From contig CAVSZB010000004.1 of the NCBI GenBank assembly GCA_963732385.1, positions 96,001 through 160,000 of the forward strand: a DNA stretch of 64,000 nucleotides, in the 5' to 3' direction. Both the position numbers and the translations under genes were made by a program. Positions 1 to 64,000 of the stretch are shown piece by piece. The first letter of the stretch is position 1. Each line of letters starts with the position of its first letter. The stretch is from an uncultured bacterium. GTDB lineage: Bacteria > Krumholzibacteriota > Krumholzibacteriia > LZORAL124-64-63. The notes under the pieces were generated by a model. That model searched no databases, was not told the DNA's origin, and worked only from the letters and a program-made list of their open reading frames with translations.

Positions 1-2185
1 CAACCAGCGCAAGGGGACAGTGATCCAGTGGGCCAAGCTGCCGGCCGAGTTGGCCACCTGCTCCGCGCTGGTCATTCCGAGTACGGTGACTTTCCCGATA
101 GCTCTCGGCGGCGTCTACCTGGATAACGTTGACCGGGAGTTGGAATTCTCCGTGAATTCCGGTGGGGCGATCGGCTCGGCGACCCGCAACCGGGTGGTGC
201 TGAAATGGGCGAACCGGTACGCCAGCCGTACCGGTCAGATCGACGGGGAAATCAACCTGAGCAACAGCGGTGGTCTGTGGCATTTCGTACCTGGCCAGGG
301 GATGACGCAGGTCAATGGCGGGTTCCCCATGACGCTTCCCTATACCGGCGTCAACGCCTTCGCGCAGGCACCGAGTGCGCCGCAGATCCTGCTCGCGCAT
401 CTCGGCACGCGGGGGTTGTGGCGACGGGAGGGGGAGGGTGACTGGGCTCGACTCAATCCGGAGACCCTGCCCGACAATTGGAATGAGGGTGGCGTCGTGG
501 CGATCAGCGCGATTGCAATTTCGCCAGGCGATCCGAACCGCTTCGTCGTTGGCACGTCCGGTTCGACCGGGCGCGGCATGTTCGTCACCGCTGATGGCGG
601 GCAGACATTTCGCCAGTTCGCCAGTGACCTCGATCCGCTCTCTTTGCCGAACTACCAGGTCACCGCCCTGACCTGGTCAGCGGACGGACCGATCTACGCG
701 GCGGTGCGCAACCTCGGCGTATTCGTCTCGCTCAACAATGGTGAAAGCTTTATCAAACTGGTGAACCTGACGGTGCCGGGCGAATTCGGCACGCCTGATT
801 CACCCCTGATGCCGCCGTTGGTCAACGCGATTTTCTGCGATCCCGACGCCCCTTCCACGGTCTACTTCGCGCTGAAGGACTACCGGCTCTACCGGACCAC
901 CGACGGCGGGGCCTCCTGGGGGCCGCTGAACGGCGACTGGGGTCTGTCCCCGGAACGGGCGATCACGGGACTGAACGTGGCGCGCGATCCGCAGGATCCA
1001 CAGGTGCTGCTGCTCGGCACGCAGGCGTGGGGGCTCTGGCGGACCAGCAACGGGGGTGCAACCTGGGGGGAAGTTGCGGCAAGCCTGCTGCCCGGACCGA
1101 ACAAGCCGCTGGTCAAGGGTCTGCTGTTCGACGCATCAACTCCCGGTCGGGTCTATGCGCTTGTCAACGGCAGTGGAGTGCTGGTCAGCGAAAACCACGG
1201 AGCCGACTGGTCGCTGCTGGCTTCGCAGCCCGGAAATCGTCTGCTGACGGGGATCACCGCGGATGCGAACGGGGATGGGGCGATCTGGCTCGGCACGTAC
1301 GATGGCGGTATTTACGTTCCGGGTACCTCGCTGCCGCTGGCGAACACGTTGTTGACTACCAGCGATCCGATCTATTGGAATTTTGATCCGGGGCTGAGCC
1401 TGGCGTTCACGCCCGGCTCGGCTGCGGGGGATACGGCGGCCACCGGCACGAACTTTTACCTGAAGTGCCAGAACTTCCAAGGCTATGGCGTATGGCGGAG
1501 CGAGGGACACGATCCGATCCTTGTTCGCAACATGGCCTTGATCGGCGTCTACGATCTGTCGAATCCGCAGACCTGCCTCGAGGGCTTCTGCGGCGATTTG
1601 AACTTCAATATCACGCCGGACTGTTTCGAGGAGCGGCGGGCCGCCTGCTTTAATTTCAGCCGTGGAGACACGATCGAATTCTTCGACGACAACATCTTCA
1701 ACGGCTTTGAATACAACTACGCGGTGACCACCTTCGATTACGGCAGTACGGCGAACATCGATCCGGCCACGCTTTCCAACGACCTTCTCTACTCGCCGCG
1801 CTTTCCGGATGATGAGAACTCCATCTTCTGGGGCGAGGGCAATCTGATTCCGTTCCGGGTCGATCGGGCAGCGGAACCTCCGCTCGACGGCGCCGAGATC
1901 TTTGTCTACCCGAATCCGCTGCGGCGCGGCGCCGGCTTCAGGGGGAGCGAGGGGGACCGGGTCGTTTTCACGAATCTGCCCCCCGACAGCCGTATCAAGG
2001 TCTGGACGGAGGATGGCGATTTTGTGGCCGGGTTGCCACGGGCTGAGCAGCCCCAGGCCGGCGCCAATATCTACTGGGATACCCGCAATGAAGGTTCCGA
2101 GCCGGTCGCCTCCGGTATCTACTTCTGGAAGGTCGTCATGCCGGGGCGGGGCGACTTCTACGGGAAGCTCGTGGTTATTCGCTGA
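1..2185 (+). CDS. Secreted BNR/Asp-box beta-propeller protein with C-terminal FlgD-Ig/T9SS-like domain (probably 5' partial)
   Basis: Repeated Asp-box motifs (TADGGQTF, SLNNGESF, TTDGGASW, TSNGGATW, SENHGADW); C-terminal VYPNP...YWDTRN...VASGIYFW; reading frame is open to the window edge. Confidence 0.75.
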   Translation, partial: NQRKGTVIQWAKLPAELATCSALVIPSTVTFPIALGGVYLDNVDRELEFSVNSGGAIGSATRNRVVLKWANRYASRTGQIDGEINLSNSGGLWHFVPGQGMTQVNGGFPMTLPYTGVNAFAQAPSAPQILLAHLGTRGLWRREGEGDWARLNPETLPDNWNEGGVVAISAIAISPGDPNRFVVGTSGSTGRGMFVTADGGQTFRQFASDLDPLSLPNYQVTALTWSADGPIYAAVRNLGVFVSLNNGESFIKLVNLTVPGEFGTPDSPLMPPLVNAIFCDPDAPSTVYFALKDYRLYRTTDGGASWGPLNGDWGLSPERAITGLNVARDPQDPQVLLLGTQAWGLWRTSNGGATWGEVAASLLPGPNKPLVKGLLFDASTPGRVYALVNGSGVLVSENHGADWSLLASQPGNRLLTGITADANGDGAIWLGTYDGGIYVPGTSLPLANTLLTTSDPIYWNFDPGLSLAFTPGSAAGDTAATGTNFYLKCQNFQGYGVWRSEGHDPILVRNMALIGVYDLSNPQTCLEGFCGDLNFNITPDCFEERRAACFNFSRGDTIEFFDDNIFNGFEYNYAVTTFDYGSTANIDPATLSNDLLYSPRFPDDENSIFWGEGNLIPFRVDRAAEPPLDGAEIFVYPNPLRRGAGFRGSEGDRVVFTNLPPDSRIKVWTEDGDFVAGLPRAEQPQAGANIYWDTRNEGSEPVASGIYFWKVVMPGRGDFYGKLVVIR

Positions 2186-2203
2186 GTCCGGGCGGTTGAG
2201 GAC

Positions 2204-2231
2204 TTGAAAAGACCGTGGCCCAGTCGATACT
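2204..2231 (+). promoter_or_regulatory. Putative sigma70 promoter for ppdK
   Basis: TTGAAA-N16-GATACT in the intergenic region. Confidence 0.35.
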
Positions 2232-2324
2232 GGGTCACGGTTTTTAACGAAGGGCGCCGTTGTGGGGCGCCAGGTTCCGAATGGAGAGCCTCGTCCGGTG
2301 GCGATGGCTGGCGGGAGGATCCCA

Positions 2325-5048
2325 ATGAGCGAGAAGCTGGTCTACGTTTTTGGCGACGGACGCGCCGATGGCGACGCCTCGATGAAGAATCTGCTCGGAG
2401 GCAAGGGGGCGAACCTGGCCGAGATGGCCCGCCTTGGTGTGCCGGTGCCGCCAGGCTTCACCATCACGACCGAGGTCTGCACGCACTTCTACGCGCGAGG
2501 GCACGCCTACCCCGACGGCCTGCGGGACGAAGCGGCCGCGGCCCTGACCGGCATCGAGCGGGAGATGAAGATGGGCTTTGGCGATCCGGACCGGCCCCTG
2601 CTGGTCTCGATCCGTTCGGGCGCCCGCAAGTCGATGCCCGGCATGATGGAGACCGTGCTCAACGCCGGTCTCTGCTCGCGCACCATTCCCGGCCTGATCA
2701 AGCTGACGGACAATCCGCGGTTCGTCTATGACGCCTACCGTCGTCTCATCATGATGTATTCCGACGTGGTGATGGAGAAGGCGGCCGGCCTGGAGCCGGC
2801 TGAGGGGCAGGGGATCCGCCAGCAGCTCGATCGCCTGCTCGACGGGGTCAAGAAGGCACGTGGCTGTGCCTCGGACGCCGATCTTTCCGTCGCCGATCTG
2901 AAGGATCTCGTCGCGCGCTTCAAGACGCGGGTCGCGGAGGTGCTAGGCAAGGAGTTTCCTGACGACGCGCAGGAACAGCTGTGGGGAGCGATCGGGGCGG
3001 TCTTTTCGTCCTGGAACGGCCGGCGCGCCATTTCTTACCGTCGGATCGAGGGCATTCCTCACGAGTGGGGCACGGCGGTCACCGTGCAGGCGATGGTGTT
3101 CGGCAACATGGGAGATACGTCGGCCACCGGCGTGGCGTTTTCGCGCAACCCGGCCACCGGCGAGAACCGTTTCTACGGCGAGTGGCTGGTCAACGCGCAG
3201 GGCGAAGATGTCGTGGCCGGTATTCGCACGCCCAACCCCCTGAACGAGGCCACGAAAAGCGAGCAGAACCGCCACCTGCCGTCGCTCGAGTCCGGCATGC
3301 CCGAGGTCTACGCCCGGCTCGACAGCATCCGGGGCGATCTCGAGAAGCATTTCCACGACATGCAGGACATCGAGTTCACGATCCAGGACGGACGGCTCTG
3401 GATGTTGCAGTGCCGGGTAGGCAAGCGGACCGGCACCGCCGCTCTGAACATCGCGATGGACATGCTGGCGGAGGGGCTGATCGACGAACGCGAGGTTGTG
3501 CGCCGCGTAATGCCCGCGCAGCTGGACGAGTTGCTCCACCCGATCGTGGATCCGCAGGCCGAGAAAACGGCGCCGCTGCTGGCGAGCGGCCTGCCTGCCG
3601 GTCCGGGCGGCGCCACCGGGCAGATCGTTTTCACCGCCGCCGATGCGGTGACGTGGGCCGCGCAGGGCAGGACGGTCATCCTCGTCCGCGAGGAGACCAA
3701 CCCCGAAGATGTGGAAGGGATGCGTGCGGCCGAGGGGATCCTGACCGCCCGCGGTGGCATGACCAGCCACGCGGCGCTGGTGGCCCGTGGTTGGGGCAAG
3801 TGCTGCATCGTCGGCTGCTCAGGTCTGCACGTCGATGTGCACGCCCGTACGCTCACGGTCGATGGACAGGTGCTCAGGGAGGGCGACCCGGTCACGCTCA
3901 ACGGCACGCGCGGACGGGTCTACGCGGGGCGGCTGGGGATGGTGAGCGCGACGGAGAATCCGCGCTTCGTGGCGTTCATGCAGATCGCCGACCGGTACCG
4001 GCGGCTGGGGGTGCGCACCAACGCCGATACGCCCGAGGACGCTCTCAAGGCTCGCGGTTTCGGCGCCGAGGGGATCGGACTGTTCAGGACCGAGCACATG
4101 TTCTATGGCCGGAATTCCGAAAAACCGCTGTTCTTGCTGCGCCGGATGATCGTATCGGCGTCCGAGGCGGAGCGCCGGGCGGCGCTGGACGAACTGTATC
4201 CCTACGTGAAAAAGGACATCAAGGACACCCTGGCCGTGATGGACGGACTGCCGGTGACGTTCCGCCTGCTCGATCCGCCTCTGCACGAGTTCGTGCCGAA
4301 GGAGGCGGCGGAGCGGGCCAAACTCGCGCAGGCGCTCGGTATCACGGCGGCGGATCTCGATCAGCGCGCCGAAGCGCTCCACGAGAGCAACCCGATGATG
4401 GGGCACCGCGGGGTGCGGCTCGGGGTCACCTACCCGGAGATCACCGAGATGCAGGTGCGGGCCATCCTCGAGTCGACCGTGGAGTTGACGCGCGAGGGGA
4501 AACGGGCGCTGCCGGAGATCATGGTGCCGGTGGTCGCGGCGGTCAGTGAGCTGGACCACCAGAAGGTCGTGGTGGATCGCGTGCACGCCGAGGTGTGCGT
4601 GGCTTTCGGCGTGGACAGGGTCGATTATCTGTACGGAACCATGATCGAGATCCCACGCGCGGCCCTGACCGCCGATCGCATCGCGCGCACCGCCCAGTTC
4701 TTCTCGTTCGGCACGAACGATCTTACGCAGATGACCTTCGGTTTCTCGCGGGACGACATCGGCGGGTTCGTGCCGGCCTACGTGGAGCAGAAGCTGCTGC
4801 CGGTGGATCCGTTCCAGGTGCTCGATCCGGACGGCGTCGGTCGGCTGGTGGCGATGGCGTGCGAACTCGGCCGCCAGACGAATCCGCACCTGCACCTCGG
4901 AATCTGCGGCGAGCACGGAGGCGAGCCGAGTTCGATCGCCTTCTGCCACCGGGTCGGACTCGACTATGTGAGTTGTTCACCTTTCCGCGTGCCCATTGCC
5001 CGTCTGGCCGCGGCCCAGGCGGCCCTCGAGGACGCTGCGGGACAGTGA
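2325..5048 (+). CDS. ppdK: Pyruvate, phosphate dikinase
   Basis: LLGGKGANLAEM, GGMTSHAA phospho-His motif, GIGLFRTEHMF, FSFGTNDLTQ, GICGEHGG; GGGAGG SD before ATG 2325. Confidence 0.97.
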   Translation: MSEKLVYVFGDGRADGDASMKNLLGGKGANLAEMARLGVPVPPGFTITTEVCTHFYARGHAYPDGLRDEAAAALTGIEREMKMGFGDPDRPLLVSIRSGARKSMPGMMETVLNAGLCSRTIPGLIKLTDNPRFVYDAYRRLIMMYSDVVMEKAAGLEPAEGQGIRQQLDRLLDGVKKARGCASDADLSVADLKDLVARFKTRVAEVLGKEFPDDAQEQLWGAIGAVFSSWNGRRAISYRRIEGIPHEWGTAVTVQAMVFGNMGDTSATGVAFSRNPATGENRFYGEWLVNAQGEDVVAGIRTPNPLNEATKSEQNRHLPSLESGMPEVYARLDSIRGDLEKHFHDMQDIEFTIQDGRLWMLQCRVGKRTGTAALNIAMDMLAEGLIDEREVVRRVMPAQLDELLHPIVDPQAEKTAPLLASGLPAGPGGATGQIVFTAADAVTWAAQGRTVILVREETNPEDVEGMRAAEGILTARGGMTSHAALVARGWGKCCIVGCSGLHVDVHARTLTVDGQVLREGDPVTLNGTRGRVYAGRLGMVSATENPRFVAFMQIADRYRRLGVRTNADTPEDALKARGFGAEGIGLFRTEHMFYGRNSEKPLFLLRRMIVSASEAERRAALDELYPYVKKDIKDTLAVMDGLPVTFRLLDPPLHEFVPKEAAERAKLAQALGITAADLDQRAEALHESNPMMGHRGVRLGVTYPEITEMQVRAILESTVELTREGKRALPEIMVPVVAAVSELDHQKVVVDRVHAEVCVAFGVDRVDYLYGTMIEIPRAALTADRIARTAQFFSFGTNDLTQMTFGFSRDDIGGFVPAYVEQKLLPVDPFQVLDPDGVGRLVAMACELGRQTNPHLHLGICGEHGGEPSSIAFCHRVGLDYVSCSPFRVPIARLAAAQAALEDAAGQ

Positions 5049-5130
5049 GGCGCTGCCTCGCGCCGGCCGGTCCCGCAGGACCGGCCGGCGCTCATCAGGC
5101 CGCGTTCGCGAGCGGTCGGCGGAGGTCGGA

Positions 5131-5655
5131 ATGATCCTGAACGGACGCATCGGCCCGTTTTCGGTCGTGGACGTGCTGCAGTTCCTCTCGCTGTCGAGGG
5201 TCACCGGGAAGCTGGTGCTCGACACGCGGCGGGAAAAGGCGCGGATCTACTTTCACGACGGCACCCTGGTCTATGCCCGACGCGAAGGACCGACGGAACG
5301 GCTGGGCGATCGTCTGGTGCGACTCGGCCTGGTGACCGCCTCGCAGATCGCCGGCGCCGACATCCGGGTCGAGATCAACCCCGACAAGCGGCGGATCGGC
5401 CAGATCCTCGTTGAGGCGGGATCGCTCGACCAGGCCCGGTTGCAGCAGGTCGTGCGCGACCAGATCCTGGAAACCGTGTACCACATCCTCGCGTTCGGAG
5501 CCGGCGAATTCCGCTTTTTTGCGGATGTCCTGCCCGACGGCGAGGACATTCTGCTGGACGTCAGTCTCGACCTGCTGCTGCTCGAGGGGCTCAAGAAGAT
5601 GGACGAATTACGGCGCGACGGCGGTCCGGAAACCGGCGGGACCAGCGCTACCTGA
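5131..5655 (+). CDS. DUF4388 (PATAN-like) domain protein
   Basis: G.I..FSVVDVLQFL...TGKL...IYFHDG.LVYA, RLGDRLV, RRIGQILV, GEFRF; GGAGG SD. Confidence 0.8.
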   Translation: MILNGRIGPFSVVDVLQFLSLSRVTGKLVLDTRREKARIYFHDGTLVYARREGPTERLGDRLVRLGLVTASQIAGADIRVEINPDKRRIGQILVEAGSLDQARLQQVVRDQILETVYHILAFGAGEFRFFADVLPDGEDILLDVSLDLLLLEGLKKMDELRRDGGPETGGTSAT

Positions 5656-5815
5656 AACGCCGTCCCCTGAGCCGGCGCCGTCGGTCCGACCCGTCCGCGC
5701 GCCGACTTCCGCGATTCGCCATTCAAGGCGGCCGCCCGGCGGCCGAAACCTACCCTGGAAGCGATCGGACGCGAGCCAGACAACGGCCGCGTCGGCGGCG
5801 TCCGGGGAGGTTTCA

Positions 5816-6202
5816 ATGGACAGTATCCACATCCATGCCCGACGGCACGAGCCGACCGGCGCCACGGTCATCTCGGTCCACGGTTTTCTCGACACCGCCA
5901 CTTCCGTCGACCTGGAGAAGGAACTGCAGCGGGTGCTGCGAGCGCGCTGCTGGCAGGTCGTCATCGATCTGTCGGGGGTCGACTACATCAGCTCCGCGGG
6001 CTGGGGGATTTTCCTCAGTGAGATCCGCCATATCCGCCAGCAGGGGGGGGATCTGCGGCTGGTCGGGATGAAGCCCGAGGTATACGAGGTCTATGAACTG
6101 CTGGAGTTCCGCTCCGTGCTGGCGCACCACTGTTCGCTCGACGAGGCGTGCGCCGGTTTCGCGCCGACGCTGCGTGACGAATCGATGTTGCTGCCGGGTT
6201 GA
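5816..6202 (+). CDS. STAS-domain anti-sigma factor antagonist
   Basis: GFLD, VIDLSGVDYISSAGWG (phosphorylatable Ser), GGDLRLVGM; GGGGAGG SD. Confidence 0.9.
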   Translation: MDSIHIHARRHEPTGATVISVHGFLDTATSVDLEKELQRVLRARCWQVVIDLSGVDYISSAGWGIFLSEIRHIRQQGGDLRLVGMKPEVYEVYELLEFRSVLAHHCSLDEACAGFAPTLRDESMLLPG

Positions 6203-6282
6203 CAGGTCGACGATCCTGACGGATCCTGCCATTAACGGCCCGGCCCGCAGCCGGGTCGTTTTCGTATGTTGCGGAGGCTCCC

Positions 6283-8571
6283 GTGCATGTCGCCTGGTCC
6301 CTGCCCCCCTGGGCCTGGCCGCTGCTGTCGGTGGCGGCGGTGGGGCTCACGGTCTGGGCGCACCGTCATTATGATCGGGCCGACCCCCGCCCGGTGCCGG
6401 TCGTTCGTCGCTGGCTGACCGGGCTCCGTGCCGCCACCTTCGTACTGCTTCTGCTCGCGCTGGCCGGCCCGACCGTCCTGCGGTCATGGCAGGAGACGCG
6501 GATCCCCGGAATCGTCGTCGTGATTGACGATTCGGCCAGCATGGACCTGCCGGACGGTCCGCAGGGCGAGACGCGCTGGTCGCGCGCGGTGCGTCTGGCG
6601 GCCCGGCTTGATTCTGTTTTGAGCCGGCGCGAGCCGGCCGCGCGGGTCCGTCTGCTGCGCGGCAACGGGCTGACCCCGGCTCGCGATCTCCGCGCCGCCG
6701 ATGGCACCCTGTCTCCACCCGGGGCGGTCGGCACCGATCTGGCGGCCCTGCTGCGGGAGGCCGCCGGCGGGGGCGAAGGGGATCCGCCCCGGGAGATCGT
6801 CTTGTTCACTGACGGTCACAATACCGAGGGGCGTACGGTCGCGGTAGGCGCGCTCGGCGGCCTGGGCGAGCCGGGGAACGCCGGTGGCGCGACACTGCTG
6901 GTCGTGGGTGTGGGTGACCCGGTCGGCCCCCCAGACCGGTTCCTGCAGGACCTGCGCTATCCCCGGACGGCCTACGTCGGGGAGGAGGCTCTGGTGGAGG
7001 TCGCCGTCGGCGGTCGGGGCGGGACGGCCGGGCGGGAGCCGATCACCGTGCGGCTGCGGGAAGGGGACCGCGTGGTCGCTGAGGGGACGACGCCGGCGCC
7101 GGAGGGGGACGGCGTGGTGACGGTCACGCTGCCCGTACGGCCCGCCATGCCCGGTCTGACGGTCTACGACCTGGAGATCGCTCCGCTCGACAACGAGCGT
7201 TACCTCACCAACAACCGGGCGACACTGGCCGTTGACGTGCGCCGCGATCCGGCACGCCTGCTGTTGCTGGCCGGTCGGCCCAACTGGGACGTCCGTTTCC
7301 TGGCGCAGGGGGCCGCGGCGGTCGGGCGGCTGCGTCTGGAGGTCGTGCGCGGCGGACCGGACGGCCCGGTACTTGCCGACAGCAACCGCGCCTGGCAGAC
7401 GCCCCGCACGGAGGCGGGCTGGCGCCGCTGGGACGGGATCGTGCTCGTGGGGTGGAGTGGCTTCGGCGCGGACTTTCCCTGGGAGATGCTGGCCGCGGCG
7501 GTGCGCGAGGGACGCGGTCTGCTGGTGCTGGCTGCCGACGATCCCGCGGCCCCGGGGCCGCCGGCCGCGTTGTCCGAGCTGCTGCCGGTGGACGGGCGTG
7601 GCGCCGTCTGGTGCGACGGGCCGCTGGCGCTGCGCCCGGTGGCGGACGCGGTGGAACATCCGCTGCTGGCCGGCCTCGACGGCGGTGCTGCGGCCGGCTC
7701 CGGGCTCGAAGGTGATCGTCTGCCGCCGCTGACCCGTCTCCTGGTGGTGCGGCCGCGGCCGACCGCGCAGGTGCTGCTCACGGCCGAGCCGTTGCCCGGC
7801 GCCCCCCCCGGCGCCGGGGGAACGTTGCTGGCGGCCGCGCGCGCGGGCGAGGGGCGGGTCGCCTGGTTCGGCGGCCGCGACCTCTGGCGGCTGGCCTTTT
7901 GGGAAAGTCCGCGATCCTCGCTCGCTGATCTTCCTCACCTCGGGCGCGGGCTGGTGCGGAACCTGCTCGTCTGGACGGCGAGTGGCGCCGCGACGACCGG
8001 CCTGAGTCTCGCCGGGGGACGGCAGGTGTTCGCGGAGGGGGAGCGTGTTCCGATCGAAGCGCGCGGCGACGACGGTCCCGGGCGCGACGGACCGGGCGGA
8101 CGACCACCGCTCTCGGTCCTCCTGCGTGCGCTCGAAGGACCGGCCGTCGGCCGGGAGCGGGTCTTTTCGCTGGAACTGGTGGCCGCTGATTCCTCCCGCG
8201 CCCGCACCGTGCTGCCGCCGCTACCGGCCGGCCGGTACGAGTTGATCGCGCTCGCCGGGGGCGCGCCGGTTCCGCAGAGTCGGGCGCGGGCGTTCGCGGT
8301 CGCGCCGCAGACACTCGAAGGGAGCCAGACCACCCAGGACCGTCGCAATCTGCGCGCGCTCGCGGCCGGGGCCGGCGGGGTTTTCCTGCCGGGCGAGACG
8401 GCCGATGCCTGGCGCCGTCTGACCGAGGCGTTCGACCGGCAGTCGCCGGAGTCCGGCACGCGGACGTTGCGCGGTCGCTGGGATCCGTTGAGCGGCTGGC
8501 CGCTGGTTCTGCTCGCCACGGTCCTGCTGGGCGCCGAGTGGGCGCTGCGGCGCAGCCAGGGTCTGTTGTAG
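6283..8571 (+). CDS. Membrane-anchored vWA / glutamine-amidotransferase-like domain protein
   Basis: N-terminal TM helices, MIDAS-like DDSASM...TD...LFTDG, Ig-like segment, C-terminal TM ending AEWALRR. Confidence 0.7.
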   Translation: MHVAWSLPPWAWPLLSVAAVGLTVWAHRHYDRADPRPVPVVRRWLTGLRAATFVLLLLALAGPTVLRSWQETRIPGIVVVIDDSASMDLPDGPQGETRWSRAVRLAARLDSVLSRREPAARVRLLRGNGLTPARDLRAADGTLSPPGAVGTDLAALLREAAGGGEGDPPREIVLFTDGHNTEGRTVAVGALGGLGEPGNAGGATLLVVGVGDPVGPPDRFLQDLRYPRTAYVGEEALVEVAVGGRGGTAGREPITVRLREGDRVVAEGTTPAPEGDGVVTVTLPVRPAMPGLTVYDLEIAPLDNERYLTNNRATLAVDVRRDPARLLLLAGRPNWDVRFLAQGAAAVGRLRLEVVRGGPDGPVLADSNRAWQTPRTEAGWRRWDGIVLVGWSGFGADFPWEMLAAAVREGRGLLVLAADDPAAPGPPAALSELLPVDGRGAVWCDGPLALRPVADAVEHPLLAGLDGGAAAGSGLEGDRLPPLTRLLVVRPRPTAQVLLTAEPLPGAPPGAGGTLLAAARAGEGRVAWFGGRDLWRLAFWESPRSSLADLPHLGRGLVRNLLVWTASGAATTGLSLAGGRQVFAEGERVPIEARGDDGPGRDGPGGRPPLSVLLRALEGPAVGRERVFSLELVAADSSRARTVLPPLPAGRYELIALAGGAPVPQSRARAFAVAPQTLEGSQTTQDRRNLRALAAGAGGVFLPGETADAWRRLTEAFDRQSPESGTRTLRGRWDPLSGWPLVLLATVLLGAEWALRRSQGLL

Positions 8572-8637
8572 CGCGCGTCTGGCGGCAGGCGCGCGGCGGA
8601 TACCTCCCCGATCGGTTCCTTCCCCTCCCGCGGCTGT

Positions 8638-10479
8638 TTGTCACGCATCGCCCCTGCCGGGGCCTTCGTCTCCTCCCGTCCCGCATTCCGGAGGTGCGCC
8701 GTGCGGAGCGGTCGGGGCAGGTTTGTTGCCACGCTGCGCCTGTCAGGCGCGGTGGCGCTCGTGACGCCGTGCTGGGCGGTGGCGGCCGTCGTGCTCAATG
8801 AGGTCCTGTACGATCCGTCCGGGGCGGACGCGGGCAAGGAGTTCATCGAACTCTTCAACCCGGGGCCGGCCGCCGTCTGCCTGGCCGGGTACCGTCTCCA
8901 GACGGCCAACGGCGCCGACAGCCCCCCCTCCTGGTCGACCCGCTGGACCGGCGCTCTGGCCGACACGATCGAATCTGGTGGCCGGTTCCTCGTCGTGGAC
9001 ACCGGCTGGACCGGTCCGCCGGCCGCCGCGGCGACGGCCACGCTCGCGCTGCAGAACGGTCCCGACGCGCTGCGTCTGGCGCGGCCCGGAACGTCCGATG
9101 ACCGGCTCGGCTACGGCTCCCTCGCGGCGCCCGATTTCTGCGAGGGGGCGCCCCATCCGGGCGTGCGCGCCGGACAGTCGCTGGCCCGGCGGCCCGATGG
9201 GCGCGACACGGACGACAACGCGGCCGATTGGGTGGGGCTCGACCTCCCGACGCCGGGAGCGCCGAACTTCGCGGCCCGTGCCGCCAAGGTGGAGTCGCTG
9301 ACGGCGGAGCCGCCTATGGCGGCGGCGGCCGGCTGGCCGGTGACCGTGGCGCTGCGCCTGCGCAACGTTGGTCTCGAGCCGCTGCCGGCCGGACTGATCC
9401 ACCTGCTCGTCCTGCCGGAGGGGGAACCTGGCGCGGCGGCCCAACCGGAATCGACCGCGGCCTGGCTGGAGGCGATCGGACCGGGCGAGGCCCGCGTGCT
9501 CAGCTTCGTCTGGACGCCGGCCGCCGAGGGGCGGCACCGGCTTCACCTGACCAGCGCCCCCGACTCGTGCGGCGTCGGACTGAGCCTTCCGGCAGGCGAC
9601 TATCAGGTGGGGCCGGCAGGTCCGTATCTCAGCGAGGTGATGGCCGCCCCGTCCACGGGCTGTTGCGAGTGGGTGGAGGTGGGCAACGCCGGCGCGGAGG
9701 CGTGCGCGCTGGGCGCGCTGCAGTGGCGCGACGAGGACAGCACCTGGCGGTCCCTGCCGCCGCGCGTGCTGATGCCTGGCGAACTGGTGGTGCTCGCCGC
9801 CGACGTGTCCAGACTGCTCGCGTGGTGGCGCGGCGCCGGCCGCGAGGGAGACGGGGAGTGTGGGGCGGCGAGTCTGGCGGAACGTTCGCTTGAGCCGTCC
9901 GGCGCCTGGCCGTCGCTCAACAACAGCCCGCCGTCTGGGCGCGCTTTTGCCGACCGGCTCCTGCTGGCCGACTCTGAGGGAACGGTGCTCGACTGCGTCG
10001 TGATCGGGGGCGACGGACTCGGCGTGCCGGCGGGACGCAGCCTCGAACGGGCGTACCTGCGGCCGCGAGGCCAGCCGGCGCGCAATTGGGGTCCGTCCAG
10101 CGCGGCCGCGGGCGCCACGCCCGGCTGTCCCAACGCCCTCTCACTCATGGCTCCGTCCGCGGTCGGGCCGGCGCTGAGGCCCAACCCGTTCGACCCTGCC
10201 ACGGGCGCCCTGCTGCATGTCCAGTTCTCTCTGGAGGGCCCGGAACGCGCGTGGGAGGCGAGGATCTTCGATCTGTGGGGACGGCATGTGCGCGATCTCG
10301 GGGGAGACGCGCTGGGACCCGGTCCACGGGATGCCGCCTGGGACGGACGGGACGATGGCGGCGAGGCGGTGGCGCCGGGCGGCTATGTGGTGGTCGTGCG
10401 GCGTTTCGCGGCTGATGGCGGGCTGCTCGGCAGCGCGCGCGGTCTGGCGGTCGTCGACGCGGAGCGGGGTCGGCCGTGA
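8638..10479 (+). CDS. Lamin-tail-domain protein with C-terminal FlgD-Ig-like domain (true start likely somewhat downstream)
   Basis: LNEVLYDP...EFIELFN and LSEVMAAP...EWVEV lamin-tail motifs, PTPGAPN; C-terminal PNPF...IFDLWGRHVR...WDGRD. Confidence 0.75.
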   Translation: MSRIAPAGAFVSSRPAFRRCAVRSGRGRFVATLRLSGAVALVTPCWAVAAVVLNEVLYDPSGADAGKEFIELFNPGPAAVCLAGYRLQTANGADSPPSWSTRWTGALADTIESGGRFLVVDTGWTGPPAAAATATLALQNGPDALRLARPGTSDDRLGYGSLAAPDFCEGAPHPGVRAGQSLARRPDGRDTDDNAADWVGLDLPTPGAPNFAARAAKVESLTAEPPMAAAAGWPVTVALRLRNVGLEPLPAGLIHLLVLPEGEPGAAAQPESTAAWLEAIGPGEARVLSFVWTPAAEGRHRLHLTSAPDSCGVGLSLPAGDYQVGPAGPYLSEVMAAPSTGCCEWVEVGNAGAEACALGALQWRDEDSTWRSLPPRVLMPGELVVLAADVSRLLAWWRGAGREGDGECGAASLAERSLEPSGAWPSLNNSPPSGRAFADRLLLADSEGTVLDCVVIGGDGLGVPAGRSLERAYLRPRGQPARNWGPSSAAAGATPGCPNALSLMAPSAVGPALRPNPFDPATGALLHVQFSLEGPERAWEARIFDLWGRHVRDLGGDALGPGPRDAAWDGRDDGGEAVAPGGYVVVVRRFAADGGLLGSARGLAVVDAERGRP

Positions 10480-11270
10480 GGTGGCGGCGTGGCGCGATCG
10501 TAGCCGTTGTTTTCGCGTGGCTCGGCAGCGGATCGCCCGCGGTCGGCGGCGGCAGTCGTGATCTTCACGATGGCTGGCTCCTGCCGCCAGACCTGCTGCG
10601 TCCGTGGCTGGATCCCGGGCAGCGGGGGGGTGACACCGGTCCGTGGGTCGGGTTGGGACAGGCGCGCCTTTACGGGATGCCCGAACTGCCTCTGCGGGCA
10701 CTGGCGGTCGGATGGCGCGCTCCGCGGTGGCGCGCTGCCCTGTCCTGGCAGCGTCTGGGCGCCGAGTTGTTGGGCGAAGAACGGATCCGTGGGCAATTCC
10801 TGATCGGCGCGCGACAGGCGTTTGGTATGGCGGCGGGGTGGGATGCGTTGCGCCTTGCCGACGCGCCGTCCTGTCGTCAGCCGGTCGTGAACCTCGAACT
10901 GCGGGTGGCCGGGCCGGCGGGGACCCGGCTGACCGGCAGTCTGCCGCTGTTGCCGCCACCGGTCTGGTATGGGCGCGGCGGTGTGCGGCGCTGGTGGTCG
11001 CTCTCCGAAGCCAGTGGCGACGCGGCCTGGTGCCTCGCCCTGGACCGCGATGCGCGCGGTGCGCCGCTGCTGGAGGGGGAGGGGGCGGTGAGGGTGGCCG
11101 ACCGCTGTGGTCTCGGTCTGCGCTGGGAACCGGCCACCGGCGCGCTCGGCCTGACCACCGCCTGGCTGTGGCGGGGCCTGCTGCTGCGATCGTCGCACCT
11201 GGCCCATCCGGTACTCGGCGTGACTCACCGCTGGAGTCTGGGCGCCGGCCCGGGGGAGATGTGGCCTTGA
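10476..11270 (+). CDS. Hypothetical exported, possibly beta-barrel, protein
   Basis: 4-nt overlap with the upstream stop, signal-like N-terminus, LYGMPEL and HPVLGVTH motifs. Confidence 0.55.
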   Translation: MRWRRGAIVAVVFAWLGSGSPAVGGGSRDLHDGWLLPPDLLRPWLDPGQRGGDTGPWVGLGQARLYGMPELPLRALAVGWRAPRWRAALSWQRLGAELLGEERIRGQFLIGARQAFGMAAGWDALRLADAPSCRQPVVNLELRVAGPAGTRLTGSLPLLPPPVWYGRGGVRRWWSLSEASGDAAWCLALDRDARGAPLLEGEGAVRVADRCGLGLRWEPATGALGLTTAWLWRGLLLRSSHLAHPVLGVTHRWSLGAGPGEMWP

Positions 11271-12958
11271 CCGACCGCGCCCTGCTGGTGGTCGTTCTGG
11301 TGACGGCCGTCCTGACGCGCACGCCTGTCGCAAGCGGGCAGTCGTCCGGCGAAGACTCGACCGCCGCCGCGGGACCGGTCGCCTTCGCGGCCGACGAACG
11401 CAATGGCAATGAGCGAACGCCTGAGCAGGAGGAATTGGAGAGCGCCGAAGCGCTCCTGGGCCGCGCGGAGCTCGCTGAACTCGCGGCTCTTGCTGCTCCC
11501 GGAACGACCGGCGCGGAGTCGGACCAACGGAGCGTGCCGCGGGCGCGGTCCGGGGGGACACCGGGCTGGCAACTGTCCTGGCGGGGGGGTGGGTTGAGTG
11601 CGCCCTCCGGAACGACCCTGCGTCTCGAGGGGCGGCAAGGCCCGGCCCGGCTCCTGATCCGGCGGCGCGCGGCTGCGACGGGGGAGGTGGTATGGGGCGG
11701 AGGGCTGGAACTGCGGAGCGGGAACGAGGGCCTGGTCTGGGGCACGCTCGGCTGCCGCCACGGGCTGGGGCTGCTGGCCGCGGGCGCAGGACGTGGCGCA
11801 ACGCCCGCCGCCACCGTTTCCCTGGCGCCGACGGCGGCCGGGGTTCGCCTGCTTTCCGCGGGCGAGGCGGAGAGATCCCTGCGCGGGGTGTCCGGCTCTG
11901 TTGCCTGTGGACGGTGGAGTTTGACGGGGGCCGTGGGATCCCCTTCGGCGGAATCGGGGACGGCGGCCGGGGAGACGAATCGGGCAGTGAGCCTGGCCCG
12001 CCTCGCCTTTACCACCGCGCGGGGGGAGGCGGCGCTGCTGGTATGCGCTGGGGAGCAGGAAAGCGGCGCCAGTCTCGCGCTGACCGGCCGTGGTCCCGAC
12101 GCCTGGTATGCTGGCGAGGCCGCGTCGTGGCGCGCGGGGAGGGATGGCCGACCGGAGCTGGCCTGGGCGGCCGCCGCAGGGGCGCGACATGGCGGTTGGC
12201 TGATCGAGATGCAGGCTGCGGCCGCCGCTGCCGGTCGCGGTCCACGCCTTGGTCGACCGCCCCCCTGCCTGTCAGGGTGGGCCGGCAGTGGCTGGTGCGT
12301 GCGCGCATCGACCGCGCTCGGATCGCACGTGCGGGCGCAGGCGCTGTTCGCCAGTGCCCGGGAGAGGGATGAGGTCGATACCGGCGGTGTCACCACCTCC
12401 GGCCGCAGGCGTTGCGAGCTCGCGCTGGAGGCCGGCCGGCGAGCGGGTTGGACGGTCGACCTGCGACTGCGCCAGGTGATGCAGACGCTAGACGGCTGGC
12501 GGGATCGCAGCCCCTGGCTGCCGCCCGTCCGGCTGGAAGCGGAAAATCGGACGCAGGTAGTGGCGACCGTCGACGGCGCGCTGTCCGGCTGGAAGATCCG
12601 CCTGGCGGCTCGAGGACTGACAGTTGCGCAGATCGTGACCGGAGCGGAAGCCGAGGCCCCGCTCGCACGCGGGCTGGCCGAGGCGCGGGCCGAGCGCGTG
12701 CTCGGGGCCGGTTGGTCTCTCCGACTGGCCTGGGCCGGCGCCTGGGGCGGGCCGGCTGACCTGGCCTCGTGCGCCGCGCCGGCGTCCGGTCTGGCGGTGC
12801 CGCGGCGCTGGGGGCACTGGGCGGGGGAGCGGAGCGTCGGTTGTGCCCGCGCCGGCCGGCGTTGGACCATCGCCATGGGCGGTTGTCTGCGCCGGCCGGC
12901 CGATCCGGCGCTGCCGATGCAGTGTGAACTCTGGCAGCGCGCTGGGCTCAACTGGTGA
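11261..12958 (+). CDS. Hypothetical outer-membrane beta-barrel-like protein
   Basis: GGGGAG SD, signal-like N-terminus, amphipathic strand pattern, C-terminal aromatic residue (GLNW). Confidence 0.5.
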   Translation: MALTDRALLVVVLVTAVLTRTPVASGQSSGEDSTAAAGPVAFAADERNGNERTPEQEELESAEALLGRAELAELAALAAPGTTGAESDQRSVPRARSGGTPGWQLSWRGGGLSAPSGTTLRLEGRQGPARLLIRRRAAATGEVVWGGGLELRSGNEGLVWGTLGCRHGLGLLAAGAGRGATPAATVSLAPTAAGVRLLSAGEAERSLRGVSGSVACGRWSLTGAVGSPSAESGTAAGETNRAVSLARLAFTTARGEAALLVCAGEQESGASLALTGRGPDAWYAGEAASWRAGRDGRPELAWAAAAGARHGGWLIEMQAAAAAAGRGPRLGRPPPCLSGWAGSGWCVRASTALGSHVRAQALFASARERDEVDTGGVTTSGRRRCELALEAGRRAGWTVDLRLRQVMQTLDGWRDRSPWLPPVRLEAENRTQVVATVDGALSGWKIRLAARGLTVAQIVTGAEAEAPLARGLAEARAERVLGAGWSLRLAWAGAWGGPADLASCAAPASGLAVPRRWGHWAGERSVGCARAGRRWTIAMGGCLRRPADPALPMQCELWQRAGLNW

Positions 12959-13013
12959 AGCAACCGCGCCTAAATCGGGGTGCGCAACGGCCGATGCTTA
13001 GGATAGCGCCACA

Positions 13014-14867
13014 ATGGCGCTCCGTTCATCCGCCTGGAGGCGCACCTTGGATCGCGAAGCGCGCGCGGCGCTGGAAGCGCTGCCGGTACAGCCTCTTTTG
13101 CAGGAATCGCCCGTTGCGGCCGGAGTGTGTCTCGACCCGGCGCTGCGGGCGGAGCTCGAAGGGCTGGCCGGCGCCACCGATTCCGTGGCAGACCGCTCCG
13201 ATCGCCTCTGGCACGCCCTGCGCAAGCGCCTTGGGCAGCCCGAAGTCCCGGAGTTGCTGCGGGGCGTGATGCTGCTGGCCAGGGCGGGCGATCCCTCCGG
13301 GGCCCGACTGCTGGCCGCCCTGCTGGACGTCCACGCTCCGGGCGCCGAGATGATCGCCCGCATCCACCGTTTCGACAGCACCCGTCGTCTCTTCGTGGCC
13401 GACCGGGCCGGCAGTCGTGGCGCGGCGGCTCCGGCGGCCTGGCGGCACCGGCTTGAGGAGGTGACCGCGATCTGTGCCGGGCGCACGGATGAGTTGCCGG
13501 GCGGGACACCGGCCCCCGTGCCGGGGCCACGCGGCGAACCGCCGCTGCCCCTGTTGCGCCGCTGGCTCGAGCACCTGCTGGCCGATCTGGCCCGGCATGG
13601 CGAACTCGAACCGCGAGGGGTGGACCTCCTGCTGGCTCTGTCGCGTTTGGAGGTGGATGCCTACGAAGAGCGGGTCAGCCGCGCTGCCGGCGCGGTCAAT
13701 CCGTATCTGGCGTCCGCCGTGTCGCGGGTATTGCCCCTGCTCGGCCAGGCGGACAGCGAGGTGCGTGCGATGCGGGAGTTCATCCACAGCATCGAGGCGG
13801 GTCGGGCCGGCGTGGCGTTCCGACGTCGTCTGCCCCGTCTGCACGAGGCGTTTTCGCCCGACGAACGTGGCGCGCTGCTCCGCTCGCTCGAGGGGCGCCC
13901 GGAACTTGTCGAAATGCTGTCGCTGCTGCGGGGAATCGAGCGCAATCCGGTGCCGATGCGGCGGCTCGCCGGCGCCGCGGCGCGCCTGATGGCGCTCGGC
14001 GCGCATCTGCGCGCGCGCGGTCTGCGCCGCTCTGACCTCGACCTGCTGACGGCCGTGGGCCTGGCCCAACGCTACGAGCGCGACGGCGAGGTGCACCTGC
14101 CGCTCGGCACCGATCTCGCGGCCACGGTCAGCGAACTGCTGGCCATCGCCCGCGGCGGTGTCCTCGACGGCGACGCTCAGGCGGCCGAGCCGGTGGAGGC
14201 GAGCGCCATGCTGACCGGACCCGCCGAGTTGCTGGCCCTGCCGCTCGGGGACGCCGAAGCAGCCGCGGCGCTGCTCAACGCCGGCTCAACGCCGGCCGCC
14301 GAAGCTGCCGGGGTTCAGGCCGAGCCGAGCGCGGGGGGATTGCTGACCTGGTCGCTCGATGGTTTCCGGCTGGGGGAGGGGGAACTGTTGCTGCGGGTGC
14401 CCCAGGAGGGACGCGTCGACCGCCCGTGGCGGCACGATCTGCCGGTTCCGATGGCGGACGAGATCGATCCCGCGACGCTGGCGGCCGTGCTCGACCCCGC
14501 CGCGTTGAAACGTCTCGTGCTGGCGAATCTGGACAACGTCAGTGTGACCACCGGCTTCCTGCGCAACGCGCGCGTGACCGCGATCCCCGGGATGGTGGCG
14601 GCAATCGTGACGCGCTGTCGCACGGCTCGCGTTCTCGATGTGATCGCCAACGATCGTAATCTCTACTCCGGGTTCGCCAACAAGGACGTGCCGCGTGCTC
14701 TCCTGTTGAGCCCCTGCAACATTCCGGTCAAGTCCCTGGCCAAGTTCATCCACGTCAAGTTCGTCCACCGGATGGACCTCCAGCGGATGGCCAAAGACAA
14801 GACAGGGATCCGCCGCGAGGTCATCAAGGAAATCCAGTCCTATCTCAATGCTCTCGGTGGCAACTGA
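13014..14867 (+). CDS. Hypothetical alpha-helical protein
   Basis: 617-aa ORF with coding-like bias; conserved-looking C-terminal ~120 aa (FLRNARV...NKDVPRALLLSPCNIPVK). Confidence 0.65.
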   Translation: MALRSSAWRRTLDREARAALEALPVQPLLQESPVAAGVCLDPALRAELEGLAGATDSVADRSDRLWHALRKRLGQPEVPELLRGVMLLARAGDPSGARLLAALLDVHAPGAEMIARIHRFDSTRRLFVADRAGSRGAAAPAAWRHRLEEVTAICAGRTDELPGGTPAPVPGPRGEPPLPLLRRWLEHLLADLARHGELEPRGVDLLLALSRLEVDAYEERVSRAAGAVNPYLASAVSRVLPLLGQADSEVRAMREFIHSIEAGRAGVAFRRRLPRLHEAFSPDERGALLRSLEGRPELVEMLSLLRGIERNPVPMRRLAGAAARLMALGAHLRARGLRRSDLDLLTAVGLAQRYERDGEVHLPLGTDLAATVSELLAIARGGVLDGDAQAAEPVEASAMLTGPAELLALPLGDAEAAAALLNAGSTPAAEAAGVQAEPSAGGLLTWSLDGFRLGEGELLLRVPQEGRVDRPWRHDLPVPMADEIDPATLAAVLDPAALKRLVLANLDNVSVTTGFLRNARVTAIPGMVAAIVTRCRTARVLDVIANDRNLYSGFANKDVPRALLLSPCNIPVKSLAKFIHVKFVHRMDLQRMAKDKTGIRREVIKEIQSYLNALGGN

Positions 14868-14915
14868 CCGCCGCCGACGGCAGCAAACTCAAGTGCGACA
14901 ACCTGTTTCGTAACC

Positions 14916-14944
14916 TTGACTTGTAGCGATCACGGGTCTAGGTT
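14916..14944 (+). promoter_or_regulatory. Putative sigma70 promoter
   Basis: TTGACT-N17-TAGGTT upstream of the aminotransferase. Confidence 0.5.
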
Positions 14945-15008
14945 TGCCGGGAGCCGGCGAGCTGGGAATCGACGGCAGCGGGTGGCGACTCCGGCAAGGG
15001 AGCTTGCG

Positions 15009-16175
15009 ATGCTGGCGAAGCGGATGGAAAGGCTTGGTACCGAAACGGCGTTTGTCATTCTGGCGCGGGCGAAGGCTCTCGAAGCCCAGGGGCGCGACAT
15101 CGTTCACCTCGAGATCGGCGAGCCCGATTTCGACACCCCGGTGAACATCGTCGACAAGGCGGTCGAGGCGTTGCGCGGCGGCTTCACCCACTACGGTCCG
15201 GCCGCTGGTATGGTCGATGCCCGGCGCGCCTTCGCCGAATACATGGCGAAGGACCGCGGTCTGCCGGTCAAGCCTGAGCACATCGTCATCACGCCGGGTG
15301 GCAAGCCGATCATGTACTATGTGATGACCGCTCTCGTCGATGAGGGGGACGAGGTCATCTATCCGAACCCCGGTTTCCCGATCTACGAGTCGGTCATCAA
15401 TTTCCTCGGCGCCAGGGCAGTGCCACTGAAGCTGGCGGAGGAGAAGCAGTTCAACTTCGACGTCGCCGATCTCGAGCGGCTGATCAGCAGGAAAACGAAG
15501 CTGCTGATCATCAACTCGCCCCAGAACCCGACCGGCGGCGTGCTGACCGCGGCCGACCTCGACGCGATCGCCAAGCTGGCCGTGAAGCACGACTTCTGGG
15601 TGCTGTCGGACGAGATCTACAGCAAGATCATCTACGGCGGGAAGCACGAGTCGATCGCCACGCGACCGGGGATGCTGGAGCGGACGATCATCCTCGACGG
15701 CCATTCCAAGACCTACGCCATGACCGGCTGGCGGCTCGGCTTCGGCATGATGCCGGAGCTGCTTGCGCAGGCGGTGGCGAAGTTGCAGACCAACGTCGCC
15801 AGCTGCACGGCCAGCTTCACGCAGCTGGCCGGGGTCGAGGCGCTGACCGGTCCCCAGGACGCGGCGAAGGCGATGGTGGCCGAGTTCCAGGCCCGGCGGG
15901 ATCTGCTGGTCGACGGCCTCAACGCCATCGATGGCATCAGTTGCCAGCGGCCGCTCGGCGCGTTCTACGTCTTCCCGAACATCCAGCGACTCGGCCTGAC
16001 CAGCAAGGATGCCGAGACGCGGCTGCTCGACGAATTCGGCGTGGCGGCGCTCGCCGGCACGGCCTTCGGCGCCTTTGGCGAGGGGTACCTGCGCTTCAGC
16101 TACGCGAACAGCCGCGAGAATCTGCGCAAGGCGCTCACGCGGGTGGCAGATTTCGTCAAGTCGGTTCGTCGCTAG
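15009..16175 (+). CDS. PLP-dependent class I/II (aspartate-type) aminotransferase
   Basis: IGEPDF, NSPQNPTG, SDEIY, SKTYAMTGWRLG (PLP Lys). Confidence 0.93.
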   Translation: MLAKRMERLGTETAFVILARAKALEAQGRDIVHLEIGEPDFDTPVNIVDKAVEALRGGFTHYGPAAGMVDARRAFAEYMAKDRGLPVKPEHIVITPGGKPIMYYVMTALVDEGDEVIYPNPGFPIYESVINFLGARAVPLKLAEEKQFNFDVADLERLISRKTKLLIINSPQNPTGGVLTAADLDAIAKLAVKHDFWVLSDEIYSKIIYGGKHESIATRPGMLERTIILDGHSKTYAMTGWRLGFGMMPELLAQAVAKLQTNVASCTASFTQLAGVEALTGPQDAAKAMVAEFQARRDLLVDGLNAIDGISCQRPLGAFYVFPNIQRLGLTSKDAETRLLDEFGVAALAGTAFGAFGEGYLRFSYANSRENLRKALTRVADFVKSVRR

Positions 16176-16243
16176 GTCGCGGCGAACGTGGTTGCGGGGC
16201 CGTGCCCGCGCGGGCGCGGCCGCCGCGTTTCAGGGGGTTTCCC

Positions 16244-17227
16244 ATGTCCGACCCAACGCCGCGGCGCGCGGGGCGTCGTCTCGTGATCGCCCTCGGCGGC
16301 AATGCGATCCTGCCCGCCGGCACGCGGGGGACGTACGAAGAACAGCTCGATGTCACGACCCGCACCATGGATCAGGTGGCCACGCTGGCCGGTGAGGGAT
16401 ACCAGATCGTGCTGACGCACGGCAACGGACCGATCGTTGGCAACATCGTGCTGCGCAATGATGCCGGCCTTACTCTGCACAACATCCCGCCCATGCCGCT
16501 GCACGTCTGTGGCGCCGACTCCCAGGGCGGCATCGGCTATATGCTCCAGCAGGCGCTCCAGAACAGCCTGCGCGCCCGTGATCTGCACCGTCCGGTCGCG
16601 TCGGTGGTGACACAGGTCATCGTCGACCGTGACGACCCCGCCTTCCGCAAGCCGACCAAGCCGATCGGCCCGTTCTACGATGCGGCGCGCGCCGAGACCC
16701 TGCGGCGCGAGTTCGGCTGGACCATCATCGAGGATGCCGGCCGTGGCTTCCGGCGCGTCGTGCCGAGTCCCCGCCCGCGCGAGGTCGTCGAGTGGGAGGC
16801 GATCCAGGCGCTGATCGAGGCGGGCGTGATCGCGGTCGCGGTCGGAGGCGGGGGTGTGCCGGTCGCGCGGGACGCCGACGGCGATCTTGCCGGGGTGGAC
16901 GCGGTCATCGACAAGGACCGGGCCTCGGCACTGCTGGCAGGCCTGATCGGCGCCGACACGCTGGCCATCATCACCTCCGTGAATCGCGTCTACCTGCGGT
17001 TCGGCACGCCCGAGGCGGTGGCGCTCGACACGTTCGATGCCGCGCGCGCGGCGGCGCTGCTCGCCGCGGGCGAGTTTCCCGCCGGCAGCATGGGGCCGAA
17101 GATCGAGTCGGCGCTCGCCTTTCTCGAGGCGGGAGGCCGCGAGGTGATCATTACCGATCCCGATTCGTTGCACGCCTCGCTGCAGGGACGTGCCGGCACC
17201 CGTATCGTGCCGGCGCCGGCCGCCTGA
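16244..17227 (+). CDS. arcC: Carbamate kinase
   Basis: IALGGNA, THGNGP, PTKPIGPFY, RRVVPSP, VIDKD, GSMGPK. Confidence 0.93.
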   Translation: MSDPTPRRAGRRLVIALGGNAILPAGTRGTYEEQLDVTTRTMDQVATLAGEGYQIVLTHGNGPIVGNIVLRNDAGLTLHNIPPMPLHVCGADSQGGIGYMLQQALQNSLRARDLHRPVASVVTQVIVDRDDPAFRKPTKPIGPFYDAARAETLRREFGWTIIEDAGRGFRRVVPSPRPREVVEWEAIQALIEAGVIAVAVGGGGVPVARDADGDLAGVDAVIDKDRASALLAGLIGADTLAIITSVNRVYLRFGTPEAVALDTFDAARAAALLAAGEFPAGSMGPKIESALAFLEAGGREVIITDPDSLHASLQGRAGTRIVPAPAA

Positions 17228-17316
17228 GCGCGTCGCCCGGCCGCGGGATCTCTCGCCAGTCCCTCCTTGCCGCTGGCGCGCACGTCGGACTATGGTGATC
17301 CGCGCCGGGAGGGGCC

Positions 17317-18651
17317 ATGGCCGTCAGGATTCTTATCGTCGGCGCCGGTGGGCGGGAGCACGCCCTGGCTCGCCAACTGGCGCTCTCGCCGCAGCGCCCC
17401 GTGATCTTCGTCGCCCCGGGCAATCCCGGCACGGCCGCAGTGGCGCGGAATGTTCCGCTCACCGCCGATGCCCCCGACCGTCTTGCCGCTTTCTGCCAGG
17501 ATGAGCAGATCGGCCTCGTCATCATCGGTCCCGAGGATCCCCTCATCGCCGGTCTCGCCGATAGCCTGCGCGCTGCCGGGCTGGCGGTTTTCGGTCCGGG
17601 GGCGGACGGCGCCCGGATCGAGGGCGACAAGGGGTGGGCCAAGGAGATCCTGGCGGCGGCCGGAGTGCCGACCGCCCCGTACGCCCTTTTCGACAATCGC
17701 GTCGATGCTCTGGCCTATCTCGACGGGGTGGCCTGTCCGGTCGTCGTCAAGGCGGTCGGCGCGGCGCAGGGCAAGGGGGTGGCGGTCTGTCCCGACCGTG
17801 CCTCGGCGGTAGCCCATGTGGAGGCCTGCCTGGGCGAGCGGCGCTTTGGCCGGGCGGGGGAACGGGTACTGATCGAGAGCTGCCTCGAAGGTCCGGAGCT
17901 GTCGGTGTTGGCCGTGACCGACGGTCGCGACTACGCCCTGCTCGCCCCCGCGCGCGATCACAAGCGGGTTGGCGATGGCGACACCGGGCCGAACACCGGG
18001 GGGATGGGCGCCTTCGCGCCGGTTCCGTTCGGAGATCCGTCGCTCGGCGGGGTGATCGCGCGACGGGTGATCGAACCGACGCTCGCGGAACTGCGCCGGC
18101 GCGCCATCGACTTCCGCGGTGTGCTGTACGCGGGCCTGATGCTGACCGCCTCCGGTCCGCAGGTGCTGGAGTTCAACTGCCGCTTCGGCGATCCGGAAAC
18201 CCAGGCGGTGCTGCCGCTGCTGCGGGGCGATTTCCTGGCGCTCGTGCAGGCGACGGCCGCCGGTCGCCTCGGTGAGTATCTGGCGCAACTGCCGCCGCCC
18301 GGCCTCCTGGCGCCGTGCGACTGGCCCGGCGCATCGCTCACCGACTGGACACGTGCCTGCGTGGCGGTCGTGGGCGCGGCCGCCGGTTACCCGGGACCGT
18401 ACGTGCGCGGCACGGCGGTGCAACTGCCGGCCGCTCCCGGCGACGAGGCATGGATCGTCCAGGCCGGGACCGCGCTCGTGGACGGACGGCTTCTCTCGGC
18501 CGGCGGGCGGATGCTGGCGGCGGTCGGCCTGGGCGCCGACGTGGCGCGGGCCCGCGACCGCGCCTACGCCCTGATGTCCGGGATTTCCTCGGTCGGCCTG
18601 CACTACCGGCGCGACATCGCGCGCGAGTCCGGGGCGCGGGCGGAGGTGTGA
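17317..18651 (+). CDS. purD: Phosphoribosylamine--glycine ligase
   Basis: GAGGREHA, APGNPG, DHKRVGDGDTGPNTGGMGA, EFNCRFGDPETQ. Confidence 0.95.
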   Translation: MAVRILIVGAGGREHALARQLALSPQRPVIFVAPGNPGTAAVARNVPLTADAPDRLAAFCQDEQIGLVIIGPEDPLIAGLADSLRAAGLAVFGPGADGARIEGDKGWAKEILAAAGVPTAPYALFDNRVDALAYLDGVACPVVVKAVGAAQGKGVAVCPDRASAVAHVEACLGERRFGRAGERVLIESCLEGPELSVLAVTDGRDYALLAPARDHKRVGDGDTGPNTGGMGAFAPVPFGDPSLGGVIARRVIEPTLAELRRRAIDFRGVLYAGLMLTASGPQVLEFNCRFGDPETQAVLPLLRGDFLALVQATAAGRLGEYLAQLPPPGLLAPCDWPGASLTDWTRACVAVVGAAAGYPGPYVRGTAVQLPAAPGDEAWIVQAGTALVDGRLLSAGGRMLAAVGLGADVARARDRAYALMSGISSVGLHYRRDIARESGARAEV

Positions 18652-18653
18652 CG

Positions 18654-19142
18654 ATGGCAGTGCGCCGGGCCGCGGCCAGACCGCGGGTGATGATTCTCGT
18701 GGGCAGCGCCTCCGACCTGCCGGTGACGGAAGGGGCTCTGCCGCTGCTGGAGCGTTTCGGCCTGCCTTGCCGCGTCGAGGTTGCCTCCGCGCACCGCCAG
18801 CCGGAGCGGCTGCGTCGACTCGTGGCCGCGGCGGAGCGGGCCGGGGTGGAGGTGTTCATCGCGGTGGCCGGGATGGCCGCGCATCTGCCGGGAGTGGTGG
18901 CGTCCCTCACTGCGCGTCCGGTGATCGGCGTGCCGGTGGCCGCCGGGCCGCTGGCCGGGATCGATGCCCTGCTGTCGATGGTGCAGATGCCGCCCGGCGT
19001 GCCGGTGGCCACTGTGGCCATCGGCCCGGCCGGCGCCCGCAACGCGGCGGTGCTGGCGGCGCGTATCCTCGCTTTGGGGGACGTCGCGGTGGCGGCGCGG
19101 CTGCGGGCCTATCGTCGTGCGCTGGCGCACGGCGGGAAGTAG
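18654..19142 (+). CDS. purE: N5-CAIR mutase
   Basis: GSASD, SAHR, AGMAAHLPG, PVIGVP, QMPPGVPVATV. Confidence 0.95.
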   Translation: MAVRRAAARPRVMILVGSASDLPVTEGALPLLERFGLPCRVEVASAHRQPERLRRLVAAAERAGVEVFIAVAGMAAHLPGVVASLTARPVIGVPVAAGPLAGIDALLSMVQMPPGVPVATVAIGPAGARNAAVLAARILALGDVAVAARLRAYRRALAHGGK

Positions 19143-19145
19143 CCG

Positions 19146-19775
19146 GTGCGGCGCCTGCGTGATCCTGCCGAGGCGGCGCGACTCCTCGCCGGAGGCGGTG
19201 TCGTGCTGTTGCCGACCGACACCCTCCCGGGACTGCACTGCCGCGCCGATGCGGCGCAGGCGGTGGCGCGTCTGCAGGAGATCAAGGAGCGCGATCCGGC
19301 CCGGCCGCTGCTGCTGCTCTGCGCTGACGAGGCGCAGGCCTTCGCCCTCGCCGCGCCGCTTTCCGAGCTGGTCGCCACCTATGCGCGGCGCTGTTGGCCA
19401 GGTCCCTTCACGCTGGTGTTGCCACGCGGCGCGGCGGCGCCGGCGGCGGTCTGCGGCGCGGGCGGTACGGTGGCCTGCCGGGTGCCGGCCCCGGCGGCGC
19501 TGCGGGCGCTGGTGCTCGCTGCGGGGGGCCCGCTGGTTTCGACCAGCGCGAACCGTACCGGTGAGTCACCCTGTCCGACTCTGGACGCTGCGGTGGTGCT
19601 TTTTGGCAATCAGGTGGACGCCGTACTGGAGGGGTGGCTGCCGGAGGCGGCGGTGCCCCCCGGCCCGTCCGCCCTGCTGGACCTGGCGGTCTGGCCGCCC
19701 CGCCTGTTGCGTCCGGGATCGTGCCAGGCTCCTGAGTGGGGGGCGATCGACGGCCCTGACAGGGCATCGTCTTGA
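19146..19775 (+). CDS. tsaC: L-threonylcarbamoyladenylate synthase (TsaC/YrdC)
   Basis: LPTDT, IKER, WPGPFTLV, STSAN. Confidence 0.85.
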   Translation: MRRLRDPAEAARLLAGGGVVLLPTDTLPGLHCRADAAQAVARLQEIKERDPARPLLLLCADEAQAFALAAPLSELVATYARRCWPGPFTLVLPRGAAAPAAVCGAGGTVACRVPAPAALRALVLAAGGPLVSTSANRTGESPCPTLDAAVVLFGNQVDAVLEGWLPEAAVPPGPSALLDLAVWPPRLLRPGSCQAPEWGAIDGPDRASS

Positions 19776-19824
19776 CGGGAAGCGCCATTCTTACCAGCTT
19801 GTTGGCAGGAAGTTAACGCGATCC

Positions 19825-20337
19825 ATGGTGAATTCGCTCAAAGTGATGTTCCTCTGTGTCGGCAACACCTGTCGCAGCCCGCTCGTGGAGGGACTGGCGC
19901 GACACAGGTATGGCGGATCGGCGGTGCAGTTCACCTCTGCCGGGCTGCACGCCGCCGCCGGACAGCCGGCCAGCGACGGTTCCCTGCTGATGGCGGCTGA
20001 ACTGGGGTTTGACCTTTCCGGGCACCGGTCCCGGCCGTTGACCGCTGAATCGCTGGTCGGGACCGCCTGGGTCGTTGCGATGACGCGAGACCAGGTGGCG
20101 CAGGTGCGGGTCCGTTTTCCCAACTACCGCGGGCGGCTCGGTCTGCTCGGTCTGCCGGGTGTGGATCTGGCGGTCGTTGAGGACGCGTCCGGCGGGGAAG
20201 AGGTAGCCGACCCCTACGGGGAGCCGCTGGCCGGCTACCATCGCATGACCGATCAGGTGGCGCGCCTGCTCGAGGGATGGCGCGCCCTCTTCGCCGCCGC
20301 GGATGGTTCGCGGCCAGGCACGGGAGACGGCGCATGA
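19825..20337 (+). CDS. Low-molecular-weight protein phosphatase (YwlE-like, likely Arg phosphatase)
   Basis: P-loop CVGNTCRS, DPYG acid loop. Confidence 0.85.
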   Translation: MVNSLKVMFLCVGNTCRSPLVEGLARHRYGGSAVQFTSAGLHAAAGQPASDGSLLMAAELGFDLSGHRSRPLTAESLVGTAWVVAMTRDQVAQVRVRFPNYRGRLGLLGLPGVDLAVVEDASGGEEVADPYGEPLAGYHRMTDQVARLLEGWRALFAAADGSRPGTGDGA

Positions 20338-20837
20338 GGATCGCGATCGGGGCCGATCACCGGGGCTACGCGCACAAGGCGGCGCTTTCGGCGTGGCTGC
20401 TCGCGGCCGGTCACGAGGTGGTCGACCTGGGAGGGCAGCCGCCTGCCGGCATCGACTACCCGGAGCCGGCGCTGGCCGTGGGCGAAGCGGTCGCCGCCGG
20501 TAGCTGCGCGCTTGGAGTGCTGGTGTGCGGTTCCGGGATCGGCGTCAGCATTGCCGCCAACAAGGTGGCGGGCGTGCGTGCCGCGCGCTGCTGCAGCGTG
20601 GAGGATGCCCGTGCCTCGCGACGCCACAACGACGCGAATGTCCTGTGCCTGAGCGGCGACGGGACGACACCGGAGCAGGCCCGGGAGATCCTCCAGGCCT
20701 GGCTCGATACGACGTTCGAGGGCGGCCGTCACGCGCGACGGGTCGACCGCATCACGACCTACGATGCCGGACGCGGGGAGGTCGGCGGTACGCCGCCACA
20801 GTCCCGGCGCGGGCCACAGGAGGCAGATCCGTCATGA
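20334..20837 (+). CDS. rpiB: Ribose-5-phosphate isomerase B
   Basis: [35 protein letters not shown]. Confidence 0.95.
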
Positions 20838-22093
20838 CCATGGACAGCGCCCCCGATCCGCTGCTGACGACCGATCCGGAAATCGCCCGCATTGTGGCGG
20901 CGGAACTGGCGCGACAGCGCGACCAGCTGGAAATGATCGCCAGCGAGAATTTCACCAGCCGCGCCGTGCTCGCCGCGATGGGCAGTGTGCTGACCAACAA
21001 GTACGCCGAGGGCTACCCGAAGAAGCGCTACTACGGTGGCTGCGAGCACGTGGACGAGGCGGAGGAGCTGGCGCGCGGCCGCGCCTGCGCGCTGTTCGGC
21101 GCGGAGCACGCGAACGTGCAGCCCCACTCCGGCTCGACCGCCAACATGATCGCCTATCTGGCCTTCCTCAAGCCGGGCGACAAGCTGCTCGGTCTGTCGC
21201 TGTCGCACGGCGGCCACCTGACGCACGGCCATCCGGTGAACTTTTCCGGTCTGCTGTTCGAGGCGGTGCACTACGAGGTTGAACCGGGCACGGAGACGAT
21301 CGACTACGACCGGCTGCGGGAGCAGGCGTTGCGCGAGCGGCCGAAGATGATCGTGGGGGGCGCGAGCGCCTACCCGCGCTTCTGGGACTACGCGGCCATG
21401 CGGTCGATCGCGGATGAGATCGGCGCGGTGTTCGTTTTCGACATGGCCCACATTGCCGGGCTGGTGGCGGGCGGTGTCCACCCGAGCCCCGTGCCGTTCT
21501 GCGACGTGGTCACCACCACGACCCACAAGACGCTCCGCGGGCCGCGCGGCGGTCTGATCCTCTGCCGTGGGGTGCACGCCAAGGCGATCGACAAGCTCAA
21601 CTTCCCTGGCATCCAGGGCGGTCCGTTCATGCACGTCATCGCCGCCAAGGCGGTCTGCCTGCACGAGGCGATGCAGGAACCTTTCCGGGCCTGGGCGCGC
21701 CGCGTCGTTGACAATGCGCAGGCGCTCGCGAAGGGGCTGCTCTCCCGGGGCTTCCACCTCGTCAGCGGCGGCACCGACAACCACCTGCTGCTGGTGAACG
21801 TGACCAACAAGGGGCTCACCGGCAAGGAGATGGAGGCCCTGCTCCACCAGGTCGGAATCACCGTCAACAAGAACACGGTCCCGTTCGACCAGAACAGCCC
21901 GTTCGTCACGAGCGGCGTGCGGATCGGCACGCCCGCCCTGACCACGCGGGGCATGGGGACAGTCGAGATGGAGCGCATCGCGGCGATCATCGACGGCGCC
22001 GTCGCCGCGCGCGGCGATGCAGACGCGCTGGCGCGACTGCACGGCGGGAGCGAGGAACTGGCCCGCGCCTTCCCGCTCTATCCCGAACTGTGA
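20834..22093 (+). CDS. glyA: Serine hydroxymethyltransferase
   Basis: [34 protein letters not shown]. Confidence 0.97.
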
Positions 22094-22112
22094 GCGGAGG
22101 AGGCGTTTCGCC

Positions 22113-22580
22113 GTGAGGTGCCCGCGCTGCGCGGACGACAACGACCGCGTCATCGATTCGCGCGCGGTGCGTGAAGGGAACGCGGTCCGCCGGCGCCGCG
22201 AATGTCTCGTCTGTGGCGAGCGCTTCACCACCTATGAGGCGGTCGAGACCCGTCCGCTGCTCGTCATCAAGAAGGATGGCAGGCGCGTGCCGTATGACCG
22301 CGCCCGGGTGATGAACGGCATGGCGAAGGCGTGCGAGAAGCGACCGGTTTCCCTGGAGCGCCTGGAGGCGATCGCAGACTTCGTCGAGCGCGAGGCCGGC
22401 GGCAGCCTGGCGCGGGAGATCCCGTCACAGACGATCGGGCGTCTGGTGATGGAGCAGTTGCGGGAGGTGGACGAGGTGGCCTATGTGCGCTTCGCCTCGG
22501 TCTACCGCTCCTTCCGGGACGTGGAGGAGTTCATGAGGGAGCTGCGCGGCCTGCTCGCGGGGCGGGAGGACCAACCGTGA
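22113..22580 (+). CDS. nrdR: Transcriptional repressor NrdR
   Basis: CPRC...RRRRECLVC Zn ribbon, ATP cone, VAYVRFASVY; GGAGGAGG SD. Confidence 0.95.
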   Translation: MRCPRCADDNDRVIDSRAVREGNAVRRRRECLVCGERFTTYEAVETRPLLVIKKDGRRVPYDRARVMNGMAKACEKRPVSLERLEAIADFVEREAGGSLAREIPSQTIGRLVMEQLREVDEVAYVRFASVYRSFRDVEEFMRELRGLLAGREDQP

Positions 22581-23365
22581 CCACCCCCTCCGGGTCGATG
22601 CCGGTTTCCGCTTCGCCGCCCGACGAACCGCGCTCCGGCCTGACCCTGCTCGGCCACCTCGCGGAATTACGCAGCGTGCTCCTCTCCGCCGCGATCGCCG
22701 TGCTGCTGGCCACCGGGGGCTGCTGGTTCGTGTCGGCCCGCCTGCTCGATCTGCTGGTCAGTCCCATGCGCGCGGCGGGCCACAAGGTGTTCTTCATGGC
22801 GCCGACCGAGGCGTTCATGATGCGCCTGAAAGTGGCGTTCTTCTGCGGGCTGCTGCTGGTGCTGCCGTACGTGCTGGCGAGATTGTACGGCTTCGTCGTG
22901 CCTGGCCTCTACCGGCGGGAGCGCCGGGTCGCGACGCCGCTGATCCTCAGTTCCGTGCTGCTTTTCTATGCGGGCGTGGCGTTCGCCTTCTTCCTGCTGG
23001 TGCCGCAGGTGGTGCGGATCCTGATCGGCTTCGGCACCGCGGAAGTCCAGCCGCTGATCGGCGTCGGCCAGTACATCTCCTTCGTGGCCCAGCTCTGTTT
23101 CGCGTTCGGACTGGTCTTCGAGCTGCCGCTGGTGGTGTTGCTGCTGAGCTGGCTCGGCATCGTCCAGCCGCGCGCGCTGCTGCGCACCTGGCGCTACGCC
23201 GTGGTCATCATCGCCTTCGTTTCGGCCGTGCTCACCCCCGGCCCGGATGTCGTCTCGCAACTGGTCATGGCGGTTCCGGTGACTTTCCTGTATCTCTCAT
23301 CGGCGCTTGTCGCCCTCGTCGTCACCCGCCGACGCCGCGCACCGGCCCCCTCAGATGGGGATTGA
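22577..23365 (+). CDS. tatC: Twin-arginine translocase subunit TatC
   Basis: HLAELR, PTEAF, FVVPGLY, FELP, LTPGPD. Confidence 0.93.
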   Translation: MTTPSGSMPVSASPPDEPRSGLTLLGHLAELRSVLLSAAIAVLLATGGCWFVSARLLDLLVSPMRAAGHKVFFMAPTEAFMMRLKVAFFCGLLLVLPYVLARLYGFVVPGLYRRERRVATPLILSSVLLFYAGVAFAFFLLVPQVVRILIGFGTAEVQPLIGVGQYISFVAQLCFAFGLVFELPLVVLLLSWLGIVQPRALLRTWRYAVVIIAFVSAVLTPGPDVVSQLVMAVPVTFLYLSSALVALVVTRRRRAPAPSDGD

Positions 23366-23395
23366 CACGAGCGGTATTTTCAGGCTAAGTATAAT
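23362..23395 (+). promoter_or_regulatory. Promoter-like AT-rich element upstream of the polyprenyl synthase
   Basis: TTGACA (23362) and TATAAT (23390); spacing of 22 is non-canonical. Confidence 0.4.
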
Positions 23396-23437
23396 ATTCA
23401 TTGATAGATGCCCCGATGGCTGGAGGGTCGGAGCCCC

Positions 23438-24442
23438 ATGTCGCTGGTGGACCGCGAACGCATCAAACTGCTGACTCTGCAACGGATCGTCGCGCCCGAA
23501 CTGGAACGGTTCGAGGTGGAGTTGGCGACCCTGATGGCAGGAGGAACGTCGCTCGCGCGCGAGATCTGCGACCACATCCAGCAGGGGCGCAGCAAGCGCT
23601 TCAGGCCGACCCTTCTCTTGCTGGCCGCCAAGGCGGAGGGGCCGGTTGACGAACGGGCTGTCGCGGCGGCAGCCAGTGTCGAGTTGGTCCACAACGCCAC
23701 CCTCGTCCACGATGACTTCATCGACGGTGCGCTCACGCGGCGCGGTCTGCCGAGTGTCAACCGGGCGTGGGGCGGGGCGGCCGCCCTGATCATGGGCGAT
23801 TATCTCTACGCCCGGGCGCTGGATGTCCTGTGCCGGCGGGGTCTTGATGACGCCGTCCGTCAGCTCGCCGCCACCACGTTCCTGATGAGCGAGGCGGAGA
23901 TGCTGCAGCTGGAATCGAAGTTCTCGCTGGCCGTGGACGAAGCGCTCTATCTGCGCATCATCGCCGGCAAGACCGCCTCGCTGATCGAGACAGCCTGCGA
24001 AATCGGCGCTTCCTTCAATCCGCGCGCCAACGGCCATGGCGCCGCTTTCGGTCGCTTCGGCCGGAAGGTCGGACTTGTCTTCCAGATCACAGACGATATT
24101 TTCGACTACCTCGGCGACGAACGGCGGCTCGGCAAGCCGATCGGCCAGGATTGGGAGGAGGGGCGGGTCACGCTGCCGCTGATCGCCTCCCTGCGCCAGG
24201 CGCCCCCCGCCGCGAGCGCGGCCTTCACCGCGGCGGCGGCTGGCGCGACCGGCGCGGCCTGGAAGGATCTGTGGCCTCAGGTGAAGGCTTTCGTGGGTGA
24301 GCACGGCGGAGTGGACTACGCCCGCGCCCTGGCCCGGCAGTACAGCGAAGAGGCCAGGGCGGAGCTGGCCCCCGTCGCGGCGGGACCGCAGAAGGAACTG
24401 CTGGCGGCCGCGGCGGAGTACGTTATTCATCGCCTCAACTGA
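23438..24442 (+). CDS. Polyprenyl diphosphate synthase (IspB/HepT-like)
   Basis: KRFRP, LVHDDFID...RRG (FARM), GKTA, FQITDDIFD (SARM). Confidence 0.92.
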   Translation: MSLVDRERIKLLTLQRIVAPELERFEVELATLMAGGTSLAREICDHIQQGRSKRFRPTLLLLAAKAEGPVDERAVAAAASVELVHNATLVHDDFIDGALTRRGLPSVNRAWGGAAALIMGDYLYARALDVLCRRGLDDAVRQLAATTFLMSEAEMLQLESKFSLAVDEALYLRIIAGKTASLIETACEIGASFNPRANGHGAAFGRFGRKVGLVFQITDDIFDYLGDERRLGKPIGQDWEEGRVTLPLIASLRQAPPAASAAFTAAAAGATGAAWKDLWPQVKAFVGEHGGVDYARALARQYSEEARAELAPVAAGPQKELLAAAAEYVIHRLN

Positions 24443-24486
24443 CGATCCGTCCCGGCGCGGCGCTGCGCCCGGGCGCGGACGGGAGC

Positions 24487-24954
24487 ATGAGCCCATTGCC
24501 ACCATCTTTGTCCCCTCTCGAGAGCGCTCCGGGCTACCTCCTGGCGGAGTCGGCCGCCTGGTGGGCCCTTTCCCGCCGGGCCGAGAACGTCTGCGTGCTC
24601 GACCTGCGCGGGCGATCTGATGTCTGTGACTTTTTCGTGCTCGCCACCGGCGCGGTCGAAACCCAGGTGCGCGCCATCTGCGACGCCGTCACCGACGGTC
24701 TGGCGCGCCAGGACCACCACCCGCTCCACGCGGAAGGGACCTCCGCGGGCCGCTGGGCCCTGCTCGACTACGTGGACGTGATCGTGCACGTCTTCCAGCC
24801 GCAGACCCGCCAGTACTACCTGCTGGAGCGGCTGTGGAGCGACGCCGGGAGGGTGGACATCGCGGACGAATTCTTCGCCGACCCCGCCGTGCGGGCGCGG
24901 CACCCCTGGCTGGCCGATGCTCCGGACACGCCGCTTCCGCCGGGACGTCCATGA
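24487..24954 (+). CDS. rsfS: Ribosome silencing factor
   Basis: DFFVLATG, WALLDYVDVIVHVF, YYLLERLWSDA. Confidence 0.92.
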   Translation: MSPLPPSLSPLESAPGYLLAESAAWWALSRRAENVCVLDLRGRSDVCDFFVLATGAVETQVRAICDAVTDGLARQDHHPLHAEGTSAGRWALLDYVDVIVHVFQPQTRQYYLLERLWSDAGRVDIADEFFADPAVRARHPWLADAPDTPLPPGRP

Positions 24955-26690
24955 TCGAGAACCTGATCCGTGAGGGGATCCTCAGCCGTCTGGAGGCCTA
25001 CGGGATCTTCGAAGAGGAGATCGAGGTTGTCGTCGAGAAACCTCGTGAGCGGGAGCACGGGGACCTGAGCACGAGCATCGCGCTCAGTCTGGCCAAGCGC
25101 CTCGACCGCAAGCCGCGAGAGTTGGCGGGGGAGATCGCCGCCGGTCTGAATTTCGCACACGATGTTGTCGAGTCGGTGGAGATCGCCGGTCCCGGTTTCA
25201 TCAACTTCCGCCTCGCGCGGCCGTTCCAGATCAAGCGCCTGCTCGATCTCTGGCGGGGGGAGGGCGAGCGGGCCGCGATCCGCACCGAGGCGGGTCGTCG
25301 TATCAACGTCGAATACATCAGTGCCAATCCGACCGGACCGTTGAACATCGTCTCGGCGCGCGCCGGTGCCTTCGGCGCGGCGCTGGTGCGCCTGCTCGAC
25401 GCGATCGGCTACGATGCGCACAGCGAATATTACGTCAACGATGCGGGCCGCCAGGTGCGCCTGCTTGGCGCCTCGCTGCGCGCGCGTTACCTCCAGTTGT
25501 GCGGCGAGGCGGAACCGTTCCCCGAAGAGGGGTACAAGGGACAGTACCTCGAGGTGATGGCGGAGGAGCTGAGGGGGCTCGACGCGGCGGCCATCCAGGC
25601 GGCCGCCGACACCTTCGCGGACGAGAGCTTCCAGCGTGTGGCGGTGCCGACCGGCACGGCCGAGGATTGGCGGCGCCTTCCTCCCAACGACGCCGTCCGC
25701 TGTTTCTCCAAGTACGCCCTGATGAAAATTCTCGCCTGGCAGCGCGAAACCTGCCGGCGGTTCGGCCTCCGTTTCGACACCTGGTATTTCGAGTCGGAAC
25801 TGCACGAGACCCGCCGTATCGAGCGGGCCCTGGAGCAGCTGCGCAAGCGCGGCGCGATTTTCGACCAGGAGGGGGCGGTCTGGTTCCGTTCCACCTCCTG
25901 GGGCGATGAGAAGGACCGGGTGCTCGTGCGCTCCGACGGCACCCCCACCTATTTCCTGGCGGACATTGCCTACCATCATCACAAGTTCCAGCGCGGATTC
26001 GAGCACGCCATCGATTTCTGGGGGCCCGATCACCATGGGCACATCGCGCGCATGCAGGCCGCGATGACCGCCCTCGGCATTCCCGATGGCTGGCTGGAGA
26101 TCCAGATCCTGCAGCAGGTCAACTTCATCGAGCAGGGGCGCCCGCTCGAGATGTCGAAACGCCAGGGGCAGTTCGTCACCATGGACGCCCTGATCGACGA
26201 AGTGGGCGCGGATGTGGCCAAGTACATCTTTCTCACCCGCAAGCCCAATTCCCACCTCGACTTCGATCTGGATCTGGCGCGGGCCGAGTCGAACGACAAC
26301 CCCGTCTACTACGTCAAGTACGCGCACGCCCGGATCTGCGCGGTGCTGCGCAAGGCCGAGGCGGCGGGCCGCGATCCAGGCGAGCCGTCGGCCGTGGATC
26401 TGGCGCGCCTGGACAATCCCGCCGAGTGGAGTCTGGCCCGCGAGTTGGTGCGGTTGCCGCAGGTGATGGTGGGGGCCGCCCTGGCGCGCGAGCCACATCG
26501 TCTCAGCAGCTACGCGAACGATCTGGCCGGTCTGTTCCACCAGTTCTACCACGACTGCGTCATTCTCAGCGATGACGTCGCTGTCACGCGGGCCCGGCTT
26601 CAGCTCTGTCTGATCACCAGGCTGTTGATCGCCCAGGTGCTCGAACTGATCGGCGTCGAAGCGCCGGAAATCATGGGGGGGAAGGAGTAG
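24951..26690 (+). CDS. argS: Arginine--tRNA ligase
   Basis: HGDLS, GPGFIN, EYISANPTGPL, MSKRQG, NPVYYVKYAHAR (DALR domain). Confidence 0.95.
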   Translation: MIENLIREGILSRLEAYGIFEEEIEVVVEKPREREHGDLSTSIALSLAKRLDRKPRELAGEIAAGLNFAHDVVESVEIAGPGFINFRLARPFQIKRLLDLWRGEGERAAIRTEAGRRINVEYISANPTGPLNIVSARAGAFGAALVRLLDAIGYDAHSEYYVNDAGRQVRLLGASLRARYLQLCGEAEPFPEEGYKGQYLEVMAEELRGLDAAAIQAAADTFADESFQRVAVPTGTAEDWRRLPPNDAVRCFSKYALMKILAWQRETCRRFGLRFDTWYFESELHETRRIERALEQLRKRGAIFDQEGAVWFRSTSWGDEKDRVLVRSDGTPTYFLADIAYHHHKFQRGFEHAIDFWGPDHHGHIARMQAAMTALGIPDGWLEIQILQQVNFIEQGRPLEMSKRQGQFVTMDALIDEVGADVAKYIFLTRKPNSHLDFDLDLARAESNDNPVYYVKYAHARICAVLRKAEAAGRDPGEPSAVDLARLDNPAEWSLARELVRLPQVMVGAALAREPHRLSSYANDLAGLFHQFYHDCVILSDDVAVTRARLQLCLITRLLIAQVLELIGVEAPEIMGGKE

Positions 26691-27599
26691 ATGGCGATCC
26701 TGGCTGTCGGCTCGGTGGCCTACGACACCGTGGAAACGCCCGCGGAGCGCCGCGAACGCCAACTCGGCGGCAGCGCCAGCTACTTCGCGCTGGCCGCCGC
26801 GCCGTTGGCGCCGGTGCGCGTGGTGGGTGCGGTGGGCGATGATTTCCGGCCGGCTGATCTCGAACTGATGGCTGCGCGCGGCGCTGATCTGGGCGGCATC
26901 GTGCGGCTGCCCGGTCCGACTTTCCACTGGTCCGGACGCTATCACGCCGACCTGATCGAACGCGACACCCTGGCCACCGAACTGGGCGTCTTCGCCGATT
27001 TTGCGCCGGTGATCCCGCCCGCCTGGCGTGACACGCCCTACCTGTTCCTCGGTAACATCCACCCCGCGTTGCAGGCCGGGGTCCTGGCGCAACTGCGCCG
27101 GCCGCGGCTGGTCGTCACAGACACGATGAATTTCTGGATCCAGGGGGCGCGTCAGGATCTGGAGGTCGTGCTGGCCGGCACGGATGTACTCCTGGTGAAC
27201 GACAGCGAAGCGCGCCTCCTCTCCGGCCGGTGGGGGTTGGCGGACGCCGCGGCGGTCATCCGCGCGCTCGGCCCCGCGCGGGTCGTGGTCAAGAAGGGGG
27301 AGCACGGCGCTCTCTATTTCGGCCCGGAAGGGGTGTTCGCGGTGCCGGCACTGCTCCTGCCGCGGGTGGTCGACCCGACCGGTGCCGGTGACGCCTTCGC
27401 CGGCGGCTTCCTCGGCAGTCTCGCGGCCGCCGGCGTCGAGTCGGGGGCGGGCGACGCGCTTTTCCGCCGCGCCATGCTCGACGGCACGGTGACGGCCAGT
27501 TTCTGTCCCGAGGGTTTCAGTGTCGAAGGATTGCTGCGGGCCGACGCGCCGGCCCGCAGCCAGCGTCTCGAGTCTCTCCTCGCCATGATGCGGCCCTGA
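26691..27599 (+). CDS. PfkB-family carbohydrate/nucleoside kinase
   Basis: LGGSA, DTMNFWI, KKGEHG, DPTGAGDAFAGG. Confidence 0.9.
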   Translation: MAILAVGSVAYDTVETPAERRERQLGGSASYFALAAAPLAPVRVVGAVGDDFRPADLELMAARGADLGGIVRLPGPTFHWSGRYHADLIERDTLATELGVFADFAPVIPPAWRDTPYLFLGNIHPALQAGVLAQLRRPRLVVTDTMNFWIQGARQDLEVVLAGTDVLLVNDSEARLLSGRWGLADAAAVIRALGPARVVVKKGEHGALYFGPEGVFAVPALLLPRVVDPTGAGDAFAGGFLGSLAAAGVESGAGDALFRRAMLDGTVTASFCPEGFSVEGLLRADAPARSQRLESLLAMMRP

Positions 27600-27631
27600 G
27601 CCGCGCCCGCGGGTGACGGGGTCCTGCCCGA

Positions 27632-27660
27632 TTGTCTCCCGCGCAGACGTCTGTTATAAT
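27632..27660 (+). promoter_or_regulatory. Sigma70 promoter with extended -10
   Basis: TTGTCT-N17-TATAAT with TG at the extended -10 position. Confidence 0.7.
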
Positions 27661-27720
27661 CATGCGAGGACGGCCACATCCCGTGCGGGCGCGCAGGCGT
27701 CGGCGCGGAAAGGAGACGCT

Positions 27721-28512
27721 TTGGAGAGCCATCCGAACCCGCGTGATGCGTGGGTGAAAGACGCCGAACGCTGGATCTGCCAGATCCACGGTGTGAGGCA
27801 GTGCAAGGTCGATCTCGACGGCCAGGGAGAGGTGAGCGGGGTCCATGTCGTGGCCGGGATGGAGCGCGAGGCGCGCCATGTAGTGCGCGATGTGGAGGGG
27901 TTGCTCAAGGCCCGTCTCGGTCTGAGTGTCTTCTATAAGAAAATCGGTGTTGTCCAAATTGTGGACGGCGAGCAGGACGAGGCGATCGAGGAGGAGGAAT
28001 CGGAGGAGGAGAGTGGGGCGGTTGCTGCGATCGCCGGCGTCCAGCGTCCCGACCTGCCGCTGGAGGCCGTGCTGCTCGAAGAGGCGGTGCCGCCGCGGAT
28101 CCAGCTCGGCGGAATCGGCCTGCTGGCCACGGACCGGACGGTCAAGGCGGAGGTTGAACTGCGGGCGGGGCTGCTCGAAGCCCGGGGTCAGCAGGAGGGG
28201 GTCAATACCAACGGGAGTGACCTCGTCCTGGTGGCCCGCGCGACCGTCGATGCCGTTCGGCAGTTGCTGATCGATCCCATCACCCTGACGCTCGCCGATC
28301 TGCAGTTGACAGAAGTGGCGGGCGAGACCGTAATCCTCGCGGCGGTCGAATTGACGGAAGGACGGAGATCAGAGCGCCTCTACGGCACCTGCTCCGGCCT
28401 GCCGAGCCGTCCCCAGGGCGTTGTCTACGCCGTCCTGGACGCGCTGAACCGACGGGTTTCGTTGCTCAGTTTCCGAAACGCCGACAAAGGGGGCGTTGAA
28501 CTGACAAGCTGA
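27721..28512 (+). CDS. Hypothetical protein; C-terminus resembles the LeuA allosteric/dimerisation domain
   Basis: AAGGAG SD with TTG start; N-domain VHVVA...VVRDVE; acidic linker; C-terminal AEVEL...ARATVDAV...AVLDALNRR. Confidence 0.7.
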   Translation: MESHPNPRDAWVKDAERWICQIHGVRQCKVDLDGQGEVSGVHVVAGMEREARHVVRDVEGLLKARLGLSVFYKKIGVVQIVDGEQDEAIEEEESEEESGAVAAIAGVQRPDLPLEAVLLEEAVPPRIQLGGIGLLATDRTVKAEVELRAGLLEARGQQEGVNTNGSDLVLVARATVDAVRQLLIDPITLTLADLQLTEVAGETVILAAVELTEGRRSERLYGTCSGLPSRPQGVVYAVLDALNRRVSLLSFRNADKGGVELTS

Positions 28513-28637
28513 TTCCATGGCGGAACCGGCAACCGGTACGGGTAACCCTTGGAAGAGCGGAGCATCCGAGCGAAGCGGTCTCTGCCGTCAGGAGCGGTCT
28601 GACGGTAAATCCCTGGTTCTAAGGGAGGTGAGGCACA

Positions 28638-28682
28638 ATGCTTCTGTGGATCATGGCGATCTTTACCAAGTGGGAGTGGTAG
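28638..28682 (+). CDS. Unannotated 14-aa Trp-rich hydrophobic peptide MLLWIMAIFTKWEW
   Basis: Strong SD AAGGGAGGTG at 28621-28630, 7 nt before ATG; clean ORF ending in TAG. Confidence 0.65.
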   Translation: MLLWIMAIFTKWEW

Positions 28683-28812
28683 ACCTTGAGTCCGGGAGCC
28701 GGTTCCGCTTAATCTGCCGGGGTATCTGCCGATACCAGATCTGCGCCGCGCCAGGCGTGCCGCGCGGGCCGTGGCCGGCATCGCGCGAGGACTCCAAAGC
28801 GGAAAGACCACG

Positions 28813-30170
28813 GTGGCAAACGACCGCCCACGCAAGCACCGCTGGCTGTTCCACCTCTTCTACGGCCTGACCGTTGTCGCCGCTGTCTGTCTGATCGCCA
28901 TGCTGCTGCGCGACGGGCTGCCCCACGACCTGCGCTGGTTGGATGTGGGTGTTTTCTTCGGCTTCCTGCTGCTGACCGACACTAAACTGGCCGAACTGCA
29001 GGTGGGTGGCGGTCGTCTGCTCTCCTCGAAGTCCGATCAGCATGTGCATCATCGCTTTGTTCGGCCCTGCGATCACGGCAGTAATCGAGGCGCTCTCGTC
29101 ACTCACGCGCGGTTTTGTTCTGCACCGCATGCCGCCGCAGAAGACGATCTTCAATGCGGCCATGCTGTCGCTGTCCGCTGGAGCGGCAGGTTTGATCTAC
29201 CACGTGCTGCCTTGGCACGATCGTTTCGATGGGCCGCTCTATCTCTTCCCTTTGCTGGTGGCGATCCTTGTCTATTCGGTCTGCAACCAGATTCTTCTGA
29301 CCGTGGTGCTTGCCTTTCGACCAGAAGTTGCCGGCACGGGAGATCTATCGCCAGAACTTCGGTTGGTCGCATTTGCGGGTTCCGGTGGATGCACCGTTCG
29401 CGGCCATCGTTATCCTGCTCTACCTGCAGGCTGGCGTGTGGACGCTGCTGCTATACCTGTTCCCGGTGCTCGTACTCTTCCAGGCCAATCGAGTTACTCA
29501 GGAGATGAAACGCGCCCACGTCCACTCGATTGCTGCCCTTACGACCGCGCTCGAGGAGAAGGAGAACGACCGCTACACGCGGGGGCACAGCTATCGGGTG
29601 TCGATGTATGCGCTGCGCATCGGTCGCGCGCTGGGTCTCTCGCCGCGGCGGCTGGAGATGCTCGAGTATGGCGGGTTGCTGCACGACATCGGGAAGCTTG
29701 CCATCACGAACGACATCCTGCTCAAGCCGGGCAAGCTCACGGCGGACGAGCGGGCCGAGCAGGCCCGCCACCCCGAGATCGGTGACGACATCGTCCGGCA
29801 GATCAAGTTCCTGCACGAGGTGGCCGACATGGTGCGGCACCATCACGAACGTCCCGACGGCAAGGGCTATCCCGACGGTCTGAGCACCGATGCGCTCACG
29901 CTCGAGGCGCGCATCCTGGGGGTCTGCGACGCATTCGACGCCATGACGACCGACCGGCCGTATCGGCCGGCCCGCAGTCTCGAGTTCGCCATGGAGGAGC
30001 TGGTCCGCTGGCGCGGCACGCAGTTCGACGTGCGGGTCGTCGACGCCGTGCTCGAACTGTACCGACATGGGGAGTTCGGGGTCATCCGCGATACCGAGGG
30101 GATGCCGCTCGAGATCACCAGCACGCCAGGGCGCCGCCGGCTGGCGCTCCCCGAGAGCGTGCCGGTCTGA
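28813..30170 (+). pseudogene. Membrane-anchored HD-GYP phosphodiesterase, interrupted by two +1 frameshifts (~29033, ~29316); sequencing error or pseudogene
   Basis: Three consecutive frames give a continuous multi-TM domain followed by YTRGHS...LLHDIGK...HHERPDGKGYPDGL...DAFDAMTTDRPYR. Confidence 0.8.
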
Positions 30171-30186
30171 TAATCTGGAGAGAAAC

Positions 30187-31194
30187 GTGCGTTACAGCGA
30201 CAGCGGCGTGAATATCGATGCCGCCCAGCGCGGCCTCGCGCGCGCGAAATTGGCGATCCGCTCCACCTGGGATGCGCGGGTGCGCAGCGACCTCGGCGCG
30301 TTCGGCGGCTTGTACCGGACGGCGCCGGGCGAGCCGCTGCTGGTGGCGAGCATCGACGGTGTCGGCACCAAGGTCAAGGTGGCCGCTCTCGCCGGTCGCC
30401 ACGACACCGTTGGACAGGACCTGGTCAACCACTGCGTCAACGATATCCTGGTGCAGGGGGCCGAGCCGCTCTTCTTCCTCGATTACTTCGCCGCGGGGCG
30501 GCTCGATGAAGGGGTGCTCGAGGCGGTGCTCGACGGAGTGGCCCGTGCCTGCCGGGAAAACGGCTGCGCCCTGCTCGGCGGCGAAACGGCGGAAATGCCG
30601 GGGGTGTACGCGGTGGGCGAGTTCGATCTCGCCGGCTGCATCGTCGGGCGCGTGGCCGAGGCCGATCTGATCGACGGCTCGGCGATCCGGGCGGGCGATC
30701 GCCTGTGGGGCCTGCCGAGCAGCGGTCTGCACACCAACGGCTACTCGCTGGCCCGGCAAATCCTGCTTGCCGAGGACGGCGCCGGTTTGCACGCGACGCT
30801 GCCGGAGCTCGGCGGCACCGTGGCCGAGGCGCTGCTGGCGGTGCACCGCAGCTACCTGCCCCAGGCGAGGGCGCTCTGGGCGGCGCTGGGACGGGGCGCC
30901 CTGCACGGTCTGGCGCACATCACCGGGGGTGGTTTTTTCGACAACGTGCCCCGCGTGGTTCCGGAGGGGCTGACCGCCCGCATCGACACCCGGGCCTGGC
31001 AGCCGCCGGCGCTGTTCCGGCTGCTGCAGACGCGCGGCGCGGTCGAGCCGGCCGAAATGTACCGTGTCTTCAATATGGGCGTAGGCATGGTGCTGTTCCT
31101 CGATCCCGCTGCCGACCCCGCCGCCGCCGGCGTGGAGGCCTGGCCGATCGGAGAGGTCGTGGCGGGACCGGGCAAGGTCGATGTTCTTTTTTGA
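30187..31194 (+). CDS. purM: Phosphoribosylformylglycinamidine cyclo-ligase
   Basis: YSDSGVNI, DGVGTK, GGETAEMPG, SSGLHTNGYSL, HITGGG, VFNMG. Confidence 0.96.
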   Translation: MRYSDSGVNIDAAQRGLARAKLAIRSTWDARVRSDLGAFGGLYRTAPGEPLLVASIDGVGTKVKVAALAGRHDTVGQDLVNHCVNDILVQGAEPLFFLDYFAAGRLDEGVLEAVLDGVARACRENGCALLGGETAEMPGVYAVGEFDLAGCIVGRVAEADLIDGSAIRAGDRLWGLPSSGLHTNGYSLARQILLAEDGAGLHATLPELGGTVAEALLAVHRSYLPQARALWAALGRGALHGLAHITGGGFFDNVPRVVPEGLTARIDTRAWQPPALFRLLQTRGAVEPAEMYRVFNMGVGMVLFLDPAADPAAAGVEAWPIGEVVAGPGKVDVLF

Positions 31195-31506
31195 TCTGTA
31201 GCGTGGCGTCCTGCCGCGGACCTGCGTCATCTTCCGGATACACCGCGTCAACCCGTTCCCATGTTTGATGATCCCCTCAAGCTGCGTTCAGCCGCCTCCG
31301 GTGGATGACGGCTGGCGGGGACGGTGCGTCGATCCTGGCCACTCTTCGGCCAGGTTTGTCTGTCGTCTGCCGGGCCGGGTGGTCGTCGGAGGGGCGTTTT
31401 CCACTTGGCTGTGGACAAGCGTGACGCGCGGTTCGGTTCCTGCTGCATCGGCTCCGTGTCCAGGTTGCGGGGCGAGACGGGGAGGCACCGGTCGAAGGGA
31501 TCCGGC

Positions 31507-33270
31507 ATGGCGTGGGCCTTCTGGGCGGAGGAAATCCGCGGTTTTCCGCTGCTCGGGCTGGGGGCCGGCTCCGCGCTCTGGGTGGTGAGGCGCGACGGGG
31601 AGGGGGAGCGTACCGGGCTGCGCCTGCTGTACGCGCACGCCTGGCCCCACCCGCCGGTCGGCTGGACGCCCGGCCCGGGCCGGGGAGCGGGCGTGGTGGA
31701 CGCTCCGGTGGCCATTCCGCCGCCCCCCCTGCAACCGCTGTGGCGGGCGGTACAGGAGGGGATCGGCGCGGAACGGCCGTGGCGCAGCGCCGGCGAGGCG
31801 CCGGTCGGGGGACGACGCCTGCCGGGGCGCGTCGGCCGGCCGGTCCTCTGGACCGAACCGTTGCGCCGGGGGACGGAGGTGACAGGGGCCTTCGCTCTGG
31901 GGTTCGATGCCACACCTCCGTGGGATGAGGCGGTGCGGCTGTGGGGGGCGCGCTTTGCCGCGCGCGTCGCCCCCCTGCTCGACTGCCTGCCGCCCTGGCC
32001 GGCCACGGCGCGCCTGGCCGTCACTGGGGCGGAGGCGCAACTGACCCTTTTCCCGCTGCCGTCGCCGGGGGGGGCGGCCGCCCTGCCGCGGCGGTCCCGC
32101 GCCAGCGCCGGCGGTCTGCCCCTGCCGCGCCCGGTCCCGGTGCCAGGAGTTCCGGGGGCGGTCGGGGTCTCGGCCGAATTCCTGGCCTGCTGCGACACGG
32201 CGCTCGCCGTGGCGGCGGCCGACGTGAACGTCCTCATGTATGGCGAGAGCGGGACCGGCAAGGAGATCCTGGCGCGGGCCGTCCATCTGGCGAGCTCGCG
32301 CCGGGACCGGGCCTTCCTGGGGGAGAACTGCGCCGCCCTGCCCGAGGGTCTGCTCGAGAGCGAGCTGTTCGGACACCGGGCCGGCGCGTTCACGGGGGCC
32401 GCGCAGGAAAAGGCCGGCCTGCTCGAAGCCGCCAGCGGGGGCACCTTCTTCCTGGACGAGATCGGCGACATGCCTCTGGCGCTGCAGATCAAACTGCTGA
32501 GGGTGATGCAGGAGCAGCAGGTGCGGCGGATCGGGGAGCTGGAAAGCCGTCCGGTGAACCTGCGCTGGATCGCGGCCACGCACAAGGATCTCAACGCGGA
32601 GATCGCCGTCGGGCGCTTCCGGCTCGACCTGTTCTACCGCCTGCACGTCGTCCGCATCACCATTCCGCCGCTGCGGCTCCGGCCCGAGGACGTGCCGCAC
32701 CTGCTGGCGTACTTCCTGCGGCGCCACGGAGGCGAGTCGGCGGGCCGGCGCATCCAGGAGACGGCGCTGGCCGCGCTTCAGGCGCACAGCTGGCCCGGCA
32801 ACGCGCGCGAGTTGGAAAACGAGGCGCGGCGCCTGCTTGCGCTGCACGGCGAGGCGCCGGTCATCCGCGTCGAGCATCTCTCGCCGGAGGTGCGTGGTGC
32901 GGCGATCCGGCAGGTCAGCGGGGACGATCTGGGACTGCTGCGCCCGCTCAGCGAGGCTGCGGTGTTGCTCGAACGTCATCTCATCCGCAAGGCGGTGGAG
33001 GCGTGCGCGGGGCGCAAGGCCGCCGCGGCGCGGCGGCTTGGCCTGTCGCGGCAGGGGCTGTACCGCAAGATCCGCCGGTACGGTCTGTTTGACCTGCTGC
33101 CGGGCGCGGTGGGGGAGGCGGCGGGGATGGCGAACAGGGCGCTGGCCGACGCTGACGGCGATGCGGACGGGGAGCCGGCGGCCGCCATCGCCGCCGCCGG
33201 CTTCAGCCCTGATGGATCGGCTACTCGAACAGCACCATTGTCTTTGTCGAAGTCTGTCCGGTCGCCGTGA
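31507..33270 (+). CDS. Sigma54-dependent enhancer-binding protein (AAA+, Fis-type HTH); start uncertain
   Basis: [63 protein letters not shown]. Confidence 0.9.
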
Positions 33271-34936
33271 GACGGTAGAAGTAGACGCCGGCAGCCACGC
33301 GACGGCCGCCTTCATCGGCGCCGTTCCAGGTGACGAAGTGCTCGCCGGCGGCGTGCTCTCCGCGCGCGAGGCGGCGCACCAGGCGCCCCGCCAGATCGTA
33401 CACCGTCAAGTCGGCTGGTCCCGCGACCGGCAGCGAGAAGCGGATGGTCGTGGCGCCGCCGAACGGGTTGGGGGAGTTCAGGCCGAGCGTGGCGGTCATG
33501 ACGCCGGACCGCGGATCGGGCTGAGCCGCGGTCACGTGCGCGAACCAGCCGATATCCTCGAACAGTTCGCGCGCCAGGTCGACATCCTGCGTCAGGTCGA
33601 GGTTGATGGCCGGTTCCATGAGCAGGTTCGGCGTGGCCGAGACATCCCAGTGCGAGATCGAGGAGCCCGCTACGAAGGGATTCGGCGCGTACATCAGGGG
33701 GTGTCCCTGATCGTCGCCGCCGGAGAGCCGGACGGGGTCGAGGGCAATCCTGACCTGTACTCCTGACGCGAGCTGGGCCCGGATCAGGTTGCCGTCCGCC
33801 TGGGTCAAGCTGACGACCGGGATGACGATCGTGGGATCGCTCCCGCCCATGCCGGGCGGCGTGGATGAGATCGCGTTGTCGACGATGATCACGCCGATGG
33901 CGCCGGCGTTCTGGGCGATGAGCACCTTGCTCGTGTAGGTGCAGGTCCCGCGGTCGATCAGCGCGATGTTGCCGGCCATGGCCGCGCCGTTGACAAGCGC
34001 CGTGCAGGCATCGCTGGTGGTGCCGACGCCGTCGTTCGCCTGCACGACCAGACCCGCCACGCCGGGGTCGTTCAGCGGTGCGCCAAAGGCGGCCGTGCCG
34101 GCCAGATAGTCGCCGGCGATCGCGGCGGGGCTGTCCACGAACAGCGTCGGTCGCGGTGAAAGCGTGCCGCGAGCCCGCTGGTGCACGGCCGGGCCGTCCC
34201 ACACCAGATTGCCGGTGTTGATGGCGGAGGCTGCGCGCTCGACGGCGCTCATCTGGTTCCAGTGCAGACCGGTCGTTTTGTCGAGCAGGTACTGATCGAA
34301 GACGGAGGGGAAGCTGCCCAGGTAGCCTCCGGTCGATCCGTTCGTGGTCGTGCTGAAGCCAAGGCCGTGCCCCAACTCGTGCAGAACGACCGCCAGCAGG
34401 TCAATGAGCACCCCTTCGTTGCCGTCGAACCCGTAGTACCAGCCGCTGCCGCTGAGGCAGGTCGGCTGGCCCAGGTTGGCGTTGAAGCGCGCGGTGATGT
34501 CGTAGCCGGCCGGATCCATGTCGTAGCCGGCCCGCTGGTTGCCGAGCGCCACGTGGTACCAGGCGCCGGGAAACTCCGCCCCGGTGAAGTCGCGGAACAC
34601 CGATATCGGCCCGGCGCTGCCCAGGACCGCGCTGGTGGCGGTGCAGGTGAGGGGATCGAAGGCGGCCTGCACGAGGATTGGCACGTGGCCCGGCAGGATG
34701 GCGCCCCAGATGTTGGCCGCGGTCTGGAAGACGTTGAGGCGCTGCTGGCCGATGGTGACGCCGGGGTTGCCGCCGACGGGGGCTGCCGGCGTGGGGTCGT
34801 TGAACCCCTCCCCGGCCCCGTCGATGTTGATGATCGTGATCGTGACGGCGAACGCGGCCGAGGCCGTCAGGGCGAGTCCGAAGGCCAAAGCAACGGCCAG
34901 CGTTCGTCGGCTGGAAGCGCGATGGAGAGCATGCAT
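33221..34936 (-). CDS. Secreted zinc metalloprotease with PA domain and FlgD-Ig-like C-terminus
   Basis: Signal peptide; HELGHGLGF zincin motif; [10 protein letters not shown]...AQNAGA PA domain; SSISHWD; NSPNPF...[10 protein letters not shown]. Confidence 0.85.
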
Positions 34937-34939
34937 GGC

Positions 34940-35416
34940 CTACTGCTCCTCCGGTTCGGGGGAGAGGGCCGGGGCGGCGGCGCCGTCCGCAACGATACGG
35001 GCGGCGGCGTCCGCCTCGTGCACGCAAGTGAGGTTCAGTTTCCCGTGCGCGTCACGGGTCGCCAGCAGGTAGTCCATGAGCAGCCCGTCGAGGCGGATCA
35101 TGATGCCGCCTCCCGGCATCTCTTCCTCGAAGAGAGGCTGATCCGAGAGCAGGGCGGCGCCGAACTCCTCGAGCATCAGTTCGTGGCGCTGCGCGAGCGT
35201 GGGCACGGTGAGCGCGCCCGTTTCCGGATCGCGCGCCACGATCATGCCGCCGCCCGCAGACGGCGGCGCGGGGATCGACGCTGGGACGACGACCGGCGCC
35301 GGCGCGGTCTCGGGAGGTTCTCCGGCCGTCGCCGGGAGTGGGCTGACCAGGATGCCGGTCACTAGCAGAAGCGGCAGCAGGCCCCACAAGAGCCGATTGC
35401 TGGCGTATTGCATCAC
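34940..35416 (-). CDS. Small secreted DPETG-motif protein
   Basis: Signal peptide, Pro-rich linker, ARDPETGALT motif; GGAGG SD; 3 nt upstream of the protease gene. Confidence 0.7.
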   Translation of the reverse strand: MMQYASNRLLWGLLPLLLVTGILVSPLPATAGEPPETAPAPVVVPASIPAPPSAGGGMIVARDPETGALTVPTLAQRHELMLEEFGAALLSDQPLFEEEMPGGGIMIRLDGLLMDYLLATRDAHGKLNLTCVHEADAAARIVADGAAAPALSPEPEEQ

Positions 35417-35649
35417 AGGTGTCCTCCAGATGTCTGATGGCGCCGTCGCCCGCTACGGGGACTGCCGGCCGGCACATCTATTATAGAGAATATGCTGTCG
35501 TTTGGCCTGGCAAATCTGCGACCACCCCGCCGGCAGGTGGCGAAGCCCCTGAAAGCCGGCCGGATCCGGAGCCATGCGACGGCGTCGGCGGGGGGAAATC
35601 CGCGAGCGCCCGCTCGACAGCGCCTGGCGTGCACGCTATTTTCCTGCAC

Positions 35650-37272
35650 ATGACAGCCCGCCTTCGCCTTTTTTTCGGTGGCATCCTCACGCATGCCAGG
35701 CCTGACGCGGTGGATGGGTGTGCCATCGTGGCCGGCCTGATGGCTACCACGGCGATGCCTCCCTTCACCGCTACCGGCTGGCTGATCGTGCCGGCGCTGA
35801 CGCTGCTGTTCGGGCTGCTCGCGGACGCGCGGAGCCCGGCGCGCGTTGCCGGCTGGTTCGGTCTCGCCCACCAGGCGAGCCTCCTGCACTGGATCTATCT
35901 GCTCGGACCGGAGGCGACGATCTCATCGCGCGGCCTCGTGCCGGTCATGGCGACGCTGGCGGTGTTATACGCGGCGCTGGCCGCCCTCGGGTTCGGCTGG
36001 GCGTTCGCTTTGGCGCGGCGATTCTGCGGACGGGAGGTGGCGCTGATCCTGCTGCCGCTGCTCTGGACCGGCATGGAGGCGGCGCGCGGCGTGGGCGAGC
36101 TTGGGTTCCCGTGGTGTCTGAGTGGCGCCGCCTGGATCGGCACGCCGCTGTTGCCTCTGGCGGCCACCGCCGGGGAGCTGGGGCTTGGCGCGGCGACGGC
36201 GTTGACGGCGCTGGCGTTCGTGGCGGCGCGGGATCTGACGCGGGGGCTGGCGGCGGCGGGAGGGCCGCGGGCCTGGCGCCGCGCGGCGATCGCTTTGGCC
36301 GCCGCCGCCTGGGTTGGGCTGGGGCTCGGCGCGGGGGTGACCGCCCGGACGCCATCCGCCGGCGGGACCACCTCCCGTGAGCCGCTGCGCGTGGCCGTGA
36401 TCCAGGCCAATGTCGCGCTGGCCGACAAGTGGGACGCAGCGAAAATCGATTCCACTATCGTCCCCTATTCGCGGTTGACGGCGCGCGCGGCGCGCGAGGG
36501 GGCGCAACTCGTGGTCTGGGCCGAGACCGCGGTGCCGGACTACCTGATCCATATCCCGTCCCTGTTGACGTGGGTCCGCCACACGGCGCAGGACAACCAC
36601 GTCGCCATCTTCCTCGGCTATCCCCACGCCACGCTCGCCGCAGGCGGCGGGGAGCCGCTGCGCTTCAACGGCGCCGGGCTGTTCCGAGCCGACGGTCGTC
36701 TGGAGGACTTCTACGCCAAGTCCCATCTGCTGCCGTTCGGCGAGAAGATGCCGTTCTCGGCCCTCGTGCCGGCGATTTCGCGGGTCGATTTCGGACAGGC
36801 CGAGTGGACACAAGGCGCCCTGCCGACCCCGATGACCCTCAGGACCCCGGGCGGGGACTATCGGCTGTCCGGTCTGATCTGCTTCGAGTCGATCTTTCCG
36901 GGGCTGTCACGGGTGGCGGTGCGTCGGGGGGCGGAGCTGCTCGTGAACATCACCAACGACGGCTGGTTCGGCGTGACGGCCGGTCCGCGGCAGCATGCCG
37001 AAATGGCCCGTCTGCGCGCCGCGGAGTGCGGCGTGCCGCTGGTGCGCTGCGCCAACAACGGCATCAGCTTCGTGACCGACGCGCGGGGGCGGATCCTGGC
37101 GCGCGCCGGCCTGCGGCAGCGCGCAATCGTTGCGGCCGATGTCATGCCCGGCCCGGGCGGCACCCTCTTCGCGCGCTGGGGATCGCGGCCGGTGTGGGCC
37201 GTGCTTATCCTCTGGAGCGCCCTGGCGACGTTGTTGACCCGGACCCGCACCCGGAACCGGAGCGCCCCGTGA
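35650..37272 (+). CDS. lnt: Apolipoprotein N-acyltransferase
   Basis: GFPW, IQANV, VWAETA, K.HLLPFGE, ICFESIF, NITNDGWFG, RCANNGIS; start approximate. Confidence 0.92.
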   Translation: MTARLRLFFGGILTHARPDAVDGCAIVAGLMATTAMPPFTATGWLIVPALTLLFGLLADARSPARVAGWFGLAHQASLLHWIYLLGPEATISSRGLVPVMATLAVLYAALAALGFGWAFALARRFCGREVALILLPLLWTGMEAARGVGELGFPWCLSGAAWIGTPLLPLAATAGELGLGAATALTALAFVAARDLTRGLAAAGGPRAWRRAAIALAAAAWVGLGLGAGVTARTPSAGGTTSREPLRVAVIQANVALADKWDAAKIDSTIVPYSRLTARAAREGAQLVVWAETAVPDYLIHIPSLLTWVRHTAQDNHVAIFLGYPHATLAAGGGEPLRFNGAGLFRADGRLEDFYAKSHLLPFGEKMPFSALVPAISRVDFGQAEWTQGALPTPMTLRTPGGDYRLSGLICFESIFPGLSRVAVRRGAELLVNITNDGWFGVTAGPRQHAEMARLRAAECGVPLVRCANNGISFVTDARGRILARAGLRQRAIVAADVMPGPGGTLFARWGSRPVWAVLILWSALATLLTRTRTRNRSAP

Positions 37273-37805
37273 ATCTGCTCGACCCCCTGCGCCACGCGCA
37301 CAAATTCTGTCCCCGCTGCGCCGCCGCCATGACCTGCCGGAGCGACAACGGTCTGGTGCGTCCCAGCTGTCCGGAATGCGGCTACATCCAGTACCTCAAC
37401 CCGGCGCCGGCGGCGGCCGCGATCCTGCTGCGCGCGGGGAAGCTCTGCCTCGTGCAGCGGAAGTTTCCGCCGAAGGTGGGCCTCTGGACCCTGCCGGCCG
37501 GCTTCCAGGAGTACGACGAGGAGATCGGCGACTGCGCCGTGCGCGAGGTGCGCGAGGAGACCGGACTCGAGGTCGAGCTCGACGGGCTGTTCGCCGTGCA
37601 CACCGGCGTGCTGCCACCCGATCGTCCGGTGCTGCTGGTGGTTTATCGCGCGCGGGAAACGGGTGGGGTGCTGCAGGCCGGTGACGACGCCGCGGCCGTC
37701 GGCTTTTTCGATTTCGACGCACTGCCGGGCGAGATCGCCTTCGCGGCGCATCGCAAGGTGCTGGCCGCCCTGCGCGCCGAACGCGACCGCGGAGGGCGGA
37801 CATGA
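37269..37805 (+). CDS. NUDIX hydrolase with N-terminal zinc ribbon
   Basis: FCPRC...CPECG, Nudix box GFQEYDE...AVREVREETG. Confidence 0.88.
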   Translation: MNLLDPLRHAHKFCPRCAAAMTCRSDNGLVRPSCPECGYIQYLNPAPAAAAILLRAGKLCLVQRKFPPKVGLWTLPAGFQEYDEEIGDCAVREVREETGLEVELDGLFAVHTGVLPPDRPVLLVVYRARETGGVLQAGDDAAAVGFFDFDALPGEIAFAAHRKVLAALRAERDRGGRT

Positions 37806-38416
37806 ACGGAGCCGGCGGCGCCGTCGCGGTTGCCGTCCTGCTGTCCGGCAGCGGGCGCACGCTCGAGAATTTCCTGCGCCGCATCGCCGCCGGCACGTTG
37901 CCGATCCGTATCGTGGCGGTGGTGGCGAGTCGTCCCGACGCACGCGGGGTGGAGATCGCGGGTGCGGCCGGGCTGCCGGTCGCGGTCTTCCGGCGGCGGG
38001 ATCATGCCGACCCGTCGGCCCACAGCGACGCCATCAACCGGTGGCTCTTGCCGCACGCGCCGCGGATGATCCTGCTGGCCGGCTACCTCTGCCCATATTT
38101 CGCGCCCTCGGGATTCCCCGGTCCGGTGCTCAACATCCACCCCGCGCTGTTGCCGAAGTTCGGCGGCCGGGGCATGTACGGCGACCGGGTGCACGCCGCC
38201 GTCCTGGCCGCCGGAGAGACCGAGAGCGGCTGCACGGTGCACCGGGTGGACGACCAGTACGATCACGGGGAGATTCTCGCCCGGCGTCGCGTGCCGGTCC
38301 TGCCGGGCGATGACGCGCACGCTCTCGCAGCCCGAGTCTTTGCCGCCGAGAGCGAGCTCTACCCGGAAGTCGTGGCGCGGCTGGCTCGGGAAATACAGGG
38401 CGATCCAAGACGCTGA
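37802..38416 (+). CDS. purN: Phosphoribosylglycinamide formyltransferase
   Basis: LSGSGRTL, LAGY, NIHPALLP, SGCTVH.V...YDHG. Confidence 0.92.
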   Translation: MNGAGGAVAVAVLLSGSGRTLENFLRRIAAGTLPIRIVAVVASRPDARGVEIAGAAGLPVAVFRRRDHADPSAHSDAINRWLLPHAPRMILLAGYLCPYFAPSGFPGPVLNIHPALLPKFGGRGMYGDRVHAAVLAAGETESGCTVHRVDDQYDHGEILARRRVPVLPGDDAHALAARVFAAESELYPEVVARLAREIQGDPRR

Positions 38417-38479
38417 CGCTGACGCCGCCCCGGCGCGTTGCAGAGGGCCGGCCGGGCGATGCGGCGCCCCTCCCGTCCG

Positions 38480-39961
38480 TCACGGTCCGTCAGTGTCCAC
38501 CACATCATCCGCAGGGGCCGTTTCCGCCAGCGGCGTCGCCGAGCCGGTCATCAGGTAACGGTGCATGGCGGTGGCGGCGCTGCGTCCGGCGCCCATGGCC
38601 AGGATCACGGTGGCGCCGCCGGTGACGATGTCGCCGCCGGCGAACAGTCCCGGCAGCGACGTCTGCAAGGTCTGCGGGTCGACGACAATCGTGCCGCGCG
38701 GAGTACGCTCGATCTCGGGGCAGTCGGCCAGCAGCAGCGGGTTGGGGCCCTGGCCGATGGCGATCACCACGGTGTCCACCTCGAACACCTTCAGTGCGCC
38801 GGCGATCGGCACGGGACGGCGACGCCCCGAGGCGTCCGGCTCTCCGAGTTCCATCTGCTGACACTCGATCGCGGCCACGGCACCCTTGCCGTTGTCGATG
38901 ATCCGCGTGGGGGAGTGCAGAAGTTTGAAGTCGATCCCCTCCTGCTCGGCGTGGTGGATCTCTTCCTGGCGCGCGGGCATCTCGAGGCGGCTTCGCCGGT
39001 AGATAAGGTGCACCACTTCCGGACGGAGGCGCTTCGACGTGCGGGCGGAATCCATGGCGGTGTTGCCCGCCCCGACGACCGCGATGCGCCGGATCGGCTT
39101 CACCGGTGTGTCGTTGTCGGGGAACTTGTAGGCCCCCATCAGATTCACGCGCGTGAGAAACTCGTTGGCCGAGTAGACGCCGTTGAGGTTCTCGCCCGGG
39201 ATGTTCAGGAACCACGGCAGGCCGGCGCCGGTGCCGACGAACACCGCGTCGAAACGCTCGCGGATCGAGGTCAGAGATTCCGCCTTCCCGACGGGGTAGT
39301 TCATCACGAACTTCACACCCATTTTTTTGAGGCCGTCGATCTCCCTCACCAGGGTCAGCTTCGGCAGGCGGAATTCGGGGATGCCGTAGAACAGGACTCC
39401 GCCCGGCCGGTGCAGAGCCTCGAAGACCGTCACTTCGTGGCCGCGCTGCACCAGGTCGCTGGCGCAGGTCAGGCCGGCCGGCCCGGAACCGATGATCGCC
39501 ACCGTCCTGCCGGTCGGCGCGGCGATGTCCGGGGTGACGTTGATGTCGTGCTTGAGGGCGTAGTCGCCCAGAAAACGCTCGAGCCGTCCCACGCCTCCCG
39601 GTTCGCCCTTTTTGGTGAGACGGCACACCGCTTCGCACTGGTCTTCCTGGGGGCAGACGCGGCCGCAGATAGCCGGCAGGAAGTTCATCTCCTTGATCTT
39701 GCGCAGCGCGCCCTCGAAGTCGCCGGTCATGACGAGTTGCTGGAACGCCGGAATGTCCACGCCGACCGGGCAGCCCTGCACGCACGGCTTGTCCCGGCAG
39801 AGCAGGCAGCGCTGCGCCTCCTGCACCGCCTCATCGGGCGTATAGCCGAGCGGCACCTCTTCGAAGTTGAAGATGCGCTCGCCCGGCGGCTGTTCGCGCA
39901 TCGGCACCTTTACGGTGCTGCGGTTGAGGACGCGCCGGGGCTTGCCGGTCTCGTCGGTCAT
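38480..39961 (-). CDS. GltD/SudA-like flavoprotein, NfnB large subunit
   Basis: RCLLC..KPC..GCP, CGRVCPQEDQC, GSGPAG, YGIPEFRLPK, GAGNTAMD, GGDIVTG. Confidence 0.9.
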   Translation of the reverse strand: MTDETGKPRRVLNRSTVKVPMREQPPGERIFNFEEVPLGYTPDEAVQEAQRCLLCRDKPCVQGCPVGVDIPAFQQLVMTGDFEGALRKIKEMNFLPAICGRVCPQEDQCEAVCRLTKKGEPGGVGRLERFLGDYALKHDINVTPDIAAPTGRTVAIIGSGPAGLTCASDLVQRGHEVTVFEALHRPGGVLFYGIPEFRLPKLTLVREIDGLKKMGVKFVMNYPVGKAESLTSIRERFDAVFVGTGAGLPWFLNIPGENLNGVYSANEFLTRVNLMGAYKFPDNDTPVKPIRRIAVVGAGNTAMDSARTSKRLRPEVVHLIYRRSRLEMPARQEEIHHAEQEGIDFKLLHSPTRIIDNGKGAVAAIECQQMELGEPDASGRRRPVPIAGALKVFEVDTVVIAIGQGPNPLLLADCPEIERTPRGTIVVDPQTLQTSLPGLFAGGDIVTGGATVILAMGAGRSAATAMHRYLMTGSATPLAETAPADDVVDTDGP

Positions 39962-40806
39962 CGCGGTTCCTCCAGACGGCAGGCGTGGTCGCGGTCGCGA
40001 GCCACGGCTTCTTCATCGCGGTAATAGGCGAGACGCGTCATCAGTTCGTCGAAGTCCACCTCGTGGCCGTTGAACTCCGGGCCCTCCACGCAGGCGAAGC
40101 GGGTCTTGCCGCCCACCGTGACGCGGCAGGCGCCGCACATCCCGGTGCCGTCCACCATGATCGGGTTGAGAGAGGCCTGGCTCGGGATGCCGAGCTCCTG
40201 GGTGAGTTTGCAGACGAACTTCATCATGATCACGGGGCCGATCGCGATAACCTCGTCGATCTTCTCGCCCCCCTCGACCAGCGCGCGCAGGGCGTCGGTG
40301 ACCAGCCCCTTGCGACCGTGCGAGCCGTCGTCGGTGGTGACGATCAGCAGGTCGCAGTGGGCTCCGACCTCTGATTCGAGGATCAAAAGTTCCTTCGTGC
40401 GCGCCCCGAGGATGGCGATTACCCGGTTGCCGGCCGCCTTCAGCGCCTGTACCTGCGGCCAGACCACGGCGATGCCGATGCCGCCGCCGACACAGCAGAC
40501 GGTGCGGCCGCCGGTCGGGATGTCGGTGGGACGGCCGAGTGGACCCGCCAGGTCGAGAATCTCGTCGCCGGGGAGCAGCGCGTTCAGGAGGTGCGTAGTG
40601 TGGCCCACCTCTGCTGCCACGAGCGTGATCGTACCGCGGCCGGGGTCGCGGTGGGCGATCGTCAACGGGATCCGCTCGCCGTTGTCGACGACTCGCAGGA
40701 TGACGAACTGTCCGGCACGACCCCGCTCGGCGATGTGGGGGGCCTCGACCTCGAACAGCATCTGCTTCGGGGCCAGCTCACGGGCGGCGACGATTTTGTT
40801 GCCCAA
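39958..40806 (-). CDS. SudB/PyrK-like FAD/NAD-binding [2Fe-2S] protein, NfnA small subunit
   Basis: GQFVIL...ERIPLT, GPLG, GGGIG, MVDGTGMCGACR, CVEGPEF; GGAGGAG SD with TTG start. Confidence 0.9.
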   Translation of the reverse strand: MGNKIVAARELAPKQMLFEVEAPHIAERGRAGQFVILRVVDNGERIPLTIAHRDPGRGTITLVAAEVGHTTHLLNALLPGDEILDLAGPLGRPTDIPTGGRTVCCVGGGIGIAVVWPQVQALKAAGNRVIAILGARTKELLILESEVGAHCDLLIVTTDDGSHGRKGLVTDALRALVEGGEKIDEVIAIGPVIMMKFVCKLTQELGIPSQASLNPIMVDGTGMCGACRVTVGGKTRFACVEGPEFNGHEVDFDELMTRLAYYRDEEAVARDRDHACRLEEPR

Positions 40807-40890
40807 GGCGTTCTCCTCCGGCGGTGGCCGGACCGGAGGGCGCTGCGCGCCCAGCGGCCGGCAACGGGAATAACGCAACGGAATCGCGGG

Positions 40891-40919
40891 AGTTTAAGGC
40901 GAAAGTCCTTCCCTGACCA
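40891..40919 (-). promoter_or_regulatory. Putative sigma70 promoter of the nfnAB-like operon
   Basis: Minus strand TGGTCA-N17-TAAACT. Confidence 0.45.
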
Positions 40920-41133
40920 GCCCTTCAAATTTAGTTCCGGCGAAGCGACTGTTTCACCCGCGTGAACCGGCGTCTCCTTCCGCGACGACTAGAGAGCGCT
41001 CGTTTCAGCCGGCCGGTCAACCGGCAGCGGCTCCGGATGTCCCACCCGGGCGACGGCGCTGCAAAGCCCCCACGCGGTCGAAACCGGCGCAAGGCTTCAA
41101 TTTCGTGTGGCGGCCGGCGACAGACAAGAAAAT

Positions 41134-41234
41134 AAGGGCCGACCGGTGGTGGATGCGATCAGGACGAACCGGGGGGACTTCGGTCGTCAGATCGCCGGCG
41201 CGGGCGCGCCGTTCCAGCCGGGTGGTCGGCCCTT
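41134..41234. ncRNA. Candidate structured RNA (three-way junction), family unknown
   Basis: 11-bp perfect terminal inverted repeat enclosing two further helices. Confidence 0.35.
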
Positions 41235-41426
41235 GGAATTTGGAAACTGCCCGTTCGCGGACAGGTGGAGGCCTGCAAAGCAACCGTCATGCCCGACAGG
41301 ATGCCGTGCGGCGCAGAGCGCCGTCGCCGGGCCGTCTTGACCGCGCCGGGGGTCGCGCCTATGGTGGGCCCGGTCGGTCGCCGCGGAGGGACCGGCACTG
41401 TCCGACGCGAAGGGATGTGGGCAGAC

Positions 41427-41981
41427 ATGGAAGAGTTGATCCGGAGCCTGCTGGTGAAAATCGACGAGGATCCCCGGCGGGAGGGACTCGTGGAGACCCC
41501 CGCCCGCGTGGCGCGGGCATGGCGGGAACTGACGGCCGGCTACCGCATCGACGCCGACGCGCTGGTGCAGAAGGCGCTGTTCACGTCCAGCGGCAAGGAG
41601 ATGGTGCTCGTCAACGACATCGATTTCTACAGCATGTGCGAACATCATCTCCTGCCGTTCTTCGGCAAGGCCCACGTGGCCTACATCCCCAGCGGGAAAA
41701 TCGTCGGGTTGTCGAAGATCGCGCGCGTGGTGGAGGCGTTCGCGCGCCGTCTGCAGGTGCAGGAACGGATGACCGCGCAAATCGCCGAATGCCTGCACCG
41801 GAATCTGCAGGCGGATGGCGTGGGGGTCATCCTGCACGCCCAGCACCTGTGCATGATGATGCGCGGAGTCCAGAAGCAGAACAGCTTCGCGGTCACGAGC
41901 GAAATGCTCGGTGAGTTTCGCGACAACGCCAAGACCCGCGCCGAATTCCTCACGCTCATCGGCGAGAAGACCTGGAACTAG
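41427..41981 (+). CDS. folE: GTP cyclohydrolase I
   Basis: [41 protein letters not shown]. Confidence 0.96.
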
Positions 41982-41994
41982 GCGCCGTGGGCGG

Positions 41995-42930
41995 CTACTG
42001 CTCCGCCAGCCAGCGTTCGCATTCCAGCGCCGCCATGCAGCCGCTGCCGGCCGCGGTGACCGCCTGGCGCCAGACATGGTCCTGCACATCGCCGCAGGCG
42101 AACACTCCCGCCACGCTGGTGGCGGTCCGGCCCGGCACGGTCACGACGTAACCGTTCGCGTCCAGCTCGAGCTGCCCGTCCAGGAAGCCGGTGTTAGGCG
42201 TGTGGCCGATGGCCACGAAACAGCCGGTCACCGCCAGGTCGCGCACGGCGCCGTCGCGGGTGTCCTCCAGCCGCAGTCCGGCGAGCAGGCCTTTCGAGTC
42301 GGGCAGCAGCCCGGTCACTTTGGCGTGCCAGGCGAATTCGATCTTCGGGTGTTTGAAGGCCCGTTCCTGCATGATGCGGGAGGCGCGCAGTTCGCCCCGC
42401 CGGTGGACCAGGGTCACCCTGGCGGCGAAATTGGTGAGAAACAGCGCCTCCTCCAGCGCCGTGTCGCCTCCACCCACCACTGCGATCTCCTGGCCCCGGA
42501 AGAAGAAGCCGTCGCAGGTGGCGCAGGCAGACAGCCCCTTGCCCTGAAAAAGCGGCTCTTCCGGCAGACCGAGCCAGCGGGCCGTGGAGCCGGTGGCGAG
42601 GATGAGCGCCGGCGCCGTGTAGGTCGCCTCGTCGGTCCAGATCGTGAACGGTCGGCGCGACAGATCGACCCGTTGCGCCGTCCGTCCGACGATCTCGCAG
42701 CCGAACCGGGCTGCCTGTGCGCGGAATTTCTCCATCAGTTCCGGTCCCTGGATCCCCTCGGGAAAGCCGGGAAAATTCTCCACCTCGCTGGTGATAGTGA
42801 GTTGTCCGCCGGGCTGGGTCCCCTCGAGCACCAGGTTGGTGACGTTGGCTCGGCCCAGGTAGATGGCCGCGGTGAAGCCGGCGGGGCCGGATCCGATGAT
42901 GATGGCCTTGGGTGCCTGCGCGTTGGTCAT
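41995..42930 (-). CDS. trxB: Thioredoxin-disulfide reductase
   Basis: GSGPAG, GGQL, ENFPGF, CATCDG, GGGDTA, GDVQD. Confidence 0.96.
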   Translation of the reverse strand: MTNAQAPKAIIIGSGPAGFTAAIYLGRANVTNLVLEGTQPGGQLTITSEVENFPGFPEGIQGPELMEKFRAQAARFGCEIVGRTAQRVDLSRRPFTIWTDEATYTAPALILATGSTARWLGLPEEPLFQGKGLSACATCDGFFFRGQEIAVVGGGDTALEEALFLTNFAARVTLVHRRGELRASRIMQERAFKHPKIEFAWHAKVTGLLPDSKGLLAGLRLEDTRDGAVRDLAVTGCFVAIGHTPNTGFLDGQLELDANGYVVTVPGRTATSVAGVFACGDVQDHVWRQAVTAAGSGCMAALECERWLAEQ

Positions 42931-43067
42931 GAATCCTCCAGATTCGCCGTCGGAAACATCAAATCAAGCCGAGGGGCGGGAGTCTAACCTCATCCCGGTC
43001 TCTGCGCAACCGCATGGATGGGGCGAGTTCTGCCGCGTCGCACCGGCGCAAGGTTCGATTCCGGGGC

Positions 43068-43096
43068 TTGACGGGGCCGCTCCGCGGTGCTATTAA
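43068..43096 (+). promoter_or_regulatory. Sigma70 promoter for rplU-rpmA
   Basis: TTGACG-N17-TATTAA with extended TG. Confidence 0.6.
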
Positions 43097-43190
43097 TTAG
43101 CGGTTCCGGCCGCCCCGGGGGCGGTCGTTGTTGTGTCTTCCCAGCCCGGTCGGCGCCCGGGGCGTCCGGCTGCGACGGCGGAGAATGCCC

Positions 43191-43505
43191 ATGTACGCGG
43201 TGGTCAAGATCAAGAACCAGCAGTTCCGGGTCGAGCCGAATCTGCGCCTGGAGGTTCCGCTCCTGGAGGCTGAGGTCGGCGCCCAGATCACGTTCGATGA
43301 GGTGCTGCTGTTCAGCGACGGCGAGCAGGTCGTGGTGGGCTCGCCCTCGGTGTCGGGTTGTACCGTGGCCGCCGAGATCCTGCGGCATGGACGCGAAGAG
43401 AAGATCATCGTTTTCAAAAAGAAGCGGCGGAAGAACTACCGGCGGACCCGCGGGCACCGGCAGCATTTCACCGAGATCCGGGTCACGAACATCGTGACGG
43501 CCTGA
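43191..43505 (+). CDS. rplU: 50S ribosomal protein L21
   Basis: MYAVV...[25 protein letters not shown]. Confidence 0.96.
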
Positions 43506-43548
43506 TCGGCACGACCGGCCAGGTTTCCCGGGCGAGGAGCATGAGGAC

Positions 43549-43803
43549 ATGGCGCATAAAAAAGGTGTAGGCAGTTCGCGCAACGGCCGCGACAGCAATT
43601 CGCAGCGGCTCGGTGTGAAGCGCTTCGGTGGGCAGCGTGTCCTGGCGGGGACGATTCTGGTCCGCCAGCACGGCACTCGCGTGCACCCGGGCCGGAACGT
43701 CGGGCTCGGCAGGGACTTCACCCTTTTCGCCCTGTCTGATGGCGTGGTCCTCTTCGAGACGTTCGGCAAGGGGCGCAAGCGCGTCAATATCACGCCCGCG
43801 TAG
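43549..43803 (+). CDS. rpmA: 50S ribosomal protein L27
   Basis: [21 protein letters not shown]. Confidence 0.98.
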
Positions 43804-43829
43804 CGGGGTGTGGATAGACGGTCATTCGT

Positions 43830-43864
43830 GAACCCATCCCCCGCGGGGGATGGGTTCCGTTTTG
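43830..43864 (+). terminator. Rho-independent terminator after rpmA
   Basis: GAACCCATCCCC / GGGGATGGGTTC stem followed by a T run. Confidence 0.75.
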
Positions 43865-43913
43865 AAGGCGGGCGGTGAACGCCCGCGTCGGCACGTGACA
43901 CGGGAGGCTGGCG

Positions 43914-44648
43914 GTGGCGGGGGCACTGGTGGTGATACCGGCCCGTTACGGGTCGAGCCGGTTTCCGGGCAAGGCCCTGGCCGATCTGCACGGGCGGCCG
44001 CTTGTCGTGAGGGTGGCCGAGCGGGCGGCGGCGATGCGCGAGGCCGGGGCGGTCGTGGTCGCCACGGACGACCCCCGTATCCGCGACGCGGTCGAGGCGG
44101 CCGGGTTCGTCGCAGAGCTGACCGGCGAGCACGCCACCGGCACCGACCGCGTCGGCGCGGTCGCGGCGCGCCGGATGGCGGAGTTCGTGGTGAACCTGCA
44201 GGGAGACGAACCGCTGCTCGATCCGGCCGAGGCCGATCGCCTGGTGGCGCTGCTGCGCGGTGATCCGACGGCGGGGCTCGCCACGCTGGCGCACCCGTTC
44301 GCCGACGCCGACGAATGGCGCGATCCCAACGTGGTCAAGGTTCTGCTGGATCGGCGGGGACGTGCCCTGTATTTTTCCCGTGCGCCGCTGCCCGGGATCT
44401 TCCCGGGCCGCGCGGTGCGTGGCGAGCAGCTCGCGCTACGGCACGTCGGGATCTACGCCTGGCGGCGCGCGGCACTGCTCGATTTCGTGGCCTGGCCCGC
44501 CACGCCGCTGGAGATGGCCGAGGGGCTTGAGCAGTTGCGCGCGCTCGAGCATGGGCTGCCGATCGTGGTGACGCGCACGGAATCGCGTCCGGTCGGAGTG
44601 GACACGCCGGAGGACCTGGAGCGCGTGCGCCGGCTTTGGCACGCCTGA
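43914..44648 (+). CDS. kdsB: CMP-Kdo synthetase
   Basis: [39 protein letters not shown]. Confidence 0.95.
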
Positions 44649-44679
44649 GCTGCGGGGCGGAGGGCGCACGGAGGTGGCG

Positions 44680-46320
44680 ATGACGAAATTCGTGTTCGTG
44701 ACCGGCGGTGTCGTGTCGGCCCTCGGCAAGGGGATCGCCAGCGCCTCGCTCGGCCGCCTGCTCAAGTCGCGCGGGCTGCGGGTCGTTTTGCAGAAATTCG
44801 ATCCTTACCTGAACGTCGACCCCGGCACGATGAGCCCCTACCAGCACGGCGAGGTCTACGTCACCGACGACGGCGCCGAGGCCGACCTCGATCTGGGGCA
44901 CTACGAGCGCTTTACCGATACGAACGTGGCGCGGATCAACAACCTCACGAGCGGCCAGGTCTACGACACGATCATCACGCGCGAGCGCAAGGGGGAGTAC
45001 CTCGGGCGCACCGTGCAGGTGATTCCCCACGTCACCGACGAGATCAAACGGCGGATTCTGCTGCCGGCTGAGCGCGGCGACGTGGACGTGGTCATCACGG
45101 AAATCGGTGGCACGGTGGGCGACATCGAATCGCTGCCTTTTCTCGAGGCGATCCGCCAGTTCCGTCTCGAACGGCCGCCGGAGGACACCGCTTCGATCCA
45201 TCTCACGCTGGTGCCCTACATCGAGGCGGCCGGGGAGATCAAGACGAAGCCGACGCAGCACTCCGTGCGCGAACTGCGCAGCATCGGCATCCAGCCCGAC
45301 TTCCTGATCTGCCGGGCCCGCGACCCGCTCACCGATGAGGCGCGCCGCAAGATCGCCCTGTTCTGCAACCTGTCGCCGCAGTACGTCATGGACGGGCCCG
45401 ACGCGCGTTCGATCTACGAAGTGCCGCTCAATTTCCACCGCCAGGATTTCGACACGCTGCTCTGCCGACGGCTTGGACTGGATCCCCCGCCGGCCGATCT
45501 GGCCGAGTGGGAGCGCATGCTGGAGGTGCTGCTCAATCCGTCGGCCCGCGTGCGCATCGCGATCGTGGGCAAGTATGTGGAACTGCATGATGCCTACAAG
45601 AGCATCATCGAGGCCTTCATCCACGCCGGGATTCCCACCCAGGTGCACGTGGAGCAGGTCTGGGTCGATGCCACGAGTCTCGAGGGGGCAGAGGTCGACG
45701 CGCAGCGGCTGGCCGAGGTGTTCGACGGGTGCCACGGCATTCTGGTGCCGGGAGGGTTCGGAGATCGTGGCATTCTGGGCAAGGTGGCGGCGATCCGCTA
45801 TGCGCGCGAGCGGCGGCTGCCGTTCTTCGGCATCTGCCTCGGCCTGCAGTGCGCCATGATCGAGTTCGGTCGCGATGTGGCCGGACTGCCGCTGGCCAAC
45901 AGCAGCGAGTTCGATCCCCAGACGCCGCATCCCGTGATCGACCTGATGTGCGAGCAGCGCGCGGTCGACCGGCTTGGCGGCACGATGCGCCTCGGCGCCT
46001 ACCCCTGCCATCTCGAACCGGGGACGCTGGCCGCGCGCTGCTACGGCGCGTCGGAGATCAGCGAGCGCCATCGACATCGCTATGAGGTGAACAACCGCTA
46101 CCGGGCGGCGTTCGTCCAGGCCGGTTTAGTCTTCTCCGGCACTTCGCCCGACGGCCAGCTCGTGGAGATTCTCGAATTGCCCGCGCACCCCTTCTTCATC
46201 GCCGTCCAGTTCCACCCGGAACTGCAGTCGCGACCCAACCGGCCGCACCCCCTGTTCCGCGAGTTCGTGGGGGCCGCGGTCGCCCACCAGAACCAGGCGC
46301 GGGCCGCGGCCGCGCGCTGA
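44680..46320 (+). CDS. pyrG: CTP synthase
   Basis: [41 protein letters not shown]. Confidence 0.98.
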
Positions 46321-46339
46321 GGGGCGGCGGGAGGTCGGC

Positions 46340-47203
46340 ATGGTTAAAAGCGAAACCAGGGCCGGCGGCGACGGCGCCGCCGCAGTGACGCTGCGTGGCC
46401 GGCGGATCGGCTCCGGCGAACCGCTGTTCGTGATCGCCGGGCCGTGCGTGCTCGAGGACCCCGACGCGATGCTCCGGCTCGCCGGCGAACTCGCGGCCGT
46501 CTGCGCGCGGTACGGACTCGGCTACTGTTTCAAGGCGAGCTACCTGAAGGACAATCGCACCAGCGGTGCCTCCCCGCGCGGCCCCGGCCCGGAGGAGGGG
46601 CTGCGGCTGCTCGCCCGCATCGGCGACGCGCACGGCGTGCCGCTGCTCACCGACGTGCACCACCCCGACGAGGCCGCGGCTGCGGCCGAGGTCGTGGACA
46701 TCCTGCAGATCCCCGCCTTCCTCTGCCGCCAGACCTCGCTGCTCGAGGCTGCCGGACGGACGGGGCGGCTGGTGAACGTCAAGAAGGGGCAGTTCCTGGC
46801 CCCGGCGGATCTCGGCCACGCGGCGGCGAAAGTGCGGGGGGCCGGCTGCCCGGGCGTGCTCGCCACCGAGCGCGGCTCGTTCTTCGGCTATCGTGACCTC
46901 GTGGTGGACTTCCGCGCGGTGCCGCTCCTGCACCGGCTCGGCCTGCCGGTAGTGATGGACGCCACCCATGCGGTGCAGTCGCCCGGCAGCACGGGAACCG
47001 TCACCGGCGGCGCGCCGGAAATGATTCCGCTCTACGTGCGCTGCGGCATGGCGGCGGGCGCCGACGCCCTGTTCCTCGAGGTGCATCCCGATCCGCCGCG
47101 CGCGCTCAGCGACGCCGCGAGCCAGCTGCCGCTGCCGGCGTTCGCCGGCCTCGTCGAACAGGCGCGGCGCTTCCGCGATCTCTACCGGGAGTGCGTGTCG
47201 TGA
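46340..47203 (+). CDS. kdsA: Kdo-8-phosphate synthase
   Basis: IAGPCVLE, KAS..K.NRTS, QIPAFLCRQT, NVKKGQF, DATHAVQ. Confidence 0.95.
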   Translation: MVKSETRAGGDGAAAVTLRGRRIGSGEPLFVIAGPCVLEDPDAMLRLAGELAAVCARYGLGYCFKASYLKDNRTSGASPRGPGPEEGLRLLARIGDAHGVPLLTDVHHPDEAAAAAEVVDILQIPAFLCRQTSLLEAAGRTGRLVNVKKGQFLAPADLGHAAAKVRGAGCPGVLATERGSFFGYRDLVVDFRAVPLLHRLGLPVVMDATHAVQSPGSTGTVTGGAPEMIPLYVRCGMAAGADALFLEVHPDPPRALSDAASQLPLPAFAGLVEQARRFRDLYRECVS

Positions 47204-47841
47204 GCCGACAGCCGTGGCCGCCGCGCACCCCTGAGGCCTACCGGCGCGAGGCGGGCACCGCGCTCGATCCGTCGTTGCATGCCCTCTTCGCCGCTGTCCA
47301 CCTGCTCGTGCTCGATGCTGACGGCGTGCTGACGCCGGCCAACATTCTCTACGGGCCCGAGGGCGAGGCGCTCAAGGAGTTCGACAGCCGCGACGGCTTC
47401 GGCCTGGTTCAGGCGCACGCCGCCGGGCTGAAGCTGGCCCTGTTGACCGGACGCCAGAGCCGCATCGCGGAGCGGCGCTGCCGCGATCTCGGATTCGATG
47501 TCATCAAGCTCGGTCGCTTCGACAAGGTGGCGGCCCTGCGCGAGATCCTGGCGGAGACCGGCTGCGCGGCTCCGGAGACCTGCTACGTCGGCGATGACGT
47601 GATCGATATTCCAGCCCTCGACGCCGTCGGCCTGTCGGTGACCGTGCCGGCGGCGCCGGCCGAGGTGCGGGAGCGGAGCCGCTACGTGACCCGCGCCGCG
47701 GGCGGGCGTGGCGCTGTGCGCGAGGTGACCGATCTGGTACTCAAGCTGCGCGGCCTCTACGGTCCGGCCCTGGTGCGCCTGTCCGCGGCGCCGGAGCCGT
47801 TCGCCGTCACTGACCCCCAACCGGAGGCGCCAGGCTCGTGA
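47200..47841 (+). CDS. kdsC: Kdo-8-phosphate phosphatase (HAD)
   Basis: LDADGVLT, DGFG, YVGDD..D, GGRGAVRE. Confidence 0.9.
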   Translation: MSRQPWPPRTPEAYRREAGTALDPSLHALFAAVHLLVLDADGVLTPANILYGPEGEALKEFDSRDGFGLVQAHAAGLKLALLTGRQSRIAERRCRDLGFDVIKLGRFDKVAALREILAETGCAAPETCYVGDDVIDIPALDAVGLSVTVPAAPAEVRERSRYVTRAAGGRGAVREVTDLVLKLRGLYGPALVRLSAAPEPFAVTDPQPEAPGS

Positions 47842-48839
47842 GCGACCATCTCCTGCCGCTCGATGAGACCGCGGTACTGGCCGCGGGGCGGCGCACGTTT
47901 GTCGCCGAGGCGGACGCATTGGTCGTCGTGGGGGAGCGGCTCGACGCCGCCTTTGTCAGGGCGATAAGGGTGATGCTCGACTGCCGCGGCAGCGTGCTGG
48001 TGACCGGGTTGGGCAAGTCTGGACTGGTGGCGCGCAAGGTGGCGGCGACGCTGACCGCCACCGGTACGCCGAGTGTCTTCATCCATCCGGTCGAGGCGAC
48101 GCACGGCGATCTCGGCATCGTGCGGCGGGGCGACGTGCTGATCGCGATCTCGCGCAGCGGGCACAACCGCGAAGTGAACGGCCTGATCGGGCCGTCCCGG
48201 CAGCTCGGCATGACGGTGATCGCGATCACCGGGCAGCCGGAATCGGAGCTGGCCCGGCTGAGCGACATCGTGCTGCTCTGCCCCGTCGCGCGCGAGGCCT
48301 GTCCGCTGAATCTTACGCCCACCAGCAGCGCCACCGCCGCCTCCGTGATGGGCGATGCCCTGGCGATGAGCCTGCTCGATCTGCGCGGTTTCACGGCGCA
48401 GGACTTCGCCGCCTTCCACCCGAGCGGGGTGCTGGGACGGTCGCTGCTCGTGCGGGTGCGCGAGTTGATGCACACCGGCGACCAGTTGCCGGTCGTCTCC
48501 CATCGCTTCACGCTGCGGGACTCGCTGCCGGAAATCGTGGACAAGCGGCTCGGAGGAGTCTGCGTGGTGGATGACGACGGCCGGCTGCTCGGGCTCTGCG
48601 TGGACGGTGACGTCAAGCGAGCCCTGCTCGCGCGGGAGGATGCGCTCGGCCGCCCGATCACCGAATCGATGAATCCGCTCCCGACCACGGTCGATCCGGA
48701 CGCCCTCGCCCTGTCAGCCCTGCGGTTGATGGAGGCGCGGCCTGAGGGGCCGGTCACCCTGCTCATCGCTGTCGACGCGGAGCGTCGTCCGCTCGGTCTG
48801 CTGCATATCCACGATGTCCTGCGCGCCGGACTGCTTTGA
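47838..48839 (+). CDS. kdsD: Arabinose-5-phosphate isomerase (KpsF/GutQ, SIS+CBS)
   Basis: GLGKSG, HGDLG, EACPLNLTPTSS, FHPSG.LG, two CBS domains. Confidence 0.93.
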   Translation: MSDHLLPLDETAVLAAGRRTFVAEADALVVVGERLDAAFVRAIRVMLDCRGSVLVTGLGKSGLVARKVAATLTATGTPSVFIHPVEATHGDLGIVRRGDVLIAISRSGHNREVNGLIGPSRQLGMTVIAITGQPESELARLSDIVLLCPVAREACPLNLTPTSSATAASVMGDALAMSLLDLRGFTAQDFAAFHPSGVLGRSLLVRVRELMHTGDQLPVVSHRFTLRDSLPEIVDKRLGGVCVVDDDGRLLGLCVDGDVKRALLAREDALGRPITESMNPLPTTVDPDALALSALRLMEARPEGPVTLLIAVDAERRPLGLLHIHDVLRAGLL

Positions 48840-48872
48840 TCCATGTCGTTTCTTGACAACATCCTGCGGACG

Positions 48873-48888
48873 TGGCACAAATTGTGCA
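48873..48888 (+). promoter_or_regulatory. Sigma54 (-24/-12) site
   Basis: TGGCAC-AAATT-GTGCA with GG-N10-GC spacing. Confidence 0.6.
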
Positions 48889-48911
48889 TCGTGCCCGCCC
48901 CTCCCGGTGCC

Positions 48912-49889
48912 ATGACCGGAGCGGAGAGGGGGAGGCCGCTGCCGCCATGGTGGCGCCGCTGGCGACGGCGCGGCTACTTCGTCCTTGCGCGAGTGTTGCT
49001 GACGATGGCGAGGGCGGTGCCGCTGCCGGTGGGGCGTACGGCGGGGGCGGGGCTGGGCGCGCTGGCGCTGCGGGTGAGGCCGCGAGAGCGGGAACGCGCC
49101 CGGGCGAATCTGGCGCTGGCCCTGCCGGAGTTGTCTGCCGGCGCGCGGGAGGCGCTCCTGAAACGGGCCGCGGAGGCCCTCGGAGCGAATCTGCACGACA
49201 CGCTGGCGCTCGAACGGCTGGCGGCCGGTGGCTACGCCGGCGTGGAGGGGGCGGAGGCCGCGGCCACTGCCCGCGCCCTGCTGGCGGAGGGGCGGGGGCT
49301 GCTGATCCTGACCGGCCACCTCGGTTGCTGGGAGTTGCTCGGTGGCTGGCTGGCGCGGGAACTTGGCGGGCTGGCGGTGGTAACCGGCACGATTCACAAC
49401 GCGCCGTTCGATCGCCTGGTGAACGACCGTCGTCGTCGTCTCGGCCTGACTCCGCTGCCGCGGGAAGGGGATCTGCGGCCGCTGCTGCGGGTGCTGCGCG
49501 GTGGTGGCGCGCTGGCGGTGCTTCTGGATCAGAATTCGCCGGTTTTGAACGTTCAGGTGCCTTTCTTTGGTCGACCGGCGCCCACGGCCGCGGGTTTTGC
49601 GCGGCTGGCGCTGCGGACTGGCGCGCCGGTTTTGCCGCTGTCGATTCGTCGGGACGGGCCCGGGCACTGCGTGGAACAGCTGCCGCCGCTGAGGCCGCAG
49701 GGCGGAACGGATGAGGGGGCGGTATATTCATGTCTGACTCAGTGCAACGCCGCCCTCGAGACCCTGATCCGGCGCGCGCCGGCCGAATGGGTATGGTTTC
49801 ATGCGCGCTGGCAGGGGCGGGGGCCGGAAGCGGAGACGACATGCCTGACCAGCGCAGCGCCGCCCGGATCTGGTCGGCCGCCAGCCTGA
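48912..49889 (+). CDS. Lipid A late acyltransferase (LpxL/HtrB family)
   Basis: GHLGCWE, LLDQ, VPFFG, IRRAPAEWVWFHARW; start approximate. Confidence 0.85.
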   Translation: MTGAERGRPLPPWWRRWRRRGYFVLARVLLTMARAVPLPVGRTAGAGLGALALRVRPRERERARANLALALPELSAGAREALLKRAAEALGANLHDTLALERLAAGGYAGVEGAEAAATARALLAEGRGLLILTGHLGCWELLGGWLARELGGLAVVTGTIHNAPFDRLVNDRRRRLGLTPLPREGDLRPLLRVLRGGGALAVLLDQNSPVLNVQVPFFGRPAPTAAGFARLALRTGAPVLPLSIRRDGPGHCVEQLPPLRPQGGTDEGAVYSCLTQCNAALETLIRRAPAEWVWFHARWQGRGPEAETTCLTSAAPPGSGRPPA

Positions 49890-50428
49890 CCCTGCTGTTG
49901 ATCCTCGCGGCGGGCGGCTGCGGCCGGGAGCCGGAGCCGGCCGCCGGACCGGCGGTGCCCGCCCGCCTGCCCGAACAGGAGATTCTGGACTACCGTCTCA
50001 TCCAGACCGAAGCGGGGGTACGGCGCTGGACCCTGAACAGCGAACGGATGCGCAAGTACGCGGATCAGGTCGAAGTTGAACTGGACGAGCCGCGCATGGA
50101 GTTCTACCGCGCAGGAGTCTACTACTCCACCTTGACCGCCCGCCATGGTCGGGCCAATCTGGATGGCAGAAACATGTTCGCCAAGGGCGGGGTGGTCGTG
50201 GTGACAACCGACGGCCGGCGTCTCGAGACGGAGGAGATAAACTACGACAACGGCACCGGGCGCATCACGAACACGGTCTTCAACCGCTTCACGCGTGGCG
50301 GTGACGTGGTGACGGGGTACGGACTCGACGCCAGCCCGGACCTCGAGCATTTCGAGTTGCGCGGGCGGGTGGTCGCCGAGGTCAGCGACACGCTCGGGAC
50401 GGTCACGCCGGCGGGGCGGGCGCCATGA
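49841..50428 (+). CDS. lptC: LPS export protein LptC
   Basis: N-terminal anchor/lipobox, beta-jellyroll pattern (GGVVVVT...LETEEINY), genomic position. Confidence 0.75.
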
Positions 50429-51186
50429 ACCGGATCCCGGCCTCCGTCGAGGCGATCGCTCCGCCGATCGTGCTGGCGGCAAGGAACCTGCGCAAGACCT
50501 ACCGTGGCCGGGCCGTCGTGGACGACGTCGATCTGGAGTTGCGCCCGGGCGAGGTGACCGGTCTGCTGGGCCCCAACGGCGCCGGCAAGACGACCACTTT
50601 CTATATTATTGTCGGGTTCATCCGTCCCGACGGCGGTACGGTCACCCTGGGCGAGCGGAACATTTCGCGGCTTCCCATGTACCGCCGGGCGCGGCTGGGG
50701 ATCGGCTACCTGCCGCAGGAGGCGTCGATCTTCCGGAAGATGACCGTGGAGGAGAATATCCTGGCGATCCTCGAGACGCTGCCCCTGTCCCGGCAGGTGC
50801 GCCACGAACGGCTGGAGGCGCTGTTGGCCGAGATGGGCATCGAACAGGTCCGTCGCAGCCGCGGCTATCAGCTTTCGGGCGGCGAGCGGCGGCGTGTGGA
50901 GATCGCGCGCGCGCTCACCACCGAACCGCGCTTCATGCTGCTCGACGAGCCATTCGCCGGGATCGACCCGATCGCGGTGGCCGACCTGCAGCGCAGCGTG
51001 GCCAAGCTGCGGGCGCGTGGCCTGGGGGTCCTGATCACCGATCACAACGTACGGGAGACGCTGAGCATCACCGACCGCGCCTATGTCATGTTCGAGGGAC
51101 GGATCGCGCTGTCCGGCACGCCCGACGAAATCGTCGGCAACGCGCGGGCGCGCGAGGTCTACCTCGGCGATTCGTTTCGTCTCTAA
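50425..51186 (+). CDS. lptB: LPS export ABC ATPase
   Basis: [48 protein letters not shown]. Confidence 0.96.
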
Positions 51187-51228
51187 CGCCGCGTCGCGCG
51201 CGGCCGTCCGGTCCGGGAGAGCACGTCC

Positions 51229-52746
51229 ATGAATATGAATCTGAGCCTGCGCCAGGGCATGCATCTGCGTCAGCAGCTGGTCATGACCGTGCGCCTGCAG
51301 CAGGCTCTCAAGCTTCTCCAGGTGCCGACCCTGGAGTTGGAACAGATCCTCCGGTTGGAACTGCAGATCAACCCCCTGCTCGAAGAGATCGATTTTGCCG
51401 AGGAAGAGGAGGAGGAGGGGGGGAGCGAGGCGTCCGCCGCCGGCGAGGACGATGGTGAAGAGGGAGCCCTGGCCGGGGCCGAAGAGGCCGCCGGCGCCTC
51501 GGCCGACGACGCGGGCGAGGAGGCGGCCGAGGCCGCCGCGGCGGAAACCACCGGCGCCAGCGAGGATTCGCCGGAGCCGGTCGACTGGGACGAGTACTTC
51601 AAGGACGGATTCATCGCCGAGCATCTCGAGCCGGAGACGGCTGAGGAGGATCTTTTCGAGCGACTCCCGGTCTATGTGCCGAGCGGACAACAGTCGCTGC
51701 TCGATCAGCTCCAGTTCGCCGTGTCCGAGCCTCTCGATCGCCGGATCGGCGAGTACATCATCGGCAGTCTCAACGGCGACGGATACCTGACCGCGCCGGT
51801 GGGCGAGATCGCCGCGTTTTTCGAAACGGATGAGGCGCGGGTCGCGCGCGTGCTGGCGCTGATCCAGGAGTTCGATCCGCCCGGCGTGGCGGCGCGCGAT
51901 CTGCGGGAATGCCTCCTGCTGCAACTCCGGACGAAGGGACGGTCCGATTCTCCGGAAGCGACAATAATCAGCAATCACTTCGATGCGCTCAAGACCCGCA
52001 AGTTCGGCGACATCGCGCGCGAGATGCACATCACGGTGCAGGAGGTACAGGCGATCGCCGAGCGCATCGGCGAACTCGATCCCAAGCCGGGGATGGCGAG
52101 CGAGAGCGAAGGGGCGCGCTACATTGTGCCCGATCTGGTGGTGCAGGAAGTCGATGGCGAATATGTGGTCTATCTGAACGATGGCAACATTCCGCGCCTG
52201 CGCGTGAGCAAGGCCTACGAGAACCAGAAGCTGCAGGGTCCCGATCGCGACAACCAGACCGTGCAGTTCATCGACGAGAAGAAGCGGTATGCTGAGTGGA
52301 TCATCAAGACCATCGAACAGCGACGCCGCACGATGATCAAGGTGATGGAGGCGATCGTTGTCCAACAGTCGGCCTTCTTCGAACAGGGCGCCATCGCTCT
52401 GCGGCCGCTGACGCTGCAGCAGGTGGCCAATGTCATCGGCATGCACGAATCGACGGTCTCGCGGGTGACGAAACAGAAGTTCGTGCAGACCCCGCGCGGT
52501 GTCTTTCCCCTCAAGTACTTCTTCTCGGCCGGGCTCGATGCCGGGGATGGGGAAGAGATCGGCGCCAAGGCGGTGAAGGAGATGATCAGGAATATCGTTG
52601 CGGCTGAATCTCCGAAGCGACCGTTGTCTGACAAGAAGATCGTGGACCTGCTCGCGCAGCGCGACCTTACCATCGCGCGCCGGACGGTGGCCAAGTATCG
52701 TGAACAGCTGGGCATCCTGTCCGCGCGCATGCGCAAACAGTTCTGA
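51229..52746 (+). CDS. rpoN: RNA polymerase sigma-54 factor
   Basis: Q/L-rich region I, acidic region II, MHESTVSR, RpoN box ARRTVAKYRE. Confidence 0.97.
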   Translation: MNMNLSLRQGMHLRQQLVMTVRLQQALKLLQVPTLELEQILRLELQINPLLEEIDFAEEEEEEGGSEASAAGEDDGEEGALAGAEEAAGASADDAGEEAAEAAAAETTGASEDSPEPVDWDEYFKDGFIAEHLEPETAEEDLFERLPVYVPSGQQSLLDQLQFAVSEPLDRRIGEYIIGSLNGDGYLTAPVGEIAAFFETDEARVARVLALIQEFDPPGVAARDLRECLLLQLRTKGRSDSPEATIISNHFDALKTRKFGDIAREMHITVQEVQAIAERIGELDPKPGMASESEGARYIVPDLVVQEVDGEYVVYLNDGNIPRLRVSKAYENQKLQGPDRDNQTVQFIDEKKRYAEWIIKTIEQRRRTMIKVMEAIVVQQSAFFEQGAIALRPLTLQQVANVIGMHESTVSRVTKQKFVQTPRGVFPLKYFFSAGLDAGDGEEIGAKAVKEMIRNIVAAESPKRPLSDKKIVDLLAQRDLTIARRTVAKYREQLGILSARMRKQF

Positions 52747-52777
52747 GGGACAGGGGCGAATCCGGCAAGGAGGAAGC

Positions 52778-53317
52778 ATGCAGCTCGAGTTCAACACGCG
52801 GCACTTCGTGATCGAGGACGAATCCAGGGACAGGATCGAAAAACGGGTCGCCAAGCTCGAACGCTACAGTCCTCGCAACCCGGTTTCCATCCGGCTCACG
52901 ATCACCAAGGAGGGTGGTCGCTTCGAGGCCGAGCTCTCCTACTACCTCCGCAACACCGACTTCCATGCGAAGGCTGAGCGCACCGAGCCCGATCTCGCCG
53001 CCGACGAGGCGATCGAAAGCCTCGAAAGGCAGTTGCGCCGGTTCAAGGACCGCGTGGCCAACCGTGACAAGGGCGATGAGGGGAATACCGGTCTCGGCGA
53101 GGCCATGGCCGCCGGCGAGCTGCTTGCGAGCGAGGGAGCGGTGCTCGATGAGGATGGCTTCCGGTTGAAGGATCTCTCGGTCGAGGCGGCCGTGGAGGCC
53201 TTCCGGGATTCGCGGTATCCGTTCCTGGTCTTCCGTAACCGCAGCAGTTCCCGCGTGGCCGTCGTCTACCGACGCGAGGAGGGCGCCTACGGGATCCTGG
53301 AGCAGCGCGAGGACTAG
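52778..53317 (+). CDS. hpf: Ribosome hibernation factor (long HPF)
   Basis: RaiA-like N-domain, LERQLRRFK, C-terminal FLVFRN...VVYRR..G.YG; located after rpoN. Confidence 0.85.
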   Translation: MQLEFNTRHFVIEDESRDRIEKRVAKLERYSPRNPVSIRLTITKEGGRFEAELSYYLRNTDFHAKAERTEPDLAADEAIESLERQLRRFKDRVANRDKGDEGNTGLGEAMAAGELLASEGAVLDEDGFRLKDLSVEAAVEAFRDSRYPFLVFRNRSSSRVAVVYRREEGAYGILEQRED

Positions 53318-53377
53318 ATCCAGGACTGGATCCATCGAGATCCGCAACCGCCGCCGCCGCGGCCCGAAAGCGTCGCC

Positions 53378-54346
53378 ATGAGCAGGATCACCGTCCAGCG
53401 CCTCTGCGCGGATCTCCGCGATGCTCTGGACCTCACCCCCCTGACGCCGTTGCCGGGAGAGGACATCCCGGTCCCGGTGCGCGACGTGCATCGTCCCGGC
53501 ATGGCTCTGATGGGGTTCGCGGAGAATTTCCTGCCCCACCGTCTGCAGATGATGGGCGAGTCCGAGCTGGCGTATCTCGCCGGGCTGCCCCCCGCCGAGC
53601 AGGTCACGGCCTTCGGGCGCGTGCTCGAACTGCAGGCGCCGGCCATCTTCATCGCCCGCGGGCAGGGGCTGCCGGAGCCGCTTCTCGACCTGGCGCGCGC
53701 GCGGGGGGTGCCGGTCCTGCGCACCTCGCTGGCGTCCGTGGATTTCCTGGAGGAGCTGTCGGAACATCTGCGGGAGATCTTCGCGCCGCGCACGGAGGTG
53801 CACGGGTCGCTGGCTGACGTCTACGGGGTGGGGCTGCTGTTCACCGGCCGCAGCGGCATCGGCAAGAGCGAGTGCGTGCTCGATCTGGTGGAGCGCAATC
53901 ACCGGCTGGTCGCCGACGACGTGGTCGAGATCGTCAAGCGGGGCGACGACGTCATCGTGGGTCGCTTCCGCGAAGTGCTGCAGCACAACATCGAGATCCG
54001 TGGCGTCGGCGTCATCGACGTGCAGGCGATTTTCGGCATCAAGGCGATTCGTATGCAGAAGCGGATCGAGGTCGAGGTGCACCTGCAGGACTGGGACGAG
54101 AACGCCGACTACGAGAGGCTCGGGCTGGAGAGGCAATACACGCACATTCTCGGCGTGGCCATCCCACGCGTGGTGGTGCCGATCTTTCCCGGCAAGAACA
54201 TCACGGTGATCGCCGAGGTCATCGCCCTCGATTTCATGCTGAAGATCTACGGCTACGATGCGGCGCAGGCGCTCAACCGGCGTATCCTCGAGACGATGAA
54301 GCCGGGCAGCAACCTGAACCGGTACCTGCGTCACGACAACGAGTAG
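53378..54346 (+). CDS. hprK: HPr kinase/phosphorylase
   Basis: RPGMAL.G, GRSGIGKSE, HRLVADD, IEIRGVG. Confidence 0.95.
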   Translation: MSRITVQRLCADLRDALDLTPLTPLPGEDIPVPVRDVHRPGMALMGFAENFLPHRLQMMGESELAYLAGLPPAEQVTAFGRVLELQAPAIFIARGQGLPEPLLDLARARGVPVLRTSLASVDFLEELSEHLREIFAPRTEVHGSLADVYGVGLLFTGRSGIGKSECVLDLVERNHRLVADDVVEIVKRGDDVIVGRFREVLQHNIEIRGVGVIDVQAIFGIKAIRMQKRIEVEVHLQDWDENADYERLGLERQYTHILGVAIPRVVVPIFPGKNITVIAEVIALDFMLKIYGYDAAQALNRRILETMKPGSNLNRYLRHDNE

Positions 54347-54361
54347 AAGGAGCGGCGGGTC

Positions 54362-54766
54362 ATGATCAGCGGTCTGGTGATCACCCATGGCGCCCTGGGC
54401 GAGGAACTCGTGCGGGTGGTGACGCTCGTGCTCGGCCCGGTGGAGAATCTGGGGGCGCTTTCGAACCGCGGCCTGGGCGCGCGCGACCTGACCGAGGCGA
54501 TCCGCGGCTGGATCGCGGCCGAGCCTCAGCAGGGTGCGGGCGGGATCCTCCTGTTCATCGACGATTTCGGCGGCAGTTGCGCCAACGCGGCCCAGCTCGC
54601 GGTGCAGGCGGGGCCGCCGTCCGGTATCCTGACCGGGGTCAACCTGGCCATGGTGCTCGACTTCCTTACCTGGCGCGATTCGTTGTCGGTGACCGAACTG
54701 TCCCGCCGACTCGTGGAGAAGGGGCGGCAGGCCATCTCGCTCCTTGGTCCCGGCGCGGGCGCCTGA
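54362..54766 (+). CDS. PTS mannose/fructose-class EIIA
   Basis: VITHG (phospho-His), DDFGGS, GVNLAM. Confidence 0.88.
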   Translation: MISGLVITHGALGEELVRVVTLVLGPVENLGALSNRGLGARDLTEAIRGWIAAEPQQGAGGILLFIDDFGGSCANAAQLAVQAGPPSGILTGVNLAMVLDFLTWRDSLSVTELSRRLVEKGRQAISLLGPGAGA

Positions 54767-54783
54767 GGGGGCCGGGACGGCGC

Positions 54784-55278
54784 ATGGGCATCGTGCTGGC
54801 CAGGATCGATGATCGCTTCATCCATGGCCAGGTCACGGTCGGCTGGAGCCAGAAGCTGAGGCCCCACCGCATCGTGCTCTGCAACGACGAGATCGCCGCC
54901 GATCCCTGGCAGAGTCGGGTCTACCGCAGTTCAGTGCCGCCCCGCATCGCGGTCGAGATTCTCTCCGCCGAATCCACGGTATCCACGCTTGCCGCCTGCC
55001 CGCCGGGCGAGCGGGTGATCCTCCTGGCCGGTGCCCCGCTCGACATGCACGACCTGCTGGCGCGCGGTCTGCCGCTGGCCGAGGTCAACGTCGGCGGCAT
55101 GCACTGGGTCAAGGGCAAGGAGGAAATGCTGCCCTACGTCTACGTCAATCGCACGGACCTCGATGTCTTTCGCGCTTTTCTGGGGCGGGGGGTGCGGTTG
55201 TCGGCGCGCCCGGTGCCGGGGGCCCGCGAGACGGAAATCGATTTGCCGCTGATCGCGGCGCTCGAGGAGCGGCTATGA
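54784..55278 (+). CDS. PTS mannose/sorbose-class EIIB
   Basis: RIDDRFIHGQV, VNVGGM. Confidence 0.9.
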   Translation: MGIVLARIDDRFIHGQVTVGWSQKLRPHRIVLCNDEIAADPWQSRVYRSSVPPRIAVEILSAESTVSTLAACPPGERVILLAGAPLDMHDLLARGLPLAEVNVGGMHWVKGKEEMLPYVYVNRTDLDVFRAFLGRGVRLSARPVPGARETEIDLPLIAALEERL

Positions 55279-56069
55279 TCCCCCCGTCGCCGGCCATCGT
55301 GATGCTGGCCACGGGCGCCCCTGTGCTGGCCACGGCCGGCGCGGGGCTTCTGGCGCTGCCCTGGCTGCCGGTGGCGCTGCTGGCGCTATTGACGATGGTG
55401 CTCAGCCTCGACGAAACGGCACTGGCGCAGACCTGGCTCAGCCAGCCGTTGCCGGCCGGGCTGCTGGCGGGGGCTCTGTGCGGCGACGCCGCCACCGGGC
55501 TTGCGGTAGGTCTGCCGTTCCAACTCGTCACGTTGGCGGACCTGCCGGTCGGACAGACGTTCACCGGCGAGAAGGTGGCGGCCGTCGTGGCCGGCGTGGG
55601 GGGGGCGATCCTGACCGGGCATGCCCTGCCGCAACTGGCTCGCCAGGCGCCCGAGGCGGCGGCGGGCGCCTTGGGCTGGACTCTGGTGGCGGTCTGCCTG
55701 TTCAGCCTCGCCGGCCACAAATTCGTCCAGATCGAGCGCTCCACCCACTTCCTCTGGATGCTCGAAGGACACCGGACGCTCTGGGACGGGCGGACCGAAC
55801 GGTTGGAACGGCTGCAGGCGAGATGCCTGGTCGCCACGGCCCTGCGCGGACTGGTGCTCTGCCTGCTCTGGCTGACCCTGATGGTTGGTTTCTGGCTGCC
55901 GCTCTACGCTCTGCTTCCGGCGCGTCTCGTGCGCGCGCTGGCCCTCCTGCCGCTGCTCGCGCCGCCTCTGGCCGTGGCCGCGCTGGGCGATCTCTACGGG
56001 TGGCGTAACGCCTGGCGCTGGATAGCGGGGGGCCTGACCGCCGCCATCGTGCTCGCGTGGTGGCTGTGA
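55275..56069 (+). CDS. PTS mannose-class EIIC (divergent)
   Basis: Multi-TM; Q...SQPL..G...G...GD...GL.VG...QL...PVG motif; genomic position. Confidence 0.7.
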   Translation: MIPPSPAIVMLATGAPVLATAGAGLLALPWLPVALLALLTMVLSLDETALAQTWLSQPLPAGLLAGALCGDAATGLAVGLPFQLVTLADLPVGQTFTGEKVAAVVAGVGGAILTGHALPQLARQAPEAAAGALGWTLVAVCLFSLAGHKFVQIERSTHFLWMLEGHRTLWDGRTERLERLQARCLVATALRGLVLCLLWLTLMVGFWLPLYALLPARLVRALALLPLLAPPLAVAALGDLYGWRNAWRWIAGGLTAAIVLAWWL

Positions 56070-56863
56070 AAGAGGTGCAAGTGATGCAGGCTGGCCGCGA
56101 AGCGTTGCCGCCGCTCGAACTGCCGCCGCGGCGTCTGCTGTGGAGCGTCTGGCTGAGGGCGCTCGCCCTGCAGGCCGCGTGGAACCCCCAGCGCATGCAG
56201 AACCTTGGCCTCGTGACAACGCTGGCGCCGTGGCTGCGGGCCCGCGCGCCCGCCGTACCGATTGTCCGCCGCGTCTGCCGCCGGCACTACGAATTTTTCA
56301 ATACGAATCCCTATTTCGCCAACTTTATAATCGGCGGGTTGATGCGGCTGGAGGATGAGAGTTTGCGCGAAGGGGGCGGGGGAGCCCGGCAGGTGGTGGC
56401 GTTCCGCAGCTCGGTGGCGCGCGCCTTTGCGTCCCTCGGCGACCAGTTGTTCTGGCTTGGACTGCAGCCGTCGCTGTTGCTGACGGCGTCGGTGTTGGCC
56501 TGGGCAGGCCGTCCTTGGGTCGGTTTCAGCCTGATTGTCCTGCTGGCGCTCTGCCAGCTCTGGCTCCGCTGGCTCGCCCTGGGCACAGGTTACCGCCTCG
56601 GGCTTGACATCGTCGACCTGCTCTCCCAGCCGTCCTGGCACCGTTTGATCTGGGCGAGCAAGCGGTCGGGGATGGTTCTGGCCGGAATCCTGGCCGGGGT
56701 GTATCTTGAGGCTCTGGCTGAAACGCCCCCCGGCGGTTTTCGGGTCGCTCTCTGGAGCGCTGGCGCGGGGGGCGCGTGCGGGTTTCTGCTGCACCGGCGC
56801 CTGCCGGGGGAGTTGGTCTTCCTCCTGGGAATCCCCCTTGCCCTGGTCCTGGCGATTCTTTAG
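56057..56863 (+). CDS. PTS mannose-class EIID
   Basis: QAAWNPQRMQNLG, FFNTNPY, ASLGDQLFW; start approximate. Confidence 0.88.
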   Translation: MVAVKEVQVMQAGREALPPLELPPRRLLWSVWLRALALQAAWNPQRMQNLGLVTTLAPWLRARAPAVPIVRRVCRRHYEFFNTNPYFANFIIGGLMRLEDESLREGGGGARQVVAFRSSVARAFASLGDQLFWLGLQPSLLLTASVLAWAGRPWVGFSLIVLLALCQLWLRWLALGTGYRLGLDIVDLLSQPSWHRLIWASKRSGMVLAGILAGVYLEALAETPPGGFRVALWSAGAGGACGFLLHRRLPGELVFLLGIPLALVLAIL

Positions 56864-56917
56864 GGTTCCTGCGTTTGCGGCGCACGGCCACGCGCCGTCG
56901 GGGAGAGGAACGGGCCG

Positions 56918-57196
56918 TTGAAAGCCACCACTGCCACTGTCTCCGATCCGGTCGGTTTTCACCTGCGCGCTGCGGGGCGTATCGTCAAACTCACCAAGCG
57001 GTTCACCGCGGAGGTGACGATCCGCTATAACGGGCGGGCCGCCAACGCCAAGAGCATCATGGGCCTGGCCAGTCTGGCGGCGGAGTGCGGCAGCCGGGTC
57101 GATATCGAGGCGGACGGGCCTGACGAAGGCGAGGCTCTCGACGCGCTCGTCCAGCTCATCGCCATCGAACTCGCTCATCCCGAGCAGGAGCCGTGA
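56918..57196 (+). CDS. ptsH: Phosphocarrier HPr
   Basis: GFHLRAA (His15), NAKSIMG (Ser46), GPDE. Confidence 0.92.
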   Translation: MKATTATVSDPVGFHLRAAGRIVKLTKRFTAEVTIRYNGRAANAKSIMGLASLAAECGSRVDIEADGPDEGEALDALVQLIAIELAHPEQEP

Positions 57197-57200
57197 CCTG

Positions 57201-58955
57201 ATGCGGACGCTGCGCGGCATCGCCGCCTCGCCCGGTTACGCCGTTGGACCGGTGCACCGGATCGTCAAACGACCCCCCGAGTTGCCGTGCCGCACGGTGA
57301 ACGCGGAGCAGGTCGAGGCGGAGGTGGACCGTTTCCGGGCCGCGGTTGGGCAGGCGCGGGCGGAAATCCGGGTCCTCATGGAGAAGCTCGAGCGGGAACT
57401 CGGCCCGGCCGAGGCGCGGATCCTCGGCAGCCATCTCCTTATTCTTGAGGATGAACTGACCTGGGATCGCACGATTGCCCGCATCCGGGAGGAGCGTCTC
57501 GGCGCGGAGCAGGCCTTCAGCCGCGCCTGCGCCGACATTGCGGTGCAGTTGCGTGACACCGACGCCGTCTTCCGCGAGCGGATCGTTGATCTGCGCGATG
57601 TCGAGGAGCGGGTCCTGCGGGCCCTGACCGGCGAGGTGTCGCCTCGCGTGGCGCCGCCGACAGAGCCGAGCATCGTGGCCGCTCCCAACCTGACCCCGTC
57701 GGACACCGCCGCGCTCGGCCGGCGCAACGTGCTGGCCTTCCTGATGGACGAGGGGAGCCAGACGAGCCATGTGGCGATTCTGGCCCGCTCGCTCGGCGTG
57801 CCGGCCGTGGTCGGTCTCGGTGATGTCGTGGCGGGGTTGACCGACGGAGTGCTGGCGGCGGTGGATGGCGAGGCGGGAGAGGTCGTGCTCGACCCCAATC
57901 CGGAGGTCGTGGAGCAGTGCCGCCGGCGGGGATTTGAGCAGCAGCGGGTGGACCTGCGCCTGGCCGGGCTGCGCGATGCGCCCGCCGTCACCCCCGATGG
58001 CCGGCGCGTGCAGCTGATGGCCAACGTAGAGCTGCCGGAGGAGGCGGACGAGGCGCTGGCGAGGGGCGCCGAAGGGATCGGGCTCCTGCGCACGGAGTAC
58101 CTCTATTTCCGCCACCAGGACATTCCGGACGAGCAGGAGCAGGTCGAAGCGTACGCCGATGTGCTGCGCCGTATGGCCGGTCGTCCGGTCGTCATGCGTA
58201 CCCTCGATGTGGGGGGCGACAAGGTGTCGCGCTACCTCGGCGCCAAGCGGGAATACAATCCGTTTCTCGGCTGGCGCGGCATCCGGTTCTGTCTGGCGAA
58301 TCGCACGCTCTTCAAGACGCAGATCCGCGCCATGTACCGTGCCGCGGCGCAGGGGTCGGCGCGGCTGATGTTCCCGATGGTGACGGGGCTCGAGGAACTG
58401 CGCGCTGCCCGGGAGTTGTGCGCCGAATGTCTGGACGAACTGGCCCGCGAGGGACGGCCGCACGCCCCTGACACGCCGGTCGGCATCATGATCGAAACCC
58501 CCTCCGCCGCCGGCATCGCCGACCTGCTGGCCAGGGAGTGCGACTTTTTCAGCCTCGGCACCAACGACCTCATCCAGTACACGCTGGCCATGGACCGCAC
58601 GAACAGTCGCGTGGCCTACCTTTATCAGCCGCTGCATCCGGCCGTGCTGCGCACCCTGCGCGCGGTGGTGCAGGCGGCCGCGGGTGCGGGCATCCCGGCC
58701 GGCCTGTGCGGCGAAATGGGCGCGGAGACCCGCTACGCCGAGGTGCTGCTCGGGCTGGGTTTCGATGAGATCAGCCTGCACAGCGCGGCGCTGCCGAAAA
58801 TCAAGCAGGTCATCCGCTGGACCCCCTACACGGAGGCGCAGGCCCTCGTGGCGGAGCTGGCCGACCTGGGCACGGCGGCGGAGGCGGCCGCCCACCTGGC
58901 GGCGTATATCGAGCGCAAGAAGCGCCTGCGGCACTACGGGGAGGACCAGCCATGA
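57201..58955 (+). CDS. ptsI: PTS enzyme I
   Basis: GIAASPG, TSHVAILARS, GIGLLRTE, RTLDVGGDK, NPFLGWRG, GTNDLIQY, CGEM. Confidence 0.95.
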   Translation: MRTLRGIAASPGYAVGPVHRIVKRPPELPCRTVNAEQVEAEVDRFRAAVGQARAEIRVLMEKLERELGPAEARILGSHLLILEDELTWDRTIARIREERLGAEQAFSRACADIAVQLRDTDAVFRERIVDLRDVEERVLRALTGEVSPRVAPPTEPSIVAAPNLTPSDTAALGRRNVLAFLMDEGSQTSHVAILARSLGVPAVVGLGDVVAGLTDGVLAAVDGEAGEVVLDPNPEVVEQCRRRGFEQQRVDLRLAGLRDAPAVTPDGRRVQLMANVELPEEADEALARGAEGIGLLRTEYLYFRHQDIPDEQEQVEAYADVLRRMAGRPVVMRTLDVGGDKVSRYLGAKREYNPFLGWRGIRFCLANRTLFKTQIRAMYRAAAQGSARLMFPMVTGLEELRAARELCAECLDELAREGRPHAPDTPVGIMIETPSAAGIADLLARECDFFSLGTNDLIQYTLAMDRTNSRVAYLYQPLHPAVLRTLRAVVQAAAGAGIPAGLCGEMGAETRYAEVLLGLGFDEISLHSAALPKIKQVIRWTPYTEAQALVAELADLGTAAEAAAHLAAYIERKKRLRHYGEDQP

Positions 58956-60010
58956 ACAGCCGGTCCGGGAGCGGCGACGGCATGCTGCCCCTCGTGGCGG
59001 CCATGCCGGAGCATCTGGCGGCCAGCGAACAGTTGCCGGGCCTCGACGCGGTGTCGTCGCTCGACCGCCCGTTCCGCCGGGTCCTGCTGTGCGGACTGGG
59101 GGGGTCGGCCGTGGCGGGCGATCTGGCTCGCCCGCTCGTGGCCGCGGCCGGCGTGCAACTCACGGTGTGGCGCGATTACGAAACGCCGGGCTGGGCTGGC
59201 GACGACACCCTGGTTGTGCTGAGCAGCTATTCCGGTGACACCGAAGAGACCCTGGCGGCGTCGCGTCGCGTTCTGGCGGCGGGTTTGCCGGCGCTGGTGA
59301 TCACCTCCGGCGGCGCTCTTTTGGCCCTGGCCCGGGCCGGCGATGTGCGCGGCCGGTCGGTGCCCGCGGTCGTGCTGCCGGGCGGACTGCCGCCGCGCGC
59401 TGCGCTCGGACACGGGCTGGGCGCTCTGCTGTGGGCATTGCACCGCGCCGGCGTCACGCCGACGCCGCGCGAGGATCTCGCCGACGCCGTGGCGGAGTTG
59501 CGCGCCGGCCGCACGCGCTGGCTGGTCCCCGGGGACCAGTCGGCCGACGAGGCGCCGGCGGTGTTGGCGCGCGCCCTGCTCGGCCGCTTCACGGTGATCT
59601 TCACGACTTCGCCCGAGGCGCACGGAGCCGGCGTCCGCCTGCGGGCGCAGCTCAACGAGAACGCGAAACACCCGGCGAGCCTGGCGGAATTCCCGGAGCT
59701 GGATCACAACGAGATCGTCGGCTGGGAGGTGCTGCGCCGTCGGCGCGAGGCGTTCGCGCTGGTGATCCTGCGCGGCGGCGACGAGCATCCCCGCACGACC
59801 CGTCGTGTGGAGATCACGCGCGAGCTGCTGGCGGCCGAGTTCCACTCCATCCACGACGTGTTTGCGCGCGGCGCCCGTCCGCTGGCCCGCGTGCTTTCTC
59901 TGGTGCAGCAGGCCGATGTCGTCTCCTGCCGTCTGGCCGAAGCGGCCGGCGTGGATCCGCTCCCGGTGGCTCGCATCGACGCGCTCAAGGCGCGTCTCAG
60001 GGAGGAGTGA
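58952..60010 (+). CDS. Bifunctional phosphoglucose/phosphomannose isomerase (SIS)
   Basis: GLGGSA, SSYSGDTEET, TSGG, PRAAL, QLNENAK, PELDHNEI. Confidence 0.88.
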   Translation: MNSRSGSGDGMLPLVAAMPEHLAASEQLPGLDAVSSLDRPFRRVLLCGLGGSAVAGDLARPLVAAAGVQLTVWRDYETPGWAGDDTLVVLSSYSGDTEETLAASRRVLAAGLPALVITSGGALLALARAGDVRGRSVPAVVLPGGLPPRAALGHGLGALLWALHRAGVTPTPREDLADAVAELRAGRTRWLVPGDQSADEAPAVLARALLGRFTVIFTTSPEAHGAGVRLRAQLNENAKHPASLAEFPELDHNEIVGWEVLRRRREAFALVILRGGDEHPRTTRRVEITRELLAAEFHSIHDVFARGARPLARVLSLVQQADVVSCRLAEAAGVDPLPVARIDALKARLREE

Positions 60011-60014
60011 GTCC

Positions 60015-60989
60015 GTGAAGGCGCTGATTCCGGCGGCCGGCATCGGCACGCGACTGCGGCCGCATACCCTGAACCGGCCCAAGGCGCTGCTGCCGGTGGC
60101 CGGCAAGCCGATTCTGGCCCACATCGTCGACGACCTGCGCGCGGCCGGCATCACCGAATTCGTGCTGGTGGTCGGTTTCGAGGGGGAGGCGGTGCGCGCC
60201 TGGTTCAGGAGCGCCTACCCCGGCGTGCCGGTGACGTTCGTAGAACAGGCCGAGCGGCTCGGGCTGGGGCATGCCGTCTGGACGGCGCGCGATGCCCTTG
60301 GCGATGACCCGTTCTTCTGCATTCTCGGCGATACCATTCTCAAGGCGGACTACGCCGCTCTGCTGGGCGATCCCGCCAACTGCATCGCGGTGCGCGAGGT
60401 GGCTGATCCCCGGCGGTTCGGCGTGGTCGAATTATGCGACGGTCGTGTCGTCCGCTTCGTCGAGAAACCGGAGAGGCCGCCCAGCAATCTGGCGATTGTC
60501 GGCGCCTATCTGCTGCGCGACGCCCCCGCGCTCTGGGCGGCGCTGACCCGCGTAGTGCGGGAGGACCGCCGCACCCGGGGCGAGTACCAGCTCACCGACG
60601 CTCTGCAACTGATGGTGGAGCAGGGGGTGCCGTTCAGCATCGCCACCGTCACCGACTGGTACGATTGCGGCAAACCGGAGACCTGGCTGGAGACGAACCG
60701 CGTCCTGCTCGACCGACATCCGGGTCGCTCGCCGGAAGGCGCCGAGGCGCCCTGCGCGGTGGCGCCGGACGTTGTGGTTGCCGGTTCGCGGCTGGGGCCG
60801 TACGTGTCGATCGGTGCGGGAGCCGTCATCGTGGATTCGGACCTGGCGGACTGCATCATCGGGTCCGGCGCCGAGGTGCGGGGTTGTCGCCTGCGCGACA
60901 GCCTGGTGGGCGAACAGGCGGTAGTGCGCGGTGCGCGGGGACGACTGAACGTGGGTGACTATTGCGAAGTGGTCGTCGAAGGCGCCTGA
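60015..60989 (+). CDS. Sugar-phosphate nucleotidyltransferase (glucose-1-P thymidylyltransferase long-form-like)
   Basis: [39 protein letters not shown]-terminal left-handed beta-helix. Confidence 0.88.
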
Positions 60990-61065
60990 GGGGTGCGCGG
61001 CGGCAGGCAGCGGCCCGTTCGCGTCGCCCGGGCGCCGGGCCATCATCACGGAAAAGGAGCGAGCA

Positions 61066-62211
<1,146 letters not shown>

Positions 62212-62321
62212 GACCGGTGCCGGGCCCGGCCGCGCTTACACCGCTGCCGCAGCGCGTCAGCAGGATTCGCGCGGATGAGCGCGGCGCCCGCCCCGCCATT
62301 CGGCGGCTTGGGAGGCAGAAA

Positions 62322-62357
62322 GAAGAGCGCGGCCCTTGCGGGCCGCGCTCTTCGTTT
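62322..62357. terminator. Probable bidirectional terminator between convergent metK and the lipoprotein gene
   Basis: 14-bp perfect stem GAAGAGCGCGGCCC-TTGC-GGGCCGCGCTCTTC with A/T-rich flanks. Confidence 0.75.
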
Positions 62358-62379
62358 GGACGGAGGCGGAAGGGCGTGG

Positions 62380-63057
62380 TCAGCGCGCCGCGTCAACCTG
62401 GACAGAAACGGTGTCGCGACGGATCACGCTGAGCTGGTCATCGGTGACGGTGACGATGGCGTGGCGCAGGCCAGTATCGGCGGCGCTGTAAGCGAACCGC
62501 GGCGCGTGCCCGGTGAAGATCGTGTGCAAGACGTTGCCCATGTCCCAGCGGAACAGGAAGCGATTCTCATAGTTGCCGGTGTCGGTGTCGAAGCCGCAGG
62601 AGGAGGCGAAAAGGCCGAACTGCACCACTTCGCCTGTCGTGACAGTCGTGTCGGGCTCGGCGCCGTCGCCGGTGGGGATGGCGCGCACGGAGAGCGAATC
62701 TTCCTGCACCGTGACCAGCAGGTACTGGGTCTCGCCCTCGCCGTCCTTGTCGCGCACGCTCAGCGCGACATCGTAGACGCCCGGCGTGTCGAACGTATGG
62801 TAGACCAGGCTTCCGTTGCCGGTATTGCCGTCGCGGAAGTCCCAACCGATCGTGAGATAACTGTTGGCGCCGGTGGGGTCCGATTCAAGGTCACCGCCCG
62901 AAGCGCGGGCCGTGAACTGGACCAGCAGCGGGGCCACGCCGCAGTCGGTGCTGCTGGCCCAGCGCGTGAAGTAGGGGACGAGATTGTTGTCCTGACAACC
63001 GGCCAACAGGACGCCGCTCAGGACGGTCATGATGACGATCACCGGAATCTTCCGCAT
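62380..63057 (-). CDS. PKD-domain lipoprotein
   Basis: Lipobox LLAGC; PKD motif WDFRDG...HTFDTPGVYDV.L.V.D, second WDMG repeat. Confidence 0.8.
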   Translation of the reverse strand: MRKIPVIVIMTVLSGVLLAGCQDNNLVPYFTRWASSTDCGVAPLLVQFTARASGGDLESDPTGANSYLTIGWDFRDGNTGNGSLVYHTFDTPGVYDVALSVRDKDGEGETQYLLVTVQEDSLSVRAIPTGDGAEPDTTVTTGEVVQFGLFASSCGFDTDTGNYENRFLFRWDMGNVLHTIFTGHAPRFAYSAADTGLRHAIVTVTDDQLSVIRRDTVSVQVDAAR

Positions 63058-63196
63058 AAGCACATCGGCTCCTGACACGGGCAGGGTGGGGCTCAGCGGC
63101 TGTTGGGGAGGACCGCTGGCGGCAACCCGAACGGTATCAAATTAGGCCATCGGGGGGGCCGGATCAAGGGATTCCCGCGAAAAGAGCGCCGAGACT

Positions 63197-64000
63197 TCAG
63201 CGCCGGGCGCGGATCCACAGCGCGGCGGCGAAACCGATAAAAAGGAAATTGCCGCCCCAGCCGGCCAGGACCGGTGGCAGGGCTCCGCTGTGACCGAGGG
63301 CCCGCCCCAGATTCATGGTCAGGTAGTAGCCGAAGCTGATTATCACCGTCCAGCCGAAACCGGAGGCCACGTTCGTCTTGCGCGGTCCCGACGCGAGCAG
63401 CACGCCCAGCGCCACGACGATCAGGTGGATCCAGGGGAAGGCGATCCGGAACTGCAGGTCGACGGCGCAGGAGGTCGCGTCGGCTCCGGTGCGGCGCAGC
63501 AGGGCGACGCGGCGGGCGAGCTGGCGTACGTTCATGTCATCGGGGCGCACCCGCTCGCGATTGAGCTCCTCCGGGGTGACCGAGAGGAATGGTGCCTCCA
63601 GGCGCCGGAACGGCGTGGCCGATTCCTGGTCGCCCGTGAAGATGCGCCGGGTCCCGTCGAAAAGAATCCACTGGTGGCCGTCCCACTCCGCCCGCGACGC
63701 ATCGAGCCGCTCGACGACGCTGGCGTTGCGCAGCGTCTGCACCGACAGGTCCGTGACCTCCCCCTGCTCGGGGCGGTAGGAGCGGGCGTAGTAGAGCCGT
63801 TGATCCTCGCCGGTGATGGCAATGTCGACGGTGGGGCGGGCGCGGTCGGGGCGGTGGTGGATTTCCACGTGGTAGACGTGATCGCGCGCGCTGTTGGCGC
63901 GTGGCAGGACCCATTCGCTCCAGGCGAGGGAGTAGAAGCAGGCCGCGGCCGCCAGGCCGAGCAGGGGGAGCACGATCTGGGCCAGCGAACGGCCGGCTGC
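63197..64000 (-). CDS. LptF/LptG family permease (5' partial)
   Basis: EWVLP.AN, periplasmic beta-jellyroll, PDDM, RIAFP, ALG..G.LPP.LAGW. Confidence 0.85.
   Translation of the reverse strand, partial: AAGRSLAQIVLPLLGLAAAACFYSLAWSEWVLPRANSARDHVYHVEIHHRPDRARPTVDIAITGEDQRLYYARSYRPEQGEVTDLSVQTLRNASVVERLDASRAEWDGHQWILFDGTRRIFTGDQESATPFRRLEAPFLSVTPEELNRERVRPDDMNVRQLARRVALLRRTGADATSCAVDLQFRIAFPWIHLIVVALGVLLASGPRKTNVASGFGWTVIISFGYYLTMNLGRALGHSGALPPVLAGWGGNFLFIGFAAALWIRARR

Follow-up and report, generated by a model that had tools for sequence, protein, structure and literature searches.

A conserved micropeptide gene in a covarying RNA cassette beside a MASE9-HD-GYP gene, and a candidate role for its product in c-di-GMP turnover

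Organisation of the locus

Within a 64,000-nucleotide stretch of Krumholzibacteriota DNA (the window), a block flanked by the housekeeping genes pfkB (upstream) and purM (downstream) had been proposed to be a peptide-signalling cassette. We find the following features in this block:

27632..27660, + strand: promoter-like sigma70-type site, TTGTCT-N17-TATAAT with an extended -10 TG (10/12 match), serving the 263-aa gene
27721..28512, + strand: 263-aa LeuA-regulatory-like gene, an ORF with a TTG start
28519..28530, + strand: 5' arm of a long-range stem around the micro-gene (covariation: 9/12 pairs with two-sided changes, 96% of cells paired)
28556..28597, + strand: four AGCGR pentamers (28556, 28569, 28574, 28593), from repeat counts against shuffles
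28621..28630, + strand: Shine-Dalgarno sequence AAGGGAGGTG of the micro-gene; upstream RNA is predicted to sequester part of it
28638..28682, + strand: 14-codon micropeptide gene MLLWIMAIFTKWEW, with an amphipathic leader and a K/R-aromatic-E-W tail
28698..28709, + strand: 3' arm of the enclosing stem (covariation)
28709..28735, + strand: sigma28 (FliA)-like promoter TTAA-N15-GCCGATAC before the HD-GYP gene, by match to the consensus
28813..30170, + strand: MASE9-HD-GYP phosphodiesterase gene, in three frames with its catalytic motifs intact

The original prediction described a promoter ahead of a 263-aa gene, a tiny ORF with a near-perfect Shine-Dalgarno sequence missed by the ORF track, and a multi-TM HD-GYP gene. 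All are present, except that the last is not a single ORF in this assembly, because one extra base near 29035 and another near 29318 place it in three frames; in the same-genus relatives G001 and G002 it is an intact ORF of 451 aa. The promoter-like site is the only one of its type within 6 kb (shuffles give 0.4 +/- 0.7), and sites resembling it (at least 8/12) lie upstream in 13 of the 15 relatives scanned, a count made without a shuffle control. Overlooked earlier were the FliA-like promoter, the RNA cassette (covarying stem and AGCGR repeats) and the frameshifts. Contigs of related strains cover 27608-29028 (as a single contig) in one RNA run and 27608-28620 plus 28591-28916 in a second run from the same study; we do not take these as evidence of expression, since depth cannot rank genes, the contigs continue upstream beyond the promoter and DNA carry-over is possible.

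Conservation and inheritance of the micropeptide gene

The short ORF is conserved at the peptide level at 21 of 30 family-level loci, and its substitution pattern (pN 0.24 against pS 0.60, pN/pS 0.41; over the last five codons, pN 0.16 against pS 0.68) indicates, as judged from sequence, that it is under selection as a peptide. Its length is fixed at 14 residues (26/26 distinct sequences), and GGAGGTG in its Shine-Dalgarno sequence is invariant (26/26). The C-terminal WxW that had been taken to characterise the peptide does not survive as a defining motif, given that position 12 can hold W, F or Y, and that only 23 of 67 peptides from other phyla end in W. Trp attenuators and TnaC-type leaders carry invariant regulatory Trp codons ahead of Trp-related genes, and a leader peptide of this kind was rejected on the same grounds, and because the downstream gene encodes an HD-GYP protein. 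A survey pattern of SD-ATG-Trp-stop was also discarded as uninformative, having matched 149 of 151 genomes.

The nine family-level loci without the peptide also lack the MASE9-HD-GYP gene, purM following directly, and MASE9 was not found genome-wide in the genera concerned. A quick, long-branched tree of the upstream protein has peptide and MASE9 lost together two to three times. No peptide-only case exists among 50 Krumholzibacteriota entries, and the dependence is one-way: in this phylum the peptide is never seen without MASE9. MASE9-HD-GYP genes do occur without an adjacent peptide, at 11 of 23 loci in other families (two losses on the tree), and D56, N114 and N158 are kept in the three such entries checked. 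A relocated cassette was not found in five near-complete peptide-less genomes, using a pattern that recovers only 3 of 5 known cassettes.

Beyond the phylum, the order LeuA-regulatory-like gene, micropeptide, MASE9-HD-GYP recurs in Bacillota, Actinomycetota, Sumerlaeota and Armatimonadota, at 66 of the 73 loci that could be tested there, which were selected by the upstream protein alone; records of Natranaerobius and Subdoligranulum have the identical order, and at one locus (L120) the peptide is present with MASE9 not detected. The predicted synteny of the flanking genes is therefore borne out, with three genes in order across five phyla.

An RNA cassette around the micro-gene

The stem formed by 28519-28530 and 28698-28709 encloses the sORF, covaries (9 of its 12 pairs have changed on both sides) and is often trailed by a T-rich tail. 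Folded as a single sequence, the cassette is ordinary (z -1.1), and it is covariation that carries the case for folding. AGCGR pentamers number 117 in 33 peptide loci against 18.5 in shuffles, with only 2 across 13 MASE9 loci without peptide, and at least two are found in all 67 other-phylum peptide loci (chosen by the upstream protein); in the window the fourth repeat (28593) occupies the loop of a hairpin between 28583-28590 and 28600-28607. In 29 of 33 and 62 of 69 cassettes, opening the ribosome-binding site (RBS) costs more than it does in shuffles. Holding the repeats unpaired gave no gain over random blocks (RBS opening 11.0 against 10.5 and 8.8 against 9.1 kcal/mol), and the repeats were consequently rejected as a direct key to the RBS.

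At the Rfam gathering score there is no match in the window (best E 2), nor in a set of eight loci. TRAP was rejected as a reader of the repeats because PF02081 has no match in G000 (95.8% complete; a B. subtilis control was positive). CsrA is present, yet only 188 of 387 AGCG sites continue with GGA and 61 with GAA, whereas CsrA/Rsm target RNAs carry repeats with an invariant GGA, and it was likewise rejected. A cross-phylum RNA model containing no base pairs finds one copy in G000 and matches in 17 of 61 genomes, each at or adjoining a known locus; its blanks are weak, since several known cassettes were missed.

Type I toxin mRNAs resemble this arrangement of a short hydrophobic peptide with a long-range closing stem and a sequestered RBS, which might denote a toxin-like membrane peptide that 5'-3' mRNA pairing keeps silent and that is unrelated to the neighbouring signalling genes. 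We consider this extremely improbable for a single-copy element with a fixed operon position across five phyla that is inherited with MASE9 and has no Rfam antitoxin match in the window or the eight loci. A second possibility is that sORF and folded RNA are a cis-acting leader, an attenuator or uORF switch for HD-GYP expression in which the peptide has no trans role, as could be read from the covarying stem with its T-rich tails, from the RBS that is hard to open and from the constant position of the cassette before the HD-GYP gene. However, amino-acid-level, amphipathic conservation runs along the entire peptide, a conserved regulatory codon run is absent, and the distance to the HD-GYP start is highly variable. 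Additionally, 16 of 27 family loci have a FliA-like promoter 3' of the cassette, and transcription from it would bypass a leader.

Such sites downstream of the cassette occur in 16 of 33 phylum cassettes, against 0.54 expected. The sigma28 (FliA) consensus is TAAA-N15-GCCGATAA, and with a consensus-like site before it, and FliA and flagellin encoded in G000, the HD-GYP gene is a putative member of the FliA (sigma28) regulon. The position of this promoter after the cassette suggests that the peptide acts as a product rather than as a leader. The promoter is absent at 69 of 69 other-phylum loci, so the leader explanation is stronger there; taken over all loci, we regard it as rather improbable.

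The upstream protein

The original prediction likened the 263-aa protein to LeuA, and this holds for its C-terminal domain only, which has the (beta-beta-beta-alpha)2 fold of LeuA/CMS regulatory domains (E 1.6e-4 against LeuA; Z 9.2, rmsd 3.0 and 108 aligned against a CMS regulatory domain), Pfam LeuA_dimer matching 9 of 50 distant relatives. The N-terminal domain, joined to it by an acidic linker, is different, with a predicted alpha-beta-beta-alpha-beta arrangement similar to CDF-CTD, type II KH or ring-motif domains and with conserved basic residues. Identity with the LeuA enzyme, 2-isopropylmalate synthase, was rejected, as the catalytic TIM barrel is absent and a 75-residue alpha/beta domain stands at the N-terminus instead. 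The window's protein has zero family matches in Pfam and NCBIfam, a profile of its distant relatives found no match in a PDB sequence search, and its Atlas names are only the automatic 'LeuA allosteric' and hypothetical. The protein is present in 56 of 61 genomes, and the unnamed LeuA-like family comprises 857 clusters at E<=1e-10.

As an obligate partner of the peptide, the role first suggested for it, this protein fails, being retained in 22 of 50 Krumholzibacteriota entries without the cassette, 12 of these lacking MASE9 as well. It could instead be the peptide's receptor, its LeuA-type domain binding the tail or an amino acid and its N-terminal domain binding AGCGR, in an autoregulatory loop with which the HD-GYP gene is merely co-regulated. 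LeuA regulatory domains do bind amino acids (matched structures), and the conserved basic residues and the presence of repeats at every other-phylum peptide locus selected through the upstream protein would suit such a loop. Nevertheless, the peptide is lost with MASE9 while the upstream protein stays in those 22 entries, the GxxG loop of KH domains is absent from the sequence, and a single cassette copy turned up in G000, so that we hold this explanation to be very unlikely.

The MASE9-HD-GYP enzyme

Judged by domain and motifs, the enzyme is an HD-GYP phosphodiesterase whose window copy is frameshifted: HD_5 matches at E 1e-35, and the HD, HHE..DG.GYP and DAM..DR.Y motifs are present. The membrane domain, for which comparison with MASE-type Pfams had been proposed, is MASE9 (PF20972), the intact G001 copy scoring 32.3 bits against a cut-off of 24.3; 24 of 24 relatives match at E<=0.01, and for the fragment in the window E is no better than 0.016. 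The predicted MASE9 model appears to have the ECF S-component fold, in that ECF S-components occupy all of its 14 highest VIA rows (Z from 12.9 down to 8.7; for a NikM-type S-component Z 12.9, rmsd 3.5, 183 aligned) and unrelated rows reach at most 6.1, with a Foldseek E of only 0.04.

The available text of the MASE9-HD-GYP paper gives no ligand for MASE9 and suggests binding within the membrane (10.1101/2021.11.05.467447), and the ligand cavity of S-components and 5TMR receptors is open to the outside (available text of PMC11109136). A positive-inside count on 77 sequences, in which the loops were taken from the aligned ranges of the structure superposition, gives K/R per loop of 1.2, 3.3 and 2.5 for L1, L3 and L5 against 0.7, 0.1, 1.0 and 0.2 for the alternate loops, and both termini are basic. 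We infer that the pocket loops L1/L3/L5 are probably cytoplasmic, which would invert MASE9 relative to S-components and 5TMR.

This orientation bears on whether the peptide could be an exported pheromone, secreted as a precursor, cut back (for example after GGA) to a tail of 4-5 residues and sensed outside by MASE9, so placing c-di-GMP under quorum control, with DUF5317 as processing or export factor. Peptides of other phyla resemble signal peptides (median uncharged run 19), 59 of 67 having a basic N-terminus, a hydrophobic core and then GG[AG] before a variable aromatic/basic tail; these fit export better than docking from the inside. DUF5317 is also the next gene at 25 of 45 loci scanned, and of 14 control genomes the two that have it are also the two that have MASE9. 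However, the pocket loops are placed in the cytoplasm by the charge count, and the Krumholzibacteriota peptides (11-20 aa, median uncharged run 7) have no core of signal length. DUF5317, for which we found no literature, went undetected in all 41 Krumholzibacteriota genomes and likewise in those of L135 and L149 despite their long peptides, and a tie between DUF5317 and long peptides was rejected as not clean. On balance, we judge an exported pheromone to be unlikely.

A proposed mechanism

The locus is a conserved four-part module of LeuA-regulatory-like gene, folded RNA cassette, micropeptide gene and MASE9-HD-GYP gene. We propose that the peptide is a co-encoded modulator that enters the predicted S-component-type pocket of MASE9 from inside the cell and tunes c-di-GMP breakdown, a proposal that we see as evenly poised between right and wrong. 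The amphipathic peptide would rest on the inner leaflet, and its basic-aromatic tail may insert between the conserved D/E56, N114 and N158. NikM's own N-terminus reportedly inserts into its pocket. Docking would dampen c-di-GMP breakdown more probably than activate it, since peptide-less lineages keep an intact enzyme. Control may be separate, the FliA-like promoter transcribing the enzyme and the RBS-sequestering RNA gating peptide synthesis; in the weakest step of the scheme, the upstream protein might read that RNA via its AGCGR repeats.

The earlier suggestion that the peptide is a ligand or modulator of the HD-GYP sensor is plausible, and co-folding of a distant relative (L149) favours it weakly. 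The L149 MASE9 domain with its own 38-aa peptide, which is atypical, lacks a Trp tail and stands in for the window's 14-aa peptide, reached 0.44 against 0.01 for the best control, with runs sharing at least 62% of contacts and a partner pLDDT of at least 54. Of 157 solved pairs 116 attained the mark, as did 2 of 215 mismatched pairs, but at <=0.60 only 18 solved pairs pass, plus both mismatches, and weak passes are often wrong. Covariation between peptide tails and hand-picked pocket columns was not above that of random columns (12 of 60 as high), and was set aside as support. Overall, the original prediction stands on conservation, synteny, the LeuA-like C-terminus and MASE9, and falls on the WxW motif and the obligate upstream partner.

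A bolder version, which we consider possible but doubtful, has the LeuA-regulatory-like protein binding AGCGR to gate translation of the micro-gene within its closed RNA cassette, and the peptide as the missing ligand of MASE9, an inside-out S-component receptor joined to a phosphodiesterase, in an ancient and self-contained cross-phylum circuit. If this were true, the signalling unit, RNA-binding protein, RNA motif and receptor orientation would all be new.

Significance and comparison with known systems

MASE9 is a widespread membrane sensor for which the available text of the defining paper names no ligand (10.1101/2021.11.05.467447). The locus offers a concrete candidate in the co-encoded peptide, and the module also occurs in cultured Bacillota, its cultured carriers including Desulfosporosinus, Thermosediminibacter, Symbiobacterium and Natranaerobius. 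If the modulator proposal is true, peptide control would be added to c-di-GMP turnover, the S-component fold would extend to inward-facing receptors, and the unnamed LeuA-like family and an RNA motif absent from Rfam would gain a function. As the enzyme is apparently tied to the flagellar sigma factor (in the family), the module may govern the timing of transitions between motile and attached states. No description of the module was found in the literature, most subscription papers and supplements being outside the scope of the search, and the T. maritima peptide signal TM0504 was dropped as a precedent, no literature support having been found.

MgrB/SafA-PhoQ and AcrZ-AcrB are cases in which small proteins modulate membrane sensors or other membrane proteins, and they share with our proposal a tiny hydrophobic gene product that tunes a membrane protein. 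Here, however, the target would be a c-di-GMP phosphodiesterase, the gene has its own repeat-bearing RNA cassette, and 14 aa is not long enough to cross the membrane. Short hydrophobic peptide pheromones (ComS/ComR, SHP/Rgg, Phr/Rap, AgrD) are similar in their hydrophobic or amphipathic leader, short aromatic tail and location beside a signalling gene, but this locus has no adjacent RRNPP regulator or histidine kinase, its peptide has no Cys that could form a thiolactone, and a processing gene was not found in the phylum. In RRNPP systems (ComS/ComR, SHP/Rgg, Phr/Rap) a TPR-type regulator gene adjoins the peptide gene, and such a system was rejected because none is present among the neighbours pfkB, the 263-aa gene, MASE9-HD-GYP and purM. 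In AgrD a charged C-terminal tail comes after a conserved Cys core, and an Agr (AgrD/AgrB) system was rejected because, on the peptide sequences alone, both are absent from 28 distinct phylum peptides.

The CD1980.2 family of C. difficile also consists of small membrane-associated proteins linked to c-di-GMP via an RNA leader; according to the available text of PMC13724677, these proteins are longer (helix 4 spans residues 40-57), lie under known c-di-GMP riboswitches and act downstream, whereas our cassette has no Rfam match and its peptide is linked to a c-di-GMP-degrading enzyme. The window enzyme is itself a member of the MASE9-HD-GYP group that includes T. maritima TM1467 and S. venezuelae HdgA (10.1101/2021.11.05.467447), given MASE9 in all 24 relatives and intact motifs; the available text of that paper gives no ligand and mentions neither a micro-gene nor an RNA cassette or upstream partner, and its main text is free of the word 'peptide'. 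Finally, receptors of S-component fold (5TMR-LYT BtsS/YpdA, PMC11109136; NikM/CbiM) share with MASE9 a predicted six-helix core, an extra N-terminal helix and a fused signalling output, and the main text of PMC11109136 contains neither 'MASE' nor 'HD-GYP'. MASE9 differs from them in having one more C-terminal helix, in a probable inverted orientation with the pocket facing the cytoplasm, and in a proposed ligand that is a peptide rather than a metabolite.

Conservation of the micro-gene

We find that the promoter-like site, the 263-aa ORF, the short ORF with its Shine-Dalgarno sequence and the flanking pfkB and purM genes of the original prediction are all present in the window sequence. The upstream protein occurs in 56 of 61 genomes, and named relatives of the 263-aa protein belong to Candidatus Krumholzibacteriia. 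The 14-codon ORF is found in 21 of 30 loci (the window's own genome included), 112-203 nt past the upstream-gene stop and behind GGAGGTG, while in the remaining 9 purM comes straight after the upstream gene, and a genome-wide search of these genera with the MASE9 profile gave no match. Across 26 distinct sequences the micropeptide is constant in length and ends in TAA or TAG, pN/pS is 0.41 overall (0.16/0.68 for the last five codons), and the consensus begins with a hydrophobic, amphipathic leader and closes with K/R-W/F/Y-E-W. Judged from these sequences the micro-gene is real, and the anticipated conservation of a short ORF between homologous gene pairs is borne out.

Other families of the class contributed 23 loci: 8 encode a similarly built peptide of 11-20 aa (7 complete with terminal W, 1 interrupted by Ns), 11 have MASE9-HD-GYP without the peptide, and 4 have neither. 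A quick tree built on the upstream protein shows 2-3 joint losses of peptide and MASE9 and two losses of the cassette alone, and on it the peptide was never retained without MASE9; loss events are few because related rows are not independent. The cassette is absent from 22 of 50 rows, all of which keep the upstream protein. In members of the family lacking the cassette (L015, L019-L026), this protein tends to be extended by a longer linker (274-351 aa matched, against mostly 250-300). In one genome, G008, the pair of micro-gene and MASE9 occurs twice (L004 on G008:C19, L090 on G008:C8), with peptides that differ only at position 12 (F versus W); each copy is located at a contig end or close to one, and the doubling could reflect either duplication or assembly.

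The module in other phyla

A profile of 38 upstream proteins yielded 857 clusters at E<=1e-10. With a tight alignment built from 14 distant upstream proteins we retrieved the best 80 of 544 confirmed loci from named genomes, in Bacillota, Actinomycetota (mostly Coriobacteriia), Sumerlaeota and Armatimonadota. These best 80 were selected by the upstream protein alone. As 7 end too soon, 73 are testable: our script detected the micro-gene in 67, MASE9/HD-GYP in 68 and both in 66, so that the predicted synteny extends beyond the phylum. In the two loci where the script saw MASE9 alone (L142, L167) a peptide is visible by eye; L120 has a peptide but no MASE9/HD-GYP, and both are missing from 4 loci. 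The Natranaerobius and Subdoligranulum records have this gene order too, with the peptide left unannotated in the annotated one.

Peptides from other phyla are 19-39 aa long, typically M-K/R-hydrophobic-LAGGA-x-aromatic-K/R-hydrophobic; among the best 80 of 544 loci, GG[AG] occurs in 59 of 67, W within the last five residues in 37, and terminal W in only 23. Three loci (L149, L154, L164; e.g. L149:3200-3316) encode 38-39-aa variants whose tail is proline-rich; downstream come MASE9-HD-GYP and another, short HD-GYP gene. Many Coriobacteriia loci have membrane HD genes in tandem pairs. Of 63 loci extracted, 45 were scanned for DUF5317, which comes next in 25 of them; a search of 41 Krumholzibacteriota genomes did not find it. 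MASE9 and DUF5317 match in the same 2 of 14 control genomes, those of the cultured Thermus thermophilus and Thermotoga maritima.

RNA structure and a putative promoter of the enzyme

Two features flank or follow the ORF:

28519-28530 with 28698-28709, forward strand: enclosing 12-bp stem, from covariation
28709-28735, forward strand: sigma28-like site TTAA-N15-GCCGATAC, directly past the 3' arm of the stem

In the enclosing stem, 9 of 12 pairs vary on both sides and 96% of cells are paired, against 31-46% in slid controls, with shuffles that ignore relatedness. Inside it, AGCGR pentamers, a motif defined from the peptide loci themselves, number 117 in 33 peptide loci versus 18.5 in shuffles and 2 in 13 peptide-less MASE9 loci; at least two are present in 67 of 67 other-phylum peptide loci (among the best 80 of 544). 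The last repeat tends to occupy the loop of a hairpin (at least 6 pairs close it in 59 of 102, versus 11 of 102 for the first repeat), and spacing, most commonly 5 nt with variable gaps between blocks, would fit RNA rather than a DNA operator. Opening the ribosome-binding site costs more than in shuffles in 29 of 33 and 62 of 69 cassettes, and freeing the repeats eased it no more than freeing random blocks. Rfam searches of the window and of 8 loci returned no family match. Two candidate readers of the repeats were set aside: a search for TRAP found none, and CsrA does not fit the type of repeat. An RNAalifold pairing of a repeat with the start-codon region (28574-28578 with 28639-28643) is not evidence, 2 of its 5 pairs being invariant. 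Alternative folds are suggested by L105 (4600-4850) and further Coriobacteriia loci, in which bases just past the Shine-Dalgarno sequence offer the 3' side of the inner hairpin another pairing partner.

Sites resembling the sigma28 consensus lie no farther than 110 nt from the peptide stop in 16 of the 33 cassettes from the phylum (0.54 expected), all among the 27 cassettes of the window genome's family, and in 0 of 69 cassettes of other phyla. The window genome (G000) has flagellins and a FliA above cut-off. Within this family, then, the enzyme gene probably belongs to the flagellar class and has transcription of its own, separate from that of the cassette, so that the reading of the short ORF as a cis-acting leader, which we consider distinctly unlikely, loses weight there. 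Seven further strict sites occur in G000, one about 11 kb from a flagellin/CsrA cluster on contig C7, and the eight form a draft FliA regulon. Flagellin was found in 35/36, 5/5 and 2/4 genomes of families f1, f5 and f6 (few independent events), and in 1/10 genomes of families with MASE9-HD-GYP lacking the peptide (f3, f4, f7, f8).

State of the HD-GYP gene

The predicted HD-GYP gene is present, although not as one continuous ORF, being split over three frames in the window. Relative to both same-genus genomes (G001, G002), where it is intact at 451 aa, single extra bases lie near 29035 and 29318, the latter also absent from a DNA contig of a related strain. Because the catalytic piece is 96% identical to that of G001 with every motif intact, and 7 of 108 compared genes carry frame-shifting indels against G001 (3 clustered within a 3-kb stretch; the fault may lie in either genome, and some cases are poorly aligned ends), an assembly error appears somewhat more likely than a recent inactivation, in favour of which argS, pfkB, the upstream gene and purM have no such indel. 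Three adjacent genes at G000:C7:1420000-1424000 differ from G001 by single-base indels, a sign that the consensus of one of the two assemblies may be poor at this spot, and the MASE9-HD-GYP gene of the Natranaerobius record (L101:4432-5723) is likewise divided into two CDS. By eye, purM is followed by a sigma54-type activator-like ORF (31324-33270, forward); another ORF (33221-34936, reverse) looks like a secreted PA-domain peptidase whose C-terminus is FlgD-like.

Protein folds and a possible mechanism

Tested against MASE-type Pfams, all 24 of 24 membrane domains matched MASE9. The top 14 rows for its model (pLDDT 89) are all ECF S-components (best Z 12.9, rmsd 3.5, 183 aligned), a Z that, by the tool's own warning, helical bundles can reach, with unrelated rows at 6.1 or below. 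Basic-residue counts over 77 sequences place both termini and loops L1, L3 and L5 inside. In S-components these loops shut the pocket on the outer side, and we thus infer that the MASE9 core is inverted. The paper on S-component receptors describes a cavity opening extracellularly and mentions neither MASE nor HD-GYP in its main text (PMC11109136); the study that deals with MASE9 names no ligand and proposes that one binds inside the membrane (10.1101/2021.11.05.467447). Conserved polar residues are D/E56, N114 (77/77) and N158 (99%). For the upstream protein, the LeuA-like call holds for the C-terminal domain (LeuA/CMS regulatory fold); the N-terminal alpha/beta domain has invariant Arg/Lys/His residues and resembles CDF C-terminal, KH-II or ring-building domains (Z ~8, a common arrangement).

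What the sequences show is the order of the genes, selection on the peptide, covariation in the RNA and a one-way dependence on MASE9. Our reading, to which we give an even chance, is that the co-encoded peptide modulates MASE9 from the inner face. Against it, no covariation of peptide tails with the MASE9 pocket was found, peptide-less MASE9 proteins retain the pocket residues, and long peptides look like signal peptides. Co-folding of the L149 MASE9 with its peptide, an atypical 38-aa relative from a bacterium close to a Chthonomonadia locus, was a weak pass (0.44 versus 0.01 for the best control; at least 62% of contacts common to runs, partner pLDDT at least 54): with scores no higher than 0.60, just 18 of the 157 solved pairs attain the mark, and so do both of the mismatches, out of 215, that pass at all. 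As a modulator, the peptide would insert its tail into MASE9 from the inner face and, because lineages without it keep the enzyme, might inhibit the latter, with the upstream protein perhaps gating its synthesis. That the peptide is instead an exported pheromone seems unlikely, that the upstream protein is its receptor highly unlikely, and that it is a type I toxin extremely improbable.

Comparison with known systems

We found no description of the module in the literature searched, whose coverage was incomplete, and tests of membership place it outside RRNPP, Agr, Trp-leader, TRAP and CsrA systems; at modest probability, it may represent a new kind of circuit. The window enzyme itself is a member of MASE9-HD-GYP. 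The module resembles short peptide pheromones, and would work like small-protein modulators of membrane sensors.
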